Below are positions 1 to 47,482 of a stretch of 47,482 bases of DNA, in pieces. Positions within the stretch are counted from its first letter, which is position 1; each line of letters starts with the position of its first letter. A program made the translations under genes and the position numbers. Source of the stretch: Patescibacteria group bacterium (GTDB lineage Bacteria; Patescibacteriota; Patescibacteriia; UBA9629); the NCBI GenBank assembly GCA_038078695.1, contig JBBTVS010000012.1, positions 1-47,482 on the forward strand. The letters are read 5' to 3'. The notes below the pieces were generated by a model. The model was not told the DNA's origin, made no database searches, and saw only the letters and a list, made by a program, of their open reading frames with translations.

Positions 1-149
1 CCCTAAAATAAGCAAAAAATCTGATACAAAAATACCAGATTACAAAAATTTTTCCGTCCGCCAACACCCTTTCAAAACTTAACCAAACAACCCACACCAA
101 CCATACCCCAATCCCAGCCAAGCGGGACAAGAGTTAGATTAGGTTAATT

Positions 150-1115
150 TTAAACATTCCTCTGTCCCAGCAACTTTTTAATATCCTCGCTGGTAAATTC
201 TTTTTTGTAATCAATCAGCTTTGGATGCTTAATGCTTCTTAATTCCTCATCATAAGTCGCCATTATTTTCCTATCCCTCTTCTTGTAGACATCCCAGTTT
301 CGCGTTGAAGAGAATTGTTTAAAAATTTTTATAAATTCCTGCCGACTCAAATGTCTTTCTTCTTCCTTATATTTTTTTTCAAGCTCTCCGGCTAACCCTG
401 TTTCAAAACTGCCTATAATAAACAGAATCTCCTCATACATTGTATTTCTGGTCAAATCTTTTTTAGCTAAATTTAACAGCTTTCTGTATTCTTTCGCCCT
501 TTCTGCGAACAAAAATTTATACAGCATATCAGTGTAAGTTCCATAATGCTTGACTGATACGCATTTTTTTATGCTGTCTGTGAAATCTTTTCTGTAATCC
601 TTTGTTTCTTCTCTTGTTTCCTTAAAATCCTTAGAAAGCTGATTAACAAATTTCGGATTCTCAAAAGCCGCCCGCATCACTTGCTTAAACCGCTCTTCTG
701 TTTTGATGAAATATTTTCTTACTTTCTTGCCTAATTCATTATTTTCAAGCATTGCCACCTCTTTTGCCATATCAATTGTTAAAATATATTCTATGCTTCT
801 TACATCACCGCCGCGTTTTGATTTTTGATCCGCCAAATTTGGCAAATCAAAATTTTCGGCTTGTTTTAGTTGTTTATTTTGATTTCCTAAAATTGTGAAA
901 TCAAAATTTTCGGCTTGTTTTAGCTCTTTGTACGGTATTACTTTAAAAAAATCAGTACCCTCCACAAAATCATATTTTTCTATCCTATCCTTAATCCAAT
1001 CTGCAAACTGCCTCCCTACTTTTAGCCACTTATGCAATTCCCGAGCGTTTACAAACCGCTTTTTCTCATTGTCTATTGATTTTTGAACTACCTTGATATT
1101 TATTATTTCATTCAT
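150..1115 (-). CDS. Phage antirepressor-like protein (AntA/AntB-type domain) with uncharacterised C-terminal half
   Basis: ORF 150..1169. FVNARELHKWLKVGRQFADWIKDRIEKYDFVEGTDF and GGDVRSIEYILTIDMAKEVAMLENNELGKKVRKYFI resemble the AntA/AntB antirepressor domain. Start moved to ATG 1115 (MNEIINIK), 2 nt after the upstream stop. C-terminal ~170 aa not recognised. Confidence 0.55.
   Translation of the reverse strand: MNEIINIKVVQKSIDNEKKRFVNARELHKWLKVGRQFADWIKDRIEKYDFVEGTDFFKVIPYKELKQAENFDFTILGNQNKQLKQAENFDLPNLADQKSKRGGDVRSIEYILTIDMAKEVAMLENNELGKKVRKYFIKTEERFKQVMRAAFENPKFVNQLSKDFKETREETKDYRKDFTDSIKKCVSVKHYGTYTDMLYKFLFAERAKEYRKLLNLAKKDLTRNTMYEEILFIIGSFETGLAGELEKKYKEEERHLSRQEFIKIFKQFSSTRNWDVYKKRDRKIMATYDEELRSIKHPKLIDYKKEFTSEDIKKLLGQRNV
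844..923. repeat. Perfect 26-bp direct repeat (844-869 and 898-923) with a 54-bp period, in frame inside the antirepressor-like CDS
   Basis: aaatcaaaattttcggcttgttttag occurs twice. At protein level this gives ELKQAENFDF...QLKQAENFDL, an 18-codon duplication. Confidence 0.9.
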
Positions 1116-1383
1116 AAGCAGATAATTCAATTCTTCTTCTCTTCTTTCTAATGTCCTCCCAATTTTCATTCCATTTTCCTTGCGTTTTTTTTAAAACATT
1201 CAAATATGAACTCTCGCTATCTGCTTTGCTCACAACTCCGGCAATAGGATAAATGTAAATTCCTTTTCCCCTCATAACTAAATTAAGAAACATACTTGAA
1301 TCAATTGCCAATTCATCCCTATATTCTTTAGGGATAACTATTTGCCCTTTTTGATTTGGCTTAACTATTGTTCCTATTGTCAT
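1108..1383 (-). CDS. AbrB/MazE/SpoVT-family DNA-binding protein (antitoxin-like)
   Basis: N-terminus MTIGTIVKPNQKGQIVIPKEYRDELAIDSSMFLNLVMRGKGIYIYP has the swapped-hairpin AbrB/SpoVT pattern (GQIVIPKE.R..L). 91 aa, immediately upstream of the antirepressor-like gene. Confidence 0.6.
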   Translation of the reverse strand: MTIGTIVKPNQKGQIVIPKEYRDELAIDSSMFLNLVMRGKGIYIYPIAGVVSKADSESSYLNVLKKTQGKWNENWEDIRKKRRRIELSAYE

Positions 1384-1426
1384 ACGAGTATGATTTTATT
1401 ACTTGTCCATAAATTAGCCAACTACT

Positions 1427-2062
1427 TCACCTCAATTCTGCAATCAGCTTCTCCCACACATCAAGCGGCAGGACGCCTTGAATCTTGCGGCCATTGATAA
1501 AAAAAGTCGGCGTGGCGGACACGCCCAATCGCCGTCCATCGTTAAAATCGTCCTCAACTAACTTTTTATATTTCCGATCCTTAACGCATTGATCAAATTG
1601 TTCTTGATCTAAATTTAAAACGCTCAAATCAATCTGTCCGCTAAACTCTTGATCATGATATTCCCAAAATTTATCTTGCTCGTCAGCGCACATGCTGGCT
1701 TCTGCTTTAGTCTGCGAATCTTGGCTAATAATAGGAAAATGCCGAAACTGCAAATAAATGTCATCAGAATGCCGAGATAAAATATCATCTAAAATAAAAA
1801 AATTCTCTCTGCAAAAAGGGCACAAAAAATCAGCAAAAATCGCTATTTGGATTCTTGCCTCTGGATTGCCGCGCGCCGGCGCTGTTTTGGAAAAGCCTAA
1901 AGGCAAAATTTCTTGATTCTCCAATTTCTCGCCTGCTGAAATAAACTCTAATTGCGTAGCTATTTCTGACAAAAAAAGAACGCAAAAAAACAGGCCTGCG
2001 GACGCAAAAACTAATAACGCAATAAACCAAGTTTTAAGATAGAAATGCATGGTAAAATTCAT
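1427..2062 (-). CDS. DsbA-family thiol:disulfide oxidoreductase, N-terminally membrane anchored
   Basis: CPFC active site (FADFLCPFCRENF), a TM helix WFIALLVFASAGLFFCVLFL, and C-terminal GVSATPTFFINGRKI typical of DsbA-like proteins. Start set to ATG 2062, which forms an ATGA overlap with the upstream stop. Confidence 0.75.
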   Translation of the reverse strand: MNFTMHFYLKTWFIALLVFASAGLFFCVLFLSEIATQLEFISAGEKLENQEILPLGFSKTAPARGNPEARIQIAIFADFLCPFCRENFFILDDILSRHSDDIYLQFRHFPIISQDSQTKAEASMCADEQDKFWEYHDQEFSGQIDLSVLNLDQEQFDQCVKDRKYKKLVEDDFNDGRRLGVSATPTFFINGRKIQGVLPLDVWEKLIAELR

Positions 2063-3006
2063 CCCCGATAATACTCTGCCGCGTCTTCCGGCAAAACAGG
2101 GTTGATTACAATGCCGGAACCAATCTCCACTCCTGCCCAAATAGGTCCGCGAGGAGTAATCTTTACATACAAATGCTGATCTTCGTCATTAACTACTTGA
2201 TGAAAATAATAATTATAATCCAAGCCTATGCTGAATAGCTTCTTGACTAATGTTTGAAAAATCCGCGCCCATGCCAATCTCTCTTTCCCATTCAATAAAG
2301 TAATATTGTCTAAATGGCGAAGAGGCATAATCCAAGCTTCGTAATTATGCATGGAAGCATACGGGCAAAAAGCTATCACATAGCTGTCTTTATAAATTAG
2401 CCGCGGCCCGTTCTGTTCTTTGCTTATCACATCGCAGTAAACGCAGGTGCCGCGTTCAAGTTTGTAGCGCTGGACCCGCTGAGATTTATCTACCAAATGC
2501 GGCGGTATAAAATCTGTGGCAAAAATTTGCGAATGGGCATGCTCTAAACTAGCTCCAGCACTGCCGCCCTGATTTTTAAAAATAATAATATATTCTATTT
2601 TGTCGTTTTTGGTAATTTCAATCGTGCGCGCGGCATAAACTTTTAACAAATCAGATATATGCTCTATCGGCAGATCCTCAAACTTTTGATTATGATCCGG
2701 AGTCTCTATCACCACCTCCTGTTGACCGTAAGCCTTGGGGTTATCTAATGCTACCGCAGGGTATTTATTAAAAACGACTTTTATTTTCCATGGCTGATTT
2801 TTATCAGACGGATATACTCCATCTCCCTCTGGAGTTAAACAATAAATGCCAGTCGGATGTTCCGTGTGGTTAGAATCAAAGGGGCATGTTTTTAATTCTT
2901 TGGCATAACCAATCTTTCCGGCATCATGCGGTCGCCGGCTGCGGTGCGGAGCGATAATTACGTATTTTTCTTGAATATAATCCTTGCGGATTTCGGATTT
3001 TGTCAT
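2059..3006 (-). CDS. galT: Galactose-1-phosphate uridylyltransferase-like HIT-family nucleotidyltransferase
   Basis: FNKYPA, NQGGSAGASLEHAHSQIF (H-x-H-x-Q nucleotidyl-histidine motif) and a duplicated half-barrel layout, 315 aa. Confidence 0.65.
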   Translation of the reverse strand: MTKSEIRKDYIQEKYVIIAPHRSRRPHDAGKIGYAKELKTCPFDSNHTEHPTGIYCLTPEGDGVYPSDKNQPWKIKVVFNKYPAVALDNPKAYGQQEVVIETPDHNQKFEDLPIEHISDLLKVYAARTIEITKNDKIEYIIIFKNQGGSAGASLEHAHSQIFATDFIPPHLVDKSQRVQRYKLERGTCVYCDVISKEQNGPRLIYKDSYVIAFCPYASMHNYEAWIMPLRHLDNITLLNGKERLAWARIFQTLVKKLFSIGLDYNYYFHQVVNDEDQHLYVKITPRGPIWAGVEIGSGIVINPVLPEDAAEYYRG

Positions 3007-4073
3007 ACTTTATGTTTTAAAATTTTATAATACGCTCTCTCATAATCTTCCGTCATCTTCTCGGCAGTAAAATATTTCTCTACCCTCTCTCGACATTTAT
3101 GTCGGCGAATTTGATCTATATTTTTAATAGCTTTGACAATATCTTTTTGACTTCCGCAAATAAAACCCGTCTCCTGATCAGCCACAACCTCAGGCACTGA
3201 ACCAAAACCATTGGCAATAACAGGAGTGCCGCAAACCATGGCTTCTATTATTACCAATCCAAACGGCTCGTTCCATTTAATGGCATCAATCAAGCCGCGC
3301 GCATTTTTCAATAGTTTAACTTTCTGTAAATGACTTATCTCGCCAATGTATTTAATTTGATCGCCGTCTATCAATGGCCTGACTTTTTTGTTAAAATACT
3401 CCACATCTGCTGGCACAAATTTATCTATTTTGCCGGCCATAATCAATCTGACTCCCGCCTGTTTAGCAGCTAAGATTGATTCTACAGCGCCTTTATCAGA
3501 TGTAAATCGGCCCATCCAGACAAAATAATCTTTAGGTTTGTCGTTAAAATCAAATTTGCTGATATCAATGCCGTTATAAACATTGCCGACCCAATTGATT
3601 TTAAAAGGGGTATTGCGCGCTTGAGAATGACTAATGGAAATCATTGGAGTATTCTGAAAAAGTTTTTTTAAAAACTCAAACCCTGCTCTCTTTCGGCTAT
3701 GAGTTAAATCGCCGTGATAAGTGGAAACAAAAGGCTTGTCTAACAACTTGGCAAAGGCCGCCCCCCACGCGCCGTAATGATTATGAACAAGATCAAAACC
3801 CCCGCGCTGAATCTTAGCAAAGGCATAAGATGCGTGCAATAAAGAAAAATATTTATCGTCCCACGATATGTCAGAGCGATAACCGGCTTTAGCATGAATA
3901 TACTCAAGTTTGGCCGAAGTTTTAGAATCACCGGTAGCAAAAACTGTAACCAAATGACCATTTTTATGCAAACCTTCAGCTAAATTATATACGACCAATT
4001 CAGTGCCCCCGTATTTAATCGGCGGCACTGCCTCCCACGGCGTAGAGAATAAAGCAATCTTTAACTTTCTCAT
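3003..4073 (-). CDS. Glycosyltransferase family 4 (GT-B fold), paralog A
   Basis: N-terminus KIALFSTPWEAVPPIKYGGTELVVYNLAEGL; C-terminal E-x7-E region NEPFGLVIIEAMVCGTPVIA. About 60-65 percent identical by eye to the next gene. Confidence 0.8.
   Translation of the reverse strand: MRKLKIALFSTPWEAVPPIKYGGTELVVYNLAEGLHKNGHLVTVFATGDSKTSAKLEYIHAKAGYRSDISWDDKYFSLLHASYAFAKIQRGGFDLVHNHYGAWGAAFAKLLDKPFVSTYHGDLTHSRKRAGFEFLKKLFQNTPMISISHSQARNTPFKINWVGNVYNGIDISKFDFNDKPKDYFVWMGRFTSDKGAVESILAAKQAGVRLIMAGKIDKFVPADVEYFNKKVRPLIDGDQIKYIGEISHLQKVKLLKNARGLIDAIKWNEPFGLVIIEAMVCGTPVIANGFGSVPEVVADQETGFICGSQKDIVKAIKNIDQIRRHKCRERVEKYFTAEKMTEDYERAYYKILKHKV
3544..3635. repeat. 92-nt near-identical tract shared with 4613-4704 (1 mismatch)
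   Basis: ttaaaatcaaatttgctgatatcaatgcc[g/a]ttataaacattgccgacccaattgattttaaaaggggtattgcgcgcttgagaatgactaat lies in both GT4 paralogs. Flanking DNA is much more diverged. Confidence 0.9.
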
Positions 4074-4077
4074 AATA

Positions 4078-5145
4078 TTAACTTTTTAAAATTTGACGAT
4101 AAATTTTTTCATATTCAACTGTCATCTTATCCGCGGAAAAATATTTCTCTGCTCGAGCACGGCATTTCCTGCGATCAATCTCGTTGATATTTTGAATAGC
4201 TTTGACAATATCTTTTTGAGTTTTAGCGATAAAACCAGTCTCTCCGTCAATTACTATCTCCGGAACAGATCCGCATTGATTCGCGATAACCGGGGTGCCG
4301 CAAGCAAAAGATTCGGTCATCACCAATCCAAAAGGCTCATTCCAATTAATTGGATTAAGCAAACCAATGGCATTTTTTAACAATTTTACTTTTTTTTGAT
4401 GATTAATTTCACCAATGTATTTAACCAGCCTACTATCAAGTAATGGTTTGATTTCTTGATTAAAATAACTGACCTCTTCCGGATGAAAACTGCTTAATCG
4501 TCCAGCTAAAATTAATTTTACTTTTGCCTGGCGCGCGGCTAAAATAGCTTCTTTAGCGCCTTTAGATGGAGCAAACCTGCCCATCCATGCAAAATAATTT
4601 TTTGGTTTGTCCTTAAAATCAAATTTGCTGATATCAATGCCATTATAAACATTGCCGACCCAATTGATTTTAAAAGGGGTATTGCGCGCTTGAGAATGAC
4701 TAATAGATACAAAGCCAGTTTGCCCTGCCAGTTGGACAAAATATTTAAAATCCTCCGGCCGCAAATCCGCGGCAAAATCTCCGTGATATGTTGTGACAAT
4801 CGGCGTACTTAACAATGATGCAAAAGCCAATCCCCATGCGCCATAATGATTATGGATAATGTCAAACTTTTGTTCTTTCATTTTAGCAAAAAGATAAGAA
4901 CAATGCAAAAGAGCAGGCGCTTTGTCAGGCGGCAAACCCATCTGATAGCCGGATTTTTTACAAATATACTCTAATTTAGCCGACGTATGCGAATCTCCAG
5001 TTGCAAAAACAGTTACATCATGTCCTTTTTTTACCAAACTCTCGGCTAAATTATAAACGATCAGCTCGGTGCCACCGTATTTAGGCGGCGGCACAGCCAC
5101 GCGAGGCGTAGAAAATAAAGCTATTTTAAATTTTTTTCCAATCAT
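4078..5145 (-). CDS. Glycosyltransferase family 4 (GT-B fold), paralog B
   Basis: KIALFSTPRVAVPPPKYGGTELIVYNLAESL and NEPFGLVMTESFACGTPVIA; tandem paralog of 3003..4073. Confidence 0.8.
   Translation of the reverse strand: MIGKKFKIALFSTPRVAVPPPKYGGTELIVYNLAESLVKKGHDVTVFATGDSHTSAKLEYICKKSGYQMGLPPDKAPALLHCSYLFAKMKEQKFDIIHNHYGAWGLAFASLLSTPIVTTYHGDFAADLRPEDFKYFVQLAGQTGFVSISHSQARNTPFKINWVGNVYNGIDISKFDFKDKPKNYFAWMGRFAPSKGAKEAILAARQAKVKLILAGRLSSFHPEEVSYFNQEIKPLLDSRLVKYIGEINHQKKVKLLKNAIGLLNPINWNEPFGLVMTESFACGTPVIANQCGSVPEIVIDGETGFIAKTQKDIVKAIQNINEIDRRKCRARAEKYFSADKMTVEYEKIYRQILKS
4613..4704. repeat. 92-nt near-identical tract shared with 3544-3635
   Basis: See 3544-3635. Encodes SISHSQARNTPFKINWVGNVYNGIDISKFDF in both genes. 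Confidence 0.9.
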
Positions 5146-6344
5146 TTTTTAAACCCATTATAATTATTACTCAAACTTCTCTTATAAATTCTGATAAACT
5201 TGCGTATGATTTTGGACCAGTCAAACTTTTGCAAAACGATTTTTTGAGCGTTTTCGCCCATAGTTTGGCGCAGTTTGCGGTTGCGCAGAAGTCTATTGAC
5301 CTTTTCCACTATATCAGTGCTGTTTCTGGGCTTAACAAAAAAACCGTTAAAGCCATCTTTAACTGATAAAGGAATACCGCCTTTGCGGGTTACAACTACC
5401 GGTGTTTTATAAATCATCGCTTCCAAAATTACTAAACCCAAAGGCTCATCCCAAACGCTGGGAGCGACAAAAACATCTGCCCGCCGGTAAAAATCATGAA
5501 ACTCGCTTCTGCGATCCTTGCCTAAATAACCGACAAAATGCACATTCTTTAGTTTTAAATCTTTGGCCAATTTCTCTAAATTTCCTCTTTCTTCTCCTTC
5601 GCCGATAATAAAAATCTGCGCCCGAATATGTTTAGCCGCGCGAATTAAATACTCGGTTCCCTTTTCCTTCATAAGGCGGCCTGTAAATAAAACTGCCTTC
5701 TTCTTTTCTAAATTATACTTTTGATTGACGATATCGCAGTGCCCGTCCTCTAAAAAATCTTTCAAAAAAATGCCGCCTGGAATAATTCTAGTTTTATGCT
5801 TTTTAATATGCCCGCCAAACATTTTAACTAACCAATCTTTAGTATATTTGCTGTTAGCTAATAAAAAATTAGCTTGCTCCAAAGCATCGGCGGTAAGCGA
5901 ATAATAACGTTTATCTAAAGCCATATTATGCAGATCGCTGCCATGGACAGTTACAACAAAATTAATGTTATAAACAGATTTAATAAAATAAGCCACCCAG
6001 TCAAGGATGGCTATATGATGAACATGTATTAAATCCGGCTTAAAATCTTCCACTGCTTTGATTGTTGTAATTAAAAATGAATTATACCACTCTCTAATCT
6101 CTGCCGCGGTTAATTCGCAATAACGTTTAGAGTCTGCTAAATCAGGATGAGTAACAAATTTAGGGATAAATTGATTATTAATTTTAGGAACGCGATACTG
6201 TCTGGCAAATTCAAATTGCCGAGTCGCCGGACTAACAATAGCGCATTTGTGTCCTTTGTCTTTAAGAGCGCGGCACATATCCCGCAAAAATTTGCCGCTG
6301 CCGTTGCCCCATAAAGGAAAACGATAGAGAAATAAAATCTTCAT
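5142..6344 (-). CDS. Glycosyltransferase family 4/1 (GT-B fold)
   Basis: MKILFLYRFPLWGNGSGKF, FVGYLG and DEPLGLVILEAMIYKTPVVVT (E-x7-E). 4-nt overlaps with both neighbours. Confidence 0.75.
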   Translation of the reverse strand: MKILFLYRFPLWGNGSGKFLRDMCRALKDKGHKCAIVSPATRQFEFARQYRVPKINNQFIPKFVTHPDLADSKRYCELTAAEIREWYNSFLITTIKAVEDFKPDLIHVHHIAILDWVAYFIKSVYNINFVVTVHGSDLHNMALDKRYYSLTADALEQANFLLANSKYTKDWLVKMFGGHIKKHKTRIIPGGIFLKDFLEDGHCDIVNQKYNLEKKKAVLFTGRLMKEKGTEYLIRAAKHIRAQIFIIGEGEERGNLEKLAKDLKLKNVHFVGYLGKDRRSEFHDFYRRADVFVAPSVWDEPLGLVILEAMIYKTPVVVTRKGGIPLSVKDGFNGFFVKPRNSTDIVEKVNRLLRNRKLRQTMGENAQKIVLQKFDWSKIIRKFIRIYKRSLSNNYNGFKK

Positions 6345-6823
6345 ATAAAAATTTTAAGTCTAGTCTGCGCGCAGCAAATTGCAGTTGCCACCGCATCTGC
6401 CGCATCGTCCGGCTTAGGAATTGACGGCAAACGCAAAATATTTTTGACCATTTTCTGTATCTGATGCTTGTCAGCCCGACCATATCCTGTAAGTGCTTGT
6501 TTAATTTCTAAAGGCGTAAATTCGCGCAAAGGAATCTTAAATTGCGCCGCGGTTAGCAAAATCACTCCTCGCGCTTCCCCGATTTTAATTGCCGTCTTAA
6601 CGTTCTTATACATAAAAATCTCCTCCACGGCGATTGTTTGCGGCTGATATTTCTTAATAATCTTTTTAAGCTGCCTGCTCAATTTATGCAATCTCTGGCA
6701 ATGAGGCCAACCGGCTAAAGTTGCTATAATTCCATGAGCAATATGCGTAAACTGATGGTTTTGGACTTTGACGATGCCGTAACCGGTTGTAGCTAATCCT
6801 GGATCGATGCCTAATATTGTCAT
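6341..6823 (-). CDS. ruvC: Crossover junction endodeoxyribonuclease RuvC
   Basis: ILGIDPGLATTGYGIV, AVEEIF and DDAADAVATAICCA. Start moved to ATG 6823 (MTILGIDPG) because the ORF-track extension MSNIKSNPNVI is encoded by the upstream heptamer repeat. Confidence 0.85.
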   Translation of the reverse strand: MTILGIDPGLATTGYGIVKVQNHQFTHIAHGIIATLAGWPHCQRLHKLSRQLKKIIKKYQPQTIAVEEIFMYKNVKTAIKIGEARGVILLTAAQFKIPLREFTPLEIKQALTGYGRADKHQIQKMVKNILRLPSIPKPDDAADAVATAICCAQTRLKIFI

Positions 6824-6825
6824 AA

Positions 6826-6873
6826 TGACATTTGGATTTGATTTGATATTTGACATTTGAGTTTGACATTTTT
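6826..6873. repeat. Heptamer-periodic TTTGACA-type repeat array in the yebC-ruvC spacer
   Basis: tgacatt tggattt gatttga tatttga catttga gtttgac attttt. Confidence 0.8.
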
Positions 6874-6884
6874 ATTCTTAAAAT

Positions 6885-7421
6885 CTAATCCAAATTCGTA
6901 TAAATTTCCTCAACATCTTCATCCTCCTCTAACTGTTCTATCAACTGATTAACTTTCTCTTTACTTAACGCGTCTGCTTCTTGAATACTTTTTGTTTTAA
7001 ATCCATCTATGGTCCGCTCAAAATTCCACACTACTGATCCGTGTCCGCTCATACTGCCTCCATTTTTACCTAAAATATGACGAATATTTGCAGTAGTGCG
7101 ATTGCGATTATCCGTTGCGGCAATAATAATCAATTGAATGCCGCCTGGTCCATAAGCCTCGTAAATAGCTTCTTCAACGGGCCCTTGTCCGGGCAATTCG
7201 CCTGCGCCGCGCTTTATAGCTCTTTCAATAGTATCATTTGGCATATTGGCGACTTTTGCTCTTTCAATTACATCTTTTAACGCTGGGTTGGCCGCCTGAT
7301 CCTTGCCATTGCGCGCCGCAATAGAAATACGTTTGCTTAAAATACTAAAAAGCTTGCCGCGCTTTTTATCGGCCGCTCCTTTTTGATGTTTAATTTGCGT
7401 CCATTTAGAATGACCAGACAT
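6885..7421 (-). CDS. yebC: YebC/PmpR-family protein, short form (178 aa)
   Basis: MSGHSKWTQIKHQKGAADKKRGKLF, YEAYGPGG, DNRNRT and a C-terminal acidic tail EDEDVEEIYTNLD. About 65 aa of the usual middle domain are missing. Confidence 0.8.
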   Translation of the reverse strand: MSGHSKWTQIKHQKGAADKKRGKLFSILSKRISIAARNGKDQAANPALKDVIERAKVANMPNDTIERAIKRGAGELPGQGPVEEAIYEAYGPGGIQLIIIAATDNRNRTTANIRHILGKNGGSMSGHGSVVWNFERTIDGFKTKSIQEADALSKEKVNQLIEQLEEDEDVEEIYTNLD

Positions 7422-7466
7422 GATTCATGATTATCCTATCACAAAATTCATAAAACAACAACCAAA

Positions 7467-8051
7467 TTATATTATCAGCCATAAAATCACGCTCAACACA
7501 AATACCCATGCGCCTATTGCTACGAAAGCTAATCCTCGGCGCTGTTGAGGCATAAAACCAATGGCGTTTTTATATACTAAAAAACCTTTTAATCCTAAAG
7601 TAATGCCTATTAAAAGTCCTGCCGCAAAAATGAAATTTGCAAATTTTTGAGCGGTGGACATATTAAGCCGTTCTTTTACAGACAAAAAATCAGGCAATTT
7701 AAAAATAGTATACTCCGGCGGCTCTACTTGAAAATCAAAATTATCCGATTTTATGTCTTCCAAGCCGTAAGTGTGCATGCAGCGATCTTCTTTGCAAATC
7801 ATCCCGTCAGCGCATATATTTTCTTCTACCCGAGATTCGCATCCTTTTGTTCCTGGCACAGTAATTTTACAAACTTTAAAATTTTCCTTGGCAGAGGGTC
7901 TGCAACCTAAATTAGTGCCGCATTCACGGCTCCTCTCGCATTGCGCGCCCAAAGACAAATTATCAGCGGCTAAAATGACACCGACTGAATGCAGTATAAA
8001 TATGTAAATAATGACAATCAAGCTGATTAAGATATATTTATAAATTTTCAT
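7467..8051 (-). CDS. Hypothetical secreted/membrane protein: signal-anchor, 8-Cys domain, C-terminal double TM hairpin
   Basis: N-terminal hydrophobic segment ILISLIVIIYIFIL. Eight Cys between residues ~38 and 92. Two C-terminal TM helices (FIFAAGLLIGITLGL, AFVAIGAWVFVLSVILWLII) separated by a basic loop. Confidence 0.5.
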   Translation of the reverse strand: MKIYKYILISLIVIIYIFILHSVGVILAADNLSLGAQCERSRECGTNLGCRPSAKENFKVCKITVPGTKGCESRVEENICADGMICKEDRCMHTYGLEDIKSDNFDFQVEPPEYTIFKLPDFLSVKERLNMSTAQKFANFIFAAGLLIGITLGLKGFLVYKNAIGFMPQQRRGLAFVAIGAWVFVLSVILWLII

Positions 8052-8110
8052 AACTTTTAAATATACCAGGAAAAAACAGCTTTGACAAGGAAATTTACAA
8101 TCGCCCTAAA

Positions 8111-8139
8111 TTGACAAATCCCATCTAAACCGCTATCAT
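8111..8139 (+). promoter_or_regulatory. Sigma70-like promoter of the S1-ftsH operon (-35 TTGACA, 17-bp spacer, -10 TATCAT)
   Basis: ttgaca at 8111-8116 and tatcat at 8134-8139. Only 7 nt (atcaaat, no SD) lie before ATG 8147, which predicts a leaderless or near-leaderless mRNA. Confidence 0.45.
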
Positions 8140-8146
8140 ATCAAAT

Positions 8147-8989
8147 ATGATTAAAACAACGACTATAAAAACAATAACCGAAGATAAACTAAATAAACTA
8201 ATAAACGACCATCTTTCTAGTTTACCAAAAATAGGCGACATTGTAAAAGGCAAAATACTATCCACAGACAAATCACAAATAACAATAGACATAGAAGGTT
8301 TTACCACCGGCATTGTCCGAGGCAGGGAGATTAAAAACCTGCCTGAAGAATGCACCAAGCTTAAACCTGGAGACGAAATTCATGCCATGGTTATAGATTT
8401 AGATAACGAAAACGGACAAATGGAACTCTCTTTAAAATCAGCTTTAGCAGCTGGCGCGTGGCAGTTTATTAAAGAGAAAGAAAAATCCCAAGAAATTATA
8501 GAAGTTAAAATTAAAGGCGCCAACAAAGGAGGCTTGCTTTCTAATATTCGCGGCATACCGGCATTTTTGCCAGTTTCCCAATTAAGCCGTGAAAACTATC
8601 CAAAAGTTGAAGGAGGAGACAAAAAGAAAATCTTTAAAAAACTAAGAAGCTTAATCGGAAAAACGCTTACAGTTAAAATCATCGGCTCCAGCGCAGAAGA
8701 AGAAAAAATAATCTTATCAGAAAAACGCGCAAGAGAAGAACAAATAAAGGCATCCATGCAAAAATTTAAACCAGGCGATATTGTAGAAGGAAAAATTACA
8801 AGAATCGCCAATTTTGGGGCTTTTATAACATTCGCCGACGACTTGGAAGGTCTAATCCACATCTCTGAAATACCTATAGATGATAAAAGACAGATAAATC
8901 TTTTGGTTGACGATCAAGTTAAAGCTAAAATTATTGACATTAAAGGCTCAAGAGTTTTCTTATCATTAAAAAATATAAATAATGAATAA
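8147..8989 (+). CDS. S1 RNA-binding domain protein (reduced ribosomal protein S1-like, about 3 S1 domains)
   Basis: Repeated S1 motifs: GDIVKGKILS...GIVRG, IEVKIKGANKGGLLSNIRGIPAFLPVSQL and GDIVEGKITRIANFGAFITFADDLEGLIHISE. Confidence 0.75.
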   Translation: MIKTTTIKTITEDKLNKLINDHLSSLPKIGDIVKGKILSTDKSQITIDIEGFTTGIVRGREIKNLPEECTKLKPGDEIHAMVIDLDNENGQMELSLKSALAAGAWQFIKEKEKSQEIIEVKIKGANKGGLLSNIRGIPAFLPVSQLSRENYPKVEGGDKKKIFKKLRSLIGKTLTVKIIGSSAEEEKIILSEKRAREEQIKASMQKFKPGDIVEGKITRIANFGAFITFADDLEGLIHISEIPIDDKRQINLLVDDQVKAKIIDIKGSRVFLSLKNINNE

Positions 8990-10832
8990 ACTCACTAAAC
9001 AATTTATATTGCTTTTTTTGATCTTTATAATCTTAGCGGCTATTTTATCCAATACAAAAGTGCCTTGGCAGACAAAAAAACCAGAAAAAATTCCATTTAG
9101 CCAATTAGCATCCTTAATTGAACAAAAACAAGTATCAGAAATTAAGATCAATGCGCAAGGCGAACTTAACATCAAATTAAACGACGGTTCGTTTAAAAAA
9201 AGTTGGCAGATAAGCAACGACTCCTTAATCAGCACTCTTAAAGATTATGGCCTGCCAAGCGAAGTTTTAAAAAATATCAACATAGAAGCTGAACCAAAAA
9301 GCAATTGGGGTAATTTGCTAGGTTTTTTGATACCAACTATGCTGCCGTTTTTGCTTTTGGGGGGACTGCTTTATTTTTTCTACCGCCAAGCCCAGGGTTT
9401 AAGCAGTAAAACATTTTCTTTTGGCAGCAACGCCGGCAAGCAAGTAAACTTGCAAAAAGGCGGCAAAAAAGAGCCGGGAGATAAAGAAAAAACAAAATTT
9501 AAAGATATCGCTGGCGCTAAAGAAGCTAAGGAAGAATTGATTGAAGTTATTGATTTTTTAAACAACCCTAAAAAATTTACTGATTTAGGCGCCAGAATTC
9601 CAAGGGGCGTGCTTTTAATAGGTCCGCCCGGTTGCGGAAAAACATTGCTGGCTAAGGCAGTGGCAGGAGAAGCCGAAGTGCCGTTTTTCCATATTTCAGG
9701 CTCAGAATTTATGGAACTATTTGTTGGCGTAGGAGCCTCCAGAGTAAGAGGTCTTTTTCAAAAAGCTAAACGTCATGCCCCATGTATTATCTTTATTGAT
9801 GAATTAGACAGCATCGGCCGCAAGCGCGGAATCGGTTTTGGAGGAGCGCATGATGAAAGAGATCAAACTTTAAATCAAATTTTAGTGGAAATGGACGGAT
9901 TTGAAACAGACGTCAATGTTATAGTAATGGCTGCAACCAATCGTCCTGATGTTTTGGACCCGGCCTTGCTGCGGCCAGGGAGATTTGATCGGCGCGTGGC
10001 TCTGGAATTGCCGGATATTGACGCCAGAGAGGAAATTCTTAAAGTGCACATCAACGGCAAACCGCTTTCAAAAGAAGTGAATTTAAGAAGAGTAGCCGAA
10101 CGCACGCCCGGATTCTCCGGCGCGGATTTGGCTAACTTAATGAATGAAGCGGCGATTTTCGCAGCTAAACTAAATAAAAAAGAAATCTCTATGGATGAGC
10201 TTCTTCCTAGCATAGAAAAAGTCCTGCTTGGACCAGAGCGCAAAAGCCGAATTTTAGGCGACAAAGAAAAACAAATTACCGCTTATCACGAAGCAGGCCA
10301 TGCTGTGGTAGCCCACATTCTGCCGCACACCGACCCTGTGCATAAAATCTCTATTATCTCGCGAGGACAAGCAGGCGGCTATACATTAAAAGTGCCTGAA
10401 AACGACAAGCATCTGCATACTAAAGCGGAATTTATAGATGATCTGTCAGTATCTATGGGCGGATTAGCCGCGGAAAAATTTAAATTTCAAGAAATGACAA
10501 CCGGGGCCAGCGGAGATCTAAAACATGCCGCTCGCTTGGCGCGCAAAATAGTCGTTCAATACGGCATGAGCGACAAAATTGGCCCAATTGCTTTTGAATC
10601 AGAAGACGGCAACGGCTATGGCGCATACCCATGGGATGAAATTTCTAATCACTACAGCGATAAAACCTTAGAAGAAATTGATGAGGAGATTGCTGATATT
10701 TTAAAAACAGCTTATAATAAAGCAGGGGAAATTATTAAAAAACATCAAGATAAATTAGAATTAATTGCTGAAAAATTATTAAAACAAGAAACTATAGAAA
10801 AAGAAGAGTTTGAAAAATTGATGAAAACTTAA
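8982..10832 (+). CDS. ftsH: ATP-dependent zinc metalloprotease FtsH
   Basis: Two N-terminal TM segments, Walker A GPPGCGKT, Walker [12 protein letters not shown] region [20 protein letters not shown], and zinc site HEAGHA. Confidence 0.95.
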
Positions 10833-10834
10833 AG

Positions 10835-11839
10835 ATGAGTTCTTATCGCCAAATTCTAAAAAAATCTTTCCAGCTAACTGCCCGCAACAAAATATTGTGG
10901 ATTTTAGGATTTTTAGCCGCCCTTTTAGGCAATGGCGGGGAATATGACATTTTTTTTAGCAATTTAAACAAAATATCAGAAACAGACATTACTTTAAAAA
11001 CATTATCAAGTTTATTTTCGTCAAATTTTATCGCCAATAGCGCTTTTGTCTATATTAAAAATCTAATCGCGGCACAACAGCCAATTATAAGCTTTTTAGT
11101 ACTTCTCTTATTGGGCGGCTTGATTTATTTAACAATCACGGCTCAAGGCGCGCTTATAGCGAGCATATACAAATTAGTTAAAAAAAAATACCAGCCGCGT
11201 TCCAGCTCTATTGCCGTTAAAAAAGGATGGCTTAAAATCAGGGGAAAATTTTGGGAGCTGTTTTTTACCAATCTGATTTTTAAAGGCGGAGGCATAGTGC
11301 TGGCATTTTTAATTTCAATGCCTTTTGTTATTCTTTTATCAAGTTTTACTGATTTATCCATTGCATCAACAGTTATGATAGCGGGCGGCTTAATTTTTAC
11401 GCCTTTAGTTATTATAGTTTCCTTTTTAGTTAAATATGCGCTAATATTTATCATCGTGAAAAATCAAGATCCCGTATCCGCCTTTGCAAGCAGTTTAAAA
11501 TTATGGCAAAATAACTGGCTGATCACTGGAGAAGTAGCTATAATATTATTTGTCTTAAATTTATTCGTCGGCATTGCCGCCTTTATAGGCGCTTTAATTC
11601 TTTCTTTCCCGATTATTGCCGCGGTGGCTTTAATAATACATCCATTGGCTTTGCCTGACGGCTATTACTTTACTATCATCGCATGGATTTTAATAATTAT
11701 CCTGCCAATATTAGGTAGCTTATTTGCCGTGTTTCAATACGGCGCATGGACAATTCTGTTTGCCAAAATTACCAGTCAGCGCCGGATGTACAGTAAATTA
11801 GCCAGAGTTGCGGCGAATTTTTTAGAGAAACTGCCATGA
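10835..11839 (+). CDS. Hypothetical polytopic membrane protein
   Basis: 334 aa with about 6-7 hydrophobic segments. Tightly packed between ftsH (2-nt gap) and yidD (4-nt overlap). No motif recognised. Confidence 0.5.
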   Translation: MSSYRQILKKSFQLTARNKILWILGFLAALLGNGGEYDIFFSNLNKISETDITLKTLSSLFSSNFIANSAFVYIKNLIAAQQPIISFLVLLLLGGLIYLTITAQGALIASIYKLVKKKYQPRSSSIAVKKGWLKIRGKFWELFFTNLIFKGGGIVLAFLISMPFVILLSSFTDLSIASTVMIAGGLIFTPLVIIVSFLVKYALIFIIVKNQDPVSAFASSLKLWQNNWLITGEVAIILFVLNLFVGIAAFIGALILSFPIIAAVALIIHPLALPDGYYFTIIAWILIIILPILGSLFAVFQYGAWTILFAKITSQRRMYSKLARVAANFLEKLP

Positions 11840-12066
11840 AAATTGTTTTGCTAAAAATTATTCGTTTGTATCAAAAAACATTATCGCGAGATCACGGGCT
11901 TTTAAAAATTCTAAAACCTTTTGGCCAGTGTCGTTTTTATCCAACCTGCTCCGAGTTTAGCTATCAAGCTATTGAAAAATACGGTATAATAAAGGGCGGT
12001 TTTATGAGTGCCAAAAGATTATTGCGATGCAATCCGTGTAGTAAAGGAGGAGTTGATCAAATTTAA
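11836..12066 (+). CDS. yidD: Membrane protein insertion efficiency factor YidD
   Basis: CRFYPTCSEFSYQAIEKYG...RLLRCNP, 76 aa, directly upstream of yidC. Confidence 0.9.
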   Translation: MKIVLLKIIRLYQKTLSRDHGLLKILKPFGQCRFYPTCSEFSYQAIEKYGIIKGGFMSAKRLLRCNPCSKGGVDQI

Positions 12067-12077
12067 AATTAAACCCA

Positions 12078-12833
12078 ATGTCAAATCTATTCAACACTTT
12101 TCTGTACGAGCCAATACTTAATTTGCTGATTTTAATTTACAACATTCTCCCCTTAAAAGACATGGGGATTGCTATTATTTTATTGACGGTTATTTTAAAA
12201 TTTATACTCTGGCCGTTGTCCAAACAGCAAATTGATGCGCAGAAAAAAATGAAAGAACTCCAGCCAAAAATCACGGAAATTAATAAAAAATATAAGGGCG
12301 ATGCGCAAAAACGAGGCTTGGAAACGATGCGCCTTTATAGGGAAAATAAAGCAAATCCAGCTTCCTCGTGCTTGCCGATTTTGCTTCAACTGCCGATTTT
12401 GTGGGCCGTATTTAAAGTCTTTAGAGACGGCTTTAAGCCGGAAACTTTAGATAAATTATACAGTTTTATAGGGAAACCCGAAGTTATAGATAAATTTTTT
12501 CTTAATATAGGCTATTTTGATCTTTCGCGGCCTAATATTTTATTAACGATTATCACTGCCGCTGTTCAATTTTGGCAGACTAAAATGCTTTCAACTGCCA
12601 AGCCGGCAGTTGATTCTCCAGAGACTAAAGACGAGGGCATGCAGGCTGTTTTAAACAAACAGATGATCTATTTGATGCCGGCAATTACTCTATTTATCGG
12701 ATTAAAGCTCCCGAGCGGCTTAATGCTGTATTGGTTAGTTTCTACAATTTTAATGGGCGTTCAGCAGTGGTGGCAGTTTAGAAATAGCGCAAAGCTAAAA
12801 GTGAAAGGCGTAAAACCACAGTTAAAAACTTAA
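12078..12833 (+). CDS. yidC: Membrane protein insertase YidC (short, Gram-positive/CPR-type)
   Basis: AIILLTVILKFILWPL, MKELQPKI, ANPASSCLPILLQLPILWAVF and SGLMLYWLVSTILMGVQQW. Confidence 0.9.
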   Translation: MSNLFNTFLYEPILNLLILIYNILPLKDMGIAIILLTVILKFILWPLSKQQIDAQKKMKELQPKITEINKKYKGDAQKRGLETMRLYRENKANPASSCLPILLQLPILWAVFKVFRDGFKPETLDKLYSFIGKPEVIDKFFLNIGYFDLSRPNILLTIITAAVQFWQTKMLSTAKPAVDSPETKDEGMQAVLNKQMIYLMPAITLFIGLKLPSGLMLYWLVSTILMGVQQWWQFRNSAKLKVKGVKPQLKT

Positions 12834-12882
12834 AGTTTTTAGTTTTTAGCTTTACGCTTTTAGTTTTTAGCTTTACGCTTTT
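12834..12882. repeat. Tandem 21-mer (3 x 7 nt) repeat: agttttt + 2 x agtttttagctttacgctttt
   Basis: Exact copies at 12841-12861 and 12862-12882, preceded by a partial unit at 12834-12840. Fills the whole yidC-DUF721 spacer. Confidence 0.9.
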
Positions 12883-12886
12883 AATA

Positions 12887-13183
12887 ATGTTTCATCCTCT
12901 CAAAACTCTTATACCTCAATTTATGGCCAAATACAAAATCGCCTCGCAAATAGAGGCGGTTTTAATATGCCAAGAAACTGATAAAATTATTAAAGAGATT
13001 GTTGATGAATCTGCTCTGCAGAATACCAAAGCAGCTTATCTTAAAGATAATATTTTAACTCTTAAAACTGATTCCGCATCAATAGCTTCTGAATTAAAAC
13101 TCTACGAGTCCGCTATTTTAGAAAGCTTAGCTGCCAAATTCCCGAAAGTGAAGATTGGCGGTTTGAGGTTTTTGGTGGAGTAA
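12887..13183 (+). CDS. DUF721/DciA-like small protein
   Basis: 98 aa. The pattern ...AAYLKDNILTLKTDSASIASELKLYESAILESL...IGGLRFLV matches the DUF721 layout (..L.v.v.s..wa.eL......i...l.......i.f.v). Recognition by eye only. Confidence 0.45.
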   Translation: MFHPLKTLIPQFMAKYKIASQIEAVLICQETDKIIKEIVDESALQNTKAAYLKDNILTLKTDSASIASELKLYESAILESLAAKFPKVKIGGLRFLVE

Positions 13184-13239
13184 AAGAAAAAACCGCGCCT
13201 ATATTACCTTCTTTTGATTGGCGCGGGTTAGAAAAAGTT

Positions 13240-14631
13240 TTAGAACAGCCCTTGAGACTTCAGGCTATTCCATAGGTTTTCAAACGGATCCCGCAGATGC
13301 GGAAACCGTTTGATTTTATTTTCACAGTGTCGACGGTAGACGTCGCTGGAAAAAAATTGATTGGACAACTCTGCGCGAATCTGCTTATACTCCTCTGGAG
13401 TAAAGTTTGCATTTGGCAGAATGGGCGCCTCGGTTGTCCATCTAGAAAAGCCCTCGGTCAAAAACCGTCTTTTCCATTGGTGCCAAAGCACTGTACCCGG
13501 AAAAGGGATGGCAAAAGTTATTTTAAGATCATCAATGCAGTCCTCTTCCACCAACTCGCGAAGCATGGCTTGGATTTCTGCAATGTCTCCTTTTGTTTCC
13601 CAAGGACTAAGCATTATATATATGCGATTCATAACACCCAAGCCGTCGCACAGCTCAAGCGTCTGCTTAATCGTCGCCCAATCTCCTGTTTTTCCTAAAC
13701 GCCTCCGCATGGAAACAGTCGTTTCCAACCCCCATCCTCCTCTACTCCAACCGGCTGAAACCATCGCCGGATAAATACTCAAATCTTTGATAACAGGAGA
13801 AACAAGGGCAAACCACCTGATGTCTAACTTCTGCTTTTTTATCTCCTCGCACAAAGCGATGACTCTTGATGCGTTGAGATTAAAAGTTAGATCCGTAAAA
13901 GTAAAATGATGTATATCAAATTTTTTTTGAATATACGCCATTTCTTGAACAACTTTTTCCGGTGAACGGTATCTGACTATTTTGCCGCTCATCAAAGTGG
14001 CGTTGCAGAAATTACATCCGAACGGACAGCCACGGCTGTAATAAATTTGAGCGGAATTCGGTTGTACTTCTCCACCAGAACCATACTCGCCCGGGTTAGT
14101 TTTGCTAATTGCTAAAATCTCGGCGTTTCTTACCGGCCAAGGCAAGCTGTCCAAATCCTGAATGAATGGTTGAGGTTCGGCTATAAAAACTTTGTTCTCT
14201 TTTTTATAAGCCACTCCTCGCAACGATTTTAGCTCTCGCTTTCCTTCCAAATATTCCACCAGCTCAACTATGGTTCTTTCTCCTTCGCCAATAACTGCAA
14301 AGTCAATATTTGGATCTAAAGTTATTTTAGGATAACCAGAAGGATGAGGGCCGCCAACCACGACAGTTATTCCCGCATTTATCGCCTTAATTTGCTGAGC
14401 CAATCGCCTTGCCAGCGAATCTTGAAATGTCATCACTGAAAAACCAATTAAGTCAGGCCTCTCTGCTTTAATTTGAGCAAGGTCAAAATAATTTTGCAAA
14501 ATGACCTCATGCCCGGCTCCCTGCAACACTGCTCCCAAACATCCAATGCCTAAATGCTCAGTATACTCAACCGAATGCATCACCGCATCGCCTGCTGTGT
14601 GCTGGATCAAGCCAGCTAAAACGATCTTCAT
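13240..14631 (-). CDS. B12-binding-domain radical SAM protein (class B rSAM), function unknown
   Basis: N-terminal cobalamin-binding-like domain (PDLIGFSVMT, VVVGGPHPS) and rSAM cluster motif YYSRGCPFGCNFCNA. Start set to ATG 14631 (MKIVLAGL); the ORF-track start at 14649 is TTG. Confidence 0.8.
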   Translation of the reverse strand: MKIVLAGLIQHTAGDAVMHSVEYTEHLGIGCLGAVLQGAGHEVILQNYFDLAQIKAERPDLIGFSVMTFQDSLARRLAQQIKAINAGITVVVGGPHPSGYPKITLDPNIDFAVIGEGERTIVELVEYLEGKRELKSLRGVAYKKENKVFIAEPQPFIQDLDSLPWPVRNAEILAISKTNPGEYGSGGEVQPNSAQIYYSRGCPFGCNFCNATLMSGKIVRYRSPEKVVQEMAYIQKKFDIHHFTFTDLTFNLNASRVIALCEEIKKQKLDIRWFALVSPVIKDLSIYPAMVSAGWSRGGWGLETTVSMRRRLGKTGDWATIKQTLELCDGLGVMNRIYIMLSPWETKGDIAEIQAMLRELVEEDCIDDLKITFAIPFPGTVLWHQWKRRFLTEGFSRWTTEAPILPNANFTPEEYKQIRAELSNQFFSSDVYRRHCENKIKRFPHLRDPFENLWNSLKSQGLF

Positions 14632-14656
14632 TCCAAACACCTCTTCCAAAAATTTT

Positions 14657-14685
14657 GTAGAGACAAGCCGAAGGCCTGCCTCTAC
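14657..14685 (-). promoter_or_regulatory. Intercistronic GC-rich hairpin (C-UUCG-G type loop in the minus-strand RNA)
   Basis: gtagagacaagccgaaggcctgcctctac. Outer stem gtagag/ctctac, inner stem with one mismatch. Not followed directly by a U-run, so more likely a processing/stability element than a terminator. Confidence 0.4.
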
Positions 14686-14695
14686 GGTTAAGTGC

Positions 14696-15319
14696 CTACT
14701 TAAAACTAACTTTCAACTCCAACCACCCAACTTTAGCATACGGCCTCTCGGTTTCACAACCGAAGTAGCCATCAAAGCTACAATTAGATGGCAGTTTTTG
14801 CGACCAGCCGAACCCGAGTGACCTCGACCACTCTTCGTCGCGAGATTGCCACTCTGTTTGGAACCGAATTTGCCAGCTATCTGAAAGCTGATAGCCGACA
14901 AAGTCCCTGCCCCAATACCATGTGCTACTCTCGCGACGAGGATCGACTTCGGCAACTGACCTAATATAAAAACTATACTGCTTAATAGTCAAGACAATAA
15001 AACTATCAATCTCGACAGTTTTTACTGGCCATTGAGTTTTGGATTTGGATACATCTAACATTAGTGCTAAATATCCAAAAGCCTTCAGACTAATTGGGCC
15101 GATTTTTGTCGCGAATGAAGGGCCAATCCCCGGCATAAGCCATGGTTTCGTCCCTGGCCGGTAAAGAACTTCTGAACTCCAATATCGCCAGTTGTGAAAC
15201 CAATAGTAAGTCGCATCTTGGCCGATTGCCTGCTTCACTTTAAAAACTTCTGTTCCAAAAGCAAAATTCGGGAACAAGAAAATAATTAAAGTTAAGCCGG
15301 CAAAAAACATCCTTCTCAT
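14696..15319 (-). CDS. Hypothetical secreted Trp/aromatic-rich, beta-strand-rich protein
   Basis: Signal peptide MRRMFFAGLTLIIFLFPNFAFG, 12 Trp in 207 aa, alternating hydrophobic patterns, C-terminal GWLELKVSFK. Strong SD (GGAGG, plus-strand cctcc 15329-15333) 9 nt upstream of the ATG. Confidence 0.55.
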   Translation of the reverse strand: MRRMFFAGLTLIIFLFPNFAFGTEVFKVKQAIGQDATYYWFHNWRYWSSEVLYRPGTKPWLMPGIGPSFATKIGPISLKAFGYLALMLDVSKSKTQWPVKTVEIDSFIVLTIKQYSFYIRSVAEVDPRRESSTWYWGRDFVGYQLSDSWQIRFQTEWQSRDEEWSRSLGFGWSQKLPSNCSFDGYFGCETERPYAKVGWLELKVSFK

Positions 15320-15509
15320 GATTTCTCACCTCCTTTATCCGCCAAAATTTAGACGGGTGAAATTTTCAAAGAACAGAAAACAAAGCAATATAGCATATCT
15401 AAAATTTTCATCAAATATTTTTAACAAAAAAATAATAGCATCTACTTATATTTGCTCAAAAATCTTAAATCTGCTATTTTTAAAATAGCCTTAGTAATCG
15501 CTAAACAAA

Positions 15510-16091
15510 ATGACTGTCAAAACAATCGCCAACTTTTTATTTGAACTCGGAATGCTCAAACGGCAAAAGCACTCTGGTTTTGCTTTGGCCGGCGTTCGTA
15601 ATCTTGACTCATTAGCCGACCATACTGTTCGCGCAATTTTTATTGGCTATATTTTGGCTGAATTAGAAGGTGCTGACTCTAATAAAGTGGCTGTGATGCT
15701 TTTAATCCACGACCTGCCGGAATGCCGAGTTGGCGACCATCATAAAATAGCGGCGCGATATTTAAAAACTGACCATGCTGAACGCCGAGCCTTTCTTGAT
15801 CAATTAAAATGCCTGCCAAAGTCAATCCAATCAAAATGGCTTAAACTTTATGATGAAAAACATAAGCGGACGACCAAAGAGGGCATTATTGCTCAAGACG
15901 CGGATTGGTTAGAGACAGCGCTGTCAGCTCGCGAGTTTATGGCTTTAGGCCAAGGCTATAAAGGATTGCAGATTTGGATTGATAATGTTAGAAAAGCTTT
16001 AGAAACAGAGCCAGCGCGTCAATTATTAGATGAAATAGAACGTCAACAGCCGCATGATTGGTGGAAGGGGCTAAAGAAGATGACATATTGA
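15510..16091 (+). CDS. HD-domain phosphohydrolase (YfbR-like 5'-nucleotidase family)
   Basis: SLADHTVRA ... LIHDLPECRVGD ... DADWLE: H...HD...D metal-site pattern. Confidence 0.7.
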   Translation: MTVKTIANFLFELGMLKRQKHSGFALAGVRNLDSLADHTVRAIFIGYILAELEGADSNKVAVMLLIHDLPECRVGDHHKIAARYLKTDHAERRAFLDQLKCLPKSIQSKWLKLYDEKHKRTTKEGIIAQDADWLETALSAREFMALGQGYKGLQIWIDNVRKALETEPARQLLDEIERQQPHDWWKGLKKMTY

Positions 16092-16109
16092 GAATTGAAA
16101 ATTAATCTA

Positions 16110-17381
16110 ATGACTTATCAAAATCTCCAACAACAAGACCCGCAAATCTACGAAGCAATCCAAAACGAGCTCAAGCGCCAGCAGTCGGTTTTAGAAATGA
16201 TTGCTTCGGAAAACATTGTCTCTCAAGCGGTTTTGGAAGCCGCTGGAACAGTGCTGACTAACAAGTATTCTGAAGGCTATCCGGATCATCGCTACTATGC
16301 CGGCAATCAATTTATTGACGTTTGTGAAAAATTAGCGATTGAACGGGCTAAACAGCTTTTCGGATGCGAGCATGTTAATGTCCAGCCCCATGCCGGCTCC
16401 CAGGCCAATATGGAAGCGTATTTCGCGATTTTAGAATTAGGCGATAAAATGTTGGCGATGAACTTGGCTCACGGCGGGCATTTGACCCACGGCTCGCCGG
16501 TAAACTTTTCCGGCAAATTTTACAATGTTGTCCATTACGGAGTTGGTCGTCAAAATGAACGGATTGATATGGATCAAGTGCGCGAATTGGCTCATCAAGA
16601 AAAACCTAAATTGATTTTAGCAGGCGCTTCTGCTTATCCGCGAGAGATTGACTTTAAGGTATTTAGAGAAATCGCTGACGAGGTCGGCGCTTATTTTATG
16701 TCTGACATTGCTCATATTGCAGGATTAATTGCGGCTAAACTTCATCCTGACCCAATCCCCTATTGCGATATTGTTACAACGACAACTCATAAAACCCTTC
16801 GCGGACCAAGAGGAGCGATTATAATGTCAACTGTCAATGACCGTCTGCGGCCTCAAGACAAAAAAAATCTTGCTCAAAAAATAGATAGCGCGGTTTTTCC
16901 AGGAATGCAAGGCGGTCCTTTGGATCACATCATCGCGGCTAAGGCAGTGGCTTTTGGCGAGGCGCTAAGCCCTGAATTTAAAGAATATCAAAAACAAATT
17001 ATTAAAAACGCCAAAGCTCTTGCCGAAGAATTATTAAATCAAGGCTTGCGATTAATTTCCGGCGGCACTGACAATCATTTAATGTTAATTGACGTTACTG
17101 CAATTAGCGGGCTAACTGGCAAAATAGCGGTTAATGCTTTAGATGAAGCCGGCATTTGCTGCAATAAAAATATGATTCCTTATGACCCGCGCTCGCCGTT
17201 TGATCCATCCGGCATCAGGCTTGGCACGCCGGCCTTGACTTCGCGCGGAATGAAAGAGACAGAGATGAAAATTGTTGGTGAGTTAATTGGACGAGTGTTG
17301 AAGAATATTGATAAAAATGATGTTAAGCAGGAGGCAGGCTGTGCGGTTACAGAATTGACAGGCAAATTTCCGATCTATTGA
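16110..17381 (+). CDS. glyA: Serine hydroxymethyltransferase
   Basis: [28 protein letters not shown] and [13 protein letters not shown] (PLP lysine). Start set to ATG 16110; the ORF-track start at 16095 is TTG. Confidence 0.95.
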
Positions 17382-17411
17382 TATAGATTCCTGCTTTCGC
17401 AGGAATGACAT
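17382..17411 (+). repeat. Hairpin repeat family, copy A (tatagATTCCTGC-tttc-GCAGGAATgacat)
   Basis: 8-bp stem 17387-17394/17399-17406. The identical 31-mer recurs at 21624-21654. Fills the glyA to mgtE-N spacer. Confidence 0.85.
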
Positions 17412-17414
17412 AAT

Positions 17415-18629
17415 ATGCCTTATCTAAGTCAGTTATTAAACAATAAAATCAAAGACAGCGGAGAAGAAGTCGCCGGAAGATTAGCAGATATTTTAATTGC
17501 GCCGCAACTTGGCATTTATGCGCCCATTAAATTTTTGATGATTAAACAGCGCAGCCAGAAAAAAGACATTCTTATTCCTTATGAATATGTAGAAACTTTA
17601 GGACAAAAAACAGTTACTTTAAAGACATTAACGGCAAGCATTCCGACGCAGGATGCGGCAGCTTCTGATCTTATTTATCTGCGCCGTCAAGTAATGGATC
17701 AACAGCTTGTGGATATTTCAGGAGCGCGAGTAGTGCGGGTAAATGATGTGCGATTGGGAATGTTTGAAGGTCAAATGAGTATTTTAGGCATTGATGTAAG
17801 CCTAAAAGGCTTGCTCCGCCGTTTAGGCTTTGAATGGCTGGATTTTGGCAATGTATGGAAAACCAATCTGATAGATTGGCGCGAAACCCAGCCTGTCAAA
17901 GGATTTCTGCGGCTTAATATTATCTCCAAAGACTTAAAGAAACTCCATCCGGCGGATTTGGCTAATATTGTTGAGGATTTGAGTTTAAAGCAAGGAAGCC
18001 GTTTGGTAAATTTTTTAGATGCAAAACAAGCGGCTCAAGTTTTAGAAGAGATTAATCCAGATCTTCAAAAAATTTTAATTAAAAATTTAGGACCAAAGCG
18101 GGTAAATAAAGTTTTAGCCCAGATGTCGCCAGACGAGATGACCGATCTGTTAAAAAGCCTGCCGCGCAAGGAAGCAGAGCTTTTTTTGCAAAAAATTAAA
18201 GATGTTAGTGCTCAAAAGGTAGATAAACTAATTAAATACCCGGACAATACTGCCGGCGGATTGATGACATTGGATTTTATGAGCGCACGACCCAATTGGA
18301 CAGTAGCCAAGACTATTCTAGAAATTAAAAAAACTTCGCCTTCGCTGCATTATCTTCTATATGTTTATGTTACTGATAATAATGGTTATTTTTACGGAGC
18401 AATCTCTCTTCGCTGGCTCTTAATCAGCCCTTCGGAGATAAAAATAAAAAAGCTTTTAAAAAAATACCCAACTTATTCTCTCTTGCGGCCGAATCAGCGA
18501 ATTCCAGAGATTGTTAATATGATGACTAAATATAATCTATTTACCGCCGCCGTGGTAGATAAAAAAAACAAACTTTTAGGCATGGTAGGAGTGGATGACG
18601 TAATGAGGTGCCTTGCGCCAAACGCTTAA
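17415..18629 (+). CDS. Soluble MgtE-N-domain + CBS-pair protein with N-terminal PRC-barrel-like region (no TM domain)
   Basis: LHPADLANIVEDLSLKQGSRLVNFLDAKQAAQVLEEINPD...MSPDEMTDLL (MgtE intracellular N domain), then GGLMTLDFMS ... TAAVVDKKNKLLGMVGVDDVM (CBS pair). No hydrophobic segments. Confidence 0.7.
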   Translation: MPYLSQLLNNKIKDSGEEVAGRLADILIAPQLGIYAPIKFLMIKQRSQKKDILIPYEYVETLGQKTVTLKTLTASIPTQDAAASDLIYLRRQVMDQQLVDISGARVVRVNDVRLGMFEGQMSILGIDVSLKGLLRRLGFEWLDFGNVWKTNLIDWRETQPVKGFLRLNIISKDLKKLHPADLANIVEDLSLKQGSRLVNFLDAKQAAQVLEEINPDLQKILIKNLGPKRVNKVLAQMSPDEMTDLLKSLPRKEAELFLQKIKDVSAQKVDKLIKYPDNTAGGLMTLDFMSARPNWTVAKTILEIKKTSPSLHYLLYVYVTDNNGYFYGAISLRWLLISPSEIKIKKLLKKYPTYSLLRPNQRIPEIVNMMTKYNLFTAAVVDKKNKLLGMVGVDDVMRCLAPNA

Positions 18630-18631
18630 AA

Positions 18632-19894
18632 ATGAAATTAAAAATGCCGCCAAAATTAAATCATCTGTGGTTGAGTTTCTTATTCTTTTTTAGCGTAGTC
18701 GGACCCGGGATTATCTCCGCCAATGCGGATAACGATGCGGGCGGCATCACCACTTATTCTATTATAGGCGCGCATTACGGCACAAAACTGCTGTGGGTTT
18801 TATTGTTAATTACTATATCTTTAGCTATTACACAGGAGATGGGAGTAAGAATGGGTTTGGTTACGCATCAAGGTTTGGGAGGAATTATCAGAGGGAATTT
18901 TGGCGTCCGCTGGACCATGTTGGCGATGATTGGGATGTTAGCGGCTAATATAGGGACTATCGCCGCCGAGTTTGCCGGAGTGGCCGCAGCTTTGGGCATT
19001 GGAGGATTAAGTAAATATTATACGATTCCTTTAACAGTTCTATTGGTATGGCTGATTCTTTATAAAGGATCGTTTAAAATCACGCAGAAAATTTTTTTGA
19101 TTTTCTCAACATTTTATATCGTTTATATCATTAACGGATTCTTAGTAGGTCCAGACTTTAATCAGGCTTTTAAAGATATGCTAACCCCGACGATTGAGGG
19201 AAATATGCCTTTTATGCTGGCAATGATTGCCTTAATCGGGACAACTATTACTCCATGGGGGCAGTTTTTTATCCAATCTTATGTCGTGGATAAGGGTTTG
19301 GACATTAAACATTATAAAGTGGGGAAAATAGAGGTTTATTTAGGAGCCTTTATTACAAACATCGTCAGCTTTTTTATCATCATCTCAACCGCCGCCACTC
19401 TTTATAAACACGGCATTCCTATTATTGACGCCGGCGACGCGGCACGAGCGTTAGAACCGTTAGCAGGCCAGTTAGCTCAAGGCTTATTCGCTTTCGGCTT
19501 ATTTGCCGCCTCAATGTTAGGAGCTTTTATCTTACCGACGGCTACGGCTTACGCTATTTGCGAGGCATTTGGCTGGGAGGCTGGTTTTAACACTAATTGG
19601 AAAGAAGCGCCTTTCTTTTACTCCATTATTTTACTCTGTTTAATTATTCCAGCCTTGATTGTCTTACTCCCCAAAATTTCTTTAGTTAAAATAATGATTT
19701 GGTCCCAAGACATCAACGGCATTCTTTTGCCTTTGATTTTAATTTTTGTAATGAAATTAATTAATGATAAACGGGTAATGGGGGAATACACTAATAAACT
19801 CTGGGGAAATGTTATTGCATGGGCGACGATTGGCGGGATTATCGCTGCTACTTTAGCTTTGGTTGTTTTTTCTGTATTGGGTTATAATTCATAA
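18632..19894 (+). CDS. NRAMP/SLC11-family transporter with non-canonical metal-site motifs
   Basis: About 11 TM segments. The TM1 region VVGPGIISANADNDAGGITTYS aligns to MntH GPAF..IDPGN, and the TM6 region LIGTTITPWGQFFIQSYV aligns to GATVMPHNLYLHS. Start set to ATG 18632, 3 nt after the upstream stop; the ORF-track start at 18608 is GTG. Confidence 0.75.
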   Translation: MKLKMPPKLNHLWLSFLFFFSVVGPGIISANADNDAGGITTYSIIGAHYGTKLLWVLLLITISLAITQEMGVRMGLVTHQGLGGIIRGNFGVRWTMLAMIGMLAANIGTIAAEFAGVAAALGIGGLSKYYTIPLTVLLVWLILYKGSFKITQKIFLIFSTFYIVYIINGFLVGPDFNQAFKDMLTPTIEGNMPFMLAMIALIGTTITPWGQFFIQSYVVDKGLDIKHYKVGKIEVYLGAFITNIVSFFIIISTAATLYKHGIPIIDAGDAARALEPLAGQLAQGLFAFGLFAASMLGAFILPTATAYAICEAFGWEAGFNTNWKEAPFFYSIILLCLIIPALIVLLPKISLVKIMIWSQDINGILLPLILIFVMKLINDKRVMGEYTNKLWGNVIAWATIGGIIAATLALVVFSVLGYNS

Positions 19895-19916
19895 GGAAAA
19901 AAATATTGGTATTCGT

Positions 19917-19947
19917 ATGTCATTCCCGCGCAGGCGGGAATCTATAT
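19917..19947 (-). repeat. Hairpin repeat family, copy B (stem variant ATTCCCGC/GCGGGAAT)
   Basis: atgtcattcccgcgcaggcgggaatctatat is the reverse complement of the atatagATTCCCGC-ctgc-GCGGGAATgacat form. Overlaps the last 8 codons and the stop of trmD. Confidence 0.85.
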
Positions 19948-20684
19948 TTTGACTTAATATGCTTTTGGTGCCACTCTTTTATTTTTTTATGATTGCCAGA
20001 CAGTAGTACCTTTGGCACAGCCCATTTAATTCCTGGCGCAGGCTCAAAAACTTCGGGTCTGGTATATTGCGGGTATTCTATAAAATGACTCTTAATACCA
20101 TTTGGGCTGCTGTCTAATAAATTTTTGACATCGCGACCAGCATCAATATTTGCGCCAAAAGATTCCACGCACAGCGAATCCTCACTGCCCAAAACCCCTG
20201 GCAAAAGCCGGGTAACCGCTTCAACAACTACTATAGCAGGTAGTTCCCCTCCGGACAAAACATAAGGGCCGATTGACACTTGCTCATCAACTAACTTCTC
20301 TACCCTTGCGTCCACGCCCTCGTACCGTCCACAAATCAAAACTAATTGATCTAACTTCGCCAACTCCTCTGCCTTCTTTTGATCAAACTGTTCTCCTTTT
20401 GGAGTCATTAGAATTATTCTCGGTTTTTGATTTTTGCCCACCGATTCGGCGGGTGAATTTTTAATTTGTTTTAAACATCTCCAAATCGGCTCCACTTTCA
20501 ACACCATCCCCGGCCCTCCTCCGTATGGCGTATCATCAACAGACCGATGTTTATCCTCTGTAAAATCGCGCAAATTCCAAAAGTTAACATTAACCAAACT
20601 TTTTTCCCGGGCCCTTTTCAAAATTGATTCATTAACGTAAGAATCTAAAATATGCGGAAAAATTGTTACTATATCAAATTTCAT
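19920..20684 (-). CDS. trmD: tRNA (guanine37-N1)-methyltransferase TrmD
   Basis: MKFDIVTIFPHILDSY, VDDTPYGGGPGMVLK, ICGRYEGVDARV, LSGGELPA and LLSGNHKKI. Confidence 0.95.
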   Translation of the reverse strand: MKFDIVTIFPHILDSYVNESILKRAREKSLVNVNFWNLRDFTEDKHRSVDDTPYGGGPGMVLKVEPIWRCLKQIKNSPAESVGKNQKPRIILMTPKGEQFDQKKAEELAKLDQLVLICGRYEGVDARVEKLVDEQVSIGPYVLSGGELPAIVVVEAVTRLLPGVLGSEDSLCVESFGANIDAGRDVKNLLDSSPNGIKSHFIEYPQYTRPEVFEPAPGIKWAVPKVLLSGNHKKIKEWHQKHIKSKYRFPPARE

Positions 20685-20740
20685 AATTGTTAAATAATCT
20701 TATTCAAGAATACTATAACTACAATAATTTAACAATATAA

Positions 20741-20775
20741 TCAAATAAAAATCCTCCCAAAACTCGGGAGGATTT
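20741..20775 (-). terminator. Rho-independent terminator after the KH-domain gene
   Basis: 10-bp perfect stem aaatcctccc/gggaggattt (20749-20758 / 20766-20775) with a 7-nt loop. On the minus strand it is followed by ttttatttg. Confidence 0.6.
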
Positions 20776-20800
20776 ATTGATATAAATGCAATGTAAAGAC

Positions 20801-21160
20801 TTATAATCTTAAATCATCTACCTCGGCATCAGCATCGTCAGAATTTGCTGAAGGGGCGGCAAATCGTCTGCCCATACTGCCCATAGCTGGACGAGGCGGG
20901 CGGGAACCTTCTGGCTCATGAATTTTTAAATTAACACGAGCATGGTTTTTAGCGCCGACTACGCGCAAAAGCGTGCGAATAGCGCGGGCTGTTCTCCCGG
21001 AACGGCCAATAATCTGACCCATATCAGCCTGATTGATGAAAAGGGTAATCAATACCCCCATTTCATCTACTGTTCTTTCTGTTTTTACCTCATCCGGATG
21101 ATCTAATAAAGCTTTGACTACAGTTTCTACAAACTGCTGATCAACATTTTGTTCAGCCAT
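20801..21160 (-). CDS. KH-domain RNA-binding protein (YlqC/UPF0109-like) with Ala/Pro/Asp-rich C-terminal tail
   Basis: VKALLDHPDEVKTERTVDEMGVLITLFINQADMGQIIGRSGRTARAIRTLL (KH GxxG motif). Start set to ATG 21160 (MAEQNV). Confidence 0.8.
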   Translation of the reverse strand: MAEQNVDQQFVETVVKALLDHPDEVKTERTVDEMGVLITLFINQADMGQIIGRSGRTARAIRTLLRVVGAKNHARVNLKIHEPEGSRPPRPAMGSMGRRFAAPSANSDDADAEVDDLRL

Positions 21161-21326
21161 TGATGTTATGATCAAAGTTAGACTACTTCATTGGTAACTC
21201 TAACATCGATCCGTTTTGTCCCGTCTTTGCGGGTTCATCTCAAAAAAAAGTTGCCGACCTTTTACTCATAACTTTACAACTTATGCTTTATAAGAATATC
21301 ATATCCAAATTTTATGTCAACCTTGA

Positions 21327-21584
21327 TTACGGCGTCAATGGCATTTTAAACAGCGGCGCAAAAATCCATTTAATAAACCGCTCATGCAAGCCAGTGATCG
21401 TCAGCAAACCTACAAAAAGAGCAAAGATGCTGATCAGTTTAAACAGCAAACGGGTGCCGCCTTCTGATCCAAAGTGCCTTTCCGCCCAATACCATGTGCC
21501 AGTCTGCCGTATCAACCATTCGTTATACTTGAGAAAAAGGAAGGAGGCGATTGTGATGATTAGACCAATGATGATGTGCTTCAT
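21327..21584 (-). CDS. Hypothetical small membrane protein (2 TM)
   Basis: MKHIIIGLIITIASFLFL ... LLFKLISIFALFVGLLTITGL. Preferred over the overlapping plus-strand ORF 21283..21609, which lacks any protein-like features. The upstream GTG start would lie inside hairpin copy C. Confidence 0.4.
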   Translation of the reverse strand: MKHIIIGLIITIASFLFLKYNEWLIRQTGTWYWAERHFGSEGGTRLLFKLISIFALFVGLLTITGLHERFIKWIFAPLFKMPLTP

Positions 21585-21590
21585 AAATTT

Positions 21591-21654
21591 TATGTCATTC
21601 CGCACTTGATGCGGAATCTATCTTATAGATTCCTGCTTTCGCAGGAATGACATA
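21591..21654. repeat. Hairpin repeat family, copies C (21591-21621, inverted, stem ATTCCGCA/TGCGGAAT) and D (21624-21654, identical to copy A)
   Basis: tatgtcattccgcacttgatgcggaatctat ct tatagattcctgctttcgcaggaatgacata, followed by a partial duplication ctatgacatact. Confidence 0.85.
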
Positions 21655-21682
21655 CTATGACATACTAAGTTTCTAATAAACT

Positions 21683-23554
21683 TTACGATAATACACTTTT
21701 TACCTTCTTAATAATAGCATCTTTTGAAATCTCCTCATAGTCCAATAACTCCTGCATCTTGCCGCTTTTCGGCATCTTTCGCACAGCCATTATGTGTACT
21801 GGAATTTGATTATTTGACAACGCCGACGCCGCCGCCTCCCCAAGCCCGCCCTCTGCGAAATGATCTTCTACTGTGATAATGGCTTTGGTTTCTCTTGCCG
21901 CCTGCTTTAAAATTTTTTGATCTATTGGCTTAATGCTGTAGCAGTCAATCACTCTAATAAATATACCCTCTCTCGCTAATTCTTGATATGCGGCGAGCGC
22001 TTCGTGTAAAGTAATGCCAGCGGCAATAATTGTAACTATATCATTTTGACTGCTTTTAACCACACAACTGCCGCCAATTTCAAAATTATCTTCTTGACTA
22101 TAAAGCACAGAAGTCTCTGCTCTGGTTGTGCGAATATAAACAATGCCTTGATATTTAGCCGCCTCTTGTACCAACTTCTCGCAGGACACGGCATCGCTGG
22201 GATACAAAACCGCGCCATTTAAAATGGTCCGAAACATAGCAATATCTTCCAAGCCCATCTGGGAGGCGCCGTCCGCGCCGATTGAAACTCCTGCATGAGA
22301 GCCGACAAACTTGATATTGCTGTCAGAATATTGGCTCATGCGGATTTGATCAAAAGCTCGCGTAAAAAAAGCGGCAAAACTGGAAACATACGGAATCTTG
22401 CCCAGCTTTGACAGACCCTGCGCCATTCCAACCATATTCTGCTCCGCAATAAAACACTCAATAAACCGACCCGGGTAATGCTTTTTGAATACTTCTGCAA
22501 AAGTTGAATTCCCAACCTCCGCGTCAAGCGCCACTATATTTGGATATTTTGGAAAAATCTTGACTAATGCATTGCCATAGGCTTGCCGTGTAGCCACTAA
22601 TTGACCTTTTACATATTCCGCGAATTTGACATTTGCCTGCCCGCCGCATTGGAGGGGCATTTGACATTGATTTGACATTTGATATTTGATATTTGATATT
22701 GGCTTCTTAAATTTTCTTCGCACCTCCTTATCAACCTCCCCCATCTCCTTTAGCGCTTCTGACAATTGTTCTTGATTCAGCGCTTTCCCATGCCAGCCAT
22801 CTTTATTTTCCATAATTTTAACGCCCTTGCCTTTTACGGTCTTGGCAATAATCATCACTGGTTTATTTTTGACTACAAGAGCTTTTTGATAGGCTTTGAT
22901 GATTTTTGACAAATTATGTCCGTCGTCAATCAAAAAAACTTCCCATCCAAAGGCAGAAACTCGCTTTTGATATTCTTCTACCTTGTATCCAAGCATTGTC
23001 TCGCCCCGTTGACCTAAACGATTTACATCAATAATACCTATAAGATTATTTAATTTATAATATGACGCTAATTGCATCGCCTCCCAATTTGAGCCTTCAA
23101 CCATTTCGCTATCGCCCAATAATACATAAGTGCGATAAGGCAGTTTGTCAAGTTTGCCGTTTATAGCCATACCGGCGCCGATTGACAAACCTTGTCCTAA
23201 AGATCCGGTAGCGGCTTCGGCATAAGGAAACTTTAAACTAGGATGACCCTCTAAGCGGCTATTGAATTGACGCAAAGTCATCAATTCTTCTTCGCTGATT
23301 TGACCGGCAACGGCCCATAAACCGTAAAATAAAGGCGCGGCATGGCCTTTGGAAAAAATCAGCCGATCATTATTATGATAATCAGGATTGTCAGCGTCAA
23401 AACAAAAAAATCCGCCAAAGATTAAAGCAGCCATCAATTCCACGGCTGACAAAGAGGATGACGGATGGCCGGAACCGGCGGCAGTTGTGGAGGTCAAAAT
23501 ATAATAGCGGATCAGCTTGGCTAATCTTTCTAATTGTGAGATGTTTGCGGGCAT
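21683..23554 (-). CDS. tkt: Transketolase, N-terminal and C-terminal halves joined by a repeat-encoded linker
   Basis: N-half: AGSGHPSSSLSAVELMAALF, GSLGQGLSIGAGMA, LLGDSEMVEGSNWEA. C-half: ATRQAYGNAL, FIECFIAEQNMVGMAQG, GSHAGVSIGADGASQMGLEDIAM. The linker is PISNIKYQMSNQCQMPLQCGGQANVKF. Confidence 0.9.
   Translation of the reverse strand: MPANISQLERLAKLIRYYILTSTTAAGSGHPSSSLSAVELMAALIFGGFFCFDADNPDYHNNDRLIFSKGHAAPLFYGLWAVAGQISEEELMTLRQFNSRLEGHPSLKFPYAEAATGSLGQGLSIGAGMAINGKLDKLPYRTYVLLGDSEMVEGSNWEAMQLASYYKLNNLIGIIDVNRLGQRGETMLGYKVEEYQKRVSAFGWEVFLIDDGHNLSKIIKAYQKALVVKNKPVMIIAKTVKGKGVKIMENKDGWHGKALNQEQLSEALKEMGEVDKEVRRKFKKPISNIKYQMSNQCQMPLQCGGQANVKFAEYVKGQLVATRQAYGNALVKIFPKYPNIVALDAEVGNSTFAEVFKKHYPGRFIECFIAEQNMVGMAQGLSKLGKIPYVSSFAAFFTRAFDQIRMSQYSDSNIKFVGSHAGVSIGADGASQMGLEDIAMFRTILNGAVLYPSDAVSCEKLVQEAAKYQGIVYIRTTRAETSVLYSQEDNFEIGGSCVVKSSQNDIVTIIAAGITLHEALAAYQELAREGIFIRVIDCYSIKPIDQKILKQAARETKAIITVEDHFAEGGLGEAAASALSNNQIPVHIMAVRKMPKSGKMQELLDYEEISKDAIIKKVKSVLS
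22623..22700 (-). repeat. TTTGACA-type repeat element copy translated in frame inside tkt (78 nt = 26 codons)
   Basis: Contains the exact 21-mer aaatgtcaaatcaatgtcaaa (reverse complement of 22660-22680), also found at 24142-24162 and 31758-31778. Also carries a GC-rich core tgcccgccgcattggaggggca. Confidence 0.85.
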
Positions 23555-23562
23555 GGAAAATT

Positions 23563-23639
23563 TGGTGGGCGCTCGGGGACTCGAACCTCGGACCTTCTCG
23601 GTGTAAGCGAGACGCTCTAACCAACTGAGCTAAGCGCCC
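23563..23639 (-). tRNA. tRNA-Val (anticodon TAC)
   Basis: Minus-strand sequence GGGCGCTTAGCTCAGTTGGTTAGAGCGTCTCGCTTACACCGAGAAGGTCCGAGGTTCGAGTCCCCGAGCGCCCACCA. Anticodon loop CTTACAC, T-loop GGTTCGAGTCC, encoded CCA. Confidence 0.9.
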
Positions 23640-23640
23640 G

Positions 23641-23726
23641 TGGTGCCCTCGGCGGGACTTGAACCCGCATGCCAAAAATGGCCAGGAGCCTCAGTCCTGC
23701 GCGTATACCGATTCCGCCACGAGGGC
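23641..23726 (-). tRNA. tRNA-Leu (anticodon GAG), long variable arm
   Basis: Minus-strand sequence GCCCTCGTGGCGGAATCGGTATACGCGCAGGACTGAGGCTCCTGGCCATTTTTGGCATGCGGGTTCAAGTCCCGCCGAGGGCACCA. Anticodon loop CTGAGGC, encoded CCA, 1 nt from tRNA-Val. Confidence 0.9.
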
Positions 23727-23737
23727 AAAGAAAAAAA

Positions 23738-24136
23738 CTACTTCATTTCTCTCAACTTCTTTTTAGAATCTCTTAAAAAATAAAGTTTAGCCCGGCGAAT
23801 TTTAAAAACTTTATCAATGACAATCCTGTCAACCAGCGGACTATGGACTGGAAAAATTTTCTCAACACCAACGCCATCGCTGTCTTTGCGAACAGTAATG
23901 CTGGCGCCTGGTTCATTTCCATGCTTGCGGGCTAGAACCATGCCCTTAAAAATCTGAATTCGCTCTTTTATTTCTCCTTTAGGCGTAGTATCAACAACTT
24001 TTTCGTGAACGCTAACTATCATGCCGGCGCGCACTTTGTCGCGATCGTCTTTTTGAGTCTGTCTTTTTTTATCTTGTTTATCCTCTTGTTTTTGACTGTC
24101 TTGTTTTTTATCCACAAATAAAATTTCAAATGTCAA
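23738..24136 (-). CDS. rplS: 50S ribosomal protein L19 with Lys/Gln/Asp-rich N-terminal extension
   Basis: RAGMIVSVHEKVV...ERIQIFKGMVLARKHGNEPGASITVRK...GVGVEKIFPVHSPLVDRIVI...RRAKLYFLRD. The exact start is uncertain: TTG 24136 lies inside the repeat element, and GTG 24115 is an alternative. Confidence 0.85.
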   Translation of the reverse strand: MTFEILFVDKKQDSQKQEDKQDKKRQTQKDDRDKVRAGMIVSVHEKVVDTTPKGEIKERIQIFKGMVLARKHGNEPGASITVRKDSDGVGVEKIFPVHSPLVDRIVIDKVFKIRRAKLYFLRDSKKKLREMK

Positions 24137-24245
24137 AATCTAAATGTCAAATCAATGTCAAAATCTAAATATTTCCGCCGAATCGGCGGATTGGCATTTG
24201 TCATTTGGATTTGATTTGGCATTCGACATTTGTCATTTGGATTTA
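24121..24245. repeat. Composite TTTGACA-type element: inverted heptamer-array arms around GC hairpin TCCGCCG-aat-CGGCGGA (24174-24190)
   Basis: The left arm 24127-24162 matches 31743-31778 at 35 of 36 nt. The right arm catttgtcatttggatttgatttggcattcgacatttgtcatttggattt is an imperfect inverted copy. Overlaps the gmk stop and the putative rplS start. Confidence 0.85.
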
Positions 24246-24810
24246 TCACTAATCTCCTTTTTAATAATCCCTGCCGCCTCCTCTACTGCCTCATTCAATT
24301 TCCCTTCTCTATTAACCACTACATAATCATACTTCCTCGCCTCTTTAAATTCTCTTTTAGCGTCATCTAATCTTATTTTAACTTCTCTTGAATTAAACCA
24401 TGCTTTCTGCATCCGCGATTTTAAATCATCTAAAGACGCTGGTTTAACAAATATAAAAACTGTTTGAGATTTAAGCTGTTTTCTAATCTGTTCTGCTCCT
24501 TGAACATCAATAGTCCAAATAATATTCTTGCCTTTATTTTTAATCCTGTCTATTTCTAAAGCTGGAGTGCCAAAATATTCGTTGCCCCGCAAAATCGCCC
24601 ATTCTAAAAAATAGCCCTGTTTGATGCGCTTTTTAAACTCATCATGACTAAAAAATAATAATCTCGTCCTTGTACTTCTTTATTTCTTGGCTGCCTCGTA
24701 GTTGCCGTAATCGCTCTTTCTAAATTTAATTCTTGCTTATTTAATAATCCGTCAATAATCGCGTTTTTGCCTGATCTCGAAGGCCCGGAGATGATAAAAA
24801 TTTTTGGCAT
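24233..24810 (-). pseudogene. gmk: Guanylate kinase interrupted by a 1-nt frameshift at a homopolymer (A6 on plus strand, 24650-24655)
   Basis: N-ORF: GPSRSGKNAI, TTRQPRNKEVQGRDYYF. Shifting frame at the T6 run in the coding sense continues as (F)SHDEFKKRIKQGYFLEWAILRGNEYFGTP...IWTIDVQGA, which joins ORF 24233..24592. Confidence 0.8.
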
Positions 24811-24819
24811 TTTTGATTG

Positions 24820-25554
24820 TTAAAATTTGGCGTCTAAATATAGTGTGTCTAAAAACTTCCTCAATTCTTCCGGCAAAGCTGACCTATATTCCTGCCATTC
24901 TCGGTTTAAATCATAAAAGCCTAATCTATGCGAATGTAAAAATAGCCTATCAGACTTTACAAATTTAGTAAAGGCTTTGCGCTTTCTGTCGCGCGAATGG
25001 CAATATTTTTGATCGCCGACTATAGAATGCCCGTAATTAGCAAAATGCGCCCTAATCTGATGCGTGCGCCCGGTTTCAATTCTTACTTTTATTAAAGTAT
25101 AATGCTGAAACCTCTCCAAAACCTCAAATTGCGTCACAGCTTTTTTGATATTAGATTTTTGATTCTCTTTGCCGCGCGGCTTAACTTTTGTTCTGCCGGC
25201 ACCTTTATTTAAAGGCAGGCTAATCTCTCCTTCTTCTTTTTTGATTTGACCGTAAACTAGGCTCAAATACTCTTTTAGAACTTTCCTTTGCTGAAATTGA
25301 CTCTTTAGCCAGATGAAACTTTCTTGATTTCGCGCTATGACCATTAGCCCTGACGCTTCTTTATCTAACCGATGGACGATTCCAGGCCGCAGTTTTACCT
25401 CGTCTCCAACATTTTTAACTTCCGGATAATTTTTAATTAACCAATCAACTAATGTCGGCTCTTGATAACCCAACCGCGGTAAGTGAACTATTAAACCGGC
25501 GGGTTTGTTGATGATCAAATAATCTTTTTCTGCAGCAATAAGTTGAGGAATCAT
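24820..25554 (-). CDS. RluA-family 23S rRNA/tRNA pseudouridine synthase (no S4 domain)
   Basis: DYLIINKPAGLIVH, HRLDKEASGLMVIA and GRTHQIRAHF. Start set to ATG 25554 (MIPQLIAAEKDY). Confidence 0.85.
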   Translation of the reverse strand: MIPQLIAAEKDYLIINKPAGLIVHLPRLGYQEPTLVDWLIKNYPEVKNVGDEVKLRPGIVHRLDKEASGLMVIARNQESFIWLKSQFQQRKVLKEYLSLVYGQIKKEEGEISLPLNKGAGRTKVKPRGKENQKSNIKKAVTQFEVLERFQHYTLIKVRIETGRTHQIRAHFANYGHSIVGDQKYCHSRDRKRKAFTKFVKSDRLFLHSHRLGFYDLNREWQEYRSALPEELRKFLDTLYLDAKF

Positions 25555-25561
25555 GGCTATA

Positions 25562-26011
25562 TTATTTGCCAGCTTGAACATCTTTATTTTCTTTATAAAT
25601 CTTTGCGATTATCACACCTAAAATTAAATAGTTGACTAAGCCTATAACAATCCAATAAAGGACTACTGCCGTGGCTACGGTCATAAACATATAAGTACTA
25701 AACATTCCTGGCAAAGTTCCTACTAACCAAAGAGCAAGCCCGTAATTCAGCCCTTTTTTAATGCCTGCACCCGGAATGCCTGCTTTAAGCCAAGCATACG
25801 CGCCGGCTAAAATGACGCCTATAACAATATTGCCAATAGTCATTATTGCTATTTGACTGCCGCTAAAACCGCTCTGCCCTGTAAACTTCCAGACATTAGT
25901 TGGTTCAATGAGATAAATCCCTTTGAATAGCCAGCCGCATGTTAAAGTGCCAAAAATAATATGAACAATGCCGGCTGCACTACCAGCAAGCATTATTTTT
26001 TTATAATTCAT
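25562..26011 (-). CDS. Hypothetical membrane protein (about 4 TM)
   Basis: 149 aa with four hydrophobic segments. Strong SD GGAGG (plus-strand cctcc 26021-26025) 9 nt upstream of the ATG. Confidence 0.55.
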   Translation of the reverse strand: MNYKKIMLAGSAAGIVHIIFGTLTCGWLFKGIYLIEPTNVWKFTGQSGFSGSQIAIMTIGNIVIGVILAGAYAWLKAGIPGAGIKKGLNYGLALWLVGTLPGMFSTYMFMTVATAVVLYWIVIGLVNYLILGVIIAKIYKENKDVQAGK

Positions 26012-26030
26012 ATCTACTCACCTCCTTTCC

Positions 26031-26058
26031 AAAATTGAAAATTGAAAATTGAAAATTT
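26031..26058. repeat. Tandem heptamer array (aaaattg x3 + aaaattt)
   Basis: aaaattgaaaattgaaaattgaaaattt lies between the gdh stop and the SD of the downstream gene. Confidence 0.9.
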
Positions 26059-27294
26059 CTAAGTTCTCCCCCTCGCCTTCATCGCCTCTACGATTCTTTT
26101 GACCGCAATCACAAACGCGGCTGTGCGCAGATCAATATTTTTTTCTTTTGACATCTGCCAAACAGCTTCAAAAGAATTAACCATAATCGGGTGTAATCGT
26201 TCCAGAACTGTCTTTTCATCCCAATAAAATCCAGTTTGATTCTGCACCCATTCAAAATACGATACGGTAACGCCGCCAGCATTGGCTAAAACATCCGGCA
26301 CTACTGTAATATTTTTTTGACGAAGAATCTTATCTGCTTCGGTTGTTGTCGGGCCATTGGCTAATTCTAAAATTACTTTAGCTTTAATTTGATCAGCATT
26401 TTCGGCTGTAATCACATCTTCCAAAGCCGCCGGCACTAAAATATCGCATCTTTTAATCAATAATTCCTCATTGCTGATTTTATCGCCTTGACTATATTGG
26501 CTGATTGTTTTGCCTTGCTTTTTAAATTCCATCACTTGGGAAGGATCAAAGCCGTCTTGGCTGTAAATCGCCCCGCTTGAATCAGAAAACCCGACAATTT
26601 TATAACCTCCTTCACGCGCAAGCAATGCGAAATGACCGCCGACATTGCCAAAACCCTGAATGATTATTGACGTATGCGCCGGAATTAAATTCATCTTTTT
26701 AGCTAATTCTTCTAAAACATAAAATCCGCCTTGTCCGGTAGCCGGTTCGCGGCCCTTGGAACCGCCATATACAAGCGGTTTTCCGGTAATCACTCCTAAA
26801 TCATTTTGTCCAGTGAGTTTGCAATATTCATCAACCATCCAAGCCATAATCTGCTGAGTGGTGTTAACATCTGGAGCAGGCACATCTTTTTGAGATCCGA
26901 TAAACTCTTTTATGCCCCCAATAAAAGCGCGGGACAGTCTTTGCAGTTCTGATTCTGACAATGCAGATGGATCAATTATAATACCGCCCTTGGCGCCGCC
27001 AAAAGGAATGTCAACAACAGCGGTTTTAATGGACATCCAAAAAGCTAAAGCCTTGATTTCATCTAAATTAACATCTGGATGAAAACGCAAGCCCCCTTTA
27101 AAAGGGCCGCGCGCGTCATTGTGCTGAACGCGAAAACCAGTATAATGTTCAATCTTTCCATCGTCCCGGAGCAAGGAAATATTGATTTCTACAACCTTTT
27201 GCGGCAGAGACAAGGCTATAACATCTGCTTTGTCTAAATTTAAAATTTCCGCCGCGGCTTCCAATTGTTTTAAAGCGTTTTGGAAAAGAGACAT
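26059..27294 (-). CDS. gdh: Glutamate dehydrogenase (Glu/Leu/Phe/Val dehydrogenase family)
   Basis: GPFKGGLRFHP, IPFGGAKGGI and GFGNVGGHFA (Rossmann). Start set to ATG 27294 (MSLFQNAL) because the upstream extension lies in the repeat element. Confidence 0.9.
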   Translation of the reverse strand: MSLFQNALKQLEAAAEILNLDKADVIALSLPQKVVEINISLLRDDGKIEHYTGFRVQHNDARGPFKGGLRFHPDVNLDEIKALAFWMSIKTAVVDIPFGGAKGGIIIDPSALSESELQRLSRAFIGGIKEFIGSQKDVPAPDVNTTQQIMAWMVDEYCKLTGQNDLGVITGKPLVYGGSKGREPATGQGGFYVLEELAKKMNLIPAHTSIIIQGFGNVGGHFALLAREGGYKIVGFSDSSGAIYSQDGFDPSQVMEFKKQGKTISQYSQGDKISNEELLIKRCDILVPAALEDVITAENADQIKAKVILELANGPTTTEADKILRQKNITVVPDVLANAGGVTVSYFEWVQNQTGFYWDEKTVLERLHPIMVNSFEAVWQMSKEKNIDLRTAAFVIAVKRIVEAMKARGRT

Positions 27295-27295
27295 G

Positions 27296-27447
27296 AAAAT
27301 AATGTCAAATGTCAAATCTCAAATGTCAAATCTACATCTCAAATTTTAAATTTATTTAGATTTAAGTTTTAAGTTGCAGTTTTTCCGCCAGAGGCGGACC
27401 AGCCTTTGGCTGGGAGCTTTAAGCTTTGAGCTTTGAGCTTTAATCAC
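27296..27447. repeat. Composite repeat spacer: aatgtca-type heptamers, GC hairpins TCCGCC-aga-GGCGGA (27384-27398) and CCAGCC-ttt-GGCTGG (27399-27413), then agctttN heptamers
   Basis: aatgtcaaatgtcaaatctcaaatgtcaaatctacatctcaaatt...ttccgccagaggcggaccagcctttggctgggagctttaagctttgagctttgagcttta. Fills the trxA-gdh spacer. Confidence 0.85.
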
Positions 27448-27761
27448 ATATACTTCTCTATCTTCTCCATCAAATCATCTTTTTGATGCACACCGACCAT
27501 TTGTTCGCGAAGTTCTCCATCTTTAAAAATGGCTAAAGTGGGAATGGAAACAACATTATATTGCTGGGCCAATTCTTGATTTTCATCAATATTTATTTTG
27601 GCGACCTTAACTGGTTTATCTTTGATTTCTTCTGTCAACTCTTCTAAAATCGGCATCTGCATTTTGCAAGGTCCGCACCATGGCGCCCAAAAATCAATCA
27701 ATGCTATGGTTTTTGATTTAATAACTTCATCTTCAAAATTTTCTTGAGTTAATTCAAGCAT
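27444..27761 (-). CDS. trxA: Thioredoxin
   Basis: FWAPWCGPCK active site, 105 aa, with IPTLAIFKDGE. Confidence 0.95.
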   Translation of the reverse strand: MLELTQENFEDEVIKSKTIALIDFWAPWCGPCKMQMPILEELTEEIKDKPVKVAKINIDENQELAQQYNVVSIPTLAIFKDGELREQMVGVHQKDDLMEKIEKYM

Positions 27762-27855
27762 AAAAACAGTAATATTGTTACACTATTAAATAAACAATAT
27801 AACAATATAACAATTATTTCTATCTATCATAACTCAAAATTTCTCTTCCGTCAAT

Positions 27856-27884
27856 TTGACGAAAATCACTAAACCTGCTACTGT
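27856..27884 (+). promoter_or_regulatory. Candidate promoter of secG (-35 TTGACG, 17-bp spacer, -10 TACTGT)
   Basis: ttgacg at 27856-27861 and tactgt at 27879-27884. Only 6 nt (aaataa, no SD) lie before ATG 27891. Weak -10. Confidence 0.3.
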
Positions 27885-27890
27885 AAATAA

Positions 27891-28109
27891 ATGCTTAATA
27901 TAATCCAAATTATTCTAGGCTTAACTTTAATTACAGCTATTCTCTTGCAAGCCAAAGGCGCTGGACTTTCTGGAATTTTCGGCGGAGAAGGCAATATTTA
28001 TCGCACCAAGCGAGGAGCAGAAAAAACTTTATTCCTTTTTACTATTATTAATTCAGTACTTTTTTTTAGCGCAGCTCTATTCAATGTAATCCTCGGTGCA
28101 AAACTCTAA
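27891..28109 (+). CDS. secG: Preprotein translocase subunit SecG
   Basis: 72 aa, two TM segments, ILLQAKGAGLSGIFGG motif. Confidence 0.85.
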   Translation: MLNIIQIILGLTLITAILLQAKGAGLSGIFGGEGNIYRTKRGAEKTLFLFTIINSVLFFSAALFNVILGAKL

Positions 28110-29841
28110 TAAGGAAAATCGAAAAATTATTAGTTCGATCCTAAAACATCATCAAGACGGCGGGACATCACCGGTAATTTCTTCTCTAAAGAAGAAACTC
28201 TTATATTTTAAAAAAAGCAAACTAATATCCAAAATATTGACCAAAAAAGAACGGACCATCGTTAAATTGTTAATTACAACCATAATCGCGGCTACAGTGA
28301 TTTTATCTATTAATTGGTATCTTAAAAACTCCATTATAATGCCTGACATCGGCGGAGAATATATAGAAGGCATTATCGGCTCCCCGAGTTTAATCAATCC
28401 AATCTTAGCTCAAAACTATGAAGTTGATAAAGACATCGCCAAACTGCTCTTTAACGGTCTGTTAAAACAAGGAAAGAATGCTATAACTAATGATTTATCC
28501 GCTTCTTACTCGCTCTCCAAAGACCAATTAACTTATACTTTCCAATTAAAACAGGATGTTTATTGGCATGACGGATCGCCTTTTACGGCTGATGATGTAA
28601 TATTTACCGTACAAAGCATTCAAAATTTAGAATTTAAAAGCCCTCTTTACAATAGCCTTAAAGGCGTTTTGATACAAAAGATAGATAATCAAACAGTAAA
28701 ATTTAAATTATCAGAGCCGTTCTCGCCGTTTTTATCTCTTCTTACCTTCGGTATTCTGCCAAAGCATCTTTGGGAAGATATACCTCCCACCACGGCTCAT
28801 TTGGCAGATTTAAACATTAAAAATCCAATAGGCACAGGGCCATTTAAAATCAAAAGTTTTAAAAAAGACAGCAGAGGAGTAATAAAAAATTATACATTAA
28901 CCAGAAATGAAGACTATTATAATCAGCCGCCAAAAATTAAAACCATCATCTTAAAATTTTATCCTGATTTTCTAAGCGCAGTGGAAGCCTTAAATAATAA
29001 TAATATTGATAGCATTAGCTATTTGCCTAACAAATATCAAGCAGAAATAACTAATAAAAATACCGGCATCAAATCTTTATCTTTGCCGCAATATACGGCA
29101 ATATTTTTCAATCAACAAAACAATGAAGCATTAAAAGATCTAAAAATCCGCCAAGCTTTAATCCTTGCTTTAAATCGTCAAGAATTAGTAAGCCAAGCCT
29201 TAGAAAATCAGGGCAAAGTAATCTATGGGCCTATTCTGCCTGGCTTTATCGGATTTAACGCCGATATTAAAAAATTCGATTTTGACCCTGACGAAGCGCG
29301 AAAATTAATTGAATCAAGCGAATGGAAGCGGCTAAGTATAATATTAACTACCGTGGACAACCAGGAAACTGTAGAAGCGGCTTCTTTAATTAAGAAACAA
29401 TGGGAACAAGCCGGCATTAAAGTGGATTTAAATATTGTAAGCCGAGATCAGTTAATGCCGGAAATTATTAAACCGCGCATGTACCAAGCTTTGCTTCTTG
29501 GCCAAAATATCGGCAATGATCCAGATCCTTACGCTTTTTGGCATTCATCGCAAATTAACGATCCAGGCGTAAATCTATCTATGTACTCTAATAAAAAAGT
29601 TGACGCCTTGCTTGAAGAAGCTAGAAAAACATCTGACATTAAAGAAAGGGGTGAAAAGTACATTGAATTTCAAAATATTATTCAAGAAGATCTTCCTGCG
29701 CTCTTTTTATACACTCCTACTTATCCTTACATCCTGAATAATCGAGTAAAAAATTTTAATGTAAAAAAAATTTCTATCCCTGCGGACAGATTTAATGGAA
29801 TTGAGCAGTGGTATATTGAAACTAAGAGAGTTTTCGAATAA
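28096..29841 (+). CDS. ABC-transporter family-5 (peptide/nickel, OppA/DppA-like) substrate-binding protein with N-terminal TM anchor
   Basis: TM helix LLITTIIAATVILSINWYL. LTYTFQLKQDVYWHDGSPFTADDV, YTLTRNEDYY and DPYAFWHSS are typical of SBP family 5. GTG start at 28096 overlaps secG by 14 nt. No permease or ATPase genes nearby. Confidence 0.7.
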   Translation: MQNSNKENRKIISSILKHHQDGGTSPVISSLKKKLLYFKKSKLISKILTKKERTIVKLLITTIIAATVILSINWYLKNSIIMPDIGGEYIEGIIGSPSLINPILAQNYEVDKDIAKLLFNGLLKQGKNAITNDLSASYSLSKDQLTYTFQLKQDVYWHDGSPFTADDVIFTVQSIQNLEFKSPLYNSLKGVLIQKIDNQTVKFKLSEPFSPFLSLLTFGILPKHLWEDIPPTTAHLADLNIKNPIGTGPFKIKSFKKDSRGVIKNYTLTRNEDYYNQPPKIKTIILKFYPDFLSAVEALNNNNIDSISYLPNKYQAEITNKNTGIKSLSLPQYTAIFFNQQNNEALKDLKIRQALILALNRQELVSQALENQGKVIYGPILPGFIGFNADIKKFDFDPDEARKLIESSEWKRLSIILTTVDNQETVEAASLIKKQWEQAGIKVDLNIVSRDQLMPEIIKPRMYQALLLGQNIGNDPDPYAFWHSSQINDPGVNLSMYSNKKVDALLEEARKTSDIKERGEKYIEFQNIIQEDLPALFLYTPTYPYILNNRVKNFNVKKISIPADRFNGIEQWYIETKRVFE

Positions 29842-29849
29842 ATTTTTCA

Positions 29850-29936
29850 GCCCTCGTGGCGGAACTGGCAGACGCGCATGGTTCAGGGCCATGTCCCGTT
29901 TTCGGGGTAGAGGTTCAACTCCTCTCGAGGGCACCA
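29850..29936 (+). tRNA. tRNA-Leu (anticodon CAG), long variable arm
   Basis: GCCCTCGTGGCGGAACTGGCAGACGCGCATGGTTCAGGGCCATGTCCCGTTTTCGGGGTAGAGGTTCAACTCCTCTCGAGGGCACCA. Anticodon loop TTCAGGG, encoded CCA. Confidence 0.9.
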
Positions 29937-29949
29937 GCGAACTTTTAAT

Positions 29950-31728
29950 ATGACAACGATACAATCAAATAAACCAAAAATTGCCAATCAAACATACATT
30001 GGCAAAAAACTTAAAATTATCCCTTTATCCGGCCTAGAAGAAGTTGGTAAAAATTGCACTGTCATCGAATATGGCGATGACATAATTGTAATTGATTTAG
30101 GGTTGATGTTTCCTAACGAAGAAATGCCGGGCGTTGATTATGTAGTGCCGGATATTTCGTATCTGCAGAAAAACAAACATAAAATCAAAGGAATCATTAT
30201 AACTCACGGCCACATGGATCACACCGGCGCCATTCCGTATCTAATTAAAAAAATTGATTTTCCGACTGTTTACGCAATGCAATTAACCGCGGAAATGATT
30301 AAAAGCCGTCTCCAAGAATTTAAAATGGAAAAACAAGTATTTATTAAAACCGTCTCCCAAGATGATCAAATCAGCTTAGGAGCTTTTGATGTTTCTTTTT
30401 TCCGCGTTAACCATAATATTCCAGATTCTATGGGAATAGGAATCAAAACCCCTTTAGGATATATCATTCATACAGGCGATTATAAGTTTGATCATACCCC
30501 GGTTGATCAAGAGCCTACTGAATTTCATAAAATCGCCAAAATGGGCGGCGCAGGAGTGCTGGCATTACTGGCTGATTCCACTAATTCGGAGCATGAAGGT
30601 TTTGCCGTGTCAGAAAAAAAAATCGGCGAAAATATTAACGAACTATTTGGACAAGCAAAAGGACGTCTAATTTTTAGCACTTTCGCTTCTTTGATATCGC
30701 GCCAGCAGCAGATGATTAACTCCGCTATCGTTCATAATCGCAAAGTGGCTTTTTCCGGCTATTCTTTAGAAAAAAACATAGAAATAGCGGTTAGATTAGG
30801 GTATTTAAAAGTCCCGGTAGATACCTTTGTGTCCGTAAAAAATATTAATAATTATCCTGATAATAAAATAACTGTAATCTGCACAGGAGCGCAGGGACAG
30901 GAAAGCTCTGCCTTAGGCCGCATATCCAAAGGCGAACATAGGGATATCCGCGTTAAAAAAGGAGATTTAATTGTCTTGTCCTCCTCTCCTATTCCAGGCA
31001 ACGAACGTTCAGTGCAGAATTTAATGGATTCATTGTTTAGATTAGGGGCTCGCGTAGTTTACAATAAAATATTAGGCGTACACGTATCAGGCCACGCGTA
31101 TCAAGAAGAGCAAAAAATTATGCTATCTTTGGCCAAGCCGCGCTATTTTATACCTGTCCACGGCCAGAGGTATATGCTGGAGCAGCAAGCGCAGACTGTG
31201 CGAGAATTGGGCATGCCGGAAGAAAATATTATGATAATGAGCAATGGCCAAATTGCCGAATTTATTAAAGATACTAATCCTGCGACAATAGAAGCTGCTC
31301 TAAAAGATACCTTTACTAATCTTCGCATTCCGATCAAAGGACGCATTAGTAAAGAAAAATTGCCATCCAATTATGTAATGGTAGATGGTCTGGGCGTAGG
31401 CGATGTGGGCAATATCGTGTTGCGGGATCGGCAATTAATGAGCCAAGACGGCATGTTTGTGGTAATAGTAACGGTTGACAATAAAACTTTGGAATTAGTC
31501 GGCTCCCCGGACATTATCTCCCGCGGTTTTGTATATCTGCGCGAATCCAAAGGACTGCTCTTGGAAACCCGAAAAAAAGTAAGGGCAATAGTTAAAGATC
31601 ACACTTCTGTAGGGCATATCAAAAATTGGTCATCGCTTAAAACCGCCTTGCGCGATGAAATCGGCACATTTTTATTCCAAAAGACTGAAAGAAGACCAAT
31701 GATACTGCCAGTGGTGATTGAAGTGTAA
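29950..31728 (+). CDS. rnj: Ribonuclease J (metallo-beta-lactamase / beta-CASP)
   Basis: IIPLSGLEEVGKNCTVIEYGDDIIVIDLG, ITHGHMDHTGAIPY, HTGDYKFD and VHVSGHAYQEE. Confidence 0.9.
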   Translation: MTTIQSNKPKIANQTYIGKKLKIIPLSGLEEVGKNCTVIEYGDDIIVIDLGLMFPNEEMPGVDYVVPDISYLQKNKHKIKGIIITHGHMDHTGAIPYLIKKIDFPTVYAMQLTAEMIKSRLQEFKMEKQVFIKTVSQDDQISLGAFDVSFFRVNHNIPDSMGIGIKTPLGYIIHTGDYKFDHTPVDQEPTEFHKIAKMGGAGVLALLADSTNSEHEGFAVSEKKIGENINELFGQAKGRLIFSTFASLISRQQQMINSAIVHNRKVAFSGYSLEKNIEIAVRLGYLKVPVDTFVSVKNINNYPDNKITVICTGAQGQESSALGRISKGEHRDIRVKKGDLIVLSSSPIPGNERSVQNLMDSLFRLGARVVYNKILGVHVSGHAYQEEQKIMLSLAKPRYFIPVHGQRYMLEQQAQTVRELGMPEENIMIMSNGQIAEFIKDTNPATIEAALKDTFTNLRIPIKGRISKEKLPSNYVMVDGLGVGDVGNIVLRDRQLMSQDGMFVVIVTVDNKTLELVGSPDIISRGFVYLRESKGLLLETRKKVRAIVKDHTSVGHIKNWSSLKTALRDEIGTFLFQKTERRPMILPVVIEV

Positions 31729-31734
31729 TCTTTT

Positions 31735-31861
31735 TGAAATATCAAATGTCAAAATCCAAATGTCAAATCAATGTCAAATGTCAAATAATCAATATAACTA
31801 AAACTTTTTGACATTTGAAATTTGGATTTGATTTGAAATTTGACATTTGAAATTTGACATT
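31735..31861. repeat. Composite TTTGACA-type element: inverted heptamer-array arms (31743-31790 and 31806-31860)
   Basis: Left arm caaatgtcaaaatccaaatgtcaaatcaatgtcaaatgtcaaat. Right arm ttgacatttgaaatttggatttgatttgaaatttgacatttgaaatttgacat. Shares the 21-mer core with 24142-24162 and 22660-22680. Confidence 0.85.
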
Positions 31862-32845
31862 ATGAATACGATTCTCTCCGGCATGCGCCCGACAGGCAGT
31901 CTGCACATTGGCAACTATTTGGGCGCTTTAAAAAATTGGGTTGATTTGCAGAACTTGGGGCATTACAGATGCTTTTTTATGATTGCTGATCTGCACGCTA
32001 TGAGCGAAAAATTTGACGCTAAAAAATTGTCCAATCGCATCAAAAATTTAATTCTTGATTATTTAGCCTGCGGACTTGATCCAAATAAATCAACTACTTT
32101 TATCCAATCGCATATTCAGGAACATACGTATTTAAGCTGGATTTTTGCGACATTGACGCCGATTGCAGAACTTCAGCGCATGCATCAATTTAAAGAAAAA
32201 AAAAGCCAATACGACCAAATTAACGCAGGCCTTTTTACTTATCCAATTTTGATGGCCGCGGATATTTTAATCTATAAATCTGACACTGTGCCGGTAGGCG
32301 AGGACCAAACGCAGCATGTGGAAATAACCAGAGACATAGCCCGCAAATTTAACAATTGCTTCGGCGACACTTTTCCAGAGCCTAAAGTACTTCTGACGCC
32401 CACTCCGCGAGTAATGAGTTTAACCGAACCAACCGCTAAAATGAGCAAAAGCAAAGGCGAGAAAAATTATATTGCTTTGTCTGACGATGAGATTACGGTA
32501 CGCAAAAAAATAATGTCAGCGGTTACTGATGTCGGCGATAGCGGCGAAATGAGCCATGGAGTTGCAAACCTTTTTACTTTGCTTGATATTTTTGCTTCGG
32601 ATCGCAAAATTTATGATAATCTTAAAGCGGCGTATAATAGTCAAAATTTAAAATACCAAGAACTGAAAGAAATATTGGCGCAAGAAATTACTAAAATCTT
32701 AAAGCCAATTCAAGAAAAACGCGCAGAATTAGAAAAAAAGCCGGATCAAGTAGGCGAAATTTTATTTGAAGGGACAAAAAAAGCCCGCGCCATAGCGCAG
32801 GCGACTTTAGAAGAGGTGCGGGAGAGGACAGGGCTACTTATTTAA
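31862..32845 (+). CDS. trpS: Tryptophan--tRNA ligase
   Basis: SGMRPTGSLHIGNYLG (HIGH-type), VGEDQTQH and KMSKS. Start set to ATG 31862; the ORF-track TTG 31847 lies in the repeat. Confidence 0.95.
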   Translation: MNTILSGMRPTGSLHIGNYLGALKNWVDLQNLGHYRCFFMIADLHAMSEKFDAKKLSNRIKNLILDYLACGLDPNKSTTFIQSHIQEHTYLSWIFATLTPIAELQRMHQFKEKKSQYDQINAGLFTYPILMAADILIYKSDTVPVGEDQTQHVEITRDIARKFNNCFGDTFPEPKVLLTPTPRVMSLTEPTAKMSKSKGEKNYIALSDDEITVRKKIMSAVTDVGDSGEMSHGVANLFTLLDIFASDRKIYDNLKAAYNSQNLKYQELKEILAQEITKILKPIQEKRAELEKKPDQVGEILFEGTKKARAIAQATLEEVRERTGLLI

Positions 32846-33786
32846 TTCTTTGCCGCAACCTGTTCCAGCTTTCCAGCAGAGCCTAGCTTCTCGTTTTTGC
32901 GCGCGATAAACTTACCGTATTCTTCCATAAAAATTTTGCCCGGCTTTCTAAAATCAATGTTTTCCGGGTTTTCAATCAAGTGCTTGCGATGAACCGCTGT
33001 CCAAACCAAACGGCCGTCCGTATCAATATTAACTTTTACGACGCCCAAGGGCACGGCTTTTGCAAAATCGTTTTCATCAACGCCTTTGGTGCCTTCTAAT
33101 TTGCCGCCGTATTTATTGATGCGGTCAACCTCTTCTTGAGGCACGCTGGACGAGCCATGCATCACCAAAGGAAACCCTGGCAGGCGCTTTTGAATTTCAG
33201 CTATGCGATCAAAATGCAAGCCAAGGGAGCCTGTAAATTTATAAGCGCCATGGGAAGTGCCGATAGCCACAGCCAAAGAATCACAATCAGTGCGCTCAAC
33301 AAATTCTTTTGCCTGATTTGGATCAGTAAGATGCGCGTTTTGTTCATCAACCGCGATGTTTTCTTCCACTCCGCCAAGCTCGCCAAGCTCTGCTTCAACA
33401 GTAATATCTTTCTTGTGAGCGCGGCCAACAACGCGCTTGACGATCTCAATATTTTTTTCAAATTCCTCTGCGCTGGCGTCAATCATTATGGAGCTGTAAA
33501 AGCCGGAATCAATGCAATCACAGCATGTTTCTTCATCGCCGTGATCCAAGTGCACCGCAAAAACCGCCTCTGGAAATAACTTATCAGCGGCGCGGATTAT
33601 CGCCTCTAACATAGATTTGTCCGTATAGTCCCGCGCTCCTTTGGAAATTTGAATAATAAACGGCGCTTGGGAATCAAGACTGCCGCGGAACAATCCAATG
33701 CACTGCTCTAAATTATTGATATTATAAGCGCCAACGGCAAACTTTGAATAAGCGATTTTAAACAGCTGTTTAGTTGTTATGATCAT
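32842..33786 (-). CDS. fba: Fructose-bisphosphate aldolase, class II
   Basis: AVGAYNINNLEQ, APFIIQIS, VHLDHG, ELGELGG, AIGTSHGAYKF and LVMHGSS. Confidence 0.9.
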   Translation of the reverse strand: MIITTKQLFKIAYSKFAVGAYNINNLEQCIGLFRGSLDSQAPFIIQISKGARDYTDKSMLEAIIRAADKLFPEAVFAVHLDHGDEETCCDCIDSGFYSSIMIDASAEEFEKNIEIVKRVVGRAHKKDITVEAELGELGGVEENIAVDEQNAHLTDPNQAKEFVERTDCDSLAVAIGTSHGAYKFTGSLGLHFDRIAEIQKRLPGFPLVMHGSSSVPQEEVDRINKYGGKLEGTKGVDENDFAKAVPLGVVKVNIDTDGRLVWTAVHRKHLIENPENIDFRKPGKIFMEEYGKFIARKNEKLGSAGKLEQVAAKN

Positions 33787-34835
33787 AAGTTGTTAAATTT
33801 TAGTTCTCCCTGCATAACTACTCCATCATCATATATCATGATACTCTTTGCTTCTAAATTCTGCAACCATTTTAAAGCTTCGCTTTTTCCCATTATCTCC
33901 GCAAGATCGGCATCAGCTAATAAATTTAGATAAAAAAAATTAGCTGAATTGATATTATTCAAAATAGCGGTTTTTGACCAATCATTGTTAAGCGCAAAAA
34001 TTGCTATTTTGTCGTCTTGATAATAATTATAATTAGAACTAAAAGTTTCTAATTGATCCCTTAATTTAAGCATATCTACCTCTTGCTGATTCAATCGCAA
34101 TTGATAAGCATAAGGACTAAATTCCTGCCAAGAGAATAATTCGGGCTTTACCTTTTTCTCGGTTATAATTGTTTGATCAGGCAGGGTTTTGGAAATAACC
34201 ACAGGAAAATCAAAGGCTGTGAAATTTACAATGTTATTTTTAAGAGTATCAACTATGGAATTTGATAAAGTCTGATCTTGCAGTTTAGCCGCCAAAATAA
34301 CAGCATCATTATTTAAAAACTCTGGCGGATATTTTTTCGGTTGAAAAACAGTCAATTGTTTAAGATTAAACTTATCTTGATGAATAAAGGAAAAATGTAA
34401 AGCATTCTCTGTTTGTTTAAGCGCAAAATAGTAGGGCAAGGGCTTAAATATAAATTCAAACCCAGCCAAACGCTCGCCAACATAATTCTGGCTTAGAAAA
34501 CCGACAATGTCCGCCCCTTCCTCTTCCATGAAGTCTATTTTTTTGCCCAAATTTTCCAATTTAAACCAACTGCCTTTTAAATAATAAACAACGATTTCTC
34601 CTGGTTGATTTTGCAAAGCAGCGACAATGTTAGCGTCTGCGCCTAATTGCTTCAACACATCTTTTGATTTATCGCTAAAACCATCATTTCTCCGCCAAAA
34701 CCAAAAATCAGTCTCTGCCGGCAAATAATCTATCAATAACTTATTATTTTCCAAAAATAATCTGTGAATTATAATAATGCCGGCGACAATAAATACAACC
34801 AAAATTCCAGCTACAATGACTATTTTTTTATGCAT
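33783..34835 (-). CDS. Hypothetical membrane-anchored protein
   Basis: 350 aa with a single N-terminal TM (IVIVAGILVVFIVAGIIII). No motif recognised. 2-nt gap after pnp and ATGA overlap with fba. Confidence 0.5.
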   Translation of the reverse strand: MHKKIVIVAGILVVFIVAGIIIIHRLFLENNKLLIDYLPAETDFWFWRRNDGFSDKSKDVLKQLGADANIVAALQNQPGEIVVYYLKGSWFKLENLGKKIDFMEEEGADIVGFLSQNYVGERLAGFEFIFKPLPYYFALKQTENALHFSFIHQDKFNLKQLTVFQPKKYPPEFLNNDAVILAAKLQDQTLSNSIVDTLKNNIVNFTAFDFPVVISKTLPDQTIITEKKVKPELFSWQEFSPYAYQLRLNQQEVDMLKLRDQLETFSSNYNYYQDDKIAIFALNNDWSKTAILNNINSANFFYLNLLADADLAEIMGKSEALKWLQNLEAKSIMIYDDGVVMQGELKFNNL

Positions 34836-34837
34836 GC

Positions 34838-36997
34838 CTATCTAAAATTATTATGTCTATTCCGATCGTTTCTTCTTGGCCCTGCCGGCTTGGGTTTAAC
34901 GCCTTCTACGGTTAAATTAATCCTGCCCAAATCATCCTTTTCTATCACTTTTACTTTTAAAGAATCGCCTAATTTAACAACATCTTCTACTCTGCCAACA
35001 TAATTATTGGATAAATTAGAAACATGAACTAAACCTTCGTGAGTTGGAGTTATTTCCACCATAGCGCCAAAATTTAAAATACGGGAAACCTTGCCCTCGT
35101 AAACTTGGCCAACTTCTATTTCGCGCGTTAAATCCTCTACAGACTTAATCGCCGCTTCCGCGCTCTTTTGATCAACTGCTGTAATTAATACTGTACCGTC
35201 TTTTTCTATGTCAATGTCTACGCCGGTTTCATCAATAATTTTATTGATAGTTTTGCCTTGCGGACCTATTACTAATCCAATTTTTTCCGGATCAATGTGC
35301 AAAGTATAAATGCGCGGAGCATAAGGAGAAAGCTCGGGCCGCGGCGCCGGAATAACTTTGCTCATTTCCGCTAAAATCTGATTTAATGCTTGGCGCGCTT
35401 GATTAAAAGTCTCCCGCACGATATCATCTGACAAGCCATTAGTTTTAGTATCCATTTGAATGGCGGTAACGCCGGCTCCTGTGCCGCAAATCTTAAAATC
35501 CATGCCGCCTGATCCATCTTCCAAATCCTGCAGATCAGTAATTATTTTATAATTGCCTTGATTGTCCGAACACAGACCTATAGCAATGCCCGCAACCGCG
35601 CTTTTAATCGGCACGCCGGCATCCATCAAAGCTAAAGAGGATCCGCAGGCAGAAGCCATAGAAGAAGAGCCGTTAGAACTTAGCACTTCTGAAACCACCC
35701 TGATTGTATAAGGGAATTCTTCGGGAACCGGCAATACTGCCCGCAGAGCCTTTTCTGCCAAAGCGCCGTGGCCAATATCGCGCCGGCCAGGCCCGCGCAA
35801 AGGAGCTACCTCTCCAACAGAATAAGGAGGAAAATTATAATGATGCATATATCGCTGTTTGGACTCGGTCTCCATAGTGTCCAAATGCAAAACATCGCCC
35901 GGTGAACCTAATGTAACCACAGAGACTACTTGCGTTTCGCCTCGGGAAAAGTGAGCAGAGCCATGGGTGCGGGGAAAAAGTCCCACTTCAAATTTTAGAG
36001 GGCGAATCTCGTCTAACTTGCGCCCGTCAACCCGATAGCTTTCTTTTATAATAGCTTGAGAAATAGCGCGCTCCGCATATTTTTTTACCAATTTCTGCGC
36101 TTTTTCCCGCTTCTCTTTGCCAACTTGCTGATCAGTTAAATGCAAATTTAGTTCTTCTTCTGCCTTGGCAATTGCTAGAATGCGGTCTTTCTTAGAATCT
36201 TTTGAATGATTAAACAGCGCTTTGGGAATCTCTTTGCTTAAAAATTTATCCGCCATACCGAATACTTCCGGCTCCAGATCTTCCACTGCCGCAAGTTCTA
36301 TTTTAGGCTTGCCTATCTCAGCTTGAATGTCAGAGATCAACTTAATAATTTTTTGATTATGTTTCTTTGCTTGCTCTATCGCTCTTAAAATTTCCTCTTC
36401 TTTTACTTCCTTAGCCTCTCCTTCTATCATAATAACTTTATTATCTAAAGTAGAAGCAACAACCAAATCTAAATCTGATTTTTCTCTCGCGGAGCAAGAC
36501 GGATTAAAAACTAATTCATTATTGATTAAACCGATTCTAATGCCGGATATTGGCCCTTGCCAATCAAGGCCGGATAAAGCTAAGGCGCAGGAGGCGGCAA
36601 TAAAAGCCGGAATATCCGGACCATTTTCCTCATCAATGCAGAAAACAGTTAAAATTACTTGGATATCCAGTCTGCTCTCATCTTTAAATAAAGGACGAAT
36701 AGCTCTGTCTATCATCCTAGAAATCAAAATGGCCTCGTCGCTTGGACGGCCTTCTCTTTTGACAAAACGAGACCCTTTAATTTTGCCGGCGGCATATAAT
36801 CTTTCTTCGTAATCAACCATTAAAGGAAAATAATCTATCCCTTCTCTTTGTTTTGAGCTTTGAACCACGGTTGCTAAAACCTCGGTATCGCCATAGCGAC
36901 AAGTGCAGGCTGCGTGCGCTTGACTCGCATATTTTCCTGCCTCTATTACGAGCTCTCTTCCGGCCCACTCTGTGGACCATTTTTTGATGTTGGACAC
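34838..36997 (-). CDS. pnp: Polyribonucleotide nucleotidyltransferase (PNPase)
   Basis: Two RNase PH domains (GRPSDEAILISRMIDRAIRPLF; GRRDIGHGALAEKAL), a KH domain (IGLVIGPQGKTINKI) and an S1 domain (GQVYEGKVSRILNFGAMVEI). GTG start. Confidence 0.95.
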   Translation of the reverse strand: MSNIKKWSTEWAGRELVIEAGKYASQAHAACTCRYGDTEVLATVVQSSKQREGIDYFPLMVDYEERLYAAGKIKGSRFVKREGRPSDEAILISRMIDRAIRPLFKDESRLDIQVILTVFCIDEENGPDIPAFIAASCALALSGLDWQGPISGIRIGLINNELVFNPSCSAREKSDLDLVVASTLDNKVIMIEGEAKEVKEEEILRAIEQAKKHNQKIIKLISDIQAEIGKPKIELAAVEDLEPEVFGMADKFLSKEIPKALFNHSKDSKKDRILAIAKAEEELNLHLTDQQVGKEKREKAQKLVKKYAERAISQAIIKESYRVDGRKLDEIRPLKFEVGLFPRTHGSAHFSRGETQVVSVVTLGSPGDVLHLDTMETESKQRYMHHYNFPPYSVGEVAPLRGPGRRDIGHGALAEKALRAVLPVPEEFPYTIRVVSEVLSSNGSSSMASACGSSLALMDAGVPIKSAVAGIAIGLCSDNQGNYKIITDLQDLEDGSGGMDFKICGTGAGVTAIQMDTKTNGLSDDIVRETFNQARQALNQILAEMSKVIPAPRPELSPYAPRIYTLHIDPEKIGLVIGPQGKTINKIIDETGVDIDIEKDGTVLITAVDQKSAEAAIKSVEDLTREIEVGQVYEGKVSRILNFGAMVEITPTHEGLVHVSNLSNNYVGRVEDVVKLGDSLKVKVIEKDDLGRINLTVEGVKPKPAGPRRNDRNRHNNFR

Positions 36998-37168
36998 TAT
37001 TTTTTAAGTATGATCGACAATATTGTTTGCTAAAGCCGCTTATGTTCAATTGCTCTATGGCTCGATTTATTTACTTAAACAATCAAGCGATCAAGCAATC
37101 GAACTCTTGAGCGGCTAACTTCAGCATATTTAAAAAACAAACCGCCGACAACACTTTAATTACAATCT

Positions 37169-37193
37169 AAAACAGGGCCTTTTGGACCCTGTT
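37169..37193 (-). terminator. Candidate Rho-independent terminator/attenuator between rpsO and pnp
   Basis: Minus-strand aaCAGGGtCCaaaaGGCCCTGtttt, 7 nt after the rpsO stop. 7-bp stem with one bulge, then a U4 run. Confidence 0.45.
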
Positions 37194-37199
37194 CATAAT

Positions 37200-37574
37200 T
37201 TAAGAGCCTACTTTTTCCTTCTCCTCTTCCGCGACAAGCAAAACTTCTGCTACTCCGTTTTCTTTCTCTTCCTGCTTAATATCTTCTTCTATAACCGTAA
37301 TTTCCGCCGGCCTGCGCAATTTTAACTTTTTAATTACTTTTTCAAACTGTTCCGGCGCATCTTGCCTTAAAAATTTAAGCAGTCTTCTTCTTTGAGATAC
37401 TTTCTTAATCAGCCCGCGCCTAGAAGAATAATCTTTTTTATGCAGGCGCAAATGTTGAGTTAAAGACTCTATTTCTCGAGTTAAAAGCGCGATTTGCACC
37501 GGCGCTGATCCTGTATCGCTTTTATGTGTTTTAAAACTTGCTATTATTTTATCTTTGATTCTTTTGGTTAGCAT
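37200..37574 (-). CDS. rpsO: 30S ribosomal protein S15 with acidic C-terminal extension (about 35 aa)
   Basis: SDTGSAPVQIALLTREIESLTQHLRLHKKDYSSRRGLIKKVSQRRRLLKFL. Tail EEDIKQEEKENGVAEVLLVAEEEKEKVGS. Confidence 0.9.
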   Translation of the reverse strand: MLTKRIKDKIIASFKTHKSDTGSAPVQIALLTREIESLTQHLRLHKKDYSSRRGLIKKVSQRRRLLKFLRQDAPEQFEKVIKKLKLRRPAEITVIEEDIKQEEKENGVAEVLLVAEEEKEKVGS

Positions 37575-37692
37575 ATTTATTCCCGACTATTCGAGTTAAG
37601 CACCAAAATAGCGGTTGAAAGTTAATATCTTTTGTCCCGGAGTGCTCGGGATTGATATTTAAAACATAGCACGGTTTGGCAGGCAGAGTCAA
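37575..37692 (-). promoter_or_regulatory. Candidate rpsO promoter (-35 TTGACT 37687-37692, 18-bp spacer, -10 TATGTT 37663-37668) and structured ~80-nt leader
   Basis: The leader contains a two-tier hairpin aatatc..tcccg-agcactc-cggga..gatatt (plus-strand coordinates 37624-37659). S15 genes are commonly autoregulated through leader structures. Confidence 0.35.
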
Positions 37693-37767
37693 GGTTGCGT
37701 ACTTGATGAATAACATATCATTGATTTTTAAGCGTGGATAAGATACAATTTTTTATAGCTGAATAAC

Positions 37768-38823
37768 TCATGTCCACACGCCCTTGATCACGCATCCGCA
37801 ATGCGCGCAATGACCATCTTTAATATGCGATTCGCAAACTAAATATCCGCTTCTTTCAATCACAACTTTTTCGCACTCTGGACAATAAGTTGATTCCAAA
37901 TCTATCCTCGGATAATTACCAACGTAAACATAATGCAAACCAGCTTCTTTGCCTATTTTATAAGCATGCTCTAATGTGCTGATTGGAGTCCGCAAGCCGT
38001 CAGCCATCTTATACTGCGGAAAAAAACGGGAAATGTGCCAAGGAATGTTAACGTCAATTTTTGCTAAAAACTCGGCAATTTGCCTTAACTCCTGCTCTGA
38101 GTCGTTTTTACCCGGAATAATTAAGGTTGTTACTTCTATCCAAATCCCTAAATCAAATATCTTTTTGATGTTATCTAATACTGGTTTGATATTAGCCTTG
38201 CATATCTTTTGATAATAGTCGGCTCTAAAACTTTTAAGATCTATATTTATCGCGTCCAAATAAGGAGTTATCAATTTATAAGTTTCCGGGGAGCTGTATC
38301 CATTGGAAACAAAAACATTTTTAATCCCGCGCCTGTGGCCCAAGCGCATAACATCATAAGCATATTCGGCAAATATGGTCGGCTCATTATAAGTGTAAGC
38401 GACGGATGGAATTTGATTTTCTGCGCAATAATTTATGATTTTCTCAGCTGGCCAATCTTGTCCAAGTTGTTCCGCGCCGATTGACTGCCGGCCTTTGTTA
38501 ACTTGCGAAATATCCCAATTCTGGCAAAAATCGCACTCAAAATTACAACCCACAGTGCCAAGCGAAAAAATTTGAGTCCCAGGCAAAAAATGGAATAACG
38601 GCTTCTTTTCTATTGGATCAATGTTTACGGCTATAGGACGGCCGTAGACAAGCAAAAATAGATCGCCTTTGATATTTTTTCTAACGCCGCAAACTCCTGT
38701 ATTGTTTGGCTTAATATAACAATAATGCGCACAGGCAGTGCATTTTACCCGCCTAAAAGGCATTCTTTTTGGCGGGTGAACTAAATCATTATTTAATTGT
38801 TCGTATAAAATAGCTTTTTTCAT
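37768..38823 (-). CDS. AmmeMemoRadiSam system radical SAM enzyme
   Basis: rSAM motif GTVGCNFECDFCQNW, N-terminal Cys cluster VKCTACAHYCYIKPNNTGVCGVR and a C-terminal Cys-rich tail CPECEK...HCAHCGC. Start set to ATG 38823 (MKKAILYEQL). Confidence 0.75.
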   Translation of the reverse strand: MKKAILYEQLNNDLVHPPKRMPFRRVKCTACAHYCYIKPNNTGVCGVRKNIKGDLFLLVYGRPIAVNIDPIEKKPLFHFLPGTQIFSLGTVGCNFECDFCQNWDISQVNKGRQSIGAEQLGQDWPAEKIINYCAENQIPSVAYTYNEPTIFAEYAYDVMRLGHRRGIKNVFVSNGYSSPETYKLITPYLDAINIDLKSFRADYYQKICKANIKPVLDNIKKIFDLGIWIEVTTLIIPGKNDSEQELRQIAEFLAKIDVNIPWHISRFFPQYKMADGLRTPISTLEHAYKIGKEAGLHYVYVGNYPRIDLESTYCPECEKVVIERSGYLVCESHIKDGHCAHCGCVIKGVWT

Positions 38824-38832
38824 AACATCTTT

Positions 38833-40272
38833 ATGATAACTAAATCCAAAAAACATAGCAAGATAACAATTCGGCCAGCGCTTTTGGCCGGCTCTTTTTA
38901 TCCGGCTGATCCAAAAGAACTGCGGCAACTAATCGCAAAGTTTTTAAATCAATCCCGAACGCCGAAAATTACTGGAGATATCAAGGCTTTGATTTCTCCT
39001 CATGCAGGGCTCGTTTATTCAGGAGCTGTGGCAGCTTACGGATATAAAGCACTCTTTAAAAATATTAGAAAAAAATCTATTACTATTATTATCATTGGTC
39101 CAAGCCACCGCTATTCCCTAACTGGCTTGGCAATTGATGACAGCGATTATTGGCAGACGCCTTTAGGCAAAACAGCGCTAAATGCTGATTTGCGCGATAA
39201 ACTGGTTAAATCAAGCGATTTATTCAAAATTGACTCCTTACCGCACAAACAGCAGGAAAATTCATTAGAAATACAGCTGCCGTTTTTGCAAACAGTTTTA
39301 GATGATTTTAAAATTTTGCCTGTATTAGTCAATCAATTAACTGATGATGAATTAGAACAAGCAAGCAGAGCGTTAGCTCAACAAATTGATAATGATACAA
39401 TCATCATAGCCAGCTCTGATTTATCTCATTATCCAATTTATGATCAAGCTAATTTTGCTGACGAAAAAGTTAACCATGCAATTTTATCAGGGCAAATCAG
39501 TAAACTGCGTCAGACTGTTTATAATTTAGAACAAAGAAATATTCCAAATTTAGCCACTTGCCTGTGCGGACAACAAGCTGTGGAAGTGGTGATGGAAACT
39601 GCCGGCATTATGCAAGCTCGCGATATCAAACTATTAAAATATGCGAATTCCGGCGATACAGAGATTGGCGATAAATTAGAAGTAGTGGGCTACGGCTCCA
39701 TAATCTTTATCAGCCAAAATCAGAATTTTAAAATTGACGGGCAGAATCAAAAAAAGCTTATTGAAATCGCCAGGCAATCAGTGGAATCACATATAACTCG
39801 CGGCGCTGTTCCTGAATTTAATGAAAATTCTCCTATCTTAAATAAACAATTGGGCGCTTTTGTAACTCTAAAAAAGCATGGGACTCTGCGAGGCTGCATT
39901 GGAGTGTTTGAGCCTAATAAACCGCTGTACAAAACAGTGTCTCAAATGGCTATAGCGGCGGCTTTTTGCGACAGCCGATTTTCGCCGGTTCAAAAAAAAG
40001 AATTGCCTGAACTTGAATATGAAATCTCTGTTTTAAGCCCTTTAAAAAGAGCGCGGGACTGGCGGGAAATTGAAATCGGCAGACATGGGGTAGAGGTGCG
40101 GCAAGGCTTGCATAGAGGCGTTTTCCTGCCTCAAGTGGCCGCGGAAAATAATTGGGGGCTTGACGAATTTATGGATGCCTTATGCGTTCATAAAGCCGGC
40201 CTGCCTCATAGCTACTGGAAAAATCCTGATGCCGAACTTTATGTTTTTACGGCTCAAGTGTTTGGAGACTAA
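38833..40272 (+). CDS. Fusion protein: Memo-like (AmmeMemoRadiSam protein B) N-terminal domain + AMMECR1 (protein A) C-terminal domain
   Basis: Memo part: RPALLAGSFYPADPKEL, ISPHAGLVYSG, GPSH, SSDLSHY. AMMECR1 part: GAFVTLKKHGTLRGCIGVFEP, ISVLSP, HGVEVRQGLHRGVFLPQVA. Confidence 0.8.
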   Translation: MITKSKKHSKITIRPALLAGSFYPADPKELRQLIAKFLNQSRTPKITGDIKALISPHAGLVYSGAVAAYGYKALFKNIRKKSITIIIIGPSHRYSLTGLAIDDSDYWQTPLGKTALNADLRDKLVKSSDLFKIDSLPHKQQENSLEIQLPFLQTVLDDFKILPVLVNQLTDDELEQASRALAQQIDNDTIIIASSDLSHYPIYDQANFADEKVNHAILSGQISKLRQTVYNLEQRNIPNLATCLCGQQAVEVVMETAGIMQARDIKLLKYANSGDTEIGDKLEVVGYGSIIFISQNQNFKIDGQNQKKLIEIARQSVESHITRGAVPEFNENSPILNKQLGAFVTLKKHGTLRGCIGVFEPNKPLYKTVSQMAIAAAFCDSRFSPVQKKELPELEYEISVLSPLKRARDWREIEIGRHGVEVRQGLHRGVFLPQVAAENNWGLDEFMDALCVHKAGLPHSYWKNPDAELYVFTAQVFGD

Positions 40273-41240
40273 TTAAATCTTGCCATAATTTTAAAATTTT
40301 TGAACTCCGATTCCATCTGCGCTAAGGTCAAAAGTCCATTCCACGCTCCAATCTGCTTAATGCAGGAGCCGGCGTTTAATGCGCCCCAGAGCAGACAGTC
40401 TGTTAATTTTTTATTATTGATATAGCCGGCCGCAAAGCCGCTGGAAAAAGCATCGCCCGCGCCAGTTACCTCTTTCGGATTCTCTTTTAATCCGCGCGCA
40501 GAAGCTATCTCTTTAGTTTCTTGATTTTTAGCCCAAGCGCCGGCTTTACCATCGGTTATTACAGTTATTTTAGGTCCTAATTTAAGCAAAATATTAAGCA
40601 AGAAAATATAATTGCGGCTTGGCGCGACATTCAACAACATTTCCGCTTCTTGCTTGTTTAAAATTAAAATTTCAGTTTTGCGCAACACCGGCAAAAGAGC
40701 CCTTGCGCCGAGTTTAAGCTCGCGCTCTCCTGGATTAAAGATAATTTTAGGCCCGGCCGGCAATTGCTTAGCCGTTAATTTATAATATTGGCCCAAAGAA
40801 GCTAAATAGATCCATTTAGTTTTTGGCCATTTTATTTTTTTAAAATTTTTAGGCTGATGATAAGATAGTATTACGCGGTCATTTTTATCTTTGCGCCAAT
40901 CTAGAATGTAAGACAAATTAACAGCGGATTGTTCATCAAAATTGCAATATTTTACGGATATTTTTTCTGCTTTAAGATGATTGATTATTTCGCGAGAGCG
41001 ACTGTCAAAACCAAAAGAAGTTATAATTGCGGTTTTTAATTTTAGACGGCTAAAACCAACAGCAGCGTTTGCGGCGTTTCCTCCAATATGCTGTTCTAAA
41101 TTTTGAATCGGTACTTTGCCGCCAACCGGAAAGCAGTAAAAATTTTCTTTTCTCTTTTTGTCTTTGTGATAACAAATATCAACTGCTTCTAAAAAAGTAT
41201 CAATAGTAGCTGTGCCGACGGTTGTGATGTCGTAAGTCAT
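40269..41240 (-). CDS. PfkB-family carbohydrate/nucleoside kinase
   Basis: GGNAANAAVGFSRLKL and the C-terminal anion-hole motif VTGAGDAFSSGF; 323 aa ribokinase-like layout. Confidence 0.8.
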   Translation of the reverse strand: MTYDITTVGTATIDTFLEAVDICYHKDKKRKENFYCFPVGGKVPIQNLEQHIGGNAANAAVGFSRLKLKTAIITSFGFDSRSREIINHLKAEKISVKYCNFDEQSAVNLSYILDWRKDKNDRVILSYHQPKNFKKIKWPKTKWIYLASLGQYYKLTAKQLPAGPKIIFNPGERELKLGARALLPVLRKTEILILNKQEAEMLLNVAPSRNYIFLLNILLKLGPKITVITDGKAGAWAKNQETKEIASARGLKENPKEVTGAGDAFSSGFAAGYINNKKLTDCLLWGALNAGSCIKQIGAWNGLLTLAQMESEFKNFKIMARFN

Positions 41241-41273
41241 AATTCATAAATCATAATTCATAAATTTGACATT
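41241..41273. repeat. Heptamer-periodic array (aattcat aaatcat aattcat aaatttg acatt)
   Basis: Fills the DJ-1 to pfkB spacer. Confidence 0.8.
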
Positions 41274-41279
41274 ACTCGC

Positions 41280-41810
41280 TTAAGAGTTCGATGTTAAAAT
41301 TTTTGCTATTGCTTTGCCAAAGGCAGAAGCGGCTTTGGGGCCGTTAGCTGTGATAATTTTGCCGTCAACTTCTACTGGCTTTGCGGTATAATTTGCGCCC
41401 AATGCAATCAAATTTTTTTTAGCCTCGGGCCAGACTGTCGCTTTTTTGCCTTGCAGAATTTGAGCGTGAGCTAATATCATTGGAGCAATGCAGATTGCGG
41501 CAGTTAATTTATTATTTTCGTAAAATCGGCGCGCTAAATCAGTAAACTCTTCTCTTTCTACTAATTCTACCATGCCTTGGCCTCCGATAAAAGCCGCGGC
41601 GTCAAAATTATCTGGATTAGCGTCTTCCGCTAAAATATCAATTTTTGCTTTAGCTCCTAAATTGCCTAAAGCTTCTCCTAATTTTAAAGAGCCAACAATA
41701 ATTTGCGCGCCTTGTTCCTCTAAAACTTGGCGCGTATCGCCGTATTCTTTATCTTGAAATCCCTGCGGAGCGATTATAATAAGTATTTTTTTGTTTAATA
41801 GAGCGGACAT
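41280..41810 (-). CDS. DJ-1/PfpI-family protein
   Basis: KILIIIAPQGFQDKEY, nucleophile elbow AAICIAPMILAHA, 176 aa. Confidence 0.85.
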   Translation of the reverse strand: MSALLNKKILIIIAPQGFQDKEYGDTRQVLEEQGAQIIVGSLKLGEALGNLGAKAKIDILAEDANPDNFDAAAFIGGQGMVELVEREEFTDLARRFYENNKLTAAICIAPMILAHAQILQGKKATVWPEAKKNLIALGANYTAKPVEVDGKIITANGPKAASAFGKAIAKILTSNS

Positions 41811-41816
41811 ATTAGT

Positions 41817-43484
41817 CTAAATATTTTTAATCATATAACCCCATTTTTCCTCCAGCTTATATCCTAATTTTCTATAATATTCTCTTACTCCAACCCCTGA
41901 TATCACTGTGAGTTTATCATAACCGGCAGATTTGGCAATTTTTTCAGCATGATGCAAAAGCCTTTTGCCTAAGCCGCGGTGTTGCGCGAATTTGGAATTT
42001 AAAATTTGGAATTTAGAATTTAGCGGAGCAGGCGAACCATATGTATGAAGTTCGCGAATTAAGGCAGCATGACGCAAAATTGGCAGTTGACTTTTAAGAT
42101 CTCCTGACAGAAATCGCAGGCGCGTAAAAGCATATAAAATTTGTCGATCTGCACTCTCAAAAGAGATAAAATATTCTATGCCGCCCGACGCGTTATATTT
42201 ATCTATAAATAATTTTGCATTTTGCATTTTCATTTTAAATTTTGCATTTTGAATTTTGAATTGATTGCCTACTTCTCTGCACCTGATGCATGTACAAGTA
42301 TAATTCATCTGCGCCTGCACCATCTCTCTAATATTTATGTGCTTGCATCCTTCAACAATATCGCAAGATGGCACATCGCGATAAATCCGTTCAATGCGCA
42401 CATAAGGCGGCACAAATTTTTTCATCTGCGCCAAAAGGCCAATCAATGTTTTATCATTGTAAGTTTTATATTTGCCCTGCTTCCACCGGCGATAAAGCGG
42501 CGTATTTTTTAAAACCACGCAAGGGTATATCTTTAATTGATCAGGCCGCAAATTTGGATCGTCAAACAGCTCTTTAAATGTTTGCAAATCCAGTTTAGCA
42601 GTTGAACCAGGCAAATTAGGCATAATATGATAGCAAATTTTAAAACCAGCATCTTTAAGCAATTTAGTTGCGCGCAGTACATCATTTTTAGTTTGATCCC
42701 GTTTGATCAAATCAAGCACTTTTTGATCCAAATGCTGGATCCCTAACTCAACTTTTGTCACCCCAAACTTTCGTAGCTGCTTTATTTCTTCTAAAGTAAT
42801 ATAATCTGGTCTTGTTTCTATTGATAGACCAACGCAGCGATGTTGAGCGGTTTCATTGTTTCTTTGTAATTCTGTTAACCTCTGACCCACTGCTTTTATT
42901 TGGGATTTAGGATTTGGGATTTGATTAGAAATTAAAAATTGGAAATTAGAAATTGAAAAATTATTTAACCCTCTATACAATTCCCTAATAAACCAACTTT
43001 GATACTTGCGCGGATACGCGCTCCAAGTTCCTCCTAAAATTCGCAGTTCAACCTTCTCCAATTTATGGCCGTTATTATAAAAGGCTTGCATGCGCCCCTG
43101 TACCTGTCTAAAAGGACTATATTTAAAACGCAAAGCGCGCGCAGCCGCCGGCTGGGAAGGCAAATAGCTTTTTGGCATTAAGGCATTGCTTGGACAGTAG
43201 ATACAGCGGCCCGGACAAGGATAAGGTTTAGCGGCTACTGCGACCGGCGCGACGCCTGACAAAGTTCGCACACGGCGCTTAATCAATAAATCCTCCAACC
43301 GCGGCTCAACTTTAATTTTATTAACAGCTAAACATTCGCGATAAATTTTCAACAGCCAATTATTGTTTACAATCCCGATATTAAAATCCCGCGCAAGCTG
43401 ACGTTTGGCGCGGGAAAGTTGTTCTGCTGTGGTTATGTGTTGGCTAGTTATTGATTGGATGATCTTAATTGATTTGTCGTTCAT
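41817..43484 (-). CDS. elp3: Elp3-like radical SAM + GNAT acetyltransferase (tRNA U34 cm5-modification enzyme homolog)
   Basis: rSAM motif KPYPCPGRCIYCP, CVGLSIETRPDYIT, VTKVELGIQ, CIRCREVG, and GNAT motif QHRGLGKRLLHHAEKIA. Three repeat-encoded low-complexity loops. Confidence 0.8.
   Translation of the reverse strand: MNDKSIKIIQSITSQHITTAEQLSRAKRQLARDFNIGIVNNNWLLKIYRECLAVNKIKVEPRLEDLLIKRRVRTLSGVAPVAVAAKPYPCPGRCIYCPSNALMPKSYLPSQPAAARALRFKYSPFRQVQGRMQAFYNNGHKLEKVELRILGGTWSAYPRKYQSWFIRELYRGLNNFSISNFQFLISNQIPNPKSQIKAVGQRLTELQRNNETAQHRCVGLSIETRPDYITLEEIKQLRKFGVTKVELGIQHLDQKVLDLIKRDQTKNDVLRATKLLKDAGFKICYHIMPNLPGSTAKLDLQTFKELFDDPNLRPDQLKIYPCVVLKNTPLYRRWKQGKYKTYNDKTLIGLLAQMKKFVPPYVRIERIYRDVPSCDIVEGCKHINIREMVQAQMNYTCTCIRCREVGNQFKIQNAKFKMKMQNAKLFIDKYNASGGIEYFISFESADRQILYAFTRLRFLSGDLKSQLPILRHAALIRELHTYGSPAPLNSKFQILNSKFAQHRGLGKRLLHHAEKIAKSAGYDKLTVISGVGVREYYRKLGYKLEEKWGYMIKNI
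41988..42023. repeat. Heptamer array translated inside elp3 (protein PLNSKFQILNSKFA)
   Basis: gaatttg gaattta aaatttg gaattta gaatttag. Confidence 0.8.
42211..42264. repeat. Heptamer array translated inside elp3 (protein NQFKIQNAKFKMKMQNAKLF)
   Basis: aattttgcattttgcattttcattttaaattttgcattttgaattttgaattga. Its reverse complement shares caaaattcaaaatgcaaaatt with the rpoC-upstream spacer 47166-47219. Confidence 0.85.
42899..42965. repeat. Heptamer array translated inside elp3 (protein NNFSISNFQFLISNQIPNPKSQIK)
   Basis: Coding sense: aattttt caatttc taatttc caatttt taatttc taatcaa atcccaa atcctaa atcccaa. Gives a 7-aa protein periodicity FSISNFQ/FLISNQI/PNPKSQI. Confidence 0.85.
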
Positions 43485-46400
43485 TATGATATTCTACAAA
43501 GCCGGTGCCGGCAGGTATTAAGCGGCCGATAATAACATTTTCTTTCAGCCCGCAAAGCCGGTCTATTTGACCAGTGATAGCCGCGTTAATTAAAATATGA
43601 GAAGTTTGCTGGAAAGAAGCCGCGGACAAGAAAGAACTGGTATTTAAAGCCGCTTTAGTCATTCCTAAAAATAATCTCTCAAATTTAGCAGGCTTTTTGC
43701 CTTTCTTTAATCGCTCATTAGTCTTTTTTATATCTGAAACCTTGATAATGTCTCCGGGAATTAAATCAGTATCGCCAGCGTCTAGAACCTTGCCGCGAGA
43801 AAATAATTGCCTCAAAATAATCTCAATATGCTTATCATTAAGATCTTGTCCTTGGGAAGAATAGATGAGCTGGACTTCTTTAATAATGTATCTTTGAACA
43901 GCTTCTCTGCCATTAAGAATATAGTACTCTTTTAAATCCAAGGAGCCTTCTGTTAAAGGCTGACCTTGGCTCACCAAATCCTTATCTTGCACCAAAATTA
44001 TTAAATCAGAGGGCACTTTATAAAGTTTCTTATTTTTTTCGTCTTGGCTGCACACCTCTACAGATTGGCTCTCTTCTTCTTTAATGACTCTTACTTTTCC
44101 GGCAAAAGGAGCCAGCACAGCTGGTTTTTTAATTGTTCTTATTTCAAAAAGCTCTTCTACCCGGGGCAACCCTTGAGTAATATCAGCGCCAACCACGCCG
44201 CCTGTATGAAAAGTCCTCATAGTTAACTGCGTGCCTGGCTCGCCAATGCTTTGAGCAGCTATAATCCCCACGGCAGTTCCTTTTTGCACCAAAGCATTGT
44301 AGCACAAATCCCAGCCATAACACTTTTGACAAACTCCGTTCTTGCTCTTGCACTCTAATACTGAACGAATTTCTATCTCATCAACTCCAGTTCTTTTAAT
44401 TTTTTCAAGATAAGCCTCATCAATTAAAGTATCTTTAGGCACAACCACCTCTCCATTTTTATTTGCAACATCCTTGTTAGTTACTCTGCCTAAAATACGT
44501 TTTTCCAAGGTTTGATTAATTTCCAGACTATCTGCTCTTGTAATAATTTTTCCATTCTTTGTTCCGCAATCCTGCTCTGTTATTACCACATCTTGAGACA
44601 CATCTACTAAACGTCTAGTTAAATATCCAGCGTTAGCAGTCCGCAAAGCTATGTCTGTTAAACCTTTTCTGGTTCCGTGAGTAGAAATAAAATATTCTAA
44701 TACATCAAAACCTTCTTTAAAAGAGGCTTTAATAGGCAATTCAATTGTTTCGCCCGAAGGGCTGGTAACAAGTCCTTTGATTCCCATCATCTGCGCGGTT
44801 TGCCCCCATGAGCCGCGAGCTCCAGATTCTATCATTGAATACACGGGATTTAAAACATTCACGCTTAAAGCGCGCTTGGCTGAATCAGTAATTTTGTCCT
44901 TTACTTCGGCCCAAATTTCAATAACTTTGGCGTATCTTTCTTCGCGAGACAGCAAACCCATAGTAAATTGTTTTGCAATTTGATCAACCATGCTTTGAGC
45001 TTCTTCTAAAATAGATTGTTTATCTTGCAATTCCGACAAATCGTTGCTTGCCCAAGTTAATCCAGAACGAGTTAAATATTTAAACGAACCCTGCATTAAA
45101 GTATCTAAAAACTCCGCAGTGCGTTCCCTGCCGCAAAGCTCTAAAATTTTGCTAACCATCCGCTTAAGCGACGATTTGTCCATTTGTCCATTTACAAAAC
45201 CGAGTTCTTTTGGCAAAAATTGATTAAAAATAATACGCCCAACGCTGGTCTCTTTTAAATCGTTTTCTATCTTAATTAAAACTTTATCCTGCAATTTAAT
45301 TCTTCTATTTTCATAAGCTAATAAAGCATCTCCTGGACCAGCGAAAATATACCTCATATCTTTGATCTCCTGATTTTCTTTAGGAATAGTTGTTAAATAA
45401 TAACAGCCTAAAACAATATCTTGAGTAGGCACGGTAATAGGATCGCCGGTGGCCGGCTTTAGCAAATTTTTGCTTGACAGCATTATATTAGCCGCTTCCC
45501 ACTTAGCTTGTTTGGTTAAGGGCACATGAACTGCCATTTGATCGCCATCAAAATCAGCATTAAAAGCAGTACAAACTAATGGATGAAGTTGTATAGCCTT
45601 GCCTTCTATTAAAACAGGATTAAAAGCTTGAATGCCTAAGCGATGCAAAGTCGGCGCGCGATTCAATAAAACATGAACATTGGCAACGATTTCCTCTAAA
45701 ACATCCCAAACTTCAGGTGCGCCCGTATCTATAAAACGATTGGCGCTGCGCACATTGTGCACAATTTCTCTTTCTATCAGCTTGCTGATGACAAAAGGCC
45801 GGAAAAGCTCTAATGCCATTATTTTAGGCAAACCGCATTGATTTAATTTTAATCTAGGACCTACCACAATCACACTGCGCCCTGAATAATCCACTCTTTT
45901 GCCTAATAAGTTTTTTCTAAATCGGCCTTGTTTGCCCTTTAGCATATCAGCGATAGATTTTAAAACTCGTTTTTGCCCGGTGGAGGCGGTTACTGTCTTT
46001 CCTCGGCGGGCTGAGTTGTCAATTAAAGCATCCACAGCTTCCTGCAACATTCTTTTTTCGTTTCTTTGAATTACCTCTGGCGCGCCCAAATCTTTTAATC
46101 TTTTTAAACGATTATTTCGATTAATTACCCTCCTGTAAAGGTCATTTAAATCGCTGGCAGCGAAACGGCCGCCGTCTAACTGCACCATCGGACGCAAATC
46201 CGGCGGAACTACTGGGAGAACCGTTAAAATCATCCATTCAGGACGCAATTGATTCTGAGCAAAAGCTGAAAGCACGTGCAAACGACGGTCAATCTTCATC
46301 GCGCCAATTTTATTTTTTACCTTCTTAGCTTGAATCTTGCTAATTTCCGTTTGTAAATCAACCTTGCCTAAAAGTTCTTGAATTGCTTCAGCGCCAATGC

Positions 46401-47160
46401 CGGCAACAAAAACATGTCCGTATTTTAAAGACAAATTTTGATATTCTATCTCAGAAATAATTTTATATACCTTAAGATTATTTAAATCTGTTTTAGCAGT
46501 ATAATAAGCCTGGTCAAGCTCATTTAATTTCATCGCTTCCAATTTTTGCGTTCTGTTTATCTCTTTCTGATTAGCTTCTTTATCCTTTGCCTGAATTGAT
46601 CTTATCCTATCTTGTAAAGACTTCTTAAGACCTTTAGCTTTAGTTTTATATTCATGCTCTATTTGGACCATAGCTTCCTTTTTTAATTTTTCGTCAACAA
46701 AAGTAATTATAAAATTAGCAAAATATAAAACTTTCTCCAACTCATTAATGGAGATGCCTAAAACCATCGCTATGATAGAAGGAACGCCTCTGGCAAACCA
46801 AATGTGGGAGACTGGAGATGCCAATTCAATACTGCCCATGCGCTCTCTGCGCACTAAAGATCTGGTAACTTCTACGCCGCACTTATCGCAAATCACGCCT
46901 TTATACCGGACTCTTTTATATTTACCGCAATAGCACTCCCAATCTTTAGAAGGACCAAAGATCCGTTCGCAAAATAAACCATCCATTTCCGGTTTTTGCG
47001 TGCGATAATTGATGGTTTCCGGCTTTAAAACTTCGCCATGGGACCAGTCCCTGATATTTTCCGGCGAGGCCAAACGGAGCCGAATGGAATCAAAATCAGG
47101 AGTTTTTAAAGCCTCAATATGAGAAAAGACAGTGGTTTTGGTGGTAGATGGAGTAGACAT
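43465..47160 (-). CDS. rpoC: DNA-directed RNA polymerase subunit beta'
   Basis: Zn-binding [23 protein letters not shown], catalytic [12 protein letters not shown], bridge-helix/trigger-loop regions, 1231 aa. Confidence 0.97.
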
Positions 47161-47165
47161 GGAAT

Positions 47166-47219
47166 AAATTTAAAATTCAAAATGCAAAATTCAAAATGCA
47201 AAATTCAAAATTTAAAATT
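47166..47219. repeat. Heptamer array (aaaattc aaaatgc)n immediately upstream of rpoC
   Basis: aaatttaaaattcaaaatgcaaaattcaaaatgcaaaattcaaaatttaaaatt. Confidence 0.9.
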
Positions 47220-47221
47220 GT

Positions 47222-47482
47222 TTATTTCTGATTTTGTATGTGCGTTTCTATAACATCAATAACATGGTCTAAAGTTTGATTTGCTACAGTTATATCCTCT
47301 TGAGTTGTTAATTTTGCTTTTGCAAGTTTTCCGCAAGTTTTATAAAAATTATTCATTATCGCACTATCAAAAGTTAAATCAGGGTAAAGATAAACAAAGC
47401 TGGATATTCTTAAAGATATAGCATTAAAAAATTGCTTTCTAACTTTATAAGCTCCTGTTGTTGTTTTGATTTCTATAGGAAT
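47222..47482 (-). CDS. Hypothetical protein, C-terminal 86 codons only (runs off the window)
   Basis: Manual translation of the minus strand gives an open frame from the window edge: IPIEIKTTTGAYKVRKQFFNAISLRISSFVYLYPDLTFDSAIMNNFYKTCGKLAKAKLTTQEDITVANQTLDHVIDVIETHIQNQK, ending at stop 47222-47224. Not rpoB-like. Absent from the ORF track because it has no start in the window. Confidence 0.4.
   Translation of the reverse strand: MPIEIKTTTGAYKVRKQFFNAISLRISSFVYLYPDLTFDSAIMNNFYKTCGKLAKAKLTTQEDITVANQTLDHVIDVIETHIQNQK

Follow-up and report, generated by a model that had tools for sequence, protein, structure and literature searches.

In the window, i.e., the whole stretch of 47,482 nucleotides that was analyzed from a Patescibacteria (CPR) MAG, two genes on the forward strand encode a soluble protein related to MgtE Mg2+ channels (ORF A) and an SLC11/NRAMP-family transporter (ORF B; Table 1). 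The spacing from glyA to ORF A is just 33 nt. ORF B begins 2 nt past the TAA codon ending at 18629, not 3 nt as had been counted previously, and this spacer probably permits translational coupling of both genes. An alternative GTG start codon of ORF B is present at position 18608, but the ATG at 18632 is supported because a 100% identical protein (P0121) has 420 aa. A hairpin in the glyA/ORF A spacer was rejected as a regulatory element, as it lacks conservation in relatives with 85% identity to the window protein, whose spacer measures 9 nt. The only Rfam matches in the window are two tRNAs (23566–23726), none of them near the operon, and at the gathering threshold the window contains no M-box (RF00380). 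Scanning the surroundings of the operon for promoters and terminators yielded match counts no higher than in shuffled sequence, and thus operon boundaries were not derived from them.

Table 1. Positions of genes and features at the locus (numbering of the window).
Feature	Position	Strand	Basis and remarks
Soluble partner gene, ORF A	17415..18629	+	404 aa; tandem PRC barrel + MgtE_N + CBS pair
First PRC-barrel-like beta-barrel (aa 1–80)	17415..17654	+	AF2 strands at residues 11–69; weak Pfam PRC match; Foldseek
Second beta-barrel (aa 89–168)	17679..17918	+	Invariant columns of alignment A2, AF2, Foldseek
MgtE_N helical domain (aa 177–278)	17943..18248	+	Pfam PF03448 and TtMgtE alignment; holds D240, D244
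CBS pair (aa 286–404)	18270..18626	+	Pfam CBS, AF2 secondary structure, PRC-MgtE comparison; holds D395
Gene junction TAA-AA-ATG	18627..18634	+	2-nt spacer, from sequence
NRMT-clade SLC11/NRAMP transporter gene, ORF B	18632..19894	+	420 aa; Pfam Nramp, EleNRMT match
TM1 metal-site motif DAGG (DxxG form)	18734..18745	+	Column invariant in alignment A1
TM6 metal-site motif TTITPW (TxxT)	19241..19258	+	Proton-pathway His replaced by Trp
Terminator-like hairpin, tentative	19922..19941	+	Consensus scan; just past the NRMT stop, within the 3' end of convergent trmD

Identity of the two proteins

The product of ORF A is 100% identical to a database protein of 404 aa (P0001). Pfam places an MgtE_N domain (PF03448) at residues 177–278 (E = 8e-24) and a CBS match at residues 357–400 (E = 2e-10), and the NCBIfam model for MgtE (TIGR00400) is matched at positions 23–251 of 450 only, which correspond to the cytosolic part of the channel. 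The cytosolic domain of Thermus thermophilus MgtE (TtMgtE) is similar to ORF A with E = 9e-32 in a sequence search of PDB chains, and an AF2 model of the whole protein (pLDDT 81) matches MgtE cytosolic domains in Foldseek (E~1e-15). The MgtE pore domain (PF01769) had no match in ORF A in the Pfam search, and none of the 19-residue windows reached a Kyte–Doolittle value of 1.6; with a maximum of 1.39, the protein lacks a transmembrane segment. Its C-terminus coincides with the boundary of the second CBS domain, the point where the plug helix of MgtE would start. Since the pore domain, a hydrophobic segment and the plug helix are all absent, ORF A does not encode an MgtE channel. Pfam, TIGR00400 and hydropathy hence agree with the earlier note, which had recognized here a soluble MgtE cytosolic module.

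The N-terminal extension of ORF A had been described as about 130 PRC-like residues. The assignment to the PRC-barrel fold is upheld by structure prediction, but the extension comprises approximately 170 aa and corresponds to a tandem barrel. The AF2 model of residues 1–170 (pLDDT 89.6, pTM 0.84) has its best Foldseek matches in the PRC-barrel proteins CdpB1/CdpB2 (8qzo; E~2e-6, TM 0.6–0.7), and further matches include MTH1859, reaction-centre H subunits, and RimM. By profile search, MgtE_N, CBS and Nramp were recovered as the earlier note had anticipated, whereas the Pfam PRC model (PF05239) scores 12.3 bits in the window protein versus a cut-off of 21.2 (residues 3–72, E = 0.18). The same model exceeds the threshold in the homologs P0010 (31.8 bits) and P0017 (27.3 bits), and many members of the partner family carry a precomputed PF05239 annotation. 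Across phyla, conservation of the protein is highest in the second barrel, with 17 of its 80 columns conserved at 90% or more, which exceeds the values for MgtE_N and CBS; D95, Q97, D100, R108, D111, R135, R136, and W155 are invariant in alignment A2.

ORF B contains several hydrophobic segments according to hydropathy and matches the Pfam Nramp model (PF01566) over 356 of 357 positions (E = 1.8e-88). Among PDB entries, the NRAMP-related Mg2+ transporter of Eggerthella lenta, EleNRMT (7qia), is by far the closest relative (E = 1.8e-108), compared to ~1e-13 for MntH structures, 2e-9 for human NRAMP2 and 7e-8 for NRAT, and the NCBIfam MntH profile scores 108 bits versus a cut-off of 430. The identity to EleNRMT (7qia/7qic/7qji/7qjj) is 44% over 401 aligned residues. 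The NRMT clade is characterized by DxxG in TM1 and TxxA/T in TM6, which replace DxxN and AxxM (PMC8806188). DAGG and TPW, the two deviations pointed out beforehand, were found in the expected segments, and on sequence grounds ORF B is a member of the NRMT clade and not an MntH, as had been proposed. The TM6 motif of EleNRMT is TxxA (A227) and that of ORF B TxxT (T207), which lies within the published signature; among 152 NRMT ORFs, TTITPW occurs 38 and TTIAPW 86 times. The suggested resemblance to NRAT is not needed to explain this site, because NRAT has DxxN–AxxT, whereas the DxxG–TxxT of the window is an ordinary NRMT variant. D35, G38, E113, T204, and Q359 of ORF B correspond to D55, G58, E133, T224, and Q379 of EleNRMT. 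All binding-site residues are retained, including those tested by mutagenesis (D55, G58, T224, and Q379), and the proton-pathway histidines are replaced in both proteins, the two TM6b positions being occupied by W209 and I214 in ORF B and by W and N in EleNRMT.

Linkage of the gene pair and relationship to MgtE channels

The pairing of these genes, which the earlier note did not know to be characterized, is already on record: Shin et al. (2014, PLoS Genet; PMC4072509) found that most NrmT genes lie next to a gene for an MgtE cytoplasmic domain, and they speculated that this ancillary protein might serve in feedback regulation or as a chaperone. The locus thus is a member of the described nrmT operon type. 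As in Clostridium acetobutylicum (Ca_c0685/Ca_c3329) and A. capsulatum (Acp2976–Acp2977), the MgtE-cytoplasmic homolog is encoded immediately upstream of an Nramp-related transporter with an altered metal-site signature. Many, but not all, of these operons are preceded by an M-box, whereas the window has none, and its host is a CPR bacterium, unlike the hosts of the operons of Shin et al. The tandem PRC barrel is not mentioned in that study (PMC4072509), and no paper linking PRC barrels with MgtE was found in the literature searched. A structure combining PRC, MgtE_N and CBS was likewise not found in the PDB (2026 chain sequences; Foldseek entries to April 2026). New here are the linkage of the genes in both directions, the end-to-end match of the partner to the cytosolic region of PRC-bearing MgtE channels, the retention of the Mg4/Mg6 residues, and the loss of the plug sites and of the ATP-stacking Phe.

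The representative genomes of GTDB alone contain at least 555 NRMT loci. Partners were counted at 80 NRMT loci, which cover many bacterial phyla and archaea. In 75 of the 80 the partner gene adjoins the NRMT gene, 74 times upstream on the same strand and once downstream. Conversely, the NRMT gene lies immediately downstream of the partner in 70/73 partner loci with enough flanking DNA. The co-occurrence is by no means confined to this genome and is near-obligate in both directions (~95%), in bacteria as well as archaea. Neither 160 loci nor the 150 best N-terminal-domain representatives contained a gene fusion between partner and NRMT. M-boxes (RF00380, 93–138 bits) precede seven NRMT loci of Firmicutes, whose NRMTs are 47–52% identical to ORF B.

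Such close linkage, together with the 2-nt gene junction, would also be expected if the carrier could not transport without the soluble protein, i.e., if both formed a two-component transporter in the obligate sense, as the earlier note could be understood. This reading is extremely unlikely and is largely refuted for relatives by published data. NrmT of C. acetobutylicum complements without its partner (PMC4072509), and the study of EleNRMT's transport and structure (PMC8806188) does not mention a partner protein; the partner thus is not required for transport. Furthermore, a partner is missing within 5 kb in five of the 80 NRMT loci, and two of these five possess an M-box directly upstream instead.

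In proteins of ~600 aa that share the N-terminal domain of the partner, this domain proved to be fused with the MgtE pore and not with NRMT. These PRC-bearing full-length MgtE channels (e.g., P0263, P0337, P0341, P0385) are collinear with all 404 aa of ORF A: tandem PRC barrel, MgtE_N and CBS follow in the same order, and residues 1–404 align to the first ~405 residues of the channels with 25–33% identity (E = 4e-50 to 4e-71). Unlike the partner, however, the channels possess an acidic plug helix and an MgtE TM domain beyond this region, and none of the four checked is encoded beside an NRMT. Judged from sequence comparison, the partner comprises the entire cytosolic sensor part of a PRC-type MgtE and ends just before the plug helix. 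In a neighbor-joining tree, which is crude and carries no support values, partners and PRC-MgtE channels form one family. A role of the PRC barrels as dedicated NRMT-docking module is weakened by the identical barrel type in stand-alone MgtE channels; since these carry the barrels too, they are not dedicated to NRMT.

The existence of full-length PRC-MgtE channels, and of membrane-anchored intermediates with degenerate TM regions beside NRMT (L057, L137), might indicate that the soluble protein is a remnant of an mgtE gene that happened to lie next to nrmT. Alternatively, it could regulate another target through contacts of its PRC barrels, as in RimM or CdpB; rare partner genes do adjoin an MFS transporter or a histidine kinase and not an NRMT. 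We consider this explanation quite improbable. Against a remnant, the partner is intact, with 50–57% identity across CPR classes, it is syntenic with NRMT in bacteria and archaea, and the acidic residues of its sensor sites are conserved.

Ligand sites of the partner and its possible role

The cytosolic region of MgtE, the PRC-free counterpart of the module, acts as a Mg2+-dependent gate (PMC5882242). Compared to TtMgtE (2yvx, 2zy9), which shares the MgtE_N domain, the CBS pair and the acidic residues of the Mg4 and Mg6 sites, the partner has an additional N-terminal tandem PRC barrel and lacks the plug helix and the TM pore. In the alignment, the Mg4 pair D91/D247 of TtMgtE corresponds to D240/D395 of the window protein, and Asp or Glu is present at D240 in 37/39 and at D395 in 38/39 members of the partner family. 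D95 of the Mg6 site corresponds to D244, which is Asp in 38 of the 39. The remaining sites are not conserved: in CPR partners, Mg5 is lost by replacement of D226/D250 by N374/R398 and Mg7 by replacement of E59 by Q208, and Mg2 and Mg3 are lost with the plug helix. In MgtE, this helix bears Mg2 and Mg3 and relays the signal to the pore.

The nucleotide site has changed as well. F227 of MgtE stacks on ATP, and its mutation abolishes binding (PMC5529423). In ORF A, Y316 (Y170 of MgtE) and R333 (R187) are kept, but F227 is replaced by L375, a Leu that is invariant in the family, N203 by K349, and D188 by W334. Nucleotide sensing of the MgtE type, which had been attributed to the module, is thus doubtful.

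As the likeliest role, we propose that the partner is a Mg2+-responsive regulatory subunit that acts in trans on the NRMT carrier, and give this assignment an even chance of being correct. By homology to EleNRMT, ORF B would be a proton-uncoupled carrier whose enlarged binding site allows the uptake of Mg2+ (and Mn2+). A rise in cytosolic Mg2+ would lead to bridging of MgtE_N and CBS of the partner via the Mg4/Mg6-type residues D240, D244, and D395, and the compacted partner would then restrain the carrier, so that an uptake otherwise uncontrolled would be subject to feedback at the post-translational level. Our data establish the identity of both proteins, their conserved residues and the two-way synteny, whereas the physical contact between NRMT and partner, the direction in which the partner regulates and Mg2+ as the ion that it senses are what we infer in this scheme. 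As no M-box is present in the window, no Mg2+-specific feedback other than the partner would be recognizable at the locus.

Several observations bear on the regulatory role. Two-way synteny, the M-boxes at two partner-less NRMT loci, the membrane-anchored intermediates beside NRMT, the module shared with PRC-MgtE channels, the retained Mg4/Mg6 residues, M-box-linked relatives and the feedback proposal of Shin et al. speak in its favor; the missing plug helix, the loss of Mg5/Mg7 (in CPR) and of the ATP site, the presence of PRC barrels in stand-alone channels, transport by relatives without a partner and the lack of a co-expression effect for the A. capsulatum pair speak against it. In this only published test, the pair Acp2976/Acp2977 was expressed in Bacillus subtilis, where co-expression gave no extra rescue (PMC4072509). 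The outcome would fit an inhibitor but does not positively support one.

The nature of the metal needs to be considered, too. The A. capsulatum protein of the NrmT group, encoded beside a partner but without a riboswitch, fully rescued a Mn2+ transport defect, whereas rescue of a Mg2+ defect required millimolar Mg2+ (PMC4072509). This relative behaved mainly like a Mn2+ transporter, so that Mg2+ as ligand or substrate is not assured for every lineage. In the lineage of the window, the system might mainly import Mn2+ or a broader range of divalent metals, with the partner sensing Mn2+ or another signal, and the missing M-box as well as the transport of both Mn2+ and Mg2+ by EleNRMT (PMC8806188) would be in line with this. 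We nevertheless regard such a specificity as rather unlikely. Firstly, T204 is invariant, and exchange of its equivalent in EleNRMT (T224A) abolished detectable Mg2+ transport while affecting Mn2+ moderately (PMC8806188). Secondly, equally distant relatives are under the control of a Mg2+ riboswitch. Thirdly, the acidic pairs kept in the partner are those of the Mg2+ sites in MgtE.

The chaperone activity offered by Shin et al. (PMC4072509) as an alternative would make the partner a non-gating metal acceptor, chaperone or buffer in the cytosol, to which the ion is handed at the transporter exit. The conserved acidic residues, including a charged cluster in the second PRC barrel, are consistent with such a function, and the tight operon linkage would fit it equally well. 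Free Mg2+, however, is present at millimolar concentration and, to our knowledge, does not need chaperones, and the homologous module of MgtE is a regulator and not an ion carrier. An acceptor function hence appears very doubtful.

If the partner is indeed a Mg2+-responsive regulatory subunit, a detachable Mg2+-gating module may have parted from the MgtE pore in the course of evolution to control an unrelated SLC11 carrier in trans, a scenario to which we assign somewhat less than an even chance. The NRAMP family would thereby gain its first known soluble regulatory subunit, and genome-reduced CPR bacteria would have a recognizable feedback on Mg2+ uptake, which at the window locus is riboswitch-free. 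Mg2+ uptake via a proton-uncoupled carrier must be restrained, and we know of no protein-level regulation of NRMTs. Cytosolic sensors that are co-encoded with a transporter and regulate it by direct binding are exemplified by GlnK–AmtB and KtrA–KtrB; these systems are analogous only, as homology is absent and direct binding in the NRMT pair is putative. While the partner gene has been on record since 2014, the hypothesis of a regulatory subunit has now become concrete, with D240, D244, and D395 as defined residues, because the synteny amounts to ~95% in both directions and the partner represents the sensor half of a PRC-type MgtE in intact form. Among CPR bacteria, NRMTs are 70–76% identical across classes, and this very high sequence conservation suggests that the NRMT pair is a core ion-homeostasis system of these organisms.

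The NRMT carrier and its genomic setting

ORF calling bore out both genes that an earlier note had placed on this contig, which is complete over 47,482 bp and derives from a Patescibacteria (CPR) metagenome-assembled genome. An alternative GTG start of ORF B lies at 18608; the ATG is favored because a 100% identical database protein is 420 aa long. The pair sits among housekeeping genes: it is preceded by co-directional HD hydrolase and glyA genes, and on its downstream side trmD, khpA, the transketolase gene, and rplS are transcribed toward it. Among database proteins, those closest to ORF A are annotated as Jacksonbacteria (85% identity), Gracilibacteria, and Magasanikbacteria. The nearest relatives have the gene order glyA–partner–NRMT as well, with a glyA–partner spacer of 9 nt vs. 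33 nt in the window.

Coordinates of the features discussed (window positions unless a locus is named)
Feature	Position	Strand	Remark
ORF A, soluble partner	17415-18629	+	ORF of 404 aa
ORF B, SLC11/NRAMP transporter	18632-19894	+	420 aa; ATG 2 nt past the TAA of ORF A
TM1 metal-site motif DAGG	18734-18745	+	ORF B sequence
TM6 metal-site motif TTITPW	19241-19258	+	ORF B sequence
Partner without NRMT nearby	L132:1722-4257		after an MFS transporter gene
Partner without NRMT nearby	L145:1608-4175		followed by an HWE-type histidine kinase gene
Intermediate partner form	L057:3003-4907		PRC, MgtE_N, CBS, acidic plug-like helix, ~5 hydrophobic segments
Intermediate partner form	L137:2929-4797		same composition
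M-box ahead of partner-less NRMT	L017:4588-4754		
M-box ahead of partner-less NRMT	L021:4542-4708		
Spacer hairpin	17387-17406		
B12-binding radical SAM protein	13240-14649	-	
207-aa ORF	14696-15319	-	
tRNA gene pair	23566-23726	-	

ORF B spans the entire Pfam Nramp model (E = 1.8e-88). Its top match among all PDB sequences is the NRAMP-related Mg2+ transporter of Eggerthella lenta, EleNRMT (7qia; E = 1.8e-108, residues 13–417, 44% identity), and the same search gave ~1e-13 for MntH structures and 7e-8 for the plant Al3+ transporter NRAT. EleNRMT, characterized and structurally solved by Ramanadane et al. (2022, PMC8806188), is an uncoupled transporter that accepts Mg2+ as well as Mn2+ and excludes Ca2+. 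Both metal-site motifs of ORF B agree exactly with the NRMT signature published there (helix 1, DxxG; helix 6, TxxA/T). Moreover, EleNRMT D55, G58, E133, T224, and Q379 are all kept (D35, G38, E113, T204, and Q359); D55, G58, T224, and Q379 are the positions at which mutation affects EleNRMT. W209 and I214 stand in place of the two proton-pathway histidines. As TTITPW occurs in 38 of 152 collected NRMT ORFs (TTIAPW in 86), threonine at the former methionine position is an ordinary NRMT variant, and the likeness to NRAT raised in the earlier note is unneeded. By every sequence criterion ORF B belongs to the NRMT clade, and Mg2+ transport is predicted.

Architecture and descent of the soluble partner

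Pfam assigns MgtE_N (residues 177–278; E = 8e-24) and CBS (357–400) domains to ORF A, and the NCBIfam mgtE equivalog covers it only at model positions 23–251 of 450, the cytosolic part. ORF A contains no hydrophobic segment (highest 19-residue Kyte–Doolittle mean 1.39), so that profile matches and hydropathy agree with its initial description as the cytosolic part of MgtE without a transmembrane segment. The AF2 model, based on a 55-sequence alignment (pLDDT 81), consists of β-barrels at 1–75 and 89–168, a helical MgtE_N domain, and a CBS pair. With this model, Foldseek retrieved MgtE cytosolic domains from the PDB (E ~1e-15), and no solved structure joining MgtE_N/CBS domains with a PRC barrel. 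Modeled separately (pLDDT 89.6, pTM 0.84), the N-terminal 170 residues align along their entire length with CdpB1/CdpB2, archaeal cell-division proteins of the PRC-barrel type (E ~2e-6, TM 0.6–0.7). MTH1859, RimM, and the H subunits of photosynthetic reaction centres are weaker hits. Because of these barrel matches, and because Pfam PRC, under threshold in ORF A, exceeds it in homologues, the N-terminus was rightly called PRC-barrel-like; its size was underestimated, the region comprising ~170 aa and two barrels. The second barrel is the segment best conserved across phyla (17/80 columns at least 90% conserved), with D95, Q97, D100, R108, D111, R135, R136, and W155 invariant.

Among 1.84 billion representative proteins, the N-terminal 170 residues retrieved 1140 clusters (E ≤ 1e-3), mostly of ~400–430 aa and the same soluble architecture. 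A separate class of ~593–604 aa, in which PRC, MgtE_N, and CBS domains precede the MgtE transmembrane domain (PF01769), represents real MgtE channels bearing the same tandem barrel. Residues 1–404 of ORF A are collinear with the first ~405 of these channels (25–33% identity, E = 4e-50 to 4e-71), to which it is as close as to soluble partners of other phyla, and ORF A ends at the very point where the channels go on into the acidic plug helix (EEAxED) and then the pore. Intermediate forms occur directly upstream of NRMT in L057 (Coriobacteriales) and L137; they are membrane-anchored with a degenerate MgtE transmembrane domain, and the hydrophobic segments of L137 remain detectably MgtE-like (E = 4e-9). 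Given the end-to-end alignment and these intermediates, the soluble partner is a PRC-type MgtE reduced to its sensor half, which is intact. This module is either covalently joined to the MgtE pore or a separate protein genetically linked to NRMT; none of four full-length PRC-MgtE genes looked up adjoins an NRMT gene. A literature search for PRC barrels together with MgtE found no paper. Examples of the ~600-aa subfamily are P0263, P0337, P0341, and P0385 (loci L161–L166); among the four genes checked, one adjoins kdp genes and one TrkA genes. The Coriobacteriales source of L057 belongs to the same class as Eggerthella.

Pairing with NRMT and a candidate role

NrmT was discovered via M-box riboswitches by Shin et al. 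(2014, PMC4072509), who reported that, in most group members, the adjoining gene encodes a homologue of the cytoplasmic N-terminal domain of MgtE. The pairing, which the earlier note did not know to be characterized, is therefore known, and the locus is a CPR representative of an established nrmT operon type; we have hardly any doubt about the identity of either ORF. Literature searches found no later papers addressing the partner and none on NrmT together with Patescibacteria, and the available portions of the EleNRMT study (PMC8806188) mention no partner protein. To this we add synteny statistics taken in both directions across archaea and bacteria, recognition of the tandem PRC barrel, the partner's derivation from MgtE channels of the PRC type, intermediates included, and the pattern of kept and lost ligand sites; together these turn the open question of the partner into a testable one.

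Scanning GTDB, at one genome per species, with an NRMT alignment yielded at least 555 relatives, of which the best 80 loci, from many bacterial phyla, Methanosarcinales, Methanocellaceae, Methanobacteriaceae, and Nanoarchaeota, were analyzed with HMMs for three parts of ORF A. The partner adjoins NRMT in 75 of them (in 74 as the next co-directional gene upstream, in one downstream; three truncated by contig ends) and is absent within 5 kb in five. Conversely, NRMT lies immediately downstream in 70 of 80 metagenome loci retrieved with the partner as query, and seven end too early to show one. Both sets hold the loci closest to the query and under-sample distant NRMT branches; neither contains a partner–NRMT fusion. 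Co-occurrence thus extends well beyond this genome. A partner function unrelated to the adjoining carrier is a rival reading, set against this pairing; three partner loci lack NRMT, L132, L145, and L139, the last with a flank of only 669 nt.

An obligate two-subunit transporter, the strong form of the two-component idea first proposed for this locus, has largely been refuted by what is published on relatives: Clostridium acetobutylicum NrmT without a partner complements Mg2+-transport-deficient B. subtilis (PMC4072509). In the same study, co-expression of the A. capsulatum partner brought no further gain in rescue. Shin et al. suggested that the partner might provide feedback regulation or act as a chaperone.

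We projected the Mg2+ sites of Thermus thermophilus MgtE (PMC5882242) onto a 39-sequence multi-phylum partner alignment. The Mg4 pair D91/D247 corresponds to D240/D395 (D or E in 37/39 and 38/39) and Mg6 D95 to D244 (D in 38/39). At Mg7 E59, all 25 CPR members have Q, K, R, or H, and 12 of 14 from other phyla D or E. Mg5 D226/D250 is N374/R398 in the window (R398 in 23/25 CPR members; D250 kept in 8/14 others), and Mg2 and Mg3 belong to the plug helix, absent from the partner. The MgtE ATP site is not conserved: F227, essential for ATP binding in MgtE (PMC5529423), is an invariant Leu in this family, N203 is Lys, and D188 is Trp. In MgtE, the N domain is bridged to the CBS domains through Mg4 and Mg6, and channels mutated there fail to close at high Mg2+ (PMC5882242). 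It is therefore plausible that in the partner, too, the N domain closes onto its CBS pair in a Mg2+-dependent manner. Non-CPR soluble partners usually run a few residues past CBS2, with Lys/Arg where MgtE has acidic Mg2/Mg3 plug residues; CPR proteins stop at Pro-x-Ala.

Module homology, conserved sensor residues, and near-obligate synteny lead us to propose, with moderate confidence, that the partner is a trans-acting, Mg2+-responsive regulator of the NRMT carrier. It would use the bridging sites retained from MgtE and at high Mg2+ would probably act as an inhibitor. Less probably, the partner would be a metal acceptor or buffer.

The relevant ion could also be Mn2+ rather than Mg2+: Shin et al. 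saw a Mn2+ defect rescued when they expressed the transporter of A. capsulatum (PMC4072509). M-box riboswitches (RF00380, 93–138 bits) speak for the relevance of Mg2+ to the NRMT clade; they precede the partner–NRMT operon in five Firmicutes loci, and the window contains none. Two further M-boxes lie directly ahead of NRMT genes with no partner within 5 kb, in Peptococcaceae-type genomes. This fits with riboswitch and partner as alternative or additive controls of the carrier.

Minor features of the contig

The 33-nt spacer holds a perfect 8-bp hairpin, ATTCCTGC-TTTC-GCAGGAAT (dG -11.8 kcal/mol, z -2.45), with AGGA in its 3' arm 10 nt ahead of the ATG. It is not a conserved element, as the 85%-identical relatives L167–L169 have the 9-nt spacer. 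For the 207-aa ORF, whose N-terminus (MRRMFFAGLTLIIFLFPNFAFG) resembles a signal peptide, Pfam returned nothing at E ≤ 1e-4. The radical SAM protein of this CPR genome combines PF02310 and PF04055. The two tRNA genes are neighbors, with the transketolase gene on one side and rplS on the other.

Follow-up and report, generated by a model that had tools for sequence, protein, structure and literature searches.

The transketolase gene (tkt) of this Patescibacteria group bacterium raises the question of how repeat DNA whose usual site is the intergenic spacer came to be translated in the hinge of a conserved enzyme, and whether it marks a place where two genes were joined. The original prediction, made on a stretch of 47,482 nucleotides (contig JBBTVS010000012.1, hereafter the window), was that two transketolase halves are linked by 26 codons consisting of a full copy of an intergenic element with a GC-rich hairpin core, which either fused two separate genes or inserted in frame at the domain boundary.

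The transketolase and its linker

The tkt open reading frame (21683..23554, minus strand) encodes 623 residues with the expected N- and C-half domains, as supported by the ORF list, by three Pfam domains (Transketolase_N at residues 10-274, Transket_pyr at 320-480 and Transketolase_C at 501-614) and by the alignment with human TKT (3MOS/4KXU), which runs end to end over residues 7-621 (E = 1.2e-175). The human single-chain enzyme scores 588 bits over 615 aa against 218 and 221 bits for the split subunits of C. hydrogenoformans (6YAK/6YAJ), which match residues 5-271 and 318-616 only. Moreover, the human alignment is continuous through the linker, where the two proteins differ in length by only 4 residues. 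The cofactor-motif residues G147, D148 and N178 are invariant in tkt and 19 single-chain homologues, and H30, H71, H104 and H255 are kept along with them, so that a catalytic role is predicted from the conservation of these motif residues. Judged from its sequence, the tkt product is a human-type single-chain transketolase and, apart from its unusual hinge, an ordinary one.

The hinge comprises residues 286-311 (ISNIKYQMSNQCQMPLQCGGQANVKF; codons 22622-22699, minus strand). The claim that these 26 codons are repeat DNA stood for the residues and required correction for the DNA, since the repeat-like tract (22623-22700, minus strand) is offset by one base from the codon register, starting on base 3 of the Pro285 codon and ending on base 2 of the Phe311 codon. 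The whole linker measures 64 aa in the window, which is 11 aa above the family mode of 53 aa (75 of 120 homologues), and 57 aa in L001, a relative whose tkt is 88% identical. Across 20 sequences P285 and Y314 never vary, and G272 and D275 hardly do; conservation among single-chain homologues holds for the flanking anchors and not for the core of the segment, which is hypervariable. By these alignments the repeat is confined to the hypervariable linker core between anchors of single-chain relatives, and this core is predicted to be disordered (pLDDT < 50 at residues 290-310 of the predicted structure).

Within the tract, a canonical A-rich arm of the element occupies 22658..22700 (minus strand) and is made up of the left terminus (20 nt), the core (21 nt) and two more bases, which together read (P)ISNIKYQMSNQCQM. 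Its identity, boundaries and reading frame are established: the family model R1, which was trained on 88 unrelated metagenome copies with none from the window, matches 22656-22700 (minus strand) with 48.4 bits (E = 3e-14, model positions 3-47), a score on par with those of the intergenic arms of the window, and the sharp edge that marks the family 20 nt ahead of the core falls, in tkt, on the third base of the codon for the invariant Pro285. The exact 21-mer ATTTGACATTGATTTGACATT said to be common to tkt and the intergenic repeats was confirmed at 22659-22679 (plus strand) and 31759-31779 (minus strand), with a one-mismatch copy at 24143-24163 (minus strand), where shuffles predict 0.01 matches. 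Additionally, the tkt arm on the plus strand is 91% complementary over 43 nt to an arm of the complete element at 31737..31862.

The arm is followed by a GC-rich insert of 22 nt (22636..22657, minus strand; sense CCCCTCCAATGCGGCGGGCAGG, reading roughly PLQCGGQ) and then by its own continuation (22623..22635, minus strand; sense CAAATGTCAAATT, reading ANVK(F)), which gives a weak separate R1 match at 22624-22635. In L001 a single base stands in place of the insert, a net difference of +21 nt, and the arm runs unbroken into the continuation (R1 46 bits, model positions 3-58). The supposed hairpin core of the element is thus an indel relative to L001; it has no other match anywhere in the window and folds only as a weak stem of about 5 bp. 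Its 3' junction, GGCAGG|CAAATGTC, is nevertheless the junction of the CCTGCCTGCGGCAGGCAGG hairpins found inside the arms of six metagenome loci (L101, L109, L142, L167, L183 and L199), and L204 has a similar GC hairpin, in frame, in its tkt linker, so that the insert probably derives by decay from a GC mini-hairpin of a kind found repeatedly within arms elsewhere.

The description of the tract as a full copy of the element did not hold either. No inverted T-rich partner arm was found within the tkt ORF, and the stretch is less structured than its own shuffles (fold z = +1.6), in contrast to the intergenic elements (z = -4 to -6). The tkt copy is a half-element in a single arm orientation.

The element family in the window and in other genomes

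The complete element measures about 120 nt and has two arms in inverted orientation. Each arm is some 57 nt long and consists of CAAANNN heptads on either side of an aperiodic core of 21 nt. The arms pair into a hairpin of about 50 bp, frequently with a GC hairpin between them, although their variable letters do not pair consistently by eye. The family begins abruptly at its 5' end: exactly 20 nt ahead of the core A reaches 84%, and one base earlier the composition is that of the background. The canonical 20-nt terminus together with the 21-nt core AAATRTCAAATCAATGTCAAA, by which the family is recognized, is present in the tkt copy. The element was found in more than 120 metagenome contigs of 31-59% GC, one of them apparently non-CPR, and its hosts belong to more than one phylum-level group. 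R1 gave 190 matches in 100 loci, with the arms on opposite strands in intergenic copies. A TTTG-array detector located the partner arm downstream in 58 of 100 cases and upstream in 3 of 100; it superseded a full-palindrome criterion based on an arm alignment score of at least 40, which was too strict (22 of 118). A subfamily with a nested GC hairpin is common to different genomic contexts, and in other contigs the ends of the element commonly adjoin stop and start codons.

The two strands of an arm differ sharply in their coding capacity. On the T-rich strand the consensus is interrupted by TGA or TAA whichever frame is read, and no arm among the 88 leaves two or more frames open there. The A-rich strand alone can be read in all three frames, and at least one of them is open in 84 of the 88 copies. 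A single arm of about 57 nt can therefore be translated on the A-rich strand as 19 codons, and because the T-rich arm stops in every frame, only half-elements can sit in genes.

There was no target-site duplication, position -21 and beyond being background-like with no fixed dinucleotide, and no partner transposase was present among 985 ORFs clustered from a few kb on each side of 120 copies, where only housekeeping families recur, so that insertion is a putative mechanism. The 21-mer had no match in IMG/VR viral contigs, and Rfam 15, at the gathering score, recognizes none of the elements and reports only two tRNAs in the window. An exact-sequence search of the literature for element strings gave no description of the family, and keyword searches retrieved analogues only.

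The window itself contains complete intergenic copies. One lies between rplS and gmk (24121..24245); its arms, at 24121-24171 (plus) and 24191-24245 (minus), flank the GC hairpin CCGCCGAATCGGCGG and score 50.9 and 27.4 bits with R1, and the predicted hairpin reaches -41.5 kcal/mol (z = -6.0). The other separates the RNase J gene from its neighbour (31737..31862), with arms at 31737-31793 (plus) and 31806-31862 (minus), the second exact 21-mer, R1 scores of 56.1 and 36.3 bits and a fold z of -5.3. An intergenic arm upstream of the glutamate dehydrogenase gene (27300..27354, plus; R1 35.7 bits, fold z = -5.7) adjoins two GC hairpins and an (AGCTTTA)n array, and a solo arm (6819..6871, minus; R1 23.5 bits, TRF period 7) directly precedes the likely ruvC start codon. 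As a separate observation, ORF callers extend the starts of ruvC, rplS and the glutamate dehydrogenase gene of the window into these arms.

Recurrence in other enzymes is likewise established. The Elp3-like gene of the window shows the same phenomenon in a second enzyme through three related heptad arrays that lie in frame (41988-42023, 42212-42262 and 42898-42963, within 41988..42963, minus strand; TRF period 7) with weak R1 matches of 5.7-14.3 bits, the first of them forming a 22-aa insertion relative to archaeal Elp3 (6IA8). Besides, only 4 of 122 metagenome copies lie within long ORFs, including those of an EPSP synthase and a GT1 glycosyltransferase, in both of which the arm is read in a frame other than that used in tkt. 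A further locus, L107, was considered as a second tkt with a long in-frame copy and was rejected, as it has stops in every frame. The linkers of other CPR transketolases (L036, L046 and L083) bear different heptad arrays, CAAATCC-like in L036, and the 11-mers that they have in common with their own flanks are not enriched in any of the three, so that a linker copying the repeats of its own genome is shown for the window only.

Origin of the repeat in the linker

Taken together, these observations make it likely that a single arm of a palindromic, multi-copy element has overwritten the hypervariable linker core of an ancestrally single-chain transketolase. The predicted in-frame insertion at the domain boundary is thereby essentially upheld, with the amendment that one arm only is involved and that it replaced the core of a pre-existing linker. 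A single A-rich arm (about 57 nt, 19 codons) could be read through where a whole element could not; it would have been present already in the common ancestor with the Candidatus Jacksonbacteria relative that is 88% identical, the 21-nt GC-rich piece being gained later in the window lineage or lost in the other, and the encoded peptide would tether the TPP-binding domain to the pyrimidine-binding domain as a disordered stretch that the enzyme tolerates. As to the route, we infer either solo-arm insertion accompanied by deletion or insertion of a whole element that later lost its T-rich arm, with a peptide that would be neutral. At least one extra deletion must be assumed, because both linkers are shorter than a 53-aa ancestral linker plus a 19-codon arm (15 aa below the sum in L001 and 8 aa in the window).

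The strongest competing account, which we nonetheless regard as improbable, is that tktN and tktC were separate genes with the element in their spacer and became fused when the stop codon and the T-rich arm were lost or, in a milder form, that insertion of a whole element caused a brief split followed by re-fusion. The linker does lie at the gene boundary of split enzymes, as had been proposed, and the repeat fills exactly the segment that they lack: the C. hydrogenoformans subunits leave it uncovered, and in a groundwater split pair the N-subunit ends in ...ALKEL* and the C-subunit begins with MNYSKGEMIATR. In such bona fide pairs (270 + 313 aa, the two genes overlapping at ATGA) the N-subunit shares 67-70% identity with the tkt N-half, which makes it about as close as single-chain relatives. 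Fission evidently happens at this position, since the linker of L207 carries a stop and a frameshift, and in L001 the codon right after the arm is GTG, followed by EYVKGQLVATR, which parallels the MNYSKGEMIATR start of the split C-subunit; the habit of element ends of adjoining stop and start codons elsewhere would also fit. However, the 14 residues GEVDKEVRRKFKKP ahead of the arm align with single-chain linkers; the close split clade lacks them and stops at ...KEL*. The human linker is nearly equal in length. By N-domain distance the nearest neighbours (0.236-0.248) are single-chain and the split clade is farther away (0.262-0.295). In an unbootstrapped neighbour-joining tree of the N-domain, which did not polarise split against fused states, the window lineage sits on an unresolved basal branch. 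Among orthologues, those 99% and 88% identical are single-chain, and so are the 120 best protein matches and the best 80 of at least 600 matched stretches from species-level genomic relatives, a ranking in which split ones would stand lower; an N-half search, added since the full-length search ranks split subunits low, recovered split pairs only at 70% identity or less. The human alignment, the kept anchors and the single-chain relatives thus speak against the view that an intergenic element fused two long-separate genes; a short-lived split, brought about by a whole element and repaired when its T-rich arm was lost, may still have intervened.

Very improbable, in our judgement, is local microsatellite growth, by which heptads would have accumulated through replication slippage in an unconstrained linker and would resemble the element through a genome-wide repeat bias. 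Three perfect ATATCAA units open the tract, the window holds 16 period-7 arrays (17 by a hand count) at about 15 times the density of non-CPR loci, and the different heptad arrays in L036, L046 and L083 are what such growth might produce. Slippage would not, however, recreate an aperiodic 21-nt core and an exact 20-nt terminus that fit an independently defined family. The heptad part is also constant in length: the linker DNA of an ENA contig (L002) and a Logan contig (L003) is the same as that of the window, L001 has an equal unit count, and no unit-number polymorphism was seen among the close strains.

Slimmer still is the chance that the tract was retained as a functional nucleic-acid element within the gene, whether as an antisense promoter, as a pause or start of translation for the C-half, or as a protein-binding array. 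The arm is identical to that of L001 at 42 of 43 nt, as compared with 88.5% for the whole gene and 78.7% at third positions, which hints at constraint or gene conversion and is unexpected, on these alignments, for purely neutral filler; some other 60-nt stretches of the gene, however, also reach 97-100% identity. A promoter-like match (TTGACA-17-GATATT, plus strand, 22672-22700) recurs in the arm at 31766-31738, against which stand only a modest excess of such matches in the region (48, as opposed to 33.9 in shuffles, sd 6.4) and a consensus terminus, GACATT or GAAATT, that makes a poor -10 box. A scan with the terminator consensus gave matches at chance level, and the GC hairpins of the elements did not qualify. 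As for translation, A-rich arms directly precede real starts such as that of ruvC, and most genes here are without a Shine-Dalgarno motif; because any such motif occurs at only 5 of 41 listed ORF starts (convincing at about 3), its absence upstream of the two in-frame ATGs of the linker, which encode Met292 and Met299, does not argue against internal initiation. Nevertheless, the first of these ATGs is ATA in L001, and the RNA of the tkt stretch is unstructured. An assembly artefact, by repeat-induced mis-join or hidden indel, is hardly credible even though short repeats can mislead assemblers and gmk in the window contains a probable homopolymer error, given that the linker DNA is identical in L002 and L003 and that L001, a separate MAG, carries an in-frame variant with synteny conserved.

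Beyond tkt, a broader reading can be offered tentatively, as somewhat short of an even chance: a patchy, cross-phylum family of elements of about 120 nt would have its A-rich arm recruited time and again by housekeeping enzymes (transketolase, EPSP synthase and a glycosyltransferase) as peptide for linkers or loops, with related heptad arrays likewise in Elp3, and insertion of whole copies could drive fission, and later re-fusion, at domain linkers.

Significance and comparison with known systems

For tkt itself the finding is of little consequence. The wider pattern is that a repeat family with an invariant core, carried by many uncultured bacteria, seeds peptide segments in conserved enzymes in the manner of the Rickettsia palindromic elements (RPEs). 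It may thus provide a second, independent system for examining how selfish or structural DNA turns into protein sequence, why recruitment is confined to one strand of a repeat, and whether elements of this sort are behind the frequent split and fused states of transketolase. The annotation of CPR genomes is also affected, as ORF starts are over-extended into the arms.

The RPEs, which are about 150 bp long, encode a conserved peptide and were reported in Rickettsia (PMC10969869, citing Ogata et al. 2000 and 2002), are similar in being short multi-copy palindromes that occur both between genes and in frame in unrelated housekeeping genes, at positions compatible with the fold (PMC10969869). Unlike them, the window element has a 7-nt unit, genes contain half-elements of it because the A-rich arm alone can be translated, and its hosts, from more than one phylum-level group, span 31-59% GC; the resemblance is one of behaviour only. 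Intergenic heptanucleotide repeats have the same 7-nt period and a mainly intergenic location. The TAACTGA repeats of Beggiatoaceae and cyanobacteria often lie a few bases from a start codon where Shine-Dalgarno motifs are rare (PMC4679880), and they carry stops in all frames of one orientation, with rare copies inside ORFs at tolerant positions (PMC4679880), while the heptanucleotide families of Geobacter metallireducens are found within and between genes (PMC2700814). These are, however, simple direct arrays of one unit, whereas the window element has termini, variable letters, a 21-nt core and inverted arms.

Elements of the MITE and REP type are comparable in their length of about 120 nt, in having inverted arms at their ends, in occurring several times per contig and in a subfamily that recurs across contexts; the difference is that no target-site duplication, no recurrent transposase near 120 copies and no IMG/VR match was found for the window element. 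The tandem repeats of Borgs are intergenic and genic and add disordered protein segments (PMC9879509); they are perfect, recent direct repeats on archaeal extrachromosomal elements, unlike the diverged arm of a dispersed palindrome on bacterial chromosomes seen here. Finally, the split transketolase (6YAK/6YAJ) has its division point at the very site of the repeat, while tkt departs from it in its anchors and in a far closer match to human TKT.

The transketolase linker and its repeat-derived segment

The transketolase gene tkt (21683..23554, minus strand, 623 aa; Pfam domains Transketolase_N 10-274, Transket_pyr 320-480 and Transketolase_C 501-614) contains repeat-like DNA at 22623-22700, which begins with base three of codon Pro285 and ends with base two of codon Phe311; residues 286-311 of the protein read ISNIKYQMSNQCQMPLQCGGQANVKF. 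On the sense strand, this stretch comprises a 43-nt A-rich tract (22700 down to 22658, AATATCAAATATCAAATATCAAATGTCAAATCAATGTCAAATG), a 22-nt GC-rich piece (22657 down to 22636, CCCCTCCAATGCGGCGGGCAGG) and a third part following the GC piece (22635 down to 22623, CAAATGTCAAATT). The 21-mer core ATTTGACATTGATTTGACATT occurs exactly at 22659-22679 (+) and 31759-31779 (-), and with one mismatch at 24143-24163 (-), the expectation by shuffling being 0.01 matches. The original prediction was therefore correct in its sequence facts, namely translated repeat DNA within a 623-aa ORF and an exact 21-mer. It was wrong to describe a full copy with a hairpin core, since tkt has neither an inverted tract nor a hairpin and the GC piece (22636-22657) has no second copy anywhere in the window; what lies in tkt is half an element plus an insert. 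The folding of this stretch (z = +1.6) is less structured than that of its own shuffles. The intergenic copies at 24121-24245 and 31737-31862 each consist of two tracts in inverted orientation, with a GC hairpin between those of the former, and fold to long hairpins (-36 to -43 kcal/mol, z = -4 to -6).

A sequence model of the arm (R1), one half of the palindromic element, was trained on 88 copies from metagenomes and on none from the window, and the window was searched with filters off. R1 matched the plus strand at 31737-31793 (56.1 bits), 24121-24171 (50.9 bits) and 27300-27354 (35.7 bits), and the minus strand at 22656-22700 (the tkt copy, 48.4 bits, model positions 3-47), 31806-31862 (36.3 bits), 24191-24245 (27.4 bits) and 6819-6871 (23.5 bits). 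Moreover, the only strong match in 1.39 Mb around tkt of 80 GTDB species was the tkt linker of the relative L001, a complete arm (46 bits, model positions 3-58). These matches argue that the tkt stretch is a bona fide arm with a canonical terminus, and a chance run of heptads as its source is ruled out by the R1 scores and that terminus. Besides, mechanical ORF calls run the N-termini of ruvC, rplS, the glutamate dehydrogenase gene and the gene at 31847 into arms (window 6822, 24136, 27315 and 31847; e.g., MSNIKSNPNV... and LTFDIIF...), and translation of these four genes probably begins at the ATG immediately after the arm.

Human transketolase aligned over residues 7-621 (E = 1.2e-175), with a linker 4 residues shorter than that of the window. 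The WHG-to-ATR segment measures 53 aa in 75 of the 120 best homologues, 57 aa in L001 and 64 aa in the window. Across a 20-sequence alignment P285 and Y314 are invariant and G272 and D275 nearly so; the arm begins with the final base of codon P285, and DNA of repeat origin stops three residues before Y314. The conserved anchors, together with the modest excess in length, indicate that the repeat replaced the hypervariable linker core rather than simply being added to it. In the AlphaFold model (mean pLDDT 73.7), confidence falls to its minimum (below 50) over residues 290-310, which are predicted as coil.

The element family and its readable strand

Searches of public metagenomes for AAATRTCAAATCAATGTCAAA matched at least 120 contigs, against a rough chance estimate of a handful of matches at such composition, and gave 0 matches in IMG/VR viral contigs. 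The family consensus is AATnTCAAATnTCAAAATCC-AAATGTCAAATCAATGTCAAA-TnnCAAAnnnC, and its 5' boundary is sharp, lying exactly 20 nt before the core (A in 84% at -20, background at -21). An inverted T-rich array lies downstream in at least 58% of copies vs 3% upstream; loops have a median of 24 nt, and whole elements one of about 120 nt. Some copies form a subfamily in which a GC mini-hairpin (CCTGCCTGCGGCAGGCAGG) is nested at one and the same unit boundary, in differing genomic contexts. Host contig GC among the matches listed ranged from 31 to 59%, and period-7 arrays per 10 kb numbered 3.9 in element contigs, 3.4 in the window and 0.22 at non-CPR transketolase loci. The family probably extends beyond CPR, since a canonical element lies on a 426-kb contig (Ga0222681_1000001) encoding Rho, NusA and a secretin-like protein, and the closest relatives of this Rho are from unclassified bacteria. 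Neither target-site duplications nor a recurrent transposase were found at or near element copies, Rfam had no match at the elements, and an exact-string literature search returned no paper with the element sequence. The family thus appears to be undescribed so far and represents a more interesting lead than the tkt case.

The A-rich consensus strand is open in all three frames (NVKCQNPNVKSMS, MSNVKIQMSNQCQ and CQMSKSKCQINVK), and no frame of the T-rich strand is free of stops. At least one frame was open on the A-rich strand in 84 of 88 arms; more than one was open on the T-rich strand in none of the 88. Because of the T-rich stops, the whole palindrome is not translatable throughout, but a single arm is. 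The census fits this single-arm readability: among the matches listed, 4/122 copies lie inside long ORFs, namely in tkt, an EPSP synthase, a GT1 glycosyltransferase and one doubtful case, and the EPSP synthase and glycosyltransferase arms are read in a frame different from that of tkt. The EPSP synthase (L099:3146-4666) carries a canonical arm in frame (VKCQNPNVKSMSKSKCQ), along with three or more further repeat-like insertions relative to E. coli EPSPS; its contig has four arms by R1 within 12.5 kb and comes from the same Hainich H43 assembly as the window's relative L002. Additionally, an Elp3-like radical-SAM/GNAT gene of the window (41817..43484, minus strand) contains three in-frame period-7 arrays (FSISNFQFLISNQIPNPKSQIK, NQFKIQNAKFKMKMQNAK and LNSKFQILNSKF), the first of which inserts 22 aa when compared with archaeal Elp3 (6IA8).

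Regarding internal initiation, a Shine-Dalgarno-like motif precedes 5 of the 41 listed window ORF starts, convincingly in about three, and its absence before Met292 or Met299 therefore proves nothing. A-rich arms lie directly 5' of some real starts, such as that of ruvC. The first in-frame ATG of the tkt stretch is ATA in L001, and the second belongs to the 3' border of the conserved core, its own conservation therefore adding no separate evidence. The plus strand of the arm has a promoter-like match (TTGACA-17-GATATT) antisense to tkt, a kind of match for which the region shows only modest enrichment.

Other features of the window include a second repeat family, a terminator-like 32-nt GC-stem palindrome (TATGTCATTCCCGCGCAGGCGGGAATCTATA, about 88% conserved) in three gene-end spacers (17381-17412, SHMT/MgtE; 19915-19947, Nramp/TrmD; 21624-21655, downstream of tkt). 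Guanylate kinase (24233-24810, minus strand) is divided between two ORFs (24604..24810 and 24233..24592) by a T6 run near 24650, where one extra T would restore ...DYYFFSHDEFKKRIKQGYFLEWAILRGNEYFG; the break may reflect a sequencing error in the homopolymer, slippage or a pseudogene. Tandem paralogues (3003..4073 and 4078..5145; window 3003-5145) share 70-78% DNA identity at a spacing of 1069 nt.

History of the linker and of the single chain

Linker DNA is identical to that of the window in L002 and L003 (99% protein identity), and L001 (Candidatus Jacksonbacteria, 88% protein identity, synteny kept) has the same arm uninterrupted, without the GC piece. This distribution indicates that the arm is older than the window/L001 split and that a later indel (21 nt net) accounts for the GC piece, whose 3' junction, GGCAGG|CAAATGTC, is that of the mini-hairpin subfamily. 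The arm (window 22658-22700 vs L001:830-885) is identical at 42/43 nt in genes 88.5% identical overall and 78.7% at third codon positions, a similarity that stems either from gene conversion with other copies or from conservation of unexplained cause. At the equivalent place, an independent CPR tkt (protein P0052, L204:2608-2740) carries an in-frame, near-perfect nested GC hairpin (CCCGCTTTCGTCCCGCATAGCGGGACTACGGCGGG) flanked by A-rich heptads, its 3' end resembling the GC insert of the window. Different heptad arrays occur in other CPR tkt linkers (L036, L046 and L083), and a 7-nt period is absent from the non-CPR tkt linkers. Repeats thus seem to have landed in this linker more than once.

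The protein search was repeated with the N-half alone, because a full-length query would rank split subunits low. It recovered split pairs, among them one in a pentose-phosphate operon in which a 270-aa N-subunit ends ...ALKEL* and overlaps by ATGA a 313-aa C-subunit starting MNYSKGEMIATR; N-subunits of this 270-aa type are 67-70% identical to the N-half of the window. Split transketolases are of two kinds. A clean ATGA stop/start overlap with the entire linker deleted (L208:3800-3830) was seen on many contigs, and in L207 (3840-3930) a stop and a frameshift interrupt a linker that is intact apart from them, apparently through recent fission. Such genuine split pairs and this fission suggest that split and fused states interconvert at the hinge. 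A brief split state may have existed in the window lineage, through insertion of a whole element and repair by loss of the T-rich arm. Nevertheless, we conclude that the ancestral transketolase was probably single-chain, because the 14-residue pre-core segment GEVDKEVRRKFKKP, missing from the close split clade, is kept in the window, the nearest neighbours by N-domain distance are single-chain (0.236-0.248, vs 0.262-0.295 for the split clade), and all 80 fetched genomic relatives (the best 80 of at least 600 matches) are single-chain; an NJ tree of the N-domain gave no resolved placement of the window lineage. This evidence for a single-chain ancestor contradicts the central reading of the original prediction, in which a repeat element joined two transketolase halves.

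Relation to known repeats

In tkt, part of a dispersed palindromic repeat has been captured in frame, at a position where the protein tolerates it. This kind of event is already known, and tkt provides a fresh example, its closest parallels being the Rickettsia palindromic elements and those rare copies of intergenic heptamer repeats that lie within ORFs.

Follow-up and report, generated by a model that had tools for sequence, protein, structure and literature searches.

The gmk–rplS spacer of a Patescibacteria group bacterium as a probable gene-less copy of an IVS-like insertion cassette

The ~125-bp spacer between gmk and rplS, at 24121-24245 of the 47,482-nt stretch of Patescibacteria DNA analyzed here (the window), is probably a gene-less miniature version of a palindromic and selfish insertion cassette that resembles the intervening sequences (IVS) of 23S rRNA and is co-transcribed as a long hairpin. 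The element has two ~55-nt inverted arms of heptamers (CAAATNN / NNATTTG) around a conserved non-periodic core, and related full-length cassettes carry a four-helix-bundle gene (S23p) between such arms, in the layout of the 23S intervening sequences. The proposed course of events involves four steps: (I) the insertion would have taken over a former 1-4-nt operon junction between gmk and rplS, (II) the transcript shared with both genes would fold as a long imperfect stem-loop, (III) by analogy with 23S intervening sequences, the stem-loop would either be trimmed, probably by RNase III, or plainly tolerated, so that the flanking genes still work, and (IV) within coding regions only the stop-free A-rich arm would persist, translated as a loop or linker peptide.

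This reading would give a concrete origin to a puzzling spacer type in the streamlined genomes of Patescibacteria, in that one non-coding element has reached many uncultivated phyla with 21 nt of identical sequence. It also ties together three old puzzles, namely the 23S rRNA intervening sequences, the S23p/TIGR02436 proteins of unknown function, and the heptamer repeats of cyanobacteria and sulfur bacteria; the analysis points to a single cassette type behind them.

Anatomy of the element and its kin in the window

The element comprises three modules at 24122-24245: an A-rich arm, a GC hairpin, and an inverted T-rich arm. Read in order across 24121-24245, these are aaatttcaaatgtcaaaatctaaatgtcaaatcaatgtcaaaatctaaata, TCCGCCG-AAT-CGGCGGA at 24174-24190, and ttggcatttgtcatttggatttgatttggcattcgacatttgtcatttggattt. 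The left arm (24122-24171, + strand) is built from CAAATNN heptamers, contains the 21-mer core at 24142-24162, and is matched by the arm HMM at 24122-24169 (E 7e-10); the family consensus places its left end, AATG.., 20 nt ahead of the 21-mer. The right arm (24191-24245, + strand) is built from NNATTTG heptamers as an imperfect inverted copy of the left one, with the consensus ..TTTGGATTTGATTTGACATTTG..CATT. The units of the element are CAAATGT, CAAAATC, and CAAATCA, and Tandem Repeats Finder reports periods 7 and 14 at 24121-24170 and 24190-24244. The shared core is non-periodic, with two TGTCAAA units at 11-nt spacing. An overlap with the gmk stop had been proposed earlier from the sequence, and indeed the right arm covers the final 13 nt of gmk, whose TGA stop codon it provides, while the element abuts the start codon of rplS.

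On recheck of the window, all sequence statements of that earlier, sequence-only reading on the element hold. The 21-mer AAATGTCAAATCAATGTCAAA is present as an exact match at the three sites it had named (22660-22680 on the − strand, 24142-24162 and 31758-31778 on the + strand; none in 100 shuffles), and the 36-mers at 24127-24162 and 31743-31778, in the rnj-trpS spacer, differ by one base as it had described. The 9-mer AATGTCAAA occurs 21 times in the window versus 0.9 expected. The sequence-only reading had named assembly artefacts as a possible refutation, which can be set aside: the element is reproduced at ≥99.9% identity in two independent assemblies (NCBI GCA_964359395.1 and ENA ERZ1292638). 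The rnj-trpS spacer is 64 nt shorter in GCA_964359395.1; as two other contigs end within the array, this difference may equally be a repeat collapse.

A second full copy occupies the rnj-trpS junction (31737-31861, + strand), with arms at 31737-31787 and 31807-31861 around an AT-rich center without a GC hairpin. It forms an inverted repeat (I3) with 49-nt arms that are 78% complementary, and its right arm ends directly at the trpS ATG (31862). Both arms are alike between the two full elements (88% and 79%; families D8 and D5), while the centers are unlike. Within tkt, a half-element (22625-22700, − strand) consists of the A-rich arm alone with the exact 21-mer, and lies in frame within one 623-aa ORF, where it is translated in the inter-domain linker as ISNIKYQMSNQCQMPLQCGGQANVKF. 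A single arm of the same family lies between ruvC and the gene upstream (6826-6871, − strand; families D4 and D5); its coding strand is the A-rich one, and it extends to the ruvC ATG. The trxA-gdh junction (27295-27443) carries heptamer arrays of AATGTCA/AATCTCA (27300-27344), TTTAAGT-type (27345-27383), and AGCTTTA (27414-27443) units. The start codons of trpS, gdh, and ruvC are all end points of arms.

Further arrays share the period and not always the sequence. An Elp3-like gene contains three in-frame heptamer arrays (41988-42023, 42211-42262, and 42898-42963, − strand) that encode lineage-specific loop insertions, e.g., FSISNFQFLISNQIPNPKSQIK; 522-aa homologues do not have them. An intergenic array at 47166-47219 uses other units (AAATTCA/AAATGCA) and does not belong to the gmk-rplS sequence family, and additional period-7 arrays at 12837-12883, 26031-26057, and 41233-41265 represent the same phenomenon, likewise outside that family. 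Across the window, enrichment is confined to lags 7 and 14, and shuffles show no such excess. The arms are one case of a wider occurrence of heptamer arrays in which the unit sequence varies by lineage. Where copies lie within ORFs, the A-rich strand is the coding strand (four of four in the window and three of three elsewhere), and the encoded peptides have a 7-residue period. Such arrays cause false start codons and ORF lengthening in annotation, break short-read assemblies, and add loops with a 7-residue period to enzymes such as transketolase and Elp3.

Empty junctions, nested hairpins, and spread across genomes

In a syntenic Jacksonbacteria genome (L200/L201), gmk and rplS are separated by 3 nt, trxA and gdh overlap by 4 nt, and rnj and trpS lie 1 nt apart; the same three junctions in the window are filled by elements of 117-149 nt. 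The comparison of orthologous spacers, suggested earlier as a check, reveals presence/absence at each of gmk/rplS, trxA/gdh, and rnj/trpS. Because the empty-site relative is only 70% identical at the amino-acid level, gain rather than loss is favored here on grounds of parsimony. No target-site duplication was recognized at the three filled junctions in the comparison with this ~70% identical genome. As the sequence-only reading had noted, no transposase is visible, and ORF-bearing relatives with these arms encode a four-helix-bundle protein only; a transposase encoded elsewhere in the genome might still act in trans. With no linked transposase, RAYT, or reverse transcriptase found, it is the presence/absence pattern that argues for mobility.

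In L198, a closer relative, the array at trxA/gdh is homologous to that of the window, and rnj/trpS carries a different one. The trxA-gdh arrays of the window and L198 are 88% identical, versus 76% at fourfold-degenerate sites (n=271); this difference hints at constraint or at homogenization between copies.

The GC hairpins behave as separate modules, in line with the earlier description of the element as composite: exact 21-nt and 30-nt presence/absence against a close relative indicates that they are separable from the arms. The hairpin at 24174-24190 (17 nt) belongs to a dispersed family, TCCGCC-N3-6-GGCGGA, with 23 copies in 1.05 Mb of collected loci versus ~0.5 expected, roughly half of them adjoining heptamer arrays; it is near-identical in L024, and many copies of the element have no GC hairpin at all. 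Its reported recurrence as TCCGCC-N3-GGCGGA at 27384-27398 is confirmed as a single one (0.05 expected), and lies within a 30-nt double hairpin, TCCGCCagaGGCGGA + CCAGCCtttGGCTGG, at 27384-27413. This double hairpin is a discrete insertion in the trxA-gdh spacer: the L198 spacer, otherwise homologous, has an exact 30-column gap in its place, and the same double hairpin is found in L077. Similarly, 21 GC-rich nucleotides inserted in frame within the tkt array (22636-22656, − strand) correspond to an exact 21-column gap in L197 (~87% nucleotide identity), a 7-residue difference relative to P0003. No target duplication was recognized in either the 21-nt or the 30-nt alignment. The 17-nt central hairpin appears to have been acquired separately from the arms.

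Beyond the window, the search for the exact 21-mer returned many loci and was not confined to the sites named before. We found it at >113 loci in about 71 species-level genome assemblies from several phyla, with hosts that include Patescibacteria, Desulfobacterota, Planctomycetota, Omnitrophota, and Methylomirabilis, and with some loci on contigs of 1.2-3.0 Mb. Sequences with the element include JAKLDG010000001.1 (867 kb, Patescibacteria) and CAVXWK010000001.1 (2.97 Mb, deltaproteobacterium). The 21-mer always lies within one ~130-nt architecture, and alignment of the copies, also proposed earlier, does define termini: sharp AATG…CATT ends that correspond to window positions 24122 and 24245. 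A full-length alignment of the window, ‘Saccharibacteria’, and Methylomirabilis copies has 69% mean column identity. Full copies are placed almost only between co-directional genes (one lies between convergent genes), where both orientations occur (23 vs 20). The viral contigs searched contain neither an exact 21-mer nor a relative of the four-helix-bundle gene, and known phages are therefore not the vehicle. In the literature searched, the 17-21-mers of the element had no match. Together, the >113 loci and the empty junctions uphold the sequence-only reading’s central claim, that of a dispersed, mobile or recombination-spread structured family rather than ordinary AT-rich spacer.

These data also bear on local replication slippage, i.e., a microsatellite-like expansion of heptamers in which the similarity between loci would reflect low-complexity convergence without transfer. 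The many different units among the window’s arrays would fit such a process, as would the variable heptamer number among Coxiella strains, the short-read contigs that end within arrays, and the one assembly whose spacer is 64 nt shorter. However, the shared core is non-periodic and an irregular 36-mer is common to two sites with one mismatch, a ~130-nt consensus with defined ends recurs across phyla, GC hairpins come and go as discrete indels, and arms co-occur with a conserved protein gene. We consider slippage a very improbable origin and largely refuted for the gmk-rplS family, although it probably still modulates the number of units in inserted arrays.

Gene-bearing relatives, folding, and function

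Full-length relatives of the element carry a TIGR02436/PF05635 four-helix-bundle gene (~120-aa protein) between their arms, and at L066, L087, and L068 the arms that enclose this ORF contain the exact 21-mer. PF05635/TIGR02436 is the S23p family of the classical 23S rRNA intervening sequences and is related to the Avd protein of DGRs. Inverted flanks scoring ≥20 are present at 56 of 77 metagenome loci of gene relatives versus 0 of 77 shuffles, lag-7 identity at metagenome relatives is 0.44 and 0.40 in the flanks versus 0.23 within the gene, and the 100 nt adjoining it are enriched 15-20-fold in heptamer arrays. Copies of the gene on cultured plasmids (Nostoc, Planktothrix, Bernardetia, and Treponema) have heptamer arrays in their flanks in six out of seven cases; the Nostoc plasmid copies are those of Nostoc punctiforme, among them the cassette NPUN_RS34315 on pNPUN01 of strain PCC 73102. 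Cassettes of the same design thus lie on cultured Nostoc punctiforme and Planktothrix plasmids, and binding, arm cutting, and movement are therefore open to experiment. The association could instead mean that four-helix-bundle genes settle into pre-existing arrays.

The 47-kb window contains no four-helix-bundle gene, and the PADLOC defence models did not match the four-helix-bundle proteins. A fixed polarity of the arms relative to the gene is not supported (18 vs 14 and 17 vs 9). A frame-independent “start arm / stop arm” rationale for the period of 7 was dropped as a general explanation because the Nostoc and Planktothrix units misfit, though the gmk-rplS family fits it. In the literature searched, the Coxiella intervening sequence is the only link of heptamer arrays to S23p/TIGR02436/PF05635 genes, and we know of no reported tie between the cyanobacterial or Beggiatoaceae heptamer repeats and four-helix-bundle genes.

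We can extend the cassette interpretation, in a form we hold to be quite unlikely, to a hitherto unrecognized class of mobile cassettes made of heptamer arrays and pentameric four-helix-bundle (S23p/Avd-like) proteins. The arrays would be the protein’s cognate nucleic-acid sites, one 7-nt unit per subunit, and the cassette, along with its gene-less miniatures, would be moved by the protein, which may act together with a reverse transcriptase of the host or of DGR type. If true, one mechanism without a known transposase would account for 23S rRNA intervening sequences and STRR-type repeats, and would be shared by Beggiatoa-type repeats, Patescibacteria spacers, and in-frame loop insertions.

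On either strand, the predicted fold of the gmk-rplS element is much more stable than that of shuffles (-37 and -41.5 kcal/mol; z -4.5 and -5.8). The predicted stem of ~45 bp with small internal loops would be compatible with RNase III excision. In a test for RNA-level selection, the transcribed strand folds no better than its complement. Pairing is seen at the constant CAAA/TTTG positions in 80-99% of elements and at the variable 2-3 nt per heptamer in only 36-51%; therefore, the stem is not kept by compensatory change, and no compensatory covariation was found between the arms. Rfam reports only tRNAs in the whole window at the gathering threshold, and with an E-value threshold the best match to the element is noise at 18.5 bits.

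The TTGACA hexamers that the sequence-only reading called −35-like are indeed repeated on the T-rich arm strand, and a GC hairpin with an A-rich sequence upstream and a T-rich one downstream on both strands (TTGGCATTTG follows it on the + strand and AAATATTTAG on the − strand) could suggest a promoter cluster or a bidirectional intrinsic terminator. Yet a consensus scan of 24121-24245 found no promoter-like and no terminator-like site, weak TTGACA-N17-GATATT pairs being confined to the tkt and rnj-trpS copies, and the earlier remark that the hairpins lack a terminator U-run agrees with T runs that are broken every 3-4 nt. Such a transcription signal is hardly credible also in view of the near-exclusive placement of full copies between co-directional genes, with a single convergent case, and the many copies without a GC hairpin; moreover, the contig of one copy has been binned as Pacearchaeota, and if the binning is correct, sigma-70 signals would not apply to that copy.

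A host-serving cis-acting RNA or DNA element, spread by selection and not by selfish insertion, is a fairly unlikely alternative. Here either a single-strand-binding protein of the cold-shock/OB-fold or S1 type, or the four-helix-bundle pentamer, would bind the arrays multivalently, or the element would act as a hairpin within the operon that adjusts how stable, or how well translated, gmk and rplS are relative to each other. Consistent with this, array conservation exceeds that of fourfold-degenerate sites, arms end directly at start codons, and the elements part upstream Shine-Dalgarno-like motifs from start codons, which the hairpin could rejoin. Heptamer repeats near start codons have been proposed as translation regulators in Beggiatoaceae (PMC4679880) and Nostoc (bioRxiv 10.1101/2022.06.06.494920), and the former paper cites CspB as binding one heptamer per monomer. 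Nevertheless, a related genome manages with 1-4-nt spacers at these junctions, a relative with 92% identical TrpS has units of an unrelated type in place of the rnj-trpS array, and orientation is random relative to transcription. The lack of sense-strand folding bias and of covariation, and the occurrence of copies in unrelated gene contexts and within coding regions, likewise speak against a host-serving role.

Comparison with known systems

In size and shape the element is of the MITE type, with inverted ~55-nt arms, a total of ~125-130 nt, no coding capacity, and 4-5 copies in the window. Similarly to MITEs and REPINs (RAYT-mobilized REP doublets; PMC3116915), it is ~130 nt long, palindromic, dispersed, and extragenic, is present or absent at orthologous sites, and folds into single-strand hairpins. 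It differs in that no target duplication, transposase, or RAYT partner was found for it, its arms are AT-rich tandem heptamers instead of GC-rich REP palindromes or IS-derived terminal repeats, and its sequence occurs in several phyla and not in one genus. A MITE has a parent IS transposase; here the ORF-bearing relatives encode a four-helix-bundle protein. The earlier label “MITE-like” therefore stands for a small dispersed inverted-repeat element and is not established for a MITE in the strict sense, as no target duplication was recognized and the relatives’ gene is not that of a transposase.

Rickettsia palindromic elements (RPE) are selfish elements of ~100-150 bp that lie between genes and also in frame within genes, where they add surface loops; to our knowledge they are limited to Rickettsia. 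The element described here also inserts both between genes and in frame. Its sequence is unrelated, and in ORFs only the stop-free arm stays, giving peptides with a 7-residue period. The small dispersed repeats (SDR) of Nostocaceae go back to Elhai et al. 2008, a study cited in PMC5861425. They are reportedly very small hairpin units nested in other repeats. The 17-30-nt GC hairpins are similarly nested and show exact presence/absence between close relatives, including in frame, but their sequences are TCCGCC..GGCGGA and CCTGCCTGC..GCAGGCAGG, and their hosts are Patescibacteria and others instead of Nostocaceae.

Units of the STRR repeats include CCCCAGT, TTGGTCA, and CAACAGT. The STRR (TTTTGAA in Nostoc) and the TAACTGA repeats of Beggiatoaceae, cyanobacteria, and Bacteroidetes (PMC4679880) share with the element a 7-nt unit, an intergenic position often ending at or 1 nt before a start codon, translatability in one orientation only, assemblies that break within repeats, and a patchy phylum distribution that suggests horizontal transfer. 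The tandem 7-nt intergenic arrangement is therefore common to both; the named units are not those of the element (CAAATGT, CAAAATC, and CAAATCA). Further differences are the pairing of inverted arrays between defined ends, the non-periodic core, and the tie to four-helix-bundle genes seen here on cyanobacterial plasmids.

In the intervening sequence of Coxiella, which carries an S23p ORF, RNase III cuts the terminal inverted repeat, and 2-4 GACAGAT heptamers precede the ATG (PMC4990558). The element differs from the 23S rRNA intervening sequences with an S23p ORF (Coxiella burnetii and Leptospira; PMC4990558) in location, since the latter lie in helix 25 or 45 of 23S rRNA and the copies here at mRNA operon junctions and in protein linkers, with no rRNA in the window and hence no 23S location for the gmk-rplS element. 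The window copies also have no ORF, and the arms consist entirely of heptamers with a 21-mer core kept across phyla. In common are the protein family of the gene-bearing relatives (PF05635/TIGR02436), terminal inverted repeats enclosing the ORF in a long stem, tandem heptamers of variable number directly before the start codon, and the view of both as selfish. The element family thus has the layout of these intervening sequences: an inverted-repeat stem, an optional S23p ORF, and heptamers before that ORF.

The gmk–rplS element and its repeats within the window

Re-reading of the sequence reproduces exactly the layout that the sequence-only reading had claimed for 24121-24245: an A-rich arm in the first part, the hairpin TCCGCCG-AAT-CGGCGGA at the centre (24174-24190), and in the last part a T-rich arm that is an inverted, imperfect copy of the A-rich arm. 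The flanking genes rplS (23738-24115) and gmk (24233-24810) both lie on the minus strand, as do tRNA-Leu, tRNA-Val and then tkt. A 1-nt indel at 24592-24604 splits gmk into two ORFs (24604-24810 and 24233-24592) in the window; gmk is intact (192 aa) on a near-identical contig in GCA_964359395.1, and the split probably reflects an error of assembly or consensus, or else a strain-level frameshift.

Each strand of the element forms a long, imperfectly paired hairpin on folding (−37 and −41.5 kcal/mol; z −4.5 and −5.8). All three claimed copies of the 21-mer AAATGTCAAATCAATGTCAAA are found in the window, and 100 shuffles yield none; the count of AATGTCAAA is 21 (0.9 expected), and TCCGCC-N3-GGCGGA recurs at 27384, as had been noted. 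Both arms of the element are homologous to both arms of the rnj–trpS spacer (88% and 79%), and the centres alone differ. The element is reproduced in two other public assemblies of the same population, ruling out an assembly artefact. Copy counts, arm homology, folding and these other assemblies support a real repeat.

Tandem Repeats Finder reveals ~17 period-7 arrays with differing units across the window, and a lag scan reveals self-similarity at lags 7 and 14 only, with none in shuffles. Most arrays sit at gene junctions. Four lie inside ORFs, all in-frame: one in the inter-domain linker of tkt, encoding the peptide ISNIKYQMSNQCQMPLQCGGQANVKF, and three in loops of the Elp3-like enzyme. The A-rich strand is the coding strand in all four, and the 21-mer core is stop-free in all frames while its complement has TGA. 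We note lineage-specific peptides of 7-residue period in the loops or linkers of many Patescibacteria enzymes (e.g., QITNKSQITNLKSQI, NVKCQM and FKFQISNKSQISNSKF), including tkt homologues P0005, P0009, P0010, P0012 and P0015 and Elp3 homologues P0245 and P0247-P0250; they are missing from distant, shorter homologues (Nitrospirota-type tkt, 522-aa Elp3). These peptides resemble translated heptamer arrays.

Short-read contigs L002 and L003 terminate within the rnj–trpS array (31753-31839), and the GCA_964359395.1 contig has a rnj–trpS spacer shorter by 64 nt as well as an extra ~100 nt near 32885-32939 that duplicates ~55 nt of window sequence; heptamer arrays evidently break or collapse assemblies. 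The window also contains tandem paralogues, adjacent ~355-aa genes at 3003-4073 and 4078-5145 (nucleotide identity 70-78%, 1069-nt register), and a second dispersed hairpin family, TATAGATTCC(T/C)GC-loop-GC(A/G)GGAATGACATA, just downstream of genes at 17381-17412, 19916-19947 and 21624-21655. Its stem shows a compensatory change (CCTGC/GCAGG to CCCGC/GCGGG), the relative L197 retains one copy with 97% conservation, and the family may be a terminator or a REP-like element.

Filled junctions and separable hairpins

The source organism is a Patescibacteria MAG near Candidatus Jacksonbacteria. The mobility or recombinational spread suggested earlier is supported by orthologous spacers in Candidatus Jacksonbacteria RIFOXYA2_FULL_44_7 (TrpS identity 70%), in which the synteny rplS-gmk-rluD-gdh-trxA … rnj-trpS is kept. 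All three junctions are tight in this genome and filled in the window: 3 nt versus 117 nt at gmk/rplS, a 4-nt overlap versus 149 nt at trxA/gdh, and 1 nt versus 133 nt at rnj/trpS. In this comparison, which covers two related genomes, we read the differences as insertions because tight, coupled junctions are the likelier ancestral state. In the second relative, GCA_043820515.1 (TrpS identity 92%), trxA/gdh and rnj/trpS are filled and the contig ends short of gmk/rplS. Its trxA–gdh arrays are homologous to those of the window, and its rnj–trpS spacer contains another unit type (AAAACTC/GAGTTTT) and its own TCCGCC…GGCGGA hairpin. In a further relative (TrpS identity 78%; L199, 1060-1150), trpS lies away from rnj and is preceded by two tandem copies of the GC hairpin ACCCGACTTTAGTCGGGGT.

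The proposal that the element is composite holds up against GCA_043820515.1, a comparison that shows the GC hairpins to be separate modules. Relative to this genome, the window has an exact 30-nt extra block with two hairpins in the trxA–gdh spacer (27384-27413), and its tkt array is longer by a block of exactly 21 nt, in frame (22636-22656); both blocks lie at heptamer boundaries. Across 1.05 Mb of collected loci, TCCGCC-N3-6-GGCGGA occurs in 23 copies versus ~0.5 expected, about half of them adjoining arrays, and the double hairpin of the trxA–gdh spacer is also found on an unrelated Parcubacteria contig. Other element copies carry CCTGCCTGC…GCAGGCAGG hairpins in either arm, at variable positions.

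A cross-phylum family and gene-bearing cassettes

Beyond the window, the 21-mer was found at at least 113 loci in ~71 assemblies (exact match, one genome per species), a scan that samples one sub-family by demanding the exact 21-mer. By the MAG depositors' own labels, the assemblies listed include Patescibacteria (Magasanik-, Falkow-, Berkel- and Parcubacteria, 'Saccharibacteria'), Desulfobacteraceae, Syntrophaceae, Thermodesulfobacteriota, Gammaproteobacteria, Planctomycetota, Brocadiales, Omnitrophota, Methylomirabilis, Leptolinea, Bdellovibrionales and one Pacearchaeota bin, a putative archaeal assignment. Some matches lie on contigs of 1.2-3.0 Mb. Viral contigs searched contained neither the 21-mer nor the four-helix-bundle gene described below.

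At every locus, A-rich and T-rich arms flank a centre that varies from 0 to ~100 nt, and the median element length is 130 nt. In aligned copies, conservation drops abruptly 20 nt to either side of the core, which defines the termini as AATG…CATT and matches window positions 24122 and 24245. A full-length alignment of six copies, drawn from different phyla, has a mean column identity of 69%. One sub-family, mostly Desulfobacteraceae and other Deltaproteobacteria by depositor label, has a conserved ~100-nt centre and a conserved left flank (ttcaaaatgagcagaNaatttctgctg…; L008, L016, L027, L030, L033, L050, L057, L058, L073, L095, L096, L106 and L112), and may be a composite with another small element or small RNA. 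On the contig binned as Pacearchaeota (L026, 1200-4815), a copy directly adjoins a DGR-like locus comprising a bAvd-like protein (PF22296, 1836-2171) and a 781-aa protein with an FGE-sulfatase/C-type-lectin-like domain typical of DGR targets; this adjacency may be chance.

At three genome loci (Patescibacteria, Thermodesulfobacteriota, Brocadiales), both arms, with the exact 21-mer, surround a 120-140-aa ORF. The three proteins are 61-64% identical pairwise, belong to Pfam PF05635 (23S_rRNA_IVP) and NCBIfam TIGR02436 ("four helix bundle protein"), and match PDB 2RLD. Proteins of PF05635 are structurally related to DGR Avd (PMC10053308). The start codon lies within the A-rich array, which consequently encodes the N-terminus (MSNVKVQSSNEIQNPN…). 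A scan with all three as queries recovered at least 552 metagenome relatives. Among the 77 metagenome loci with enough flank, inverted upstream and downstream flanks score ≥20 in 56, a level that no shuffled control reaches. The flanks show lag-7 identities of 0.44 and 0.40, versus 0.23 within the gene, and arrays are concentrated 15-20-fold in the adjoining 100 nt. The unit varies by cassette (AAATGTC, AATTTCT, ATAATTT, AATGACG and others); the period of 7 and the inverted arrangement are constant.

Cassettes of the same design are found on plasmids of cultured bacteria: Nostoc punctiforme PCC 73102 (GTCGGAG units upstream, CGACCTC downstream), Planktothrix agardhii (AATCCCC and AATCGTA upstream, TTACGAT downstream), Bernardetia (16 copies of AGTGATT) and Treponema saccharophilum. 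Four-helix-bundle cassettes also lie near defence genes: two plasmids have them between cas2 and cas1, a third has them immediately upstream of cas1, and in a fourth they separate drmD, a DISARM gene, from the gene of an MmeI-type restriction enzyme (L203 and L208, Anabaena cylindrica and Nostoc sp. TCL26-01; L207, Pseudanabaena; L204, Planktothrix).

Function and relation to known systems

The main rival reading is that the element serves the host, as a binding array for a single-strand-binding protein or as an operon-internal hairpin. It is sustained by published proposals on other heptamer repeats and by the comparison of window and relative at trxA–gdh, where the arrays are 88% conserved (119 columns) versus 76% at fourfold-degenerate sites (271), suggesting that the arrays are under some constraint or that copies have been homogenised. 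Within the element we found no promoter-like or terminator-like site and no match to Rfam families. The transcribed strand has no folding advantage over its complement. Constant CAAA/TTTG arm positions are paired in 80-99% of elements, the 2-3 variable positions per heptamer in only 36-51%; compensatory covariation is therefore absent. A T·T/G·A bubble in the core is conserved. By simple ORF heuristics, co-directional genes flank full copies of both orientations (23 and 20), divergent genes flank six, and convergent genes one.

The best-supported reading is that of a selfish insertion cassette of the intervening-sequence type, here a gene-less miniature with a nested GC hairpin. Such an element would be tolerated because it is placed between stop and start codons or, as a stop-free single arm, in protein loops. 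It would be co-transcribed and folded into a stem-loop, which RNase III may trim, by analogy with 23S intervening sequences.

In the literature searched, whose coverage is incomplete, we found neither the cross-phylum 21-mer family described nor a general linkage of four-helix-bundle genes to inverted heptamer arrays. Among the closest systems, STRR/TAACTGA heptamer repeats differ in unit sequence; MITEs, to which the sequence-only reading had likened the element, and REPINs differ in that it has no known transposase, RAYT or target duplication; and it is not a strict member of the Rickettsia palindromic elements or the Nostoc small dispersed repeats. The 23S rRNA intervening sequences with S23p are also among the closest, but the element is located outside rRNA. 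The Coxiella intervening sequence, with an S23p ORF, an RNase III-cut terminal inverted repeat and 2-4 GACAGAT heptamers before the ATG, has the same parts as the four-helix-bundle cassettes (PMC4990558).

Follow-up and report, generated by a model that had tools for sequence, protein, structure and literature searches.

Heptamer arrays, probably of a dispersed repeat family, inside the Elp3 gene of a patescibacterial genome

Short A/T-rich arrays with a period of seven nucleotides are found both in intergenic spacers and within the reading frame of an Elp3 gene on a contig of a Patescibacteria group bacterium. This raises the question of how repeats of the same kind come to occupy non-coding DNA and a conserved tRNA-modifying enzyme. 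The window analysed here is the whole stretch of 47,482 nucleotides. It belongs to a Jacksonbacteria-like CPR genome of 0.81 Mb that is 92% coding and is represented by a fragmented MAG (126 contigs, 88% complete). The following features of the window are referred to below:

41817-43484, minus strand: Elp3 gene, host of three arrays; 555 aa, radical SAM and GNAT tRNA U34 cm5U enzyme
42898-42965, minus strand: Elp3 segment 1, aa 174-197, NNFSISNFQFLISNQIPNPKSQIK; surface loop of the radical-SAM domain
42211-42264, minus strand: Elp3 segment 2, aa 407-426, NQFKIQNAKFKMKMQNAKLF; central linker, immediately after C397/C399/C402
41988-42023, minus strand: Elp3 segment 3, aa 487-500, PLNSKFQILNSKFA; within the acetyl-CoA blocking loop
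47166-47219, unstranded: non-coding array in the 61-nt spacer upstream of rpoC, AAATTCA/AAATGCA x7.7 (TRF)
22658-22700, minus strand: translated array (PISNIKYQMSNQCQM) in a 624-aa ORF at 21683-23554 (TRF)
31737-31866, unstranded: intergenic two-armed element with an A-rich arm (31737-31786), an inverted arm (31807-31866) and a gap of 20 nt
24121-24244, unstranded: intergenic two-armed element with a central GC hairpin, TCCGCCGAATCGGCGGA

Three period-7 arrays in the Elp3 reading frame

A profile search of the host ORF recovered the Pfam domains Radical_SAM, Radical_SAM_C and GNAT (PF04055 at E 1e-15 and PF16199 at E 1.5e-21 for the radical SAM part), and PDB sequence matches were obtained to the Elp3 proteins of M. 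infernus (6ia8, E 4e-114) and D. mccartyi (5l7j, E 4e-111). C90, C94 and C97 of the Cx3Cx2C-type Fe-S motif are invariant across 20 orthologs, and in the ortholog alignment the same holds for the catalytic E/H pair (E478, H480) and for Q501, H502, G504 and G506 of the QHxGxG acetyl-CoA motif. Bacterial and archaeal Elp3 proteins carry three zinc cysteines in the linker; here, C397, C399 and C402 are likewise invariant in the ortholog alignment. The AlphaFold (AF2) model has a mean pLDDT of 87, and Foldseek on this model gave the two-domain Elp3 fold with target-normalised TM scores of 0.90-0.92 against 6ia8, 5l7j and 5l7l.

An earlier note on this DNA had pointed to three period-7 segments in the Elp3 ORF, located between conserved Elp3 blocks at variable loops. 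TRF recovered all three, the peptides quoted for them were correct, and alignments and AF2 model agree on their position. Only three stretches of the model have pLDDT values below 50, residues 187-197, 409-416 and 484-501, and these coincide with segments 1, 2 and 3, respectively. On the coding strand, segment 1 is a composite arm consisting of (AATTTCY)x4, an irregular junction, AATCAAATCC, and (AAATCCY)x3; TRF describes it as ATTTGGG x3.7 at 42898-42923 plus ATTAGAA x5.6 at 42924-42963. Segment 2 reads (AAAATKC)x7, one unit being 6 nt (TRF: ATTTTGC x7.4, 86% matches, 42211-42262). Segment 3, (AAATTCY)x5, is placed between E478/H480 and the QHRGLG motif (TRF: GAATTTA x5.1, 82% matches, 41988-42023) and aligns with MinElp3 chain residues 450-470, which correspond to residues 466-486, the blocking loop of PMC6367351.

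The three arrays measure 36, 52-54 and 66-68 nt, none of which is a multiple of 21, and irregular units of 5, 6, 8 and 11 nt restore the frame. The idea that arrays are tolerated wherever they add a multiple of 21 nt had to be abandoned: the segments add a net +48, ~+24 and +12 nt, and a multiple of 3 suffices. As to whether the segments are insertions, this stands for segment 1, which adds 16 aa relative to array-less members of the family and likewise exceeds G001, G002 and G003 by 16 aa. It does not stand for segments 2 and 3, whose loops are present in all Elp3s and which surpass those of relatives by only ~8 and 4 aa (for segment 3, compared with G001-G003). The conversion of a 7-nt DNA period into a 7-aa protein period was supported. 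Judging from the intact reading frames, the Elp3 arrays would be translated. We set aside the possibility that the ribosome bypasses the arrays or that they are excised from the RNA, because neither would require them to be stop-free and in frame with homologous flanks, as all of them are.

A dispersed repeat family built from heptamers

An exact 21-mer, CAAAATTCAAAATGCAAAATT, is common to segment 2 (42238-42258, minus strand) and the rpoC spacer (47185-47205, plus strand), as already noticed from the letters; it was matched in 0 of 100 dinucleotide shuffles. Over 63 nt, segment 2 and the spacer array are 87% identical, and a coding copy at C116:11660-11711 is 92% identical to segment 2 over 52 nt. 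For segment 1, an intergenic copy in the same genome (G000 C47:2943-2983) shows 97.6% identity over 41 nt, junction included, the lone mismatch being a T to C change that abolishes a would-be in-frame TAA; a further match, C23:18183-18227, reaches 93% over 45 nt.

Genome-wide, TRF returned 315 period-7 rows, compared with 16 after block shuffling and 35 in a Markov simulation. At a TRF score of at least 40 there are 213 period-7 arrays, 107 of them within 72 of 876 ORFs (~8%; the ORFs are crude longest-ORF greedy calls, with ~12 hosts confirmed by Pfam or PDB), which bears out that arrays of the spacer type occur inside coding DNA. Hosts include IleRS, ValRS, PheT, GlmS, AroA, CarA, MurC, aspartokinase and a glycosyltransferase, with up to six arrays per protein. 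Coding DNA carries 0.14 arrays per kb and non-coding DNA 0.8-1.6. Partners elsewhere with at least 90% identity over at least 40 nt were found for 40 of the 107 coding arrays, 34 of these partners being non-coding; such pairwise identities between arrays partly overstate common descent, because low-complexity sequences can converge.

The elements take the form of solo arms of ~30-65 nt, of inverted arm pairs around a short centre and, in one case, of inverted arms on either side of a PF05635 gene. Arms of ~55 nt contain conserved irregular cores (AAATCAAATCC, ATTGATTA and AAAACCACAAC), each at fixed positions. An identical arm is present at three loci, as arm 31807-31866 of the window matches arms on contigs C4 and C79 with 100% identity over 54-55 nt. 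The heptamer arrays are not plain microsatellites but complete or partial arms of a dispersed family with higher-order structure, and one repeat family is found both in intergenic DNA and in frame within conserved protein genes.

Solo arms make up 100 of the 107 coding arrays; a reverse arm would contain stops. The coding strand is the A-rich, stop-poor strand in 93 of the 107. Arm landmarks are read in each of the three codon phases (3/5/5 and 4/1/3) and, in one case, antisense. Units that have a stop on each strand are under-represented within ORFs (odds ratio 2.85, p = 7e-4), and AAATTAG arrays were encountered 11 times in non-coding DNA versus not once in coding DNA. In CarA, GlmS and AroA, arrays mostly lie at gaps relative to solved homologs, one CarA array being aligned in place.

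Turnover among relatives and origin of the arrays

The closest Elp3 ortholog has 83% aa identity. All three indels relative to this ortholog (36 gap columns) fall within the arrays, which account for 9.5% of the gene, and segment 2 is 59% identical compared with 84% for the rest of the gene. Between G000 and P0002, the segment 1 array is 87% identical versus 84% in the remaining gene. Segment 1 also gives a hint of gene conversion, in which an array would resemble other copies of its own genome more than its orthologs. At the segment 2 loop, orthologous arrays of other units are present in G002, G003, P0002, P0005, P0008 and P0010. AAATGTC, AAATTTC, AACTCAA, AATTTCA, TTCCAAA, AATTACT and TTACGAA arrays were found in the Elp3 loops of G003, G002, P0008, P0005, P0010 and G007, and at least five other heptamer units occupy the same Elp3 loops among relatives. 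The reading frame is kept in each of the eight array-bearing Elp3 orthologs examined, and relatives that appear array-less have decayed heptamer-like remnants at the sites of segments 1 and 2. Sister genomes vary in length precisely at the array sites, in line with the length polymorphism that the earlier note had envisaged; the segments do not fall on conserved structural elements, nor is the sister sequence unrelated, non-periodic and of equal length.

The number of AAATGTC x3 hits was 41, 28, 10, 6, 5, 2 and 2 in seven genomes, one in an eighth and zero in the other 33. That the orthologous array follows the dominant unit family of its genome is weakly supported: it does so in G003, but not clearly in G002. 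Arrays that recur at one loop across lineages could reflect long residence with in-place turnover and not repeated insertion. Of the proposal that arrays expand in or insert into coding DNA, both insertion and in-place turnover are retained; the arrays are, however, not free microsatellites.

Starting from the array anatomy, dispersal signature, filters, loop location and ortholog polymorphism observed here, we consider it likely that the Elp3 segments are translated whole or partial copies of single arms of a genome-wide, heptamer-built repeat family. As to mobilisation, we infer that arm copies would spread, or be exchanged, between loci. For a copy within a gene to survive, three conditions would have to hold together: strand and unit variants without in-frame stops, a net length that is a multiple of 3, as provided by irregular units, and a structurally permissive loop as the site, of which Elp3 would have exactly three. 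Because 7 and 3 have no common factor, all three codon phases of a stop-free arm specify one and the same 7-residue repeat, so that, in one orientation, the arm would be tolerable whatever its phase. After settling in a gene, an array may outpace its host in evolution through slippage, homogenisation and replacement by other copies, and with this fast turnover the units and lengths at a given loop would come to differ between lineages. The array peptides, rich in Lys, Asn, Gln, Ser, Ile and Phe, are most likely neutral, disordered passengers.

Alternatively, each array might be a microsatellite that arose in place by slippage of a local A/T-rich seed, such as the AAT-GAA-TTT codons of a conserved N-E-F or the AAA-TTA-TTT codons of K-L-F, and never moved; likeness between loci would then be due to convergence on a few slippage-prone, stop-free heptamers. 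Consistent with this, arrays with 100% matches in G002, G007 and P0005 point to recent slippage, the loops of segments 1 and 2 keep orthologous arrays family-wide, with decayed remnants in the seemingly empty relatives, A/T-rich conserved codons adjoin array borders, and no transposase was found. We nevertheless regard an origin purely in place as unlikely: dispersed copies share the placement of their irregular non-heptamer cores, three contigs carry fully identical arms of 54-55 nt, and segment 1 matches its intergenic copy across an irregular junction. Slippage does not make inverted arm pairs, some of which flank a gene, and the unit families are patchy and burst-like among genomes.

Less probable still is a selected function. 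At the protein level, the arrays might provide Lys-rich amphipathic loops that bind tRNA or partners, or a retuned acetyl-CoA blocking loop; as DNA or RNA, they might place within genes a site that a nucleoid or regulatory protein binds, or a signal for RNA processing. Several hosts bind tRNA (Elp3, IleRS, ValRS and PheT), the segment 3 loop was proposed to couple tRNA binding with acetyl-CoA access (PMC6367351), segment 1 is as conserved as the remaining gene between G000 and P0002, intergenic copies are located immediately upstream of start codons, and a longer NeuO heptad repeat was reported to increase activity (PMC13001214). On the other hand, the hosts are functionally unrelated (GlmS, AroA, CarA, MurC, aspartokinase, a glycosyltransferase), close relatives differ in unit and length at a given loop, array loops are predicted to be disordered, and array density in coding DNA is 6-11-fold below that of spacers, an indication of purifying selection against arrays. 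Moreover, the blocking loop of other Elp3 proteins is dispensable in vitro, as its replacement by GSGSG keeps acetyl-CoA binding and tRNA-induced hydrolysis by MinElp3 with the loop replaced is still robust (PMC6367351).

That the arrays serve as phase-variation (contingency) switches, in which gain or loss of one 7-nt unit would shift the frame and toggle the host gene, can hardly be credited. Heptanucleotide coding repeats of neuO act in this manner (PMC13001214) and the arrays are slippage-prone in principle, but their hosts are essential housekeeping genes, some with 3-6 arrays each, slippage is damped by the irregular units of these short and imperfect arrays, and none of the eight array-bearing Elp3 orthologs is out of frame. 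An assembly or binning artefact, conceivable for a MAG in 126 contigs, is very unlikely and the least probable of all, given that a sequencing read is longer than the arrays, the arrays preserve the frame of a conserved enzyme, and same-loop arrays occur in independent assemblies (JGI, ENA, NCBI, Logan).

Known repeat systems and a PF05635 element

We found no earlier description of heptamer or translated repeats of CPR/Patescibacteria in the literature. Rickettsia palindromic elements (RPEs; Ogata et al. 2000) are palindromes of 105-146 bp with unique sequence that are wholly translated and were described in 19 ORFs (PMC2229807). They resemble the arrays as small dispersed repeats of a reduced genome that occur in spacers and in frame in conserved housekeeping genes, with the extra peptide being tolerated. 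The inserts found here, in contrast, are single arms of 30-65 nt composed of 7-nt units and read in three phases; they reach ~72 of 876 ORFs with up to six per protein, fall into many unit families and turn over quickly at the same loop. As in an RPE-like system, the inserts map to permissive positions of their hosts, in Elp3 by the model (pLDDT <50) and in CarA, GlmS and AroA by alignment gaps for most arrays. As the two arms are not both translated and the units are simple heptamers, we consider the arrays RPE-like in their working, not members of this class.

In E. coli K1, the (AAGACTC)n repeat of neuO is translated as a heptad and keeps the frame only at multiples of three units (PMC13001214). 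A 7-nt tandem repeat in a coding region and a heptad peptide are thus common to both cases, but in neuO a single long and perfect 5' array switches an accessory gene on and off, whereas here many short, imperfect arrays with frame-restoring units reside in essential enzymes, off-phase alleles being absent among the orthologs examined. Borg repeats, too, are A-enriched, fast-evolving tandem repeats of intergenic regions and ORFs that add disordered peptide. Their unit lengths within ORFs are always divisible by three, and they are of local origin and associated with disordered regions (PMC9879509), whereas the period-7 coding arrays examined, including the three in Elp3, have a 7-nt unit and belong to dispersed families with inverted arms.

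The 23S rRNA intervening sequences (IVS) of Coxiella and Leptospira consist of inverted terminal arms around a small ORF for the four-helix bundle S23p, and the Coxiella IVS has copy-number-variable tandem heptamers, GACAGAT x2-4 (PMC4990558). A similar arrangement is seen in G000 at C3:627-1105, where inverted arms (627-679 and 1053-1105) flank a PF05635 gene (710-1009, 85.6 bits) of the 23S-rRNA-IVS-type four-helix bundle family. G002 shows the same layout on L056, with TAGTTTG and CTACAAA arms around a PF05635 gene at 1501-1818. Unlike an IVS, the G000 element has protein genes on either side and arms made of long heptamer arrays; contig C3 has no Rfam match, and a location of the element inside rRNA was rejected. 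The arm-flanked form occurs once in G000, in contrast to ~200 arrays without a gene, half of which would be translated; the Elp3 segments themselves are arms without a gene.

PF05635 was detected in 31 of 41 class genomes. G003 is rich in arrays and has no PF05635 gene, so that strict co-occurrence of gene and arrays is ruled out and the link between gene and mobility is an architectural one only. A RAYT or IS200-type Y1 transposase was rejected as mobiliser, PF01797 being absent from the 88%-complete assembly. A DGR/Avd-type retro-mechanism, weighed because PF05635 is Avd-like, was rejected as well: the PF00078 reverse transcriptase is absent from this 88%-complete assembly and unit variation is not adenine-specific. 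Target-site duplications were not seen at the arrays.

It is possible, if rather doubtful, that through its heptamer unit a selfish element has adapted to a genome that is 92% coding, as an IVS/S23p-like family continuously generating and remodelling disordered loops of core CPR enzymes throughout the genome. Protein loops would then be safe landing sites by virtue of the phase-independent heptad peptide, and GC-hairpin mini-inserts targeting arrays may join the IVS/S23p-like family. If true, this would extend to regulatory loops, e.g. the acetyl-CoA blocking loop of Elp3.

The arrays of translated single arms would represent a second system, next to the Rickettsia RPEs and much denser, for selfish or slippage-prone DNA becoming protein, unusual in that the unit is not divisible by three and is read in three phases. 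About 8% of the ORFs, including those for aminoacyl-tRNA synthetases and Elp3, bear loops from repeat DNA of the spacer type. For alignments, domain boundaries and structure predictions of CPR proteins, this suggests that lineage-specific low-complexity inserts are repeat-derived and no functional motifs. Array sites may flag loops that are permissive for experiments, and the heptamer system lends itself as a natural experiment on how much the loops of Elp3 tolerate, the acetyl-CoA blocking loop included.

Concerning the two-armed intergenic element at 24121-24244, nearly the same hairpin as its central one was found within segment 3 of the closest relative's Elp3. GC palindromes noted were of the CCCTGCAAGCTTGCAGGG type and hairpins of the form CCGCC-loop-GGCGG.

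Heptamer arrays in the Elp3 gene and their place in the protein

The window is an entire contig (C12) of an assembly of 812 kb in 126 contigs with 38% GC, and the named genome closest to it is a Candidatus Jacksonbacteria MAG. Judged by sequence similarity, the ORF under study is a genuine Elp3 (phmmer E 4e-114 against Methanocaldococcus infernus Elp3, 6ia8, and 4e-111 against Dehalococcoides mccartyi Elp3, 5l7j). Period-7 arrays were called with Tandem Repeats Finder (TRF), which found them at all three segments of the ORF proposed in the earlier note:

41817..43484, minus strand: Elp3 ORF, 555 aa, with Pfam domains Radical_SAM, Radical_SAM_C and GNAT
42898-42923: Elp3-internal array, ATTTGGG x3.7 (TRF; segment 1)
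42924-42963: Elp3-internal array, ATTAGAA x5.6 (TRF; segment 1)
42211-42262: Elp3-internal array, ATTTTGC x7.4 (TRF; segment 2)
41988-42023: Elp3-internal array, GAATTTA x5.1 (TRF; segment 3)
47166-47219: array in the spacer upstream of rpoC, AAATTCA x7.7 (TRF)

The peptides that had been given for the three segments were right, and the 21-mer said to be common to an Elp3 array and the rpoC-upstream spacer is exact (42238-42258, minus strand, and 47185-47205, plus strand), a match seen in 0 of 100 shuffles. The observation is real and overwhelmingly supported statistically, and it stands mostly as first read.

An AlphaFold2 model of the protein, based on 20 orthologs, has a mean pLDDT of 87 and fits solved Elp3 structures with a target-normalised TM of 0.90-0.92. 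The pLDDT drops below 50 in exactly three stretches (residues 187-197, 409-416 and 484-501), each inside, or largely overlapping, one of the three arrays. Segment 1 (aa 174-197) is a loop of the radical-SAM domain that ranges from ~0 to 30 residues across 20 CPR orthologs, and segment 2 (aa 407-426) lies C-terminal to the zinc cysteines C397, C399 and C402, in a region termed the partially disordered central linker by Lin et al. (PMC6367351). Segment 3 (aa 487-500) has the catalytic E478/H480 on one side and the QHRGLG motif on the other. With residue numbers taken as 6ia8 chain index + 16, from the cysteine numbering in PMC6367351, G483-G506 of the window's Elp3 align to MinElp3 466-486, the "acetyl-CoA blocking loop". 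Its replacement by GSGSG did not significantly affect acetyl-CoA affinity, and tRNA-induced hydrolysis by this MinElp3 variant was still robust (PMC6367351). By their positions, all three segments therefore lie in permissive loops; the model, the orthologs and PMC6367351 agree with the earlier proposal that they are not conserved structural elements present in all Elp3s.

Turnover of the arrays among Elp3 orthologs

The ortholog nearest to the window's Elp3, P0002 (83% aa identity), is encoded on the syntenic JGI metagenome contig L050. Aligned DNA of the two genes contains 36 gap columns in three indels, every one within the three arrays, which make up 9.5% of the gene (probability by chance ~9e-4). 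Identity is 84% outside the arrays and 59% in segment 2. Checked on DNA, the same loops in other family members hold heptamer arrays built of different units.

Heptamer arrays at two Elp3 loops in other orthologs (segment 1 loop; segment 2 linker)
G003: none; AAATGTC x4.9
G002: weak AATTCAA x3.6; AAATTTC x4.6 (100% matches)
P0005: AATTTCA x9.3; AAACTCA x3.9
P0008: AACTCAA x4.6; TAATTAC x4.6
P0010: TTCCAAA x9; AATTACT x4.4
G007 (different family, same class): perfect TTACGAA x4.4; none

In the relatives classed as array-less at segment 1 (G001-G003), short, decayed heptamer-like remnants persist. Net extra length amounts to +16 aa in segment 1 and +4 aa in segment 3 relative to array-less relatives, and to about +8 aa in segment 2 relative to the class. 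The idea that arrays are tolerated in multiples of 21 nt thus fails; what is required is a multiple of 3 nt.

In P0002, a GC-rich palindrome breaks each of the three arrays (L050:2065-2082, 2778-2795 and about 3019-3037), and the window's gene is without all three. CCCTGCAAGCTTGCAGGG occurs in segments 1 and 2, in two different codon phases, and TCCGCCGAATGGGCGGA in segment 3, the latter being 1 nt off a hairpin at window 24174-24190 that is flanked by inverted arms, an arm being one ~30-65-nt heptamer-built repeat copy. The window's genome (G000) has 32 CCGCC-loop-GGCGG hairpins, several within heptamer units and some in ORFs. The palindromes may be either a second mini-element targeting heptamer arrays or the centre of the original element, deleted in G000.

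The gene order rpoC, Elp3, DJ-1/PfpI, PfkB is common to the window and L050. The start codon of Elp3, which shares its strand with rpoC, is 20 nt inside the rpoC 3' end (43465-43484); in L050 the overlap is 4 nt. A TAATTCA/TAAATCA x4.4 array (41233-41265) occupies the 39 nt that separate the PfkB-like kinase gene from DJ-1/PfpI, and the relative's spacer carries TTATGAC x3 (L050:3849-3869).

Dispersed arms in coding and non-coding DNA

Genome-wide, TRF returned 315 period-7 rows, against 16 and 35 in two types of randomised genome. After merging, 213 arrays scored >=40; by crude greedy longest-ORF calls (n=876), 107 of them lie within 72 ORFs, 51 are intergenic and 55 run across ORF ends, with densities of 0.14 per kb in ORFs versus 0.8-1.6 per kb outside. 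The hosts checked are core enzymes: IleRS, ValRS, PheT, MurC, aspartokinase and a glycosyltransferase were verified by Pfam, and in CarA, GlmS and AroA most arrays fall where solved homologs have gaps, while a single CarA array is aligned in place. The heaviest-loaded host seen, isoleucyl-tRNA synthetase, lies in two pieces, each at a contig end (C123:1-1908 and C64:1-1308), and has at least eight predicted-translated arrays, six in the C-terminal fragment.

Units with a stop on both strands are under-represented among the arrays inside ORFs (odds ratio 2.85, p = 7e-4), and AAATTAG arrays number 0 coding versus 11 non-coding. Of the 107 coding arrays, 93 have their A-rich strand in the sense orientation. 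From the sequence data we infer that arrays in ORFs are translated. Landmark cores of the AAATGTC family would be read in every codon phase (3/5/5 and 4/1/3), with antisense reading very rare; all-phase reading fits the arithmetic of a 7-nt unit, which passes through all three frames per 21 nt and yields the same heptad from each.

The arrays are not plain microsatellites. Arms share a common plan of 3-4 heptamers, an irregular core (among them AAATCAAATCC, AAATCAATGTC, ATTGATTA and AAAACCACAAC) and 2-4 heptamers, ~50-57 nt in all. One arm of 54-55 nt is 100% identical on three contigs, and for 40 of the 107 arrays in ORFs a partner exists at >=90% identity over >=40 nt, 34 of these partners being non-coding. 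Segment 1 matches intergenic C47:2943-2983 at 97.6% over 41 nt, irregular junction included, and C23:18183-18227 at 93% over 45 nt; the sole difference from C47 (T to C) turns a would-be in-frame TAA to CAA. Both solo arms stop 0-6 nt before a downstream ATG, A-rich strand sense, a placement from which some intergenic copies may act as part of a 5'-UTR or promoter. Of 106 intergenic arrays, 29 belong to inverted pairs with 3-70 nt between the arms, while 100 of 107 coding arrays are solo, as expected from the TGA or TAA in the reverse arm. An AAATGTC x3 pattern matched 41 times in G000, 28 times in G003 and twice in its congener G002, and 33 of the 41 class genomes had no match; the reversed pattern gave 0 in every class genome searched.

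Proposed origin and related systems

We consider it probable that seeding and exchange of arms, in-place dynamics and a selective filter act together. Arms would be copied or converted from locus to locus, as the dispersal signature argues; that segment 1 resembles paralogous copies in its own genome more closely than its ortholog was counted in favour. Neither a Y1 transposase nor a reverse transcriptase was found in G000 as a spreading enzyme. Slippage would then lengthen, shorten and homogenise arrays in place, as judged from perfect arrays, from indels confined to arrays and from G002 and G003, whose arrays differ by one base in each unit; mixed AAATGTC/AAATTTC arms were found, so homogenisation can yield either pure array. 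Selection would retain stop-free strands and variants, net lengths of 3n and permissive loops. That such slippage acted by itself, on pure in-place microsatellites, is unlikely given the dispersed arms, and a selected function is somewhat less likely still. Phase variation or an artefact deserves very little credence. The likeness to E. coli K1 neuO is a heptanucleotide repeat translated as a heptad (PMC13001214), but the G000 arrays probably form no on/off switch.

A candidate full-length form is a gene of the four-helix-bundle family PF05635 ("23S rRNA intervening-sequence protein"; 85.6 bits) between inverted arms (C3:627-679 and 1053-1105). This element (C3:627-1105, L021) has protein genes on both sides, and no rRNA match was found for it. 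The layout recurs in G002 (L056:1447-1877). In the class, 31 of 41 genomes have PF05635 genes, in up to 13 copies, and none was found in array-rich G003. In Coxiella, the IVS has copy-variable tandem heptamers beside an S23p ORF (PMC4990558).

Closest in function are the Rickettsia palindromic elements (RPEs), dispersed repeats translated in frame within conserved genes (reported for 19 ORFs; PMC2229807). The G000 arrays are not members, since the translated unit is a single heptamer-built arm and not a whole palindrome, and their density is far higher. Borg tandem repeats are likewise A-rich and fast-evolving with disordered products, but within ORFs the unit length of Borg repeats is always a multiple of three (PMC9879509). 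In the literature searched on CPR bacteria we found no account of translated heptamer arrays. Just 3' of Elp3 in the Jacksonbacteria genome G001, inverted 9-nt-unit arrays AATTATTCT / TTAGAATAA (L002:2669-2710 and 2759-2787) replace the 7-nt arrays of the window; there may therefore be arm-type elements of other unit lengths.
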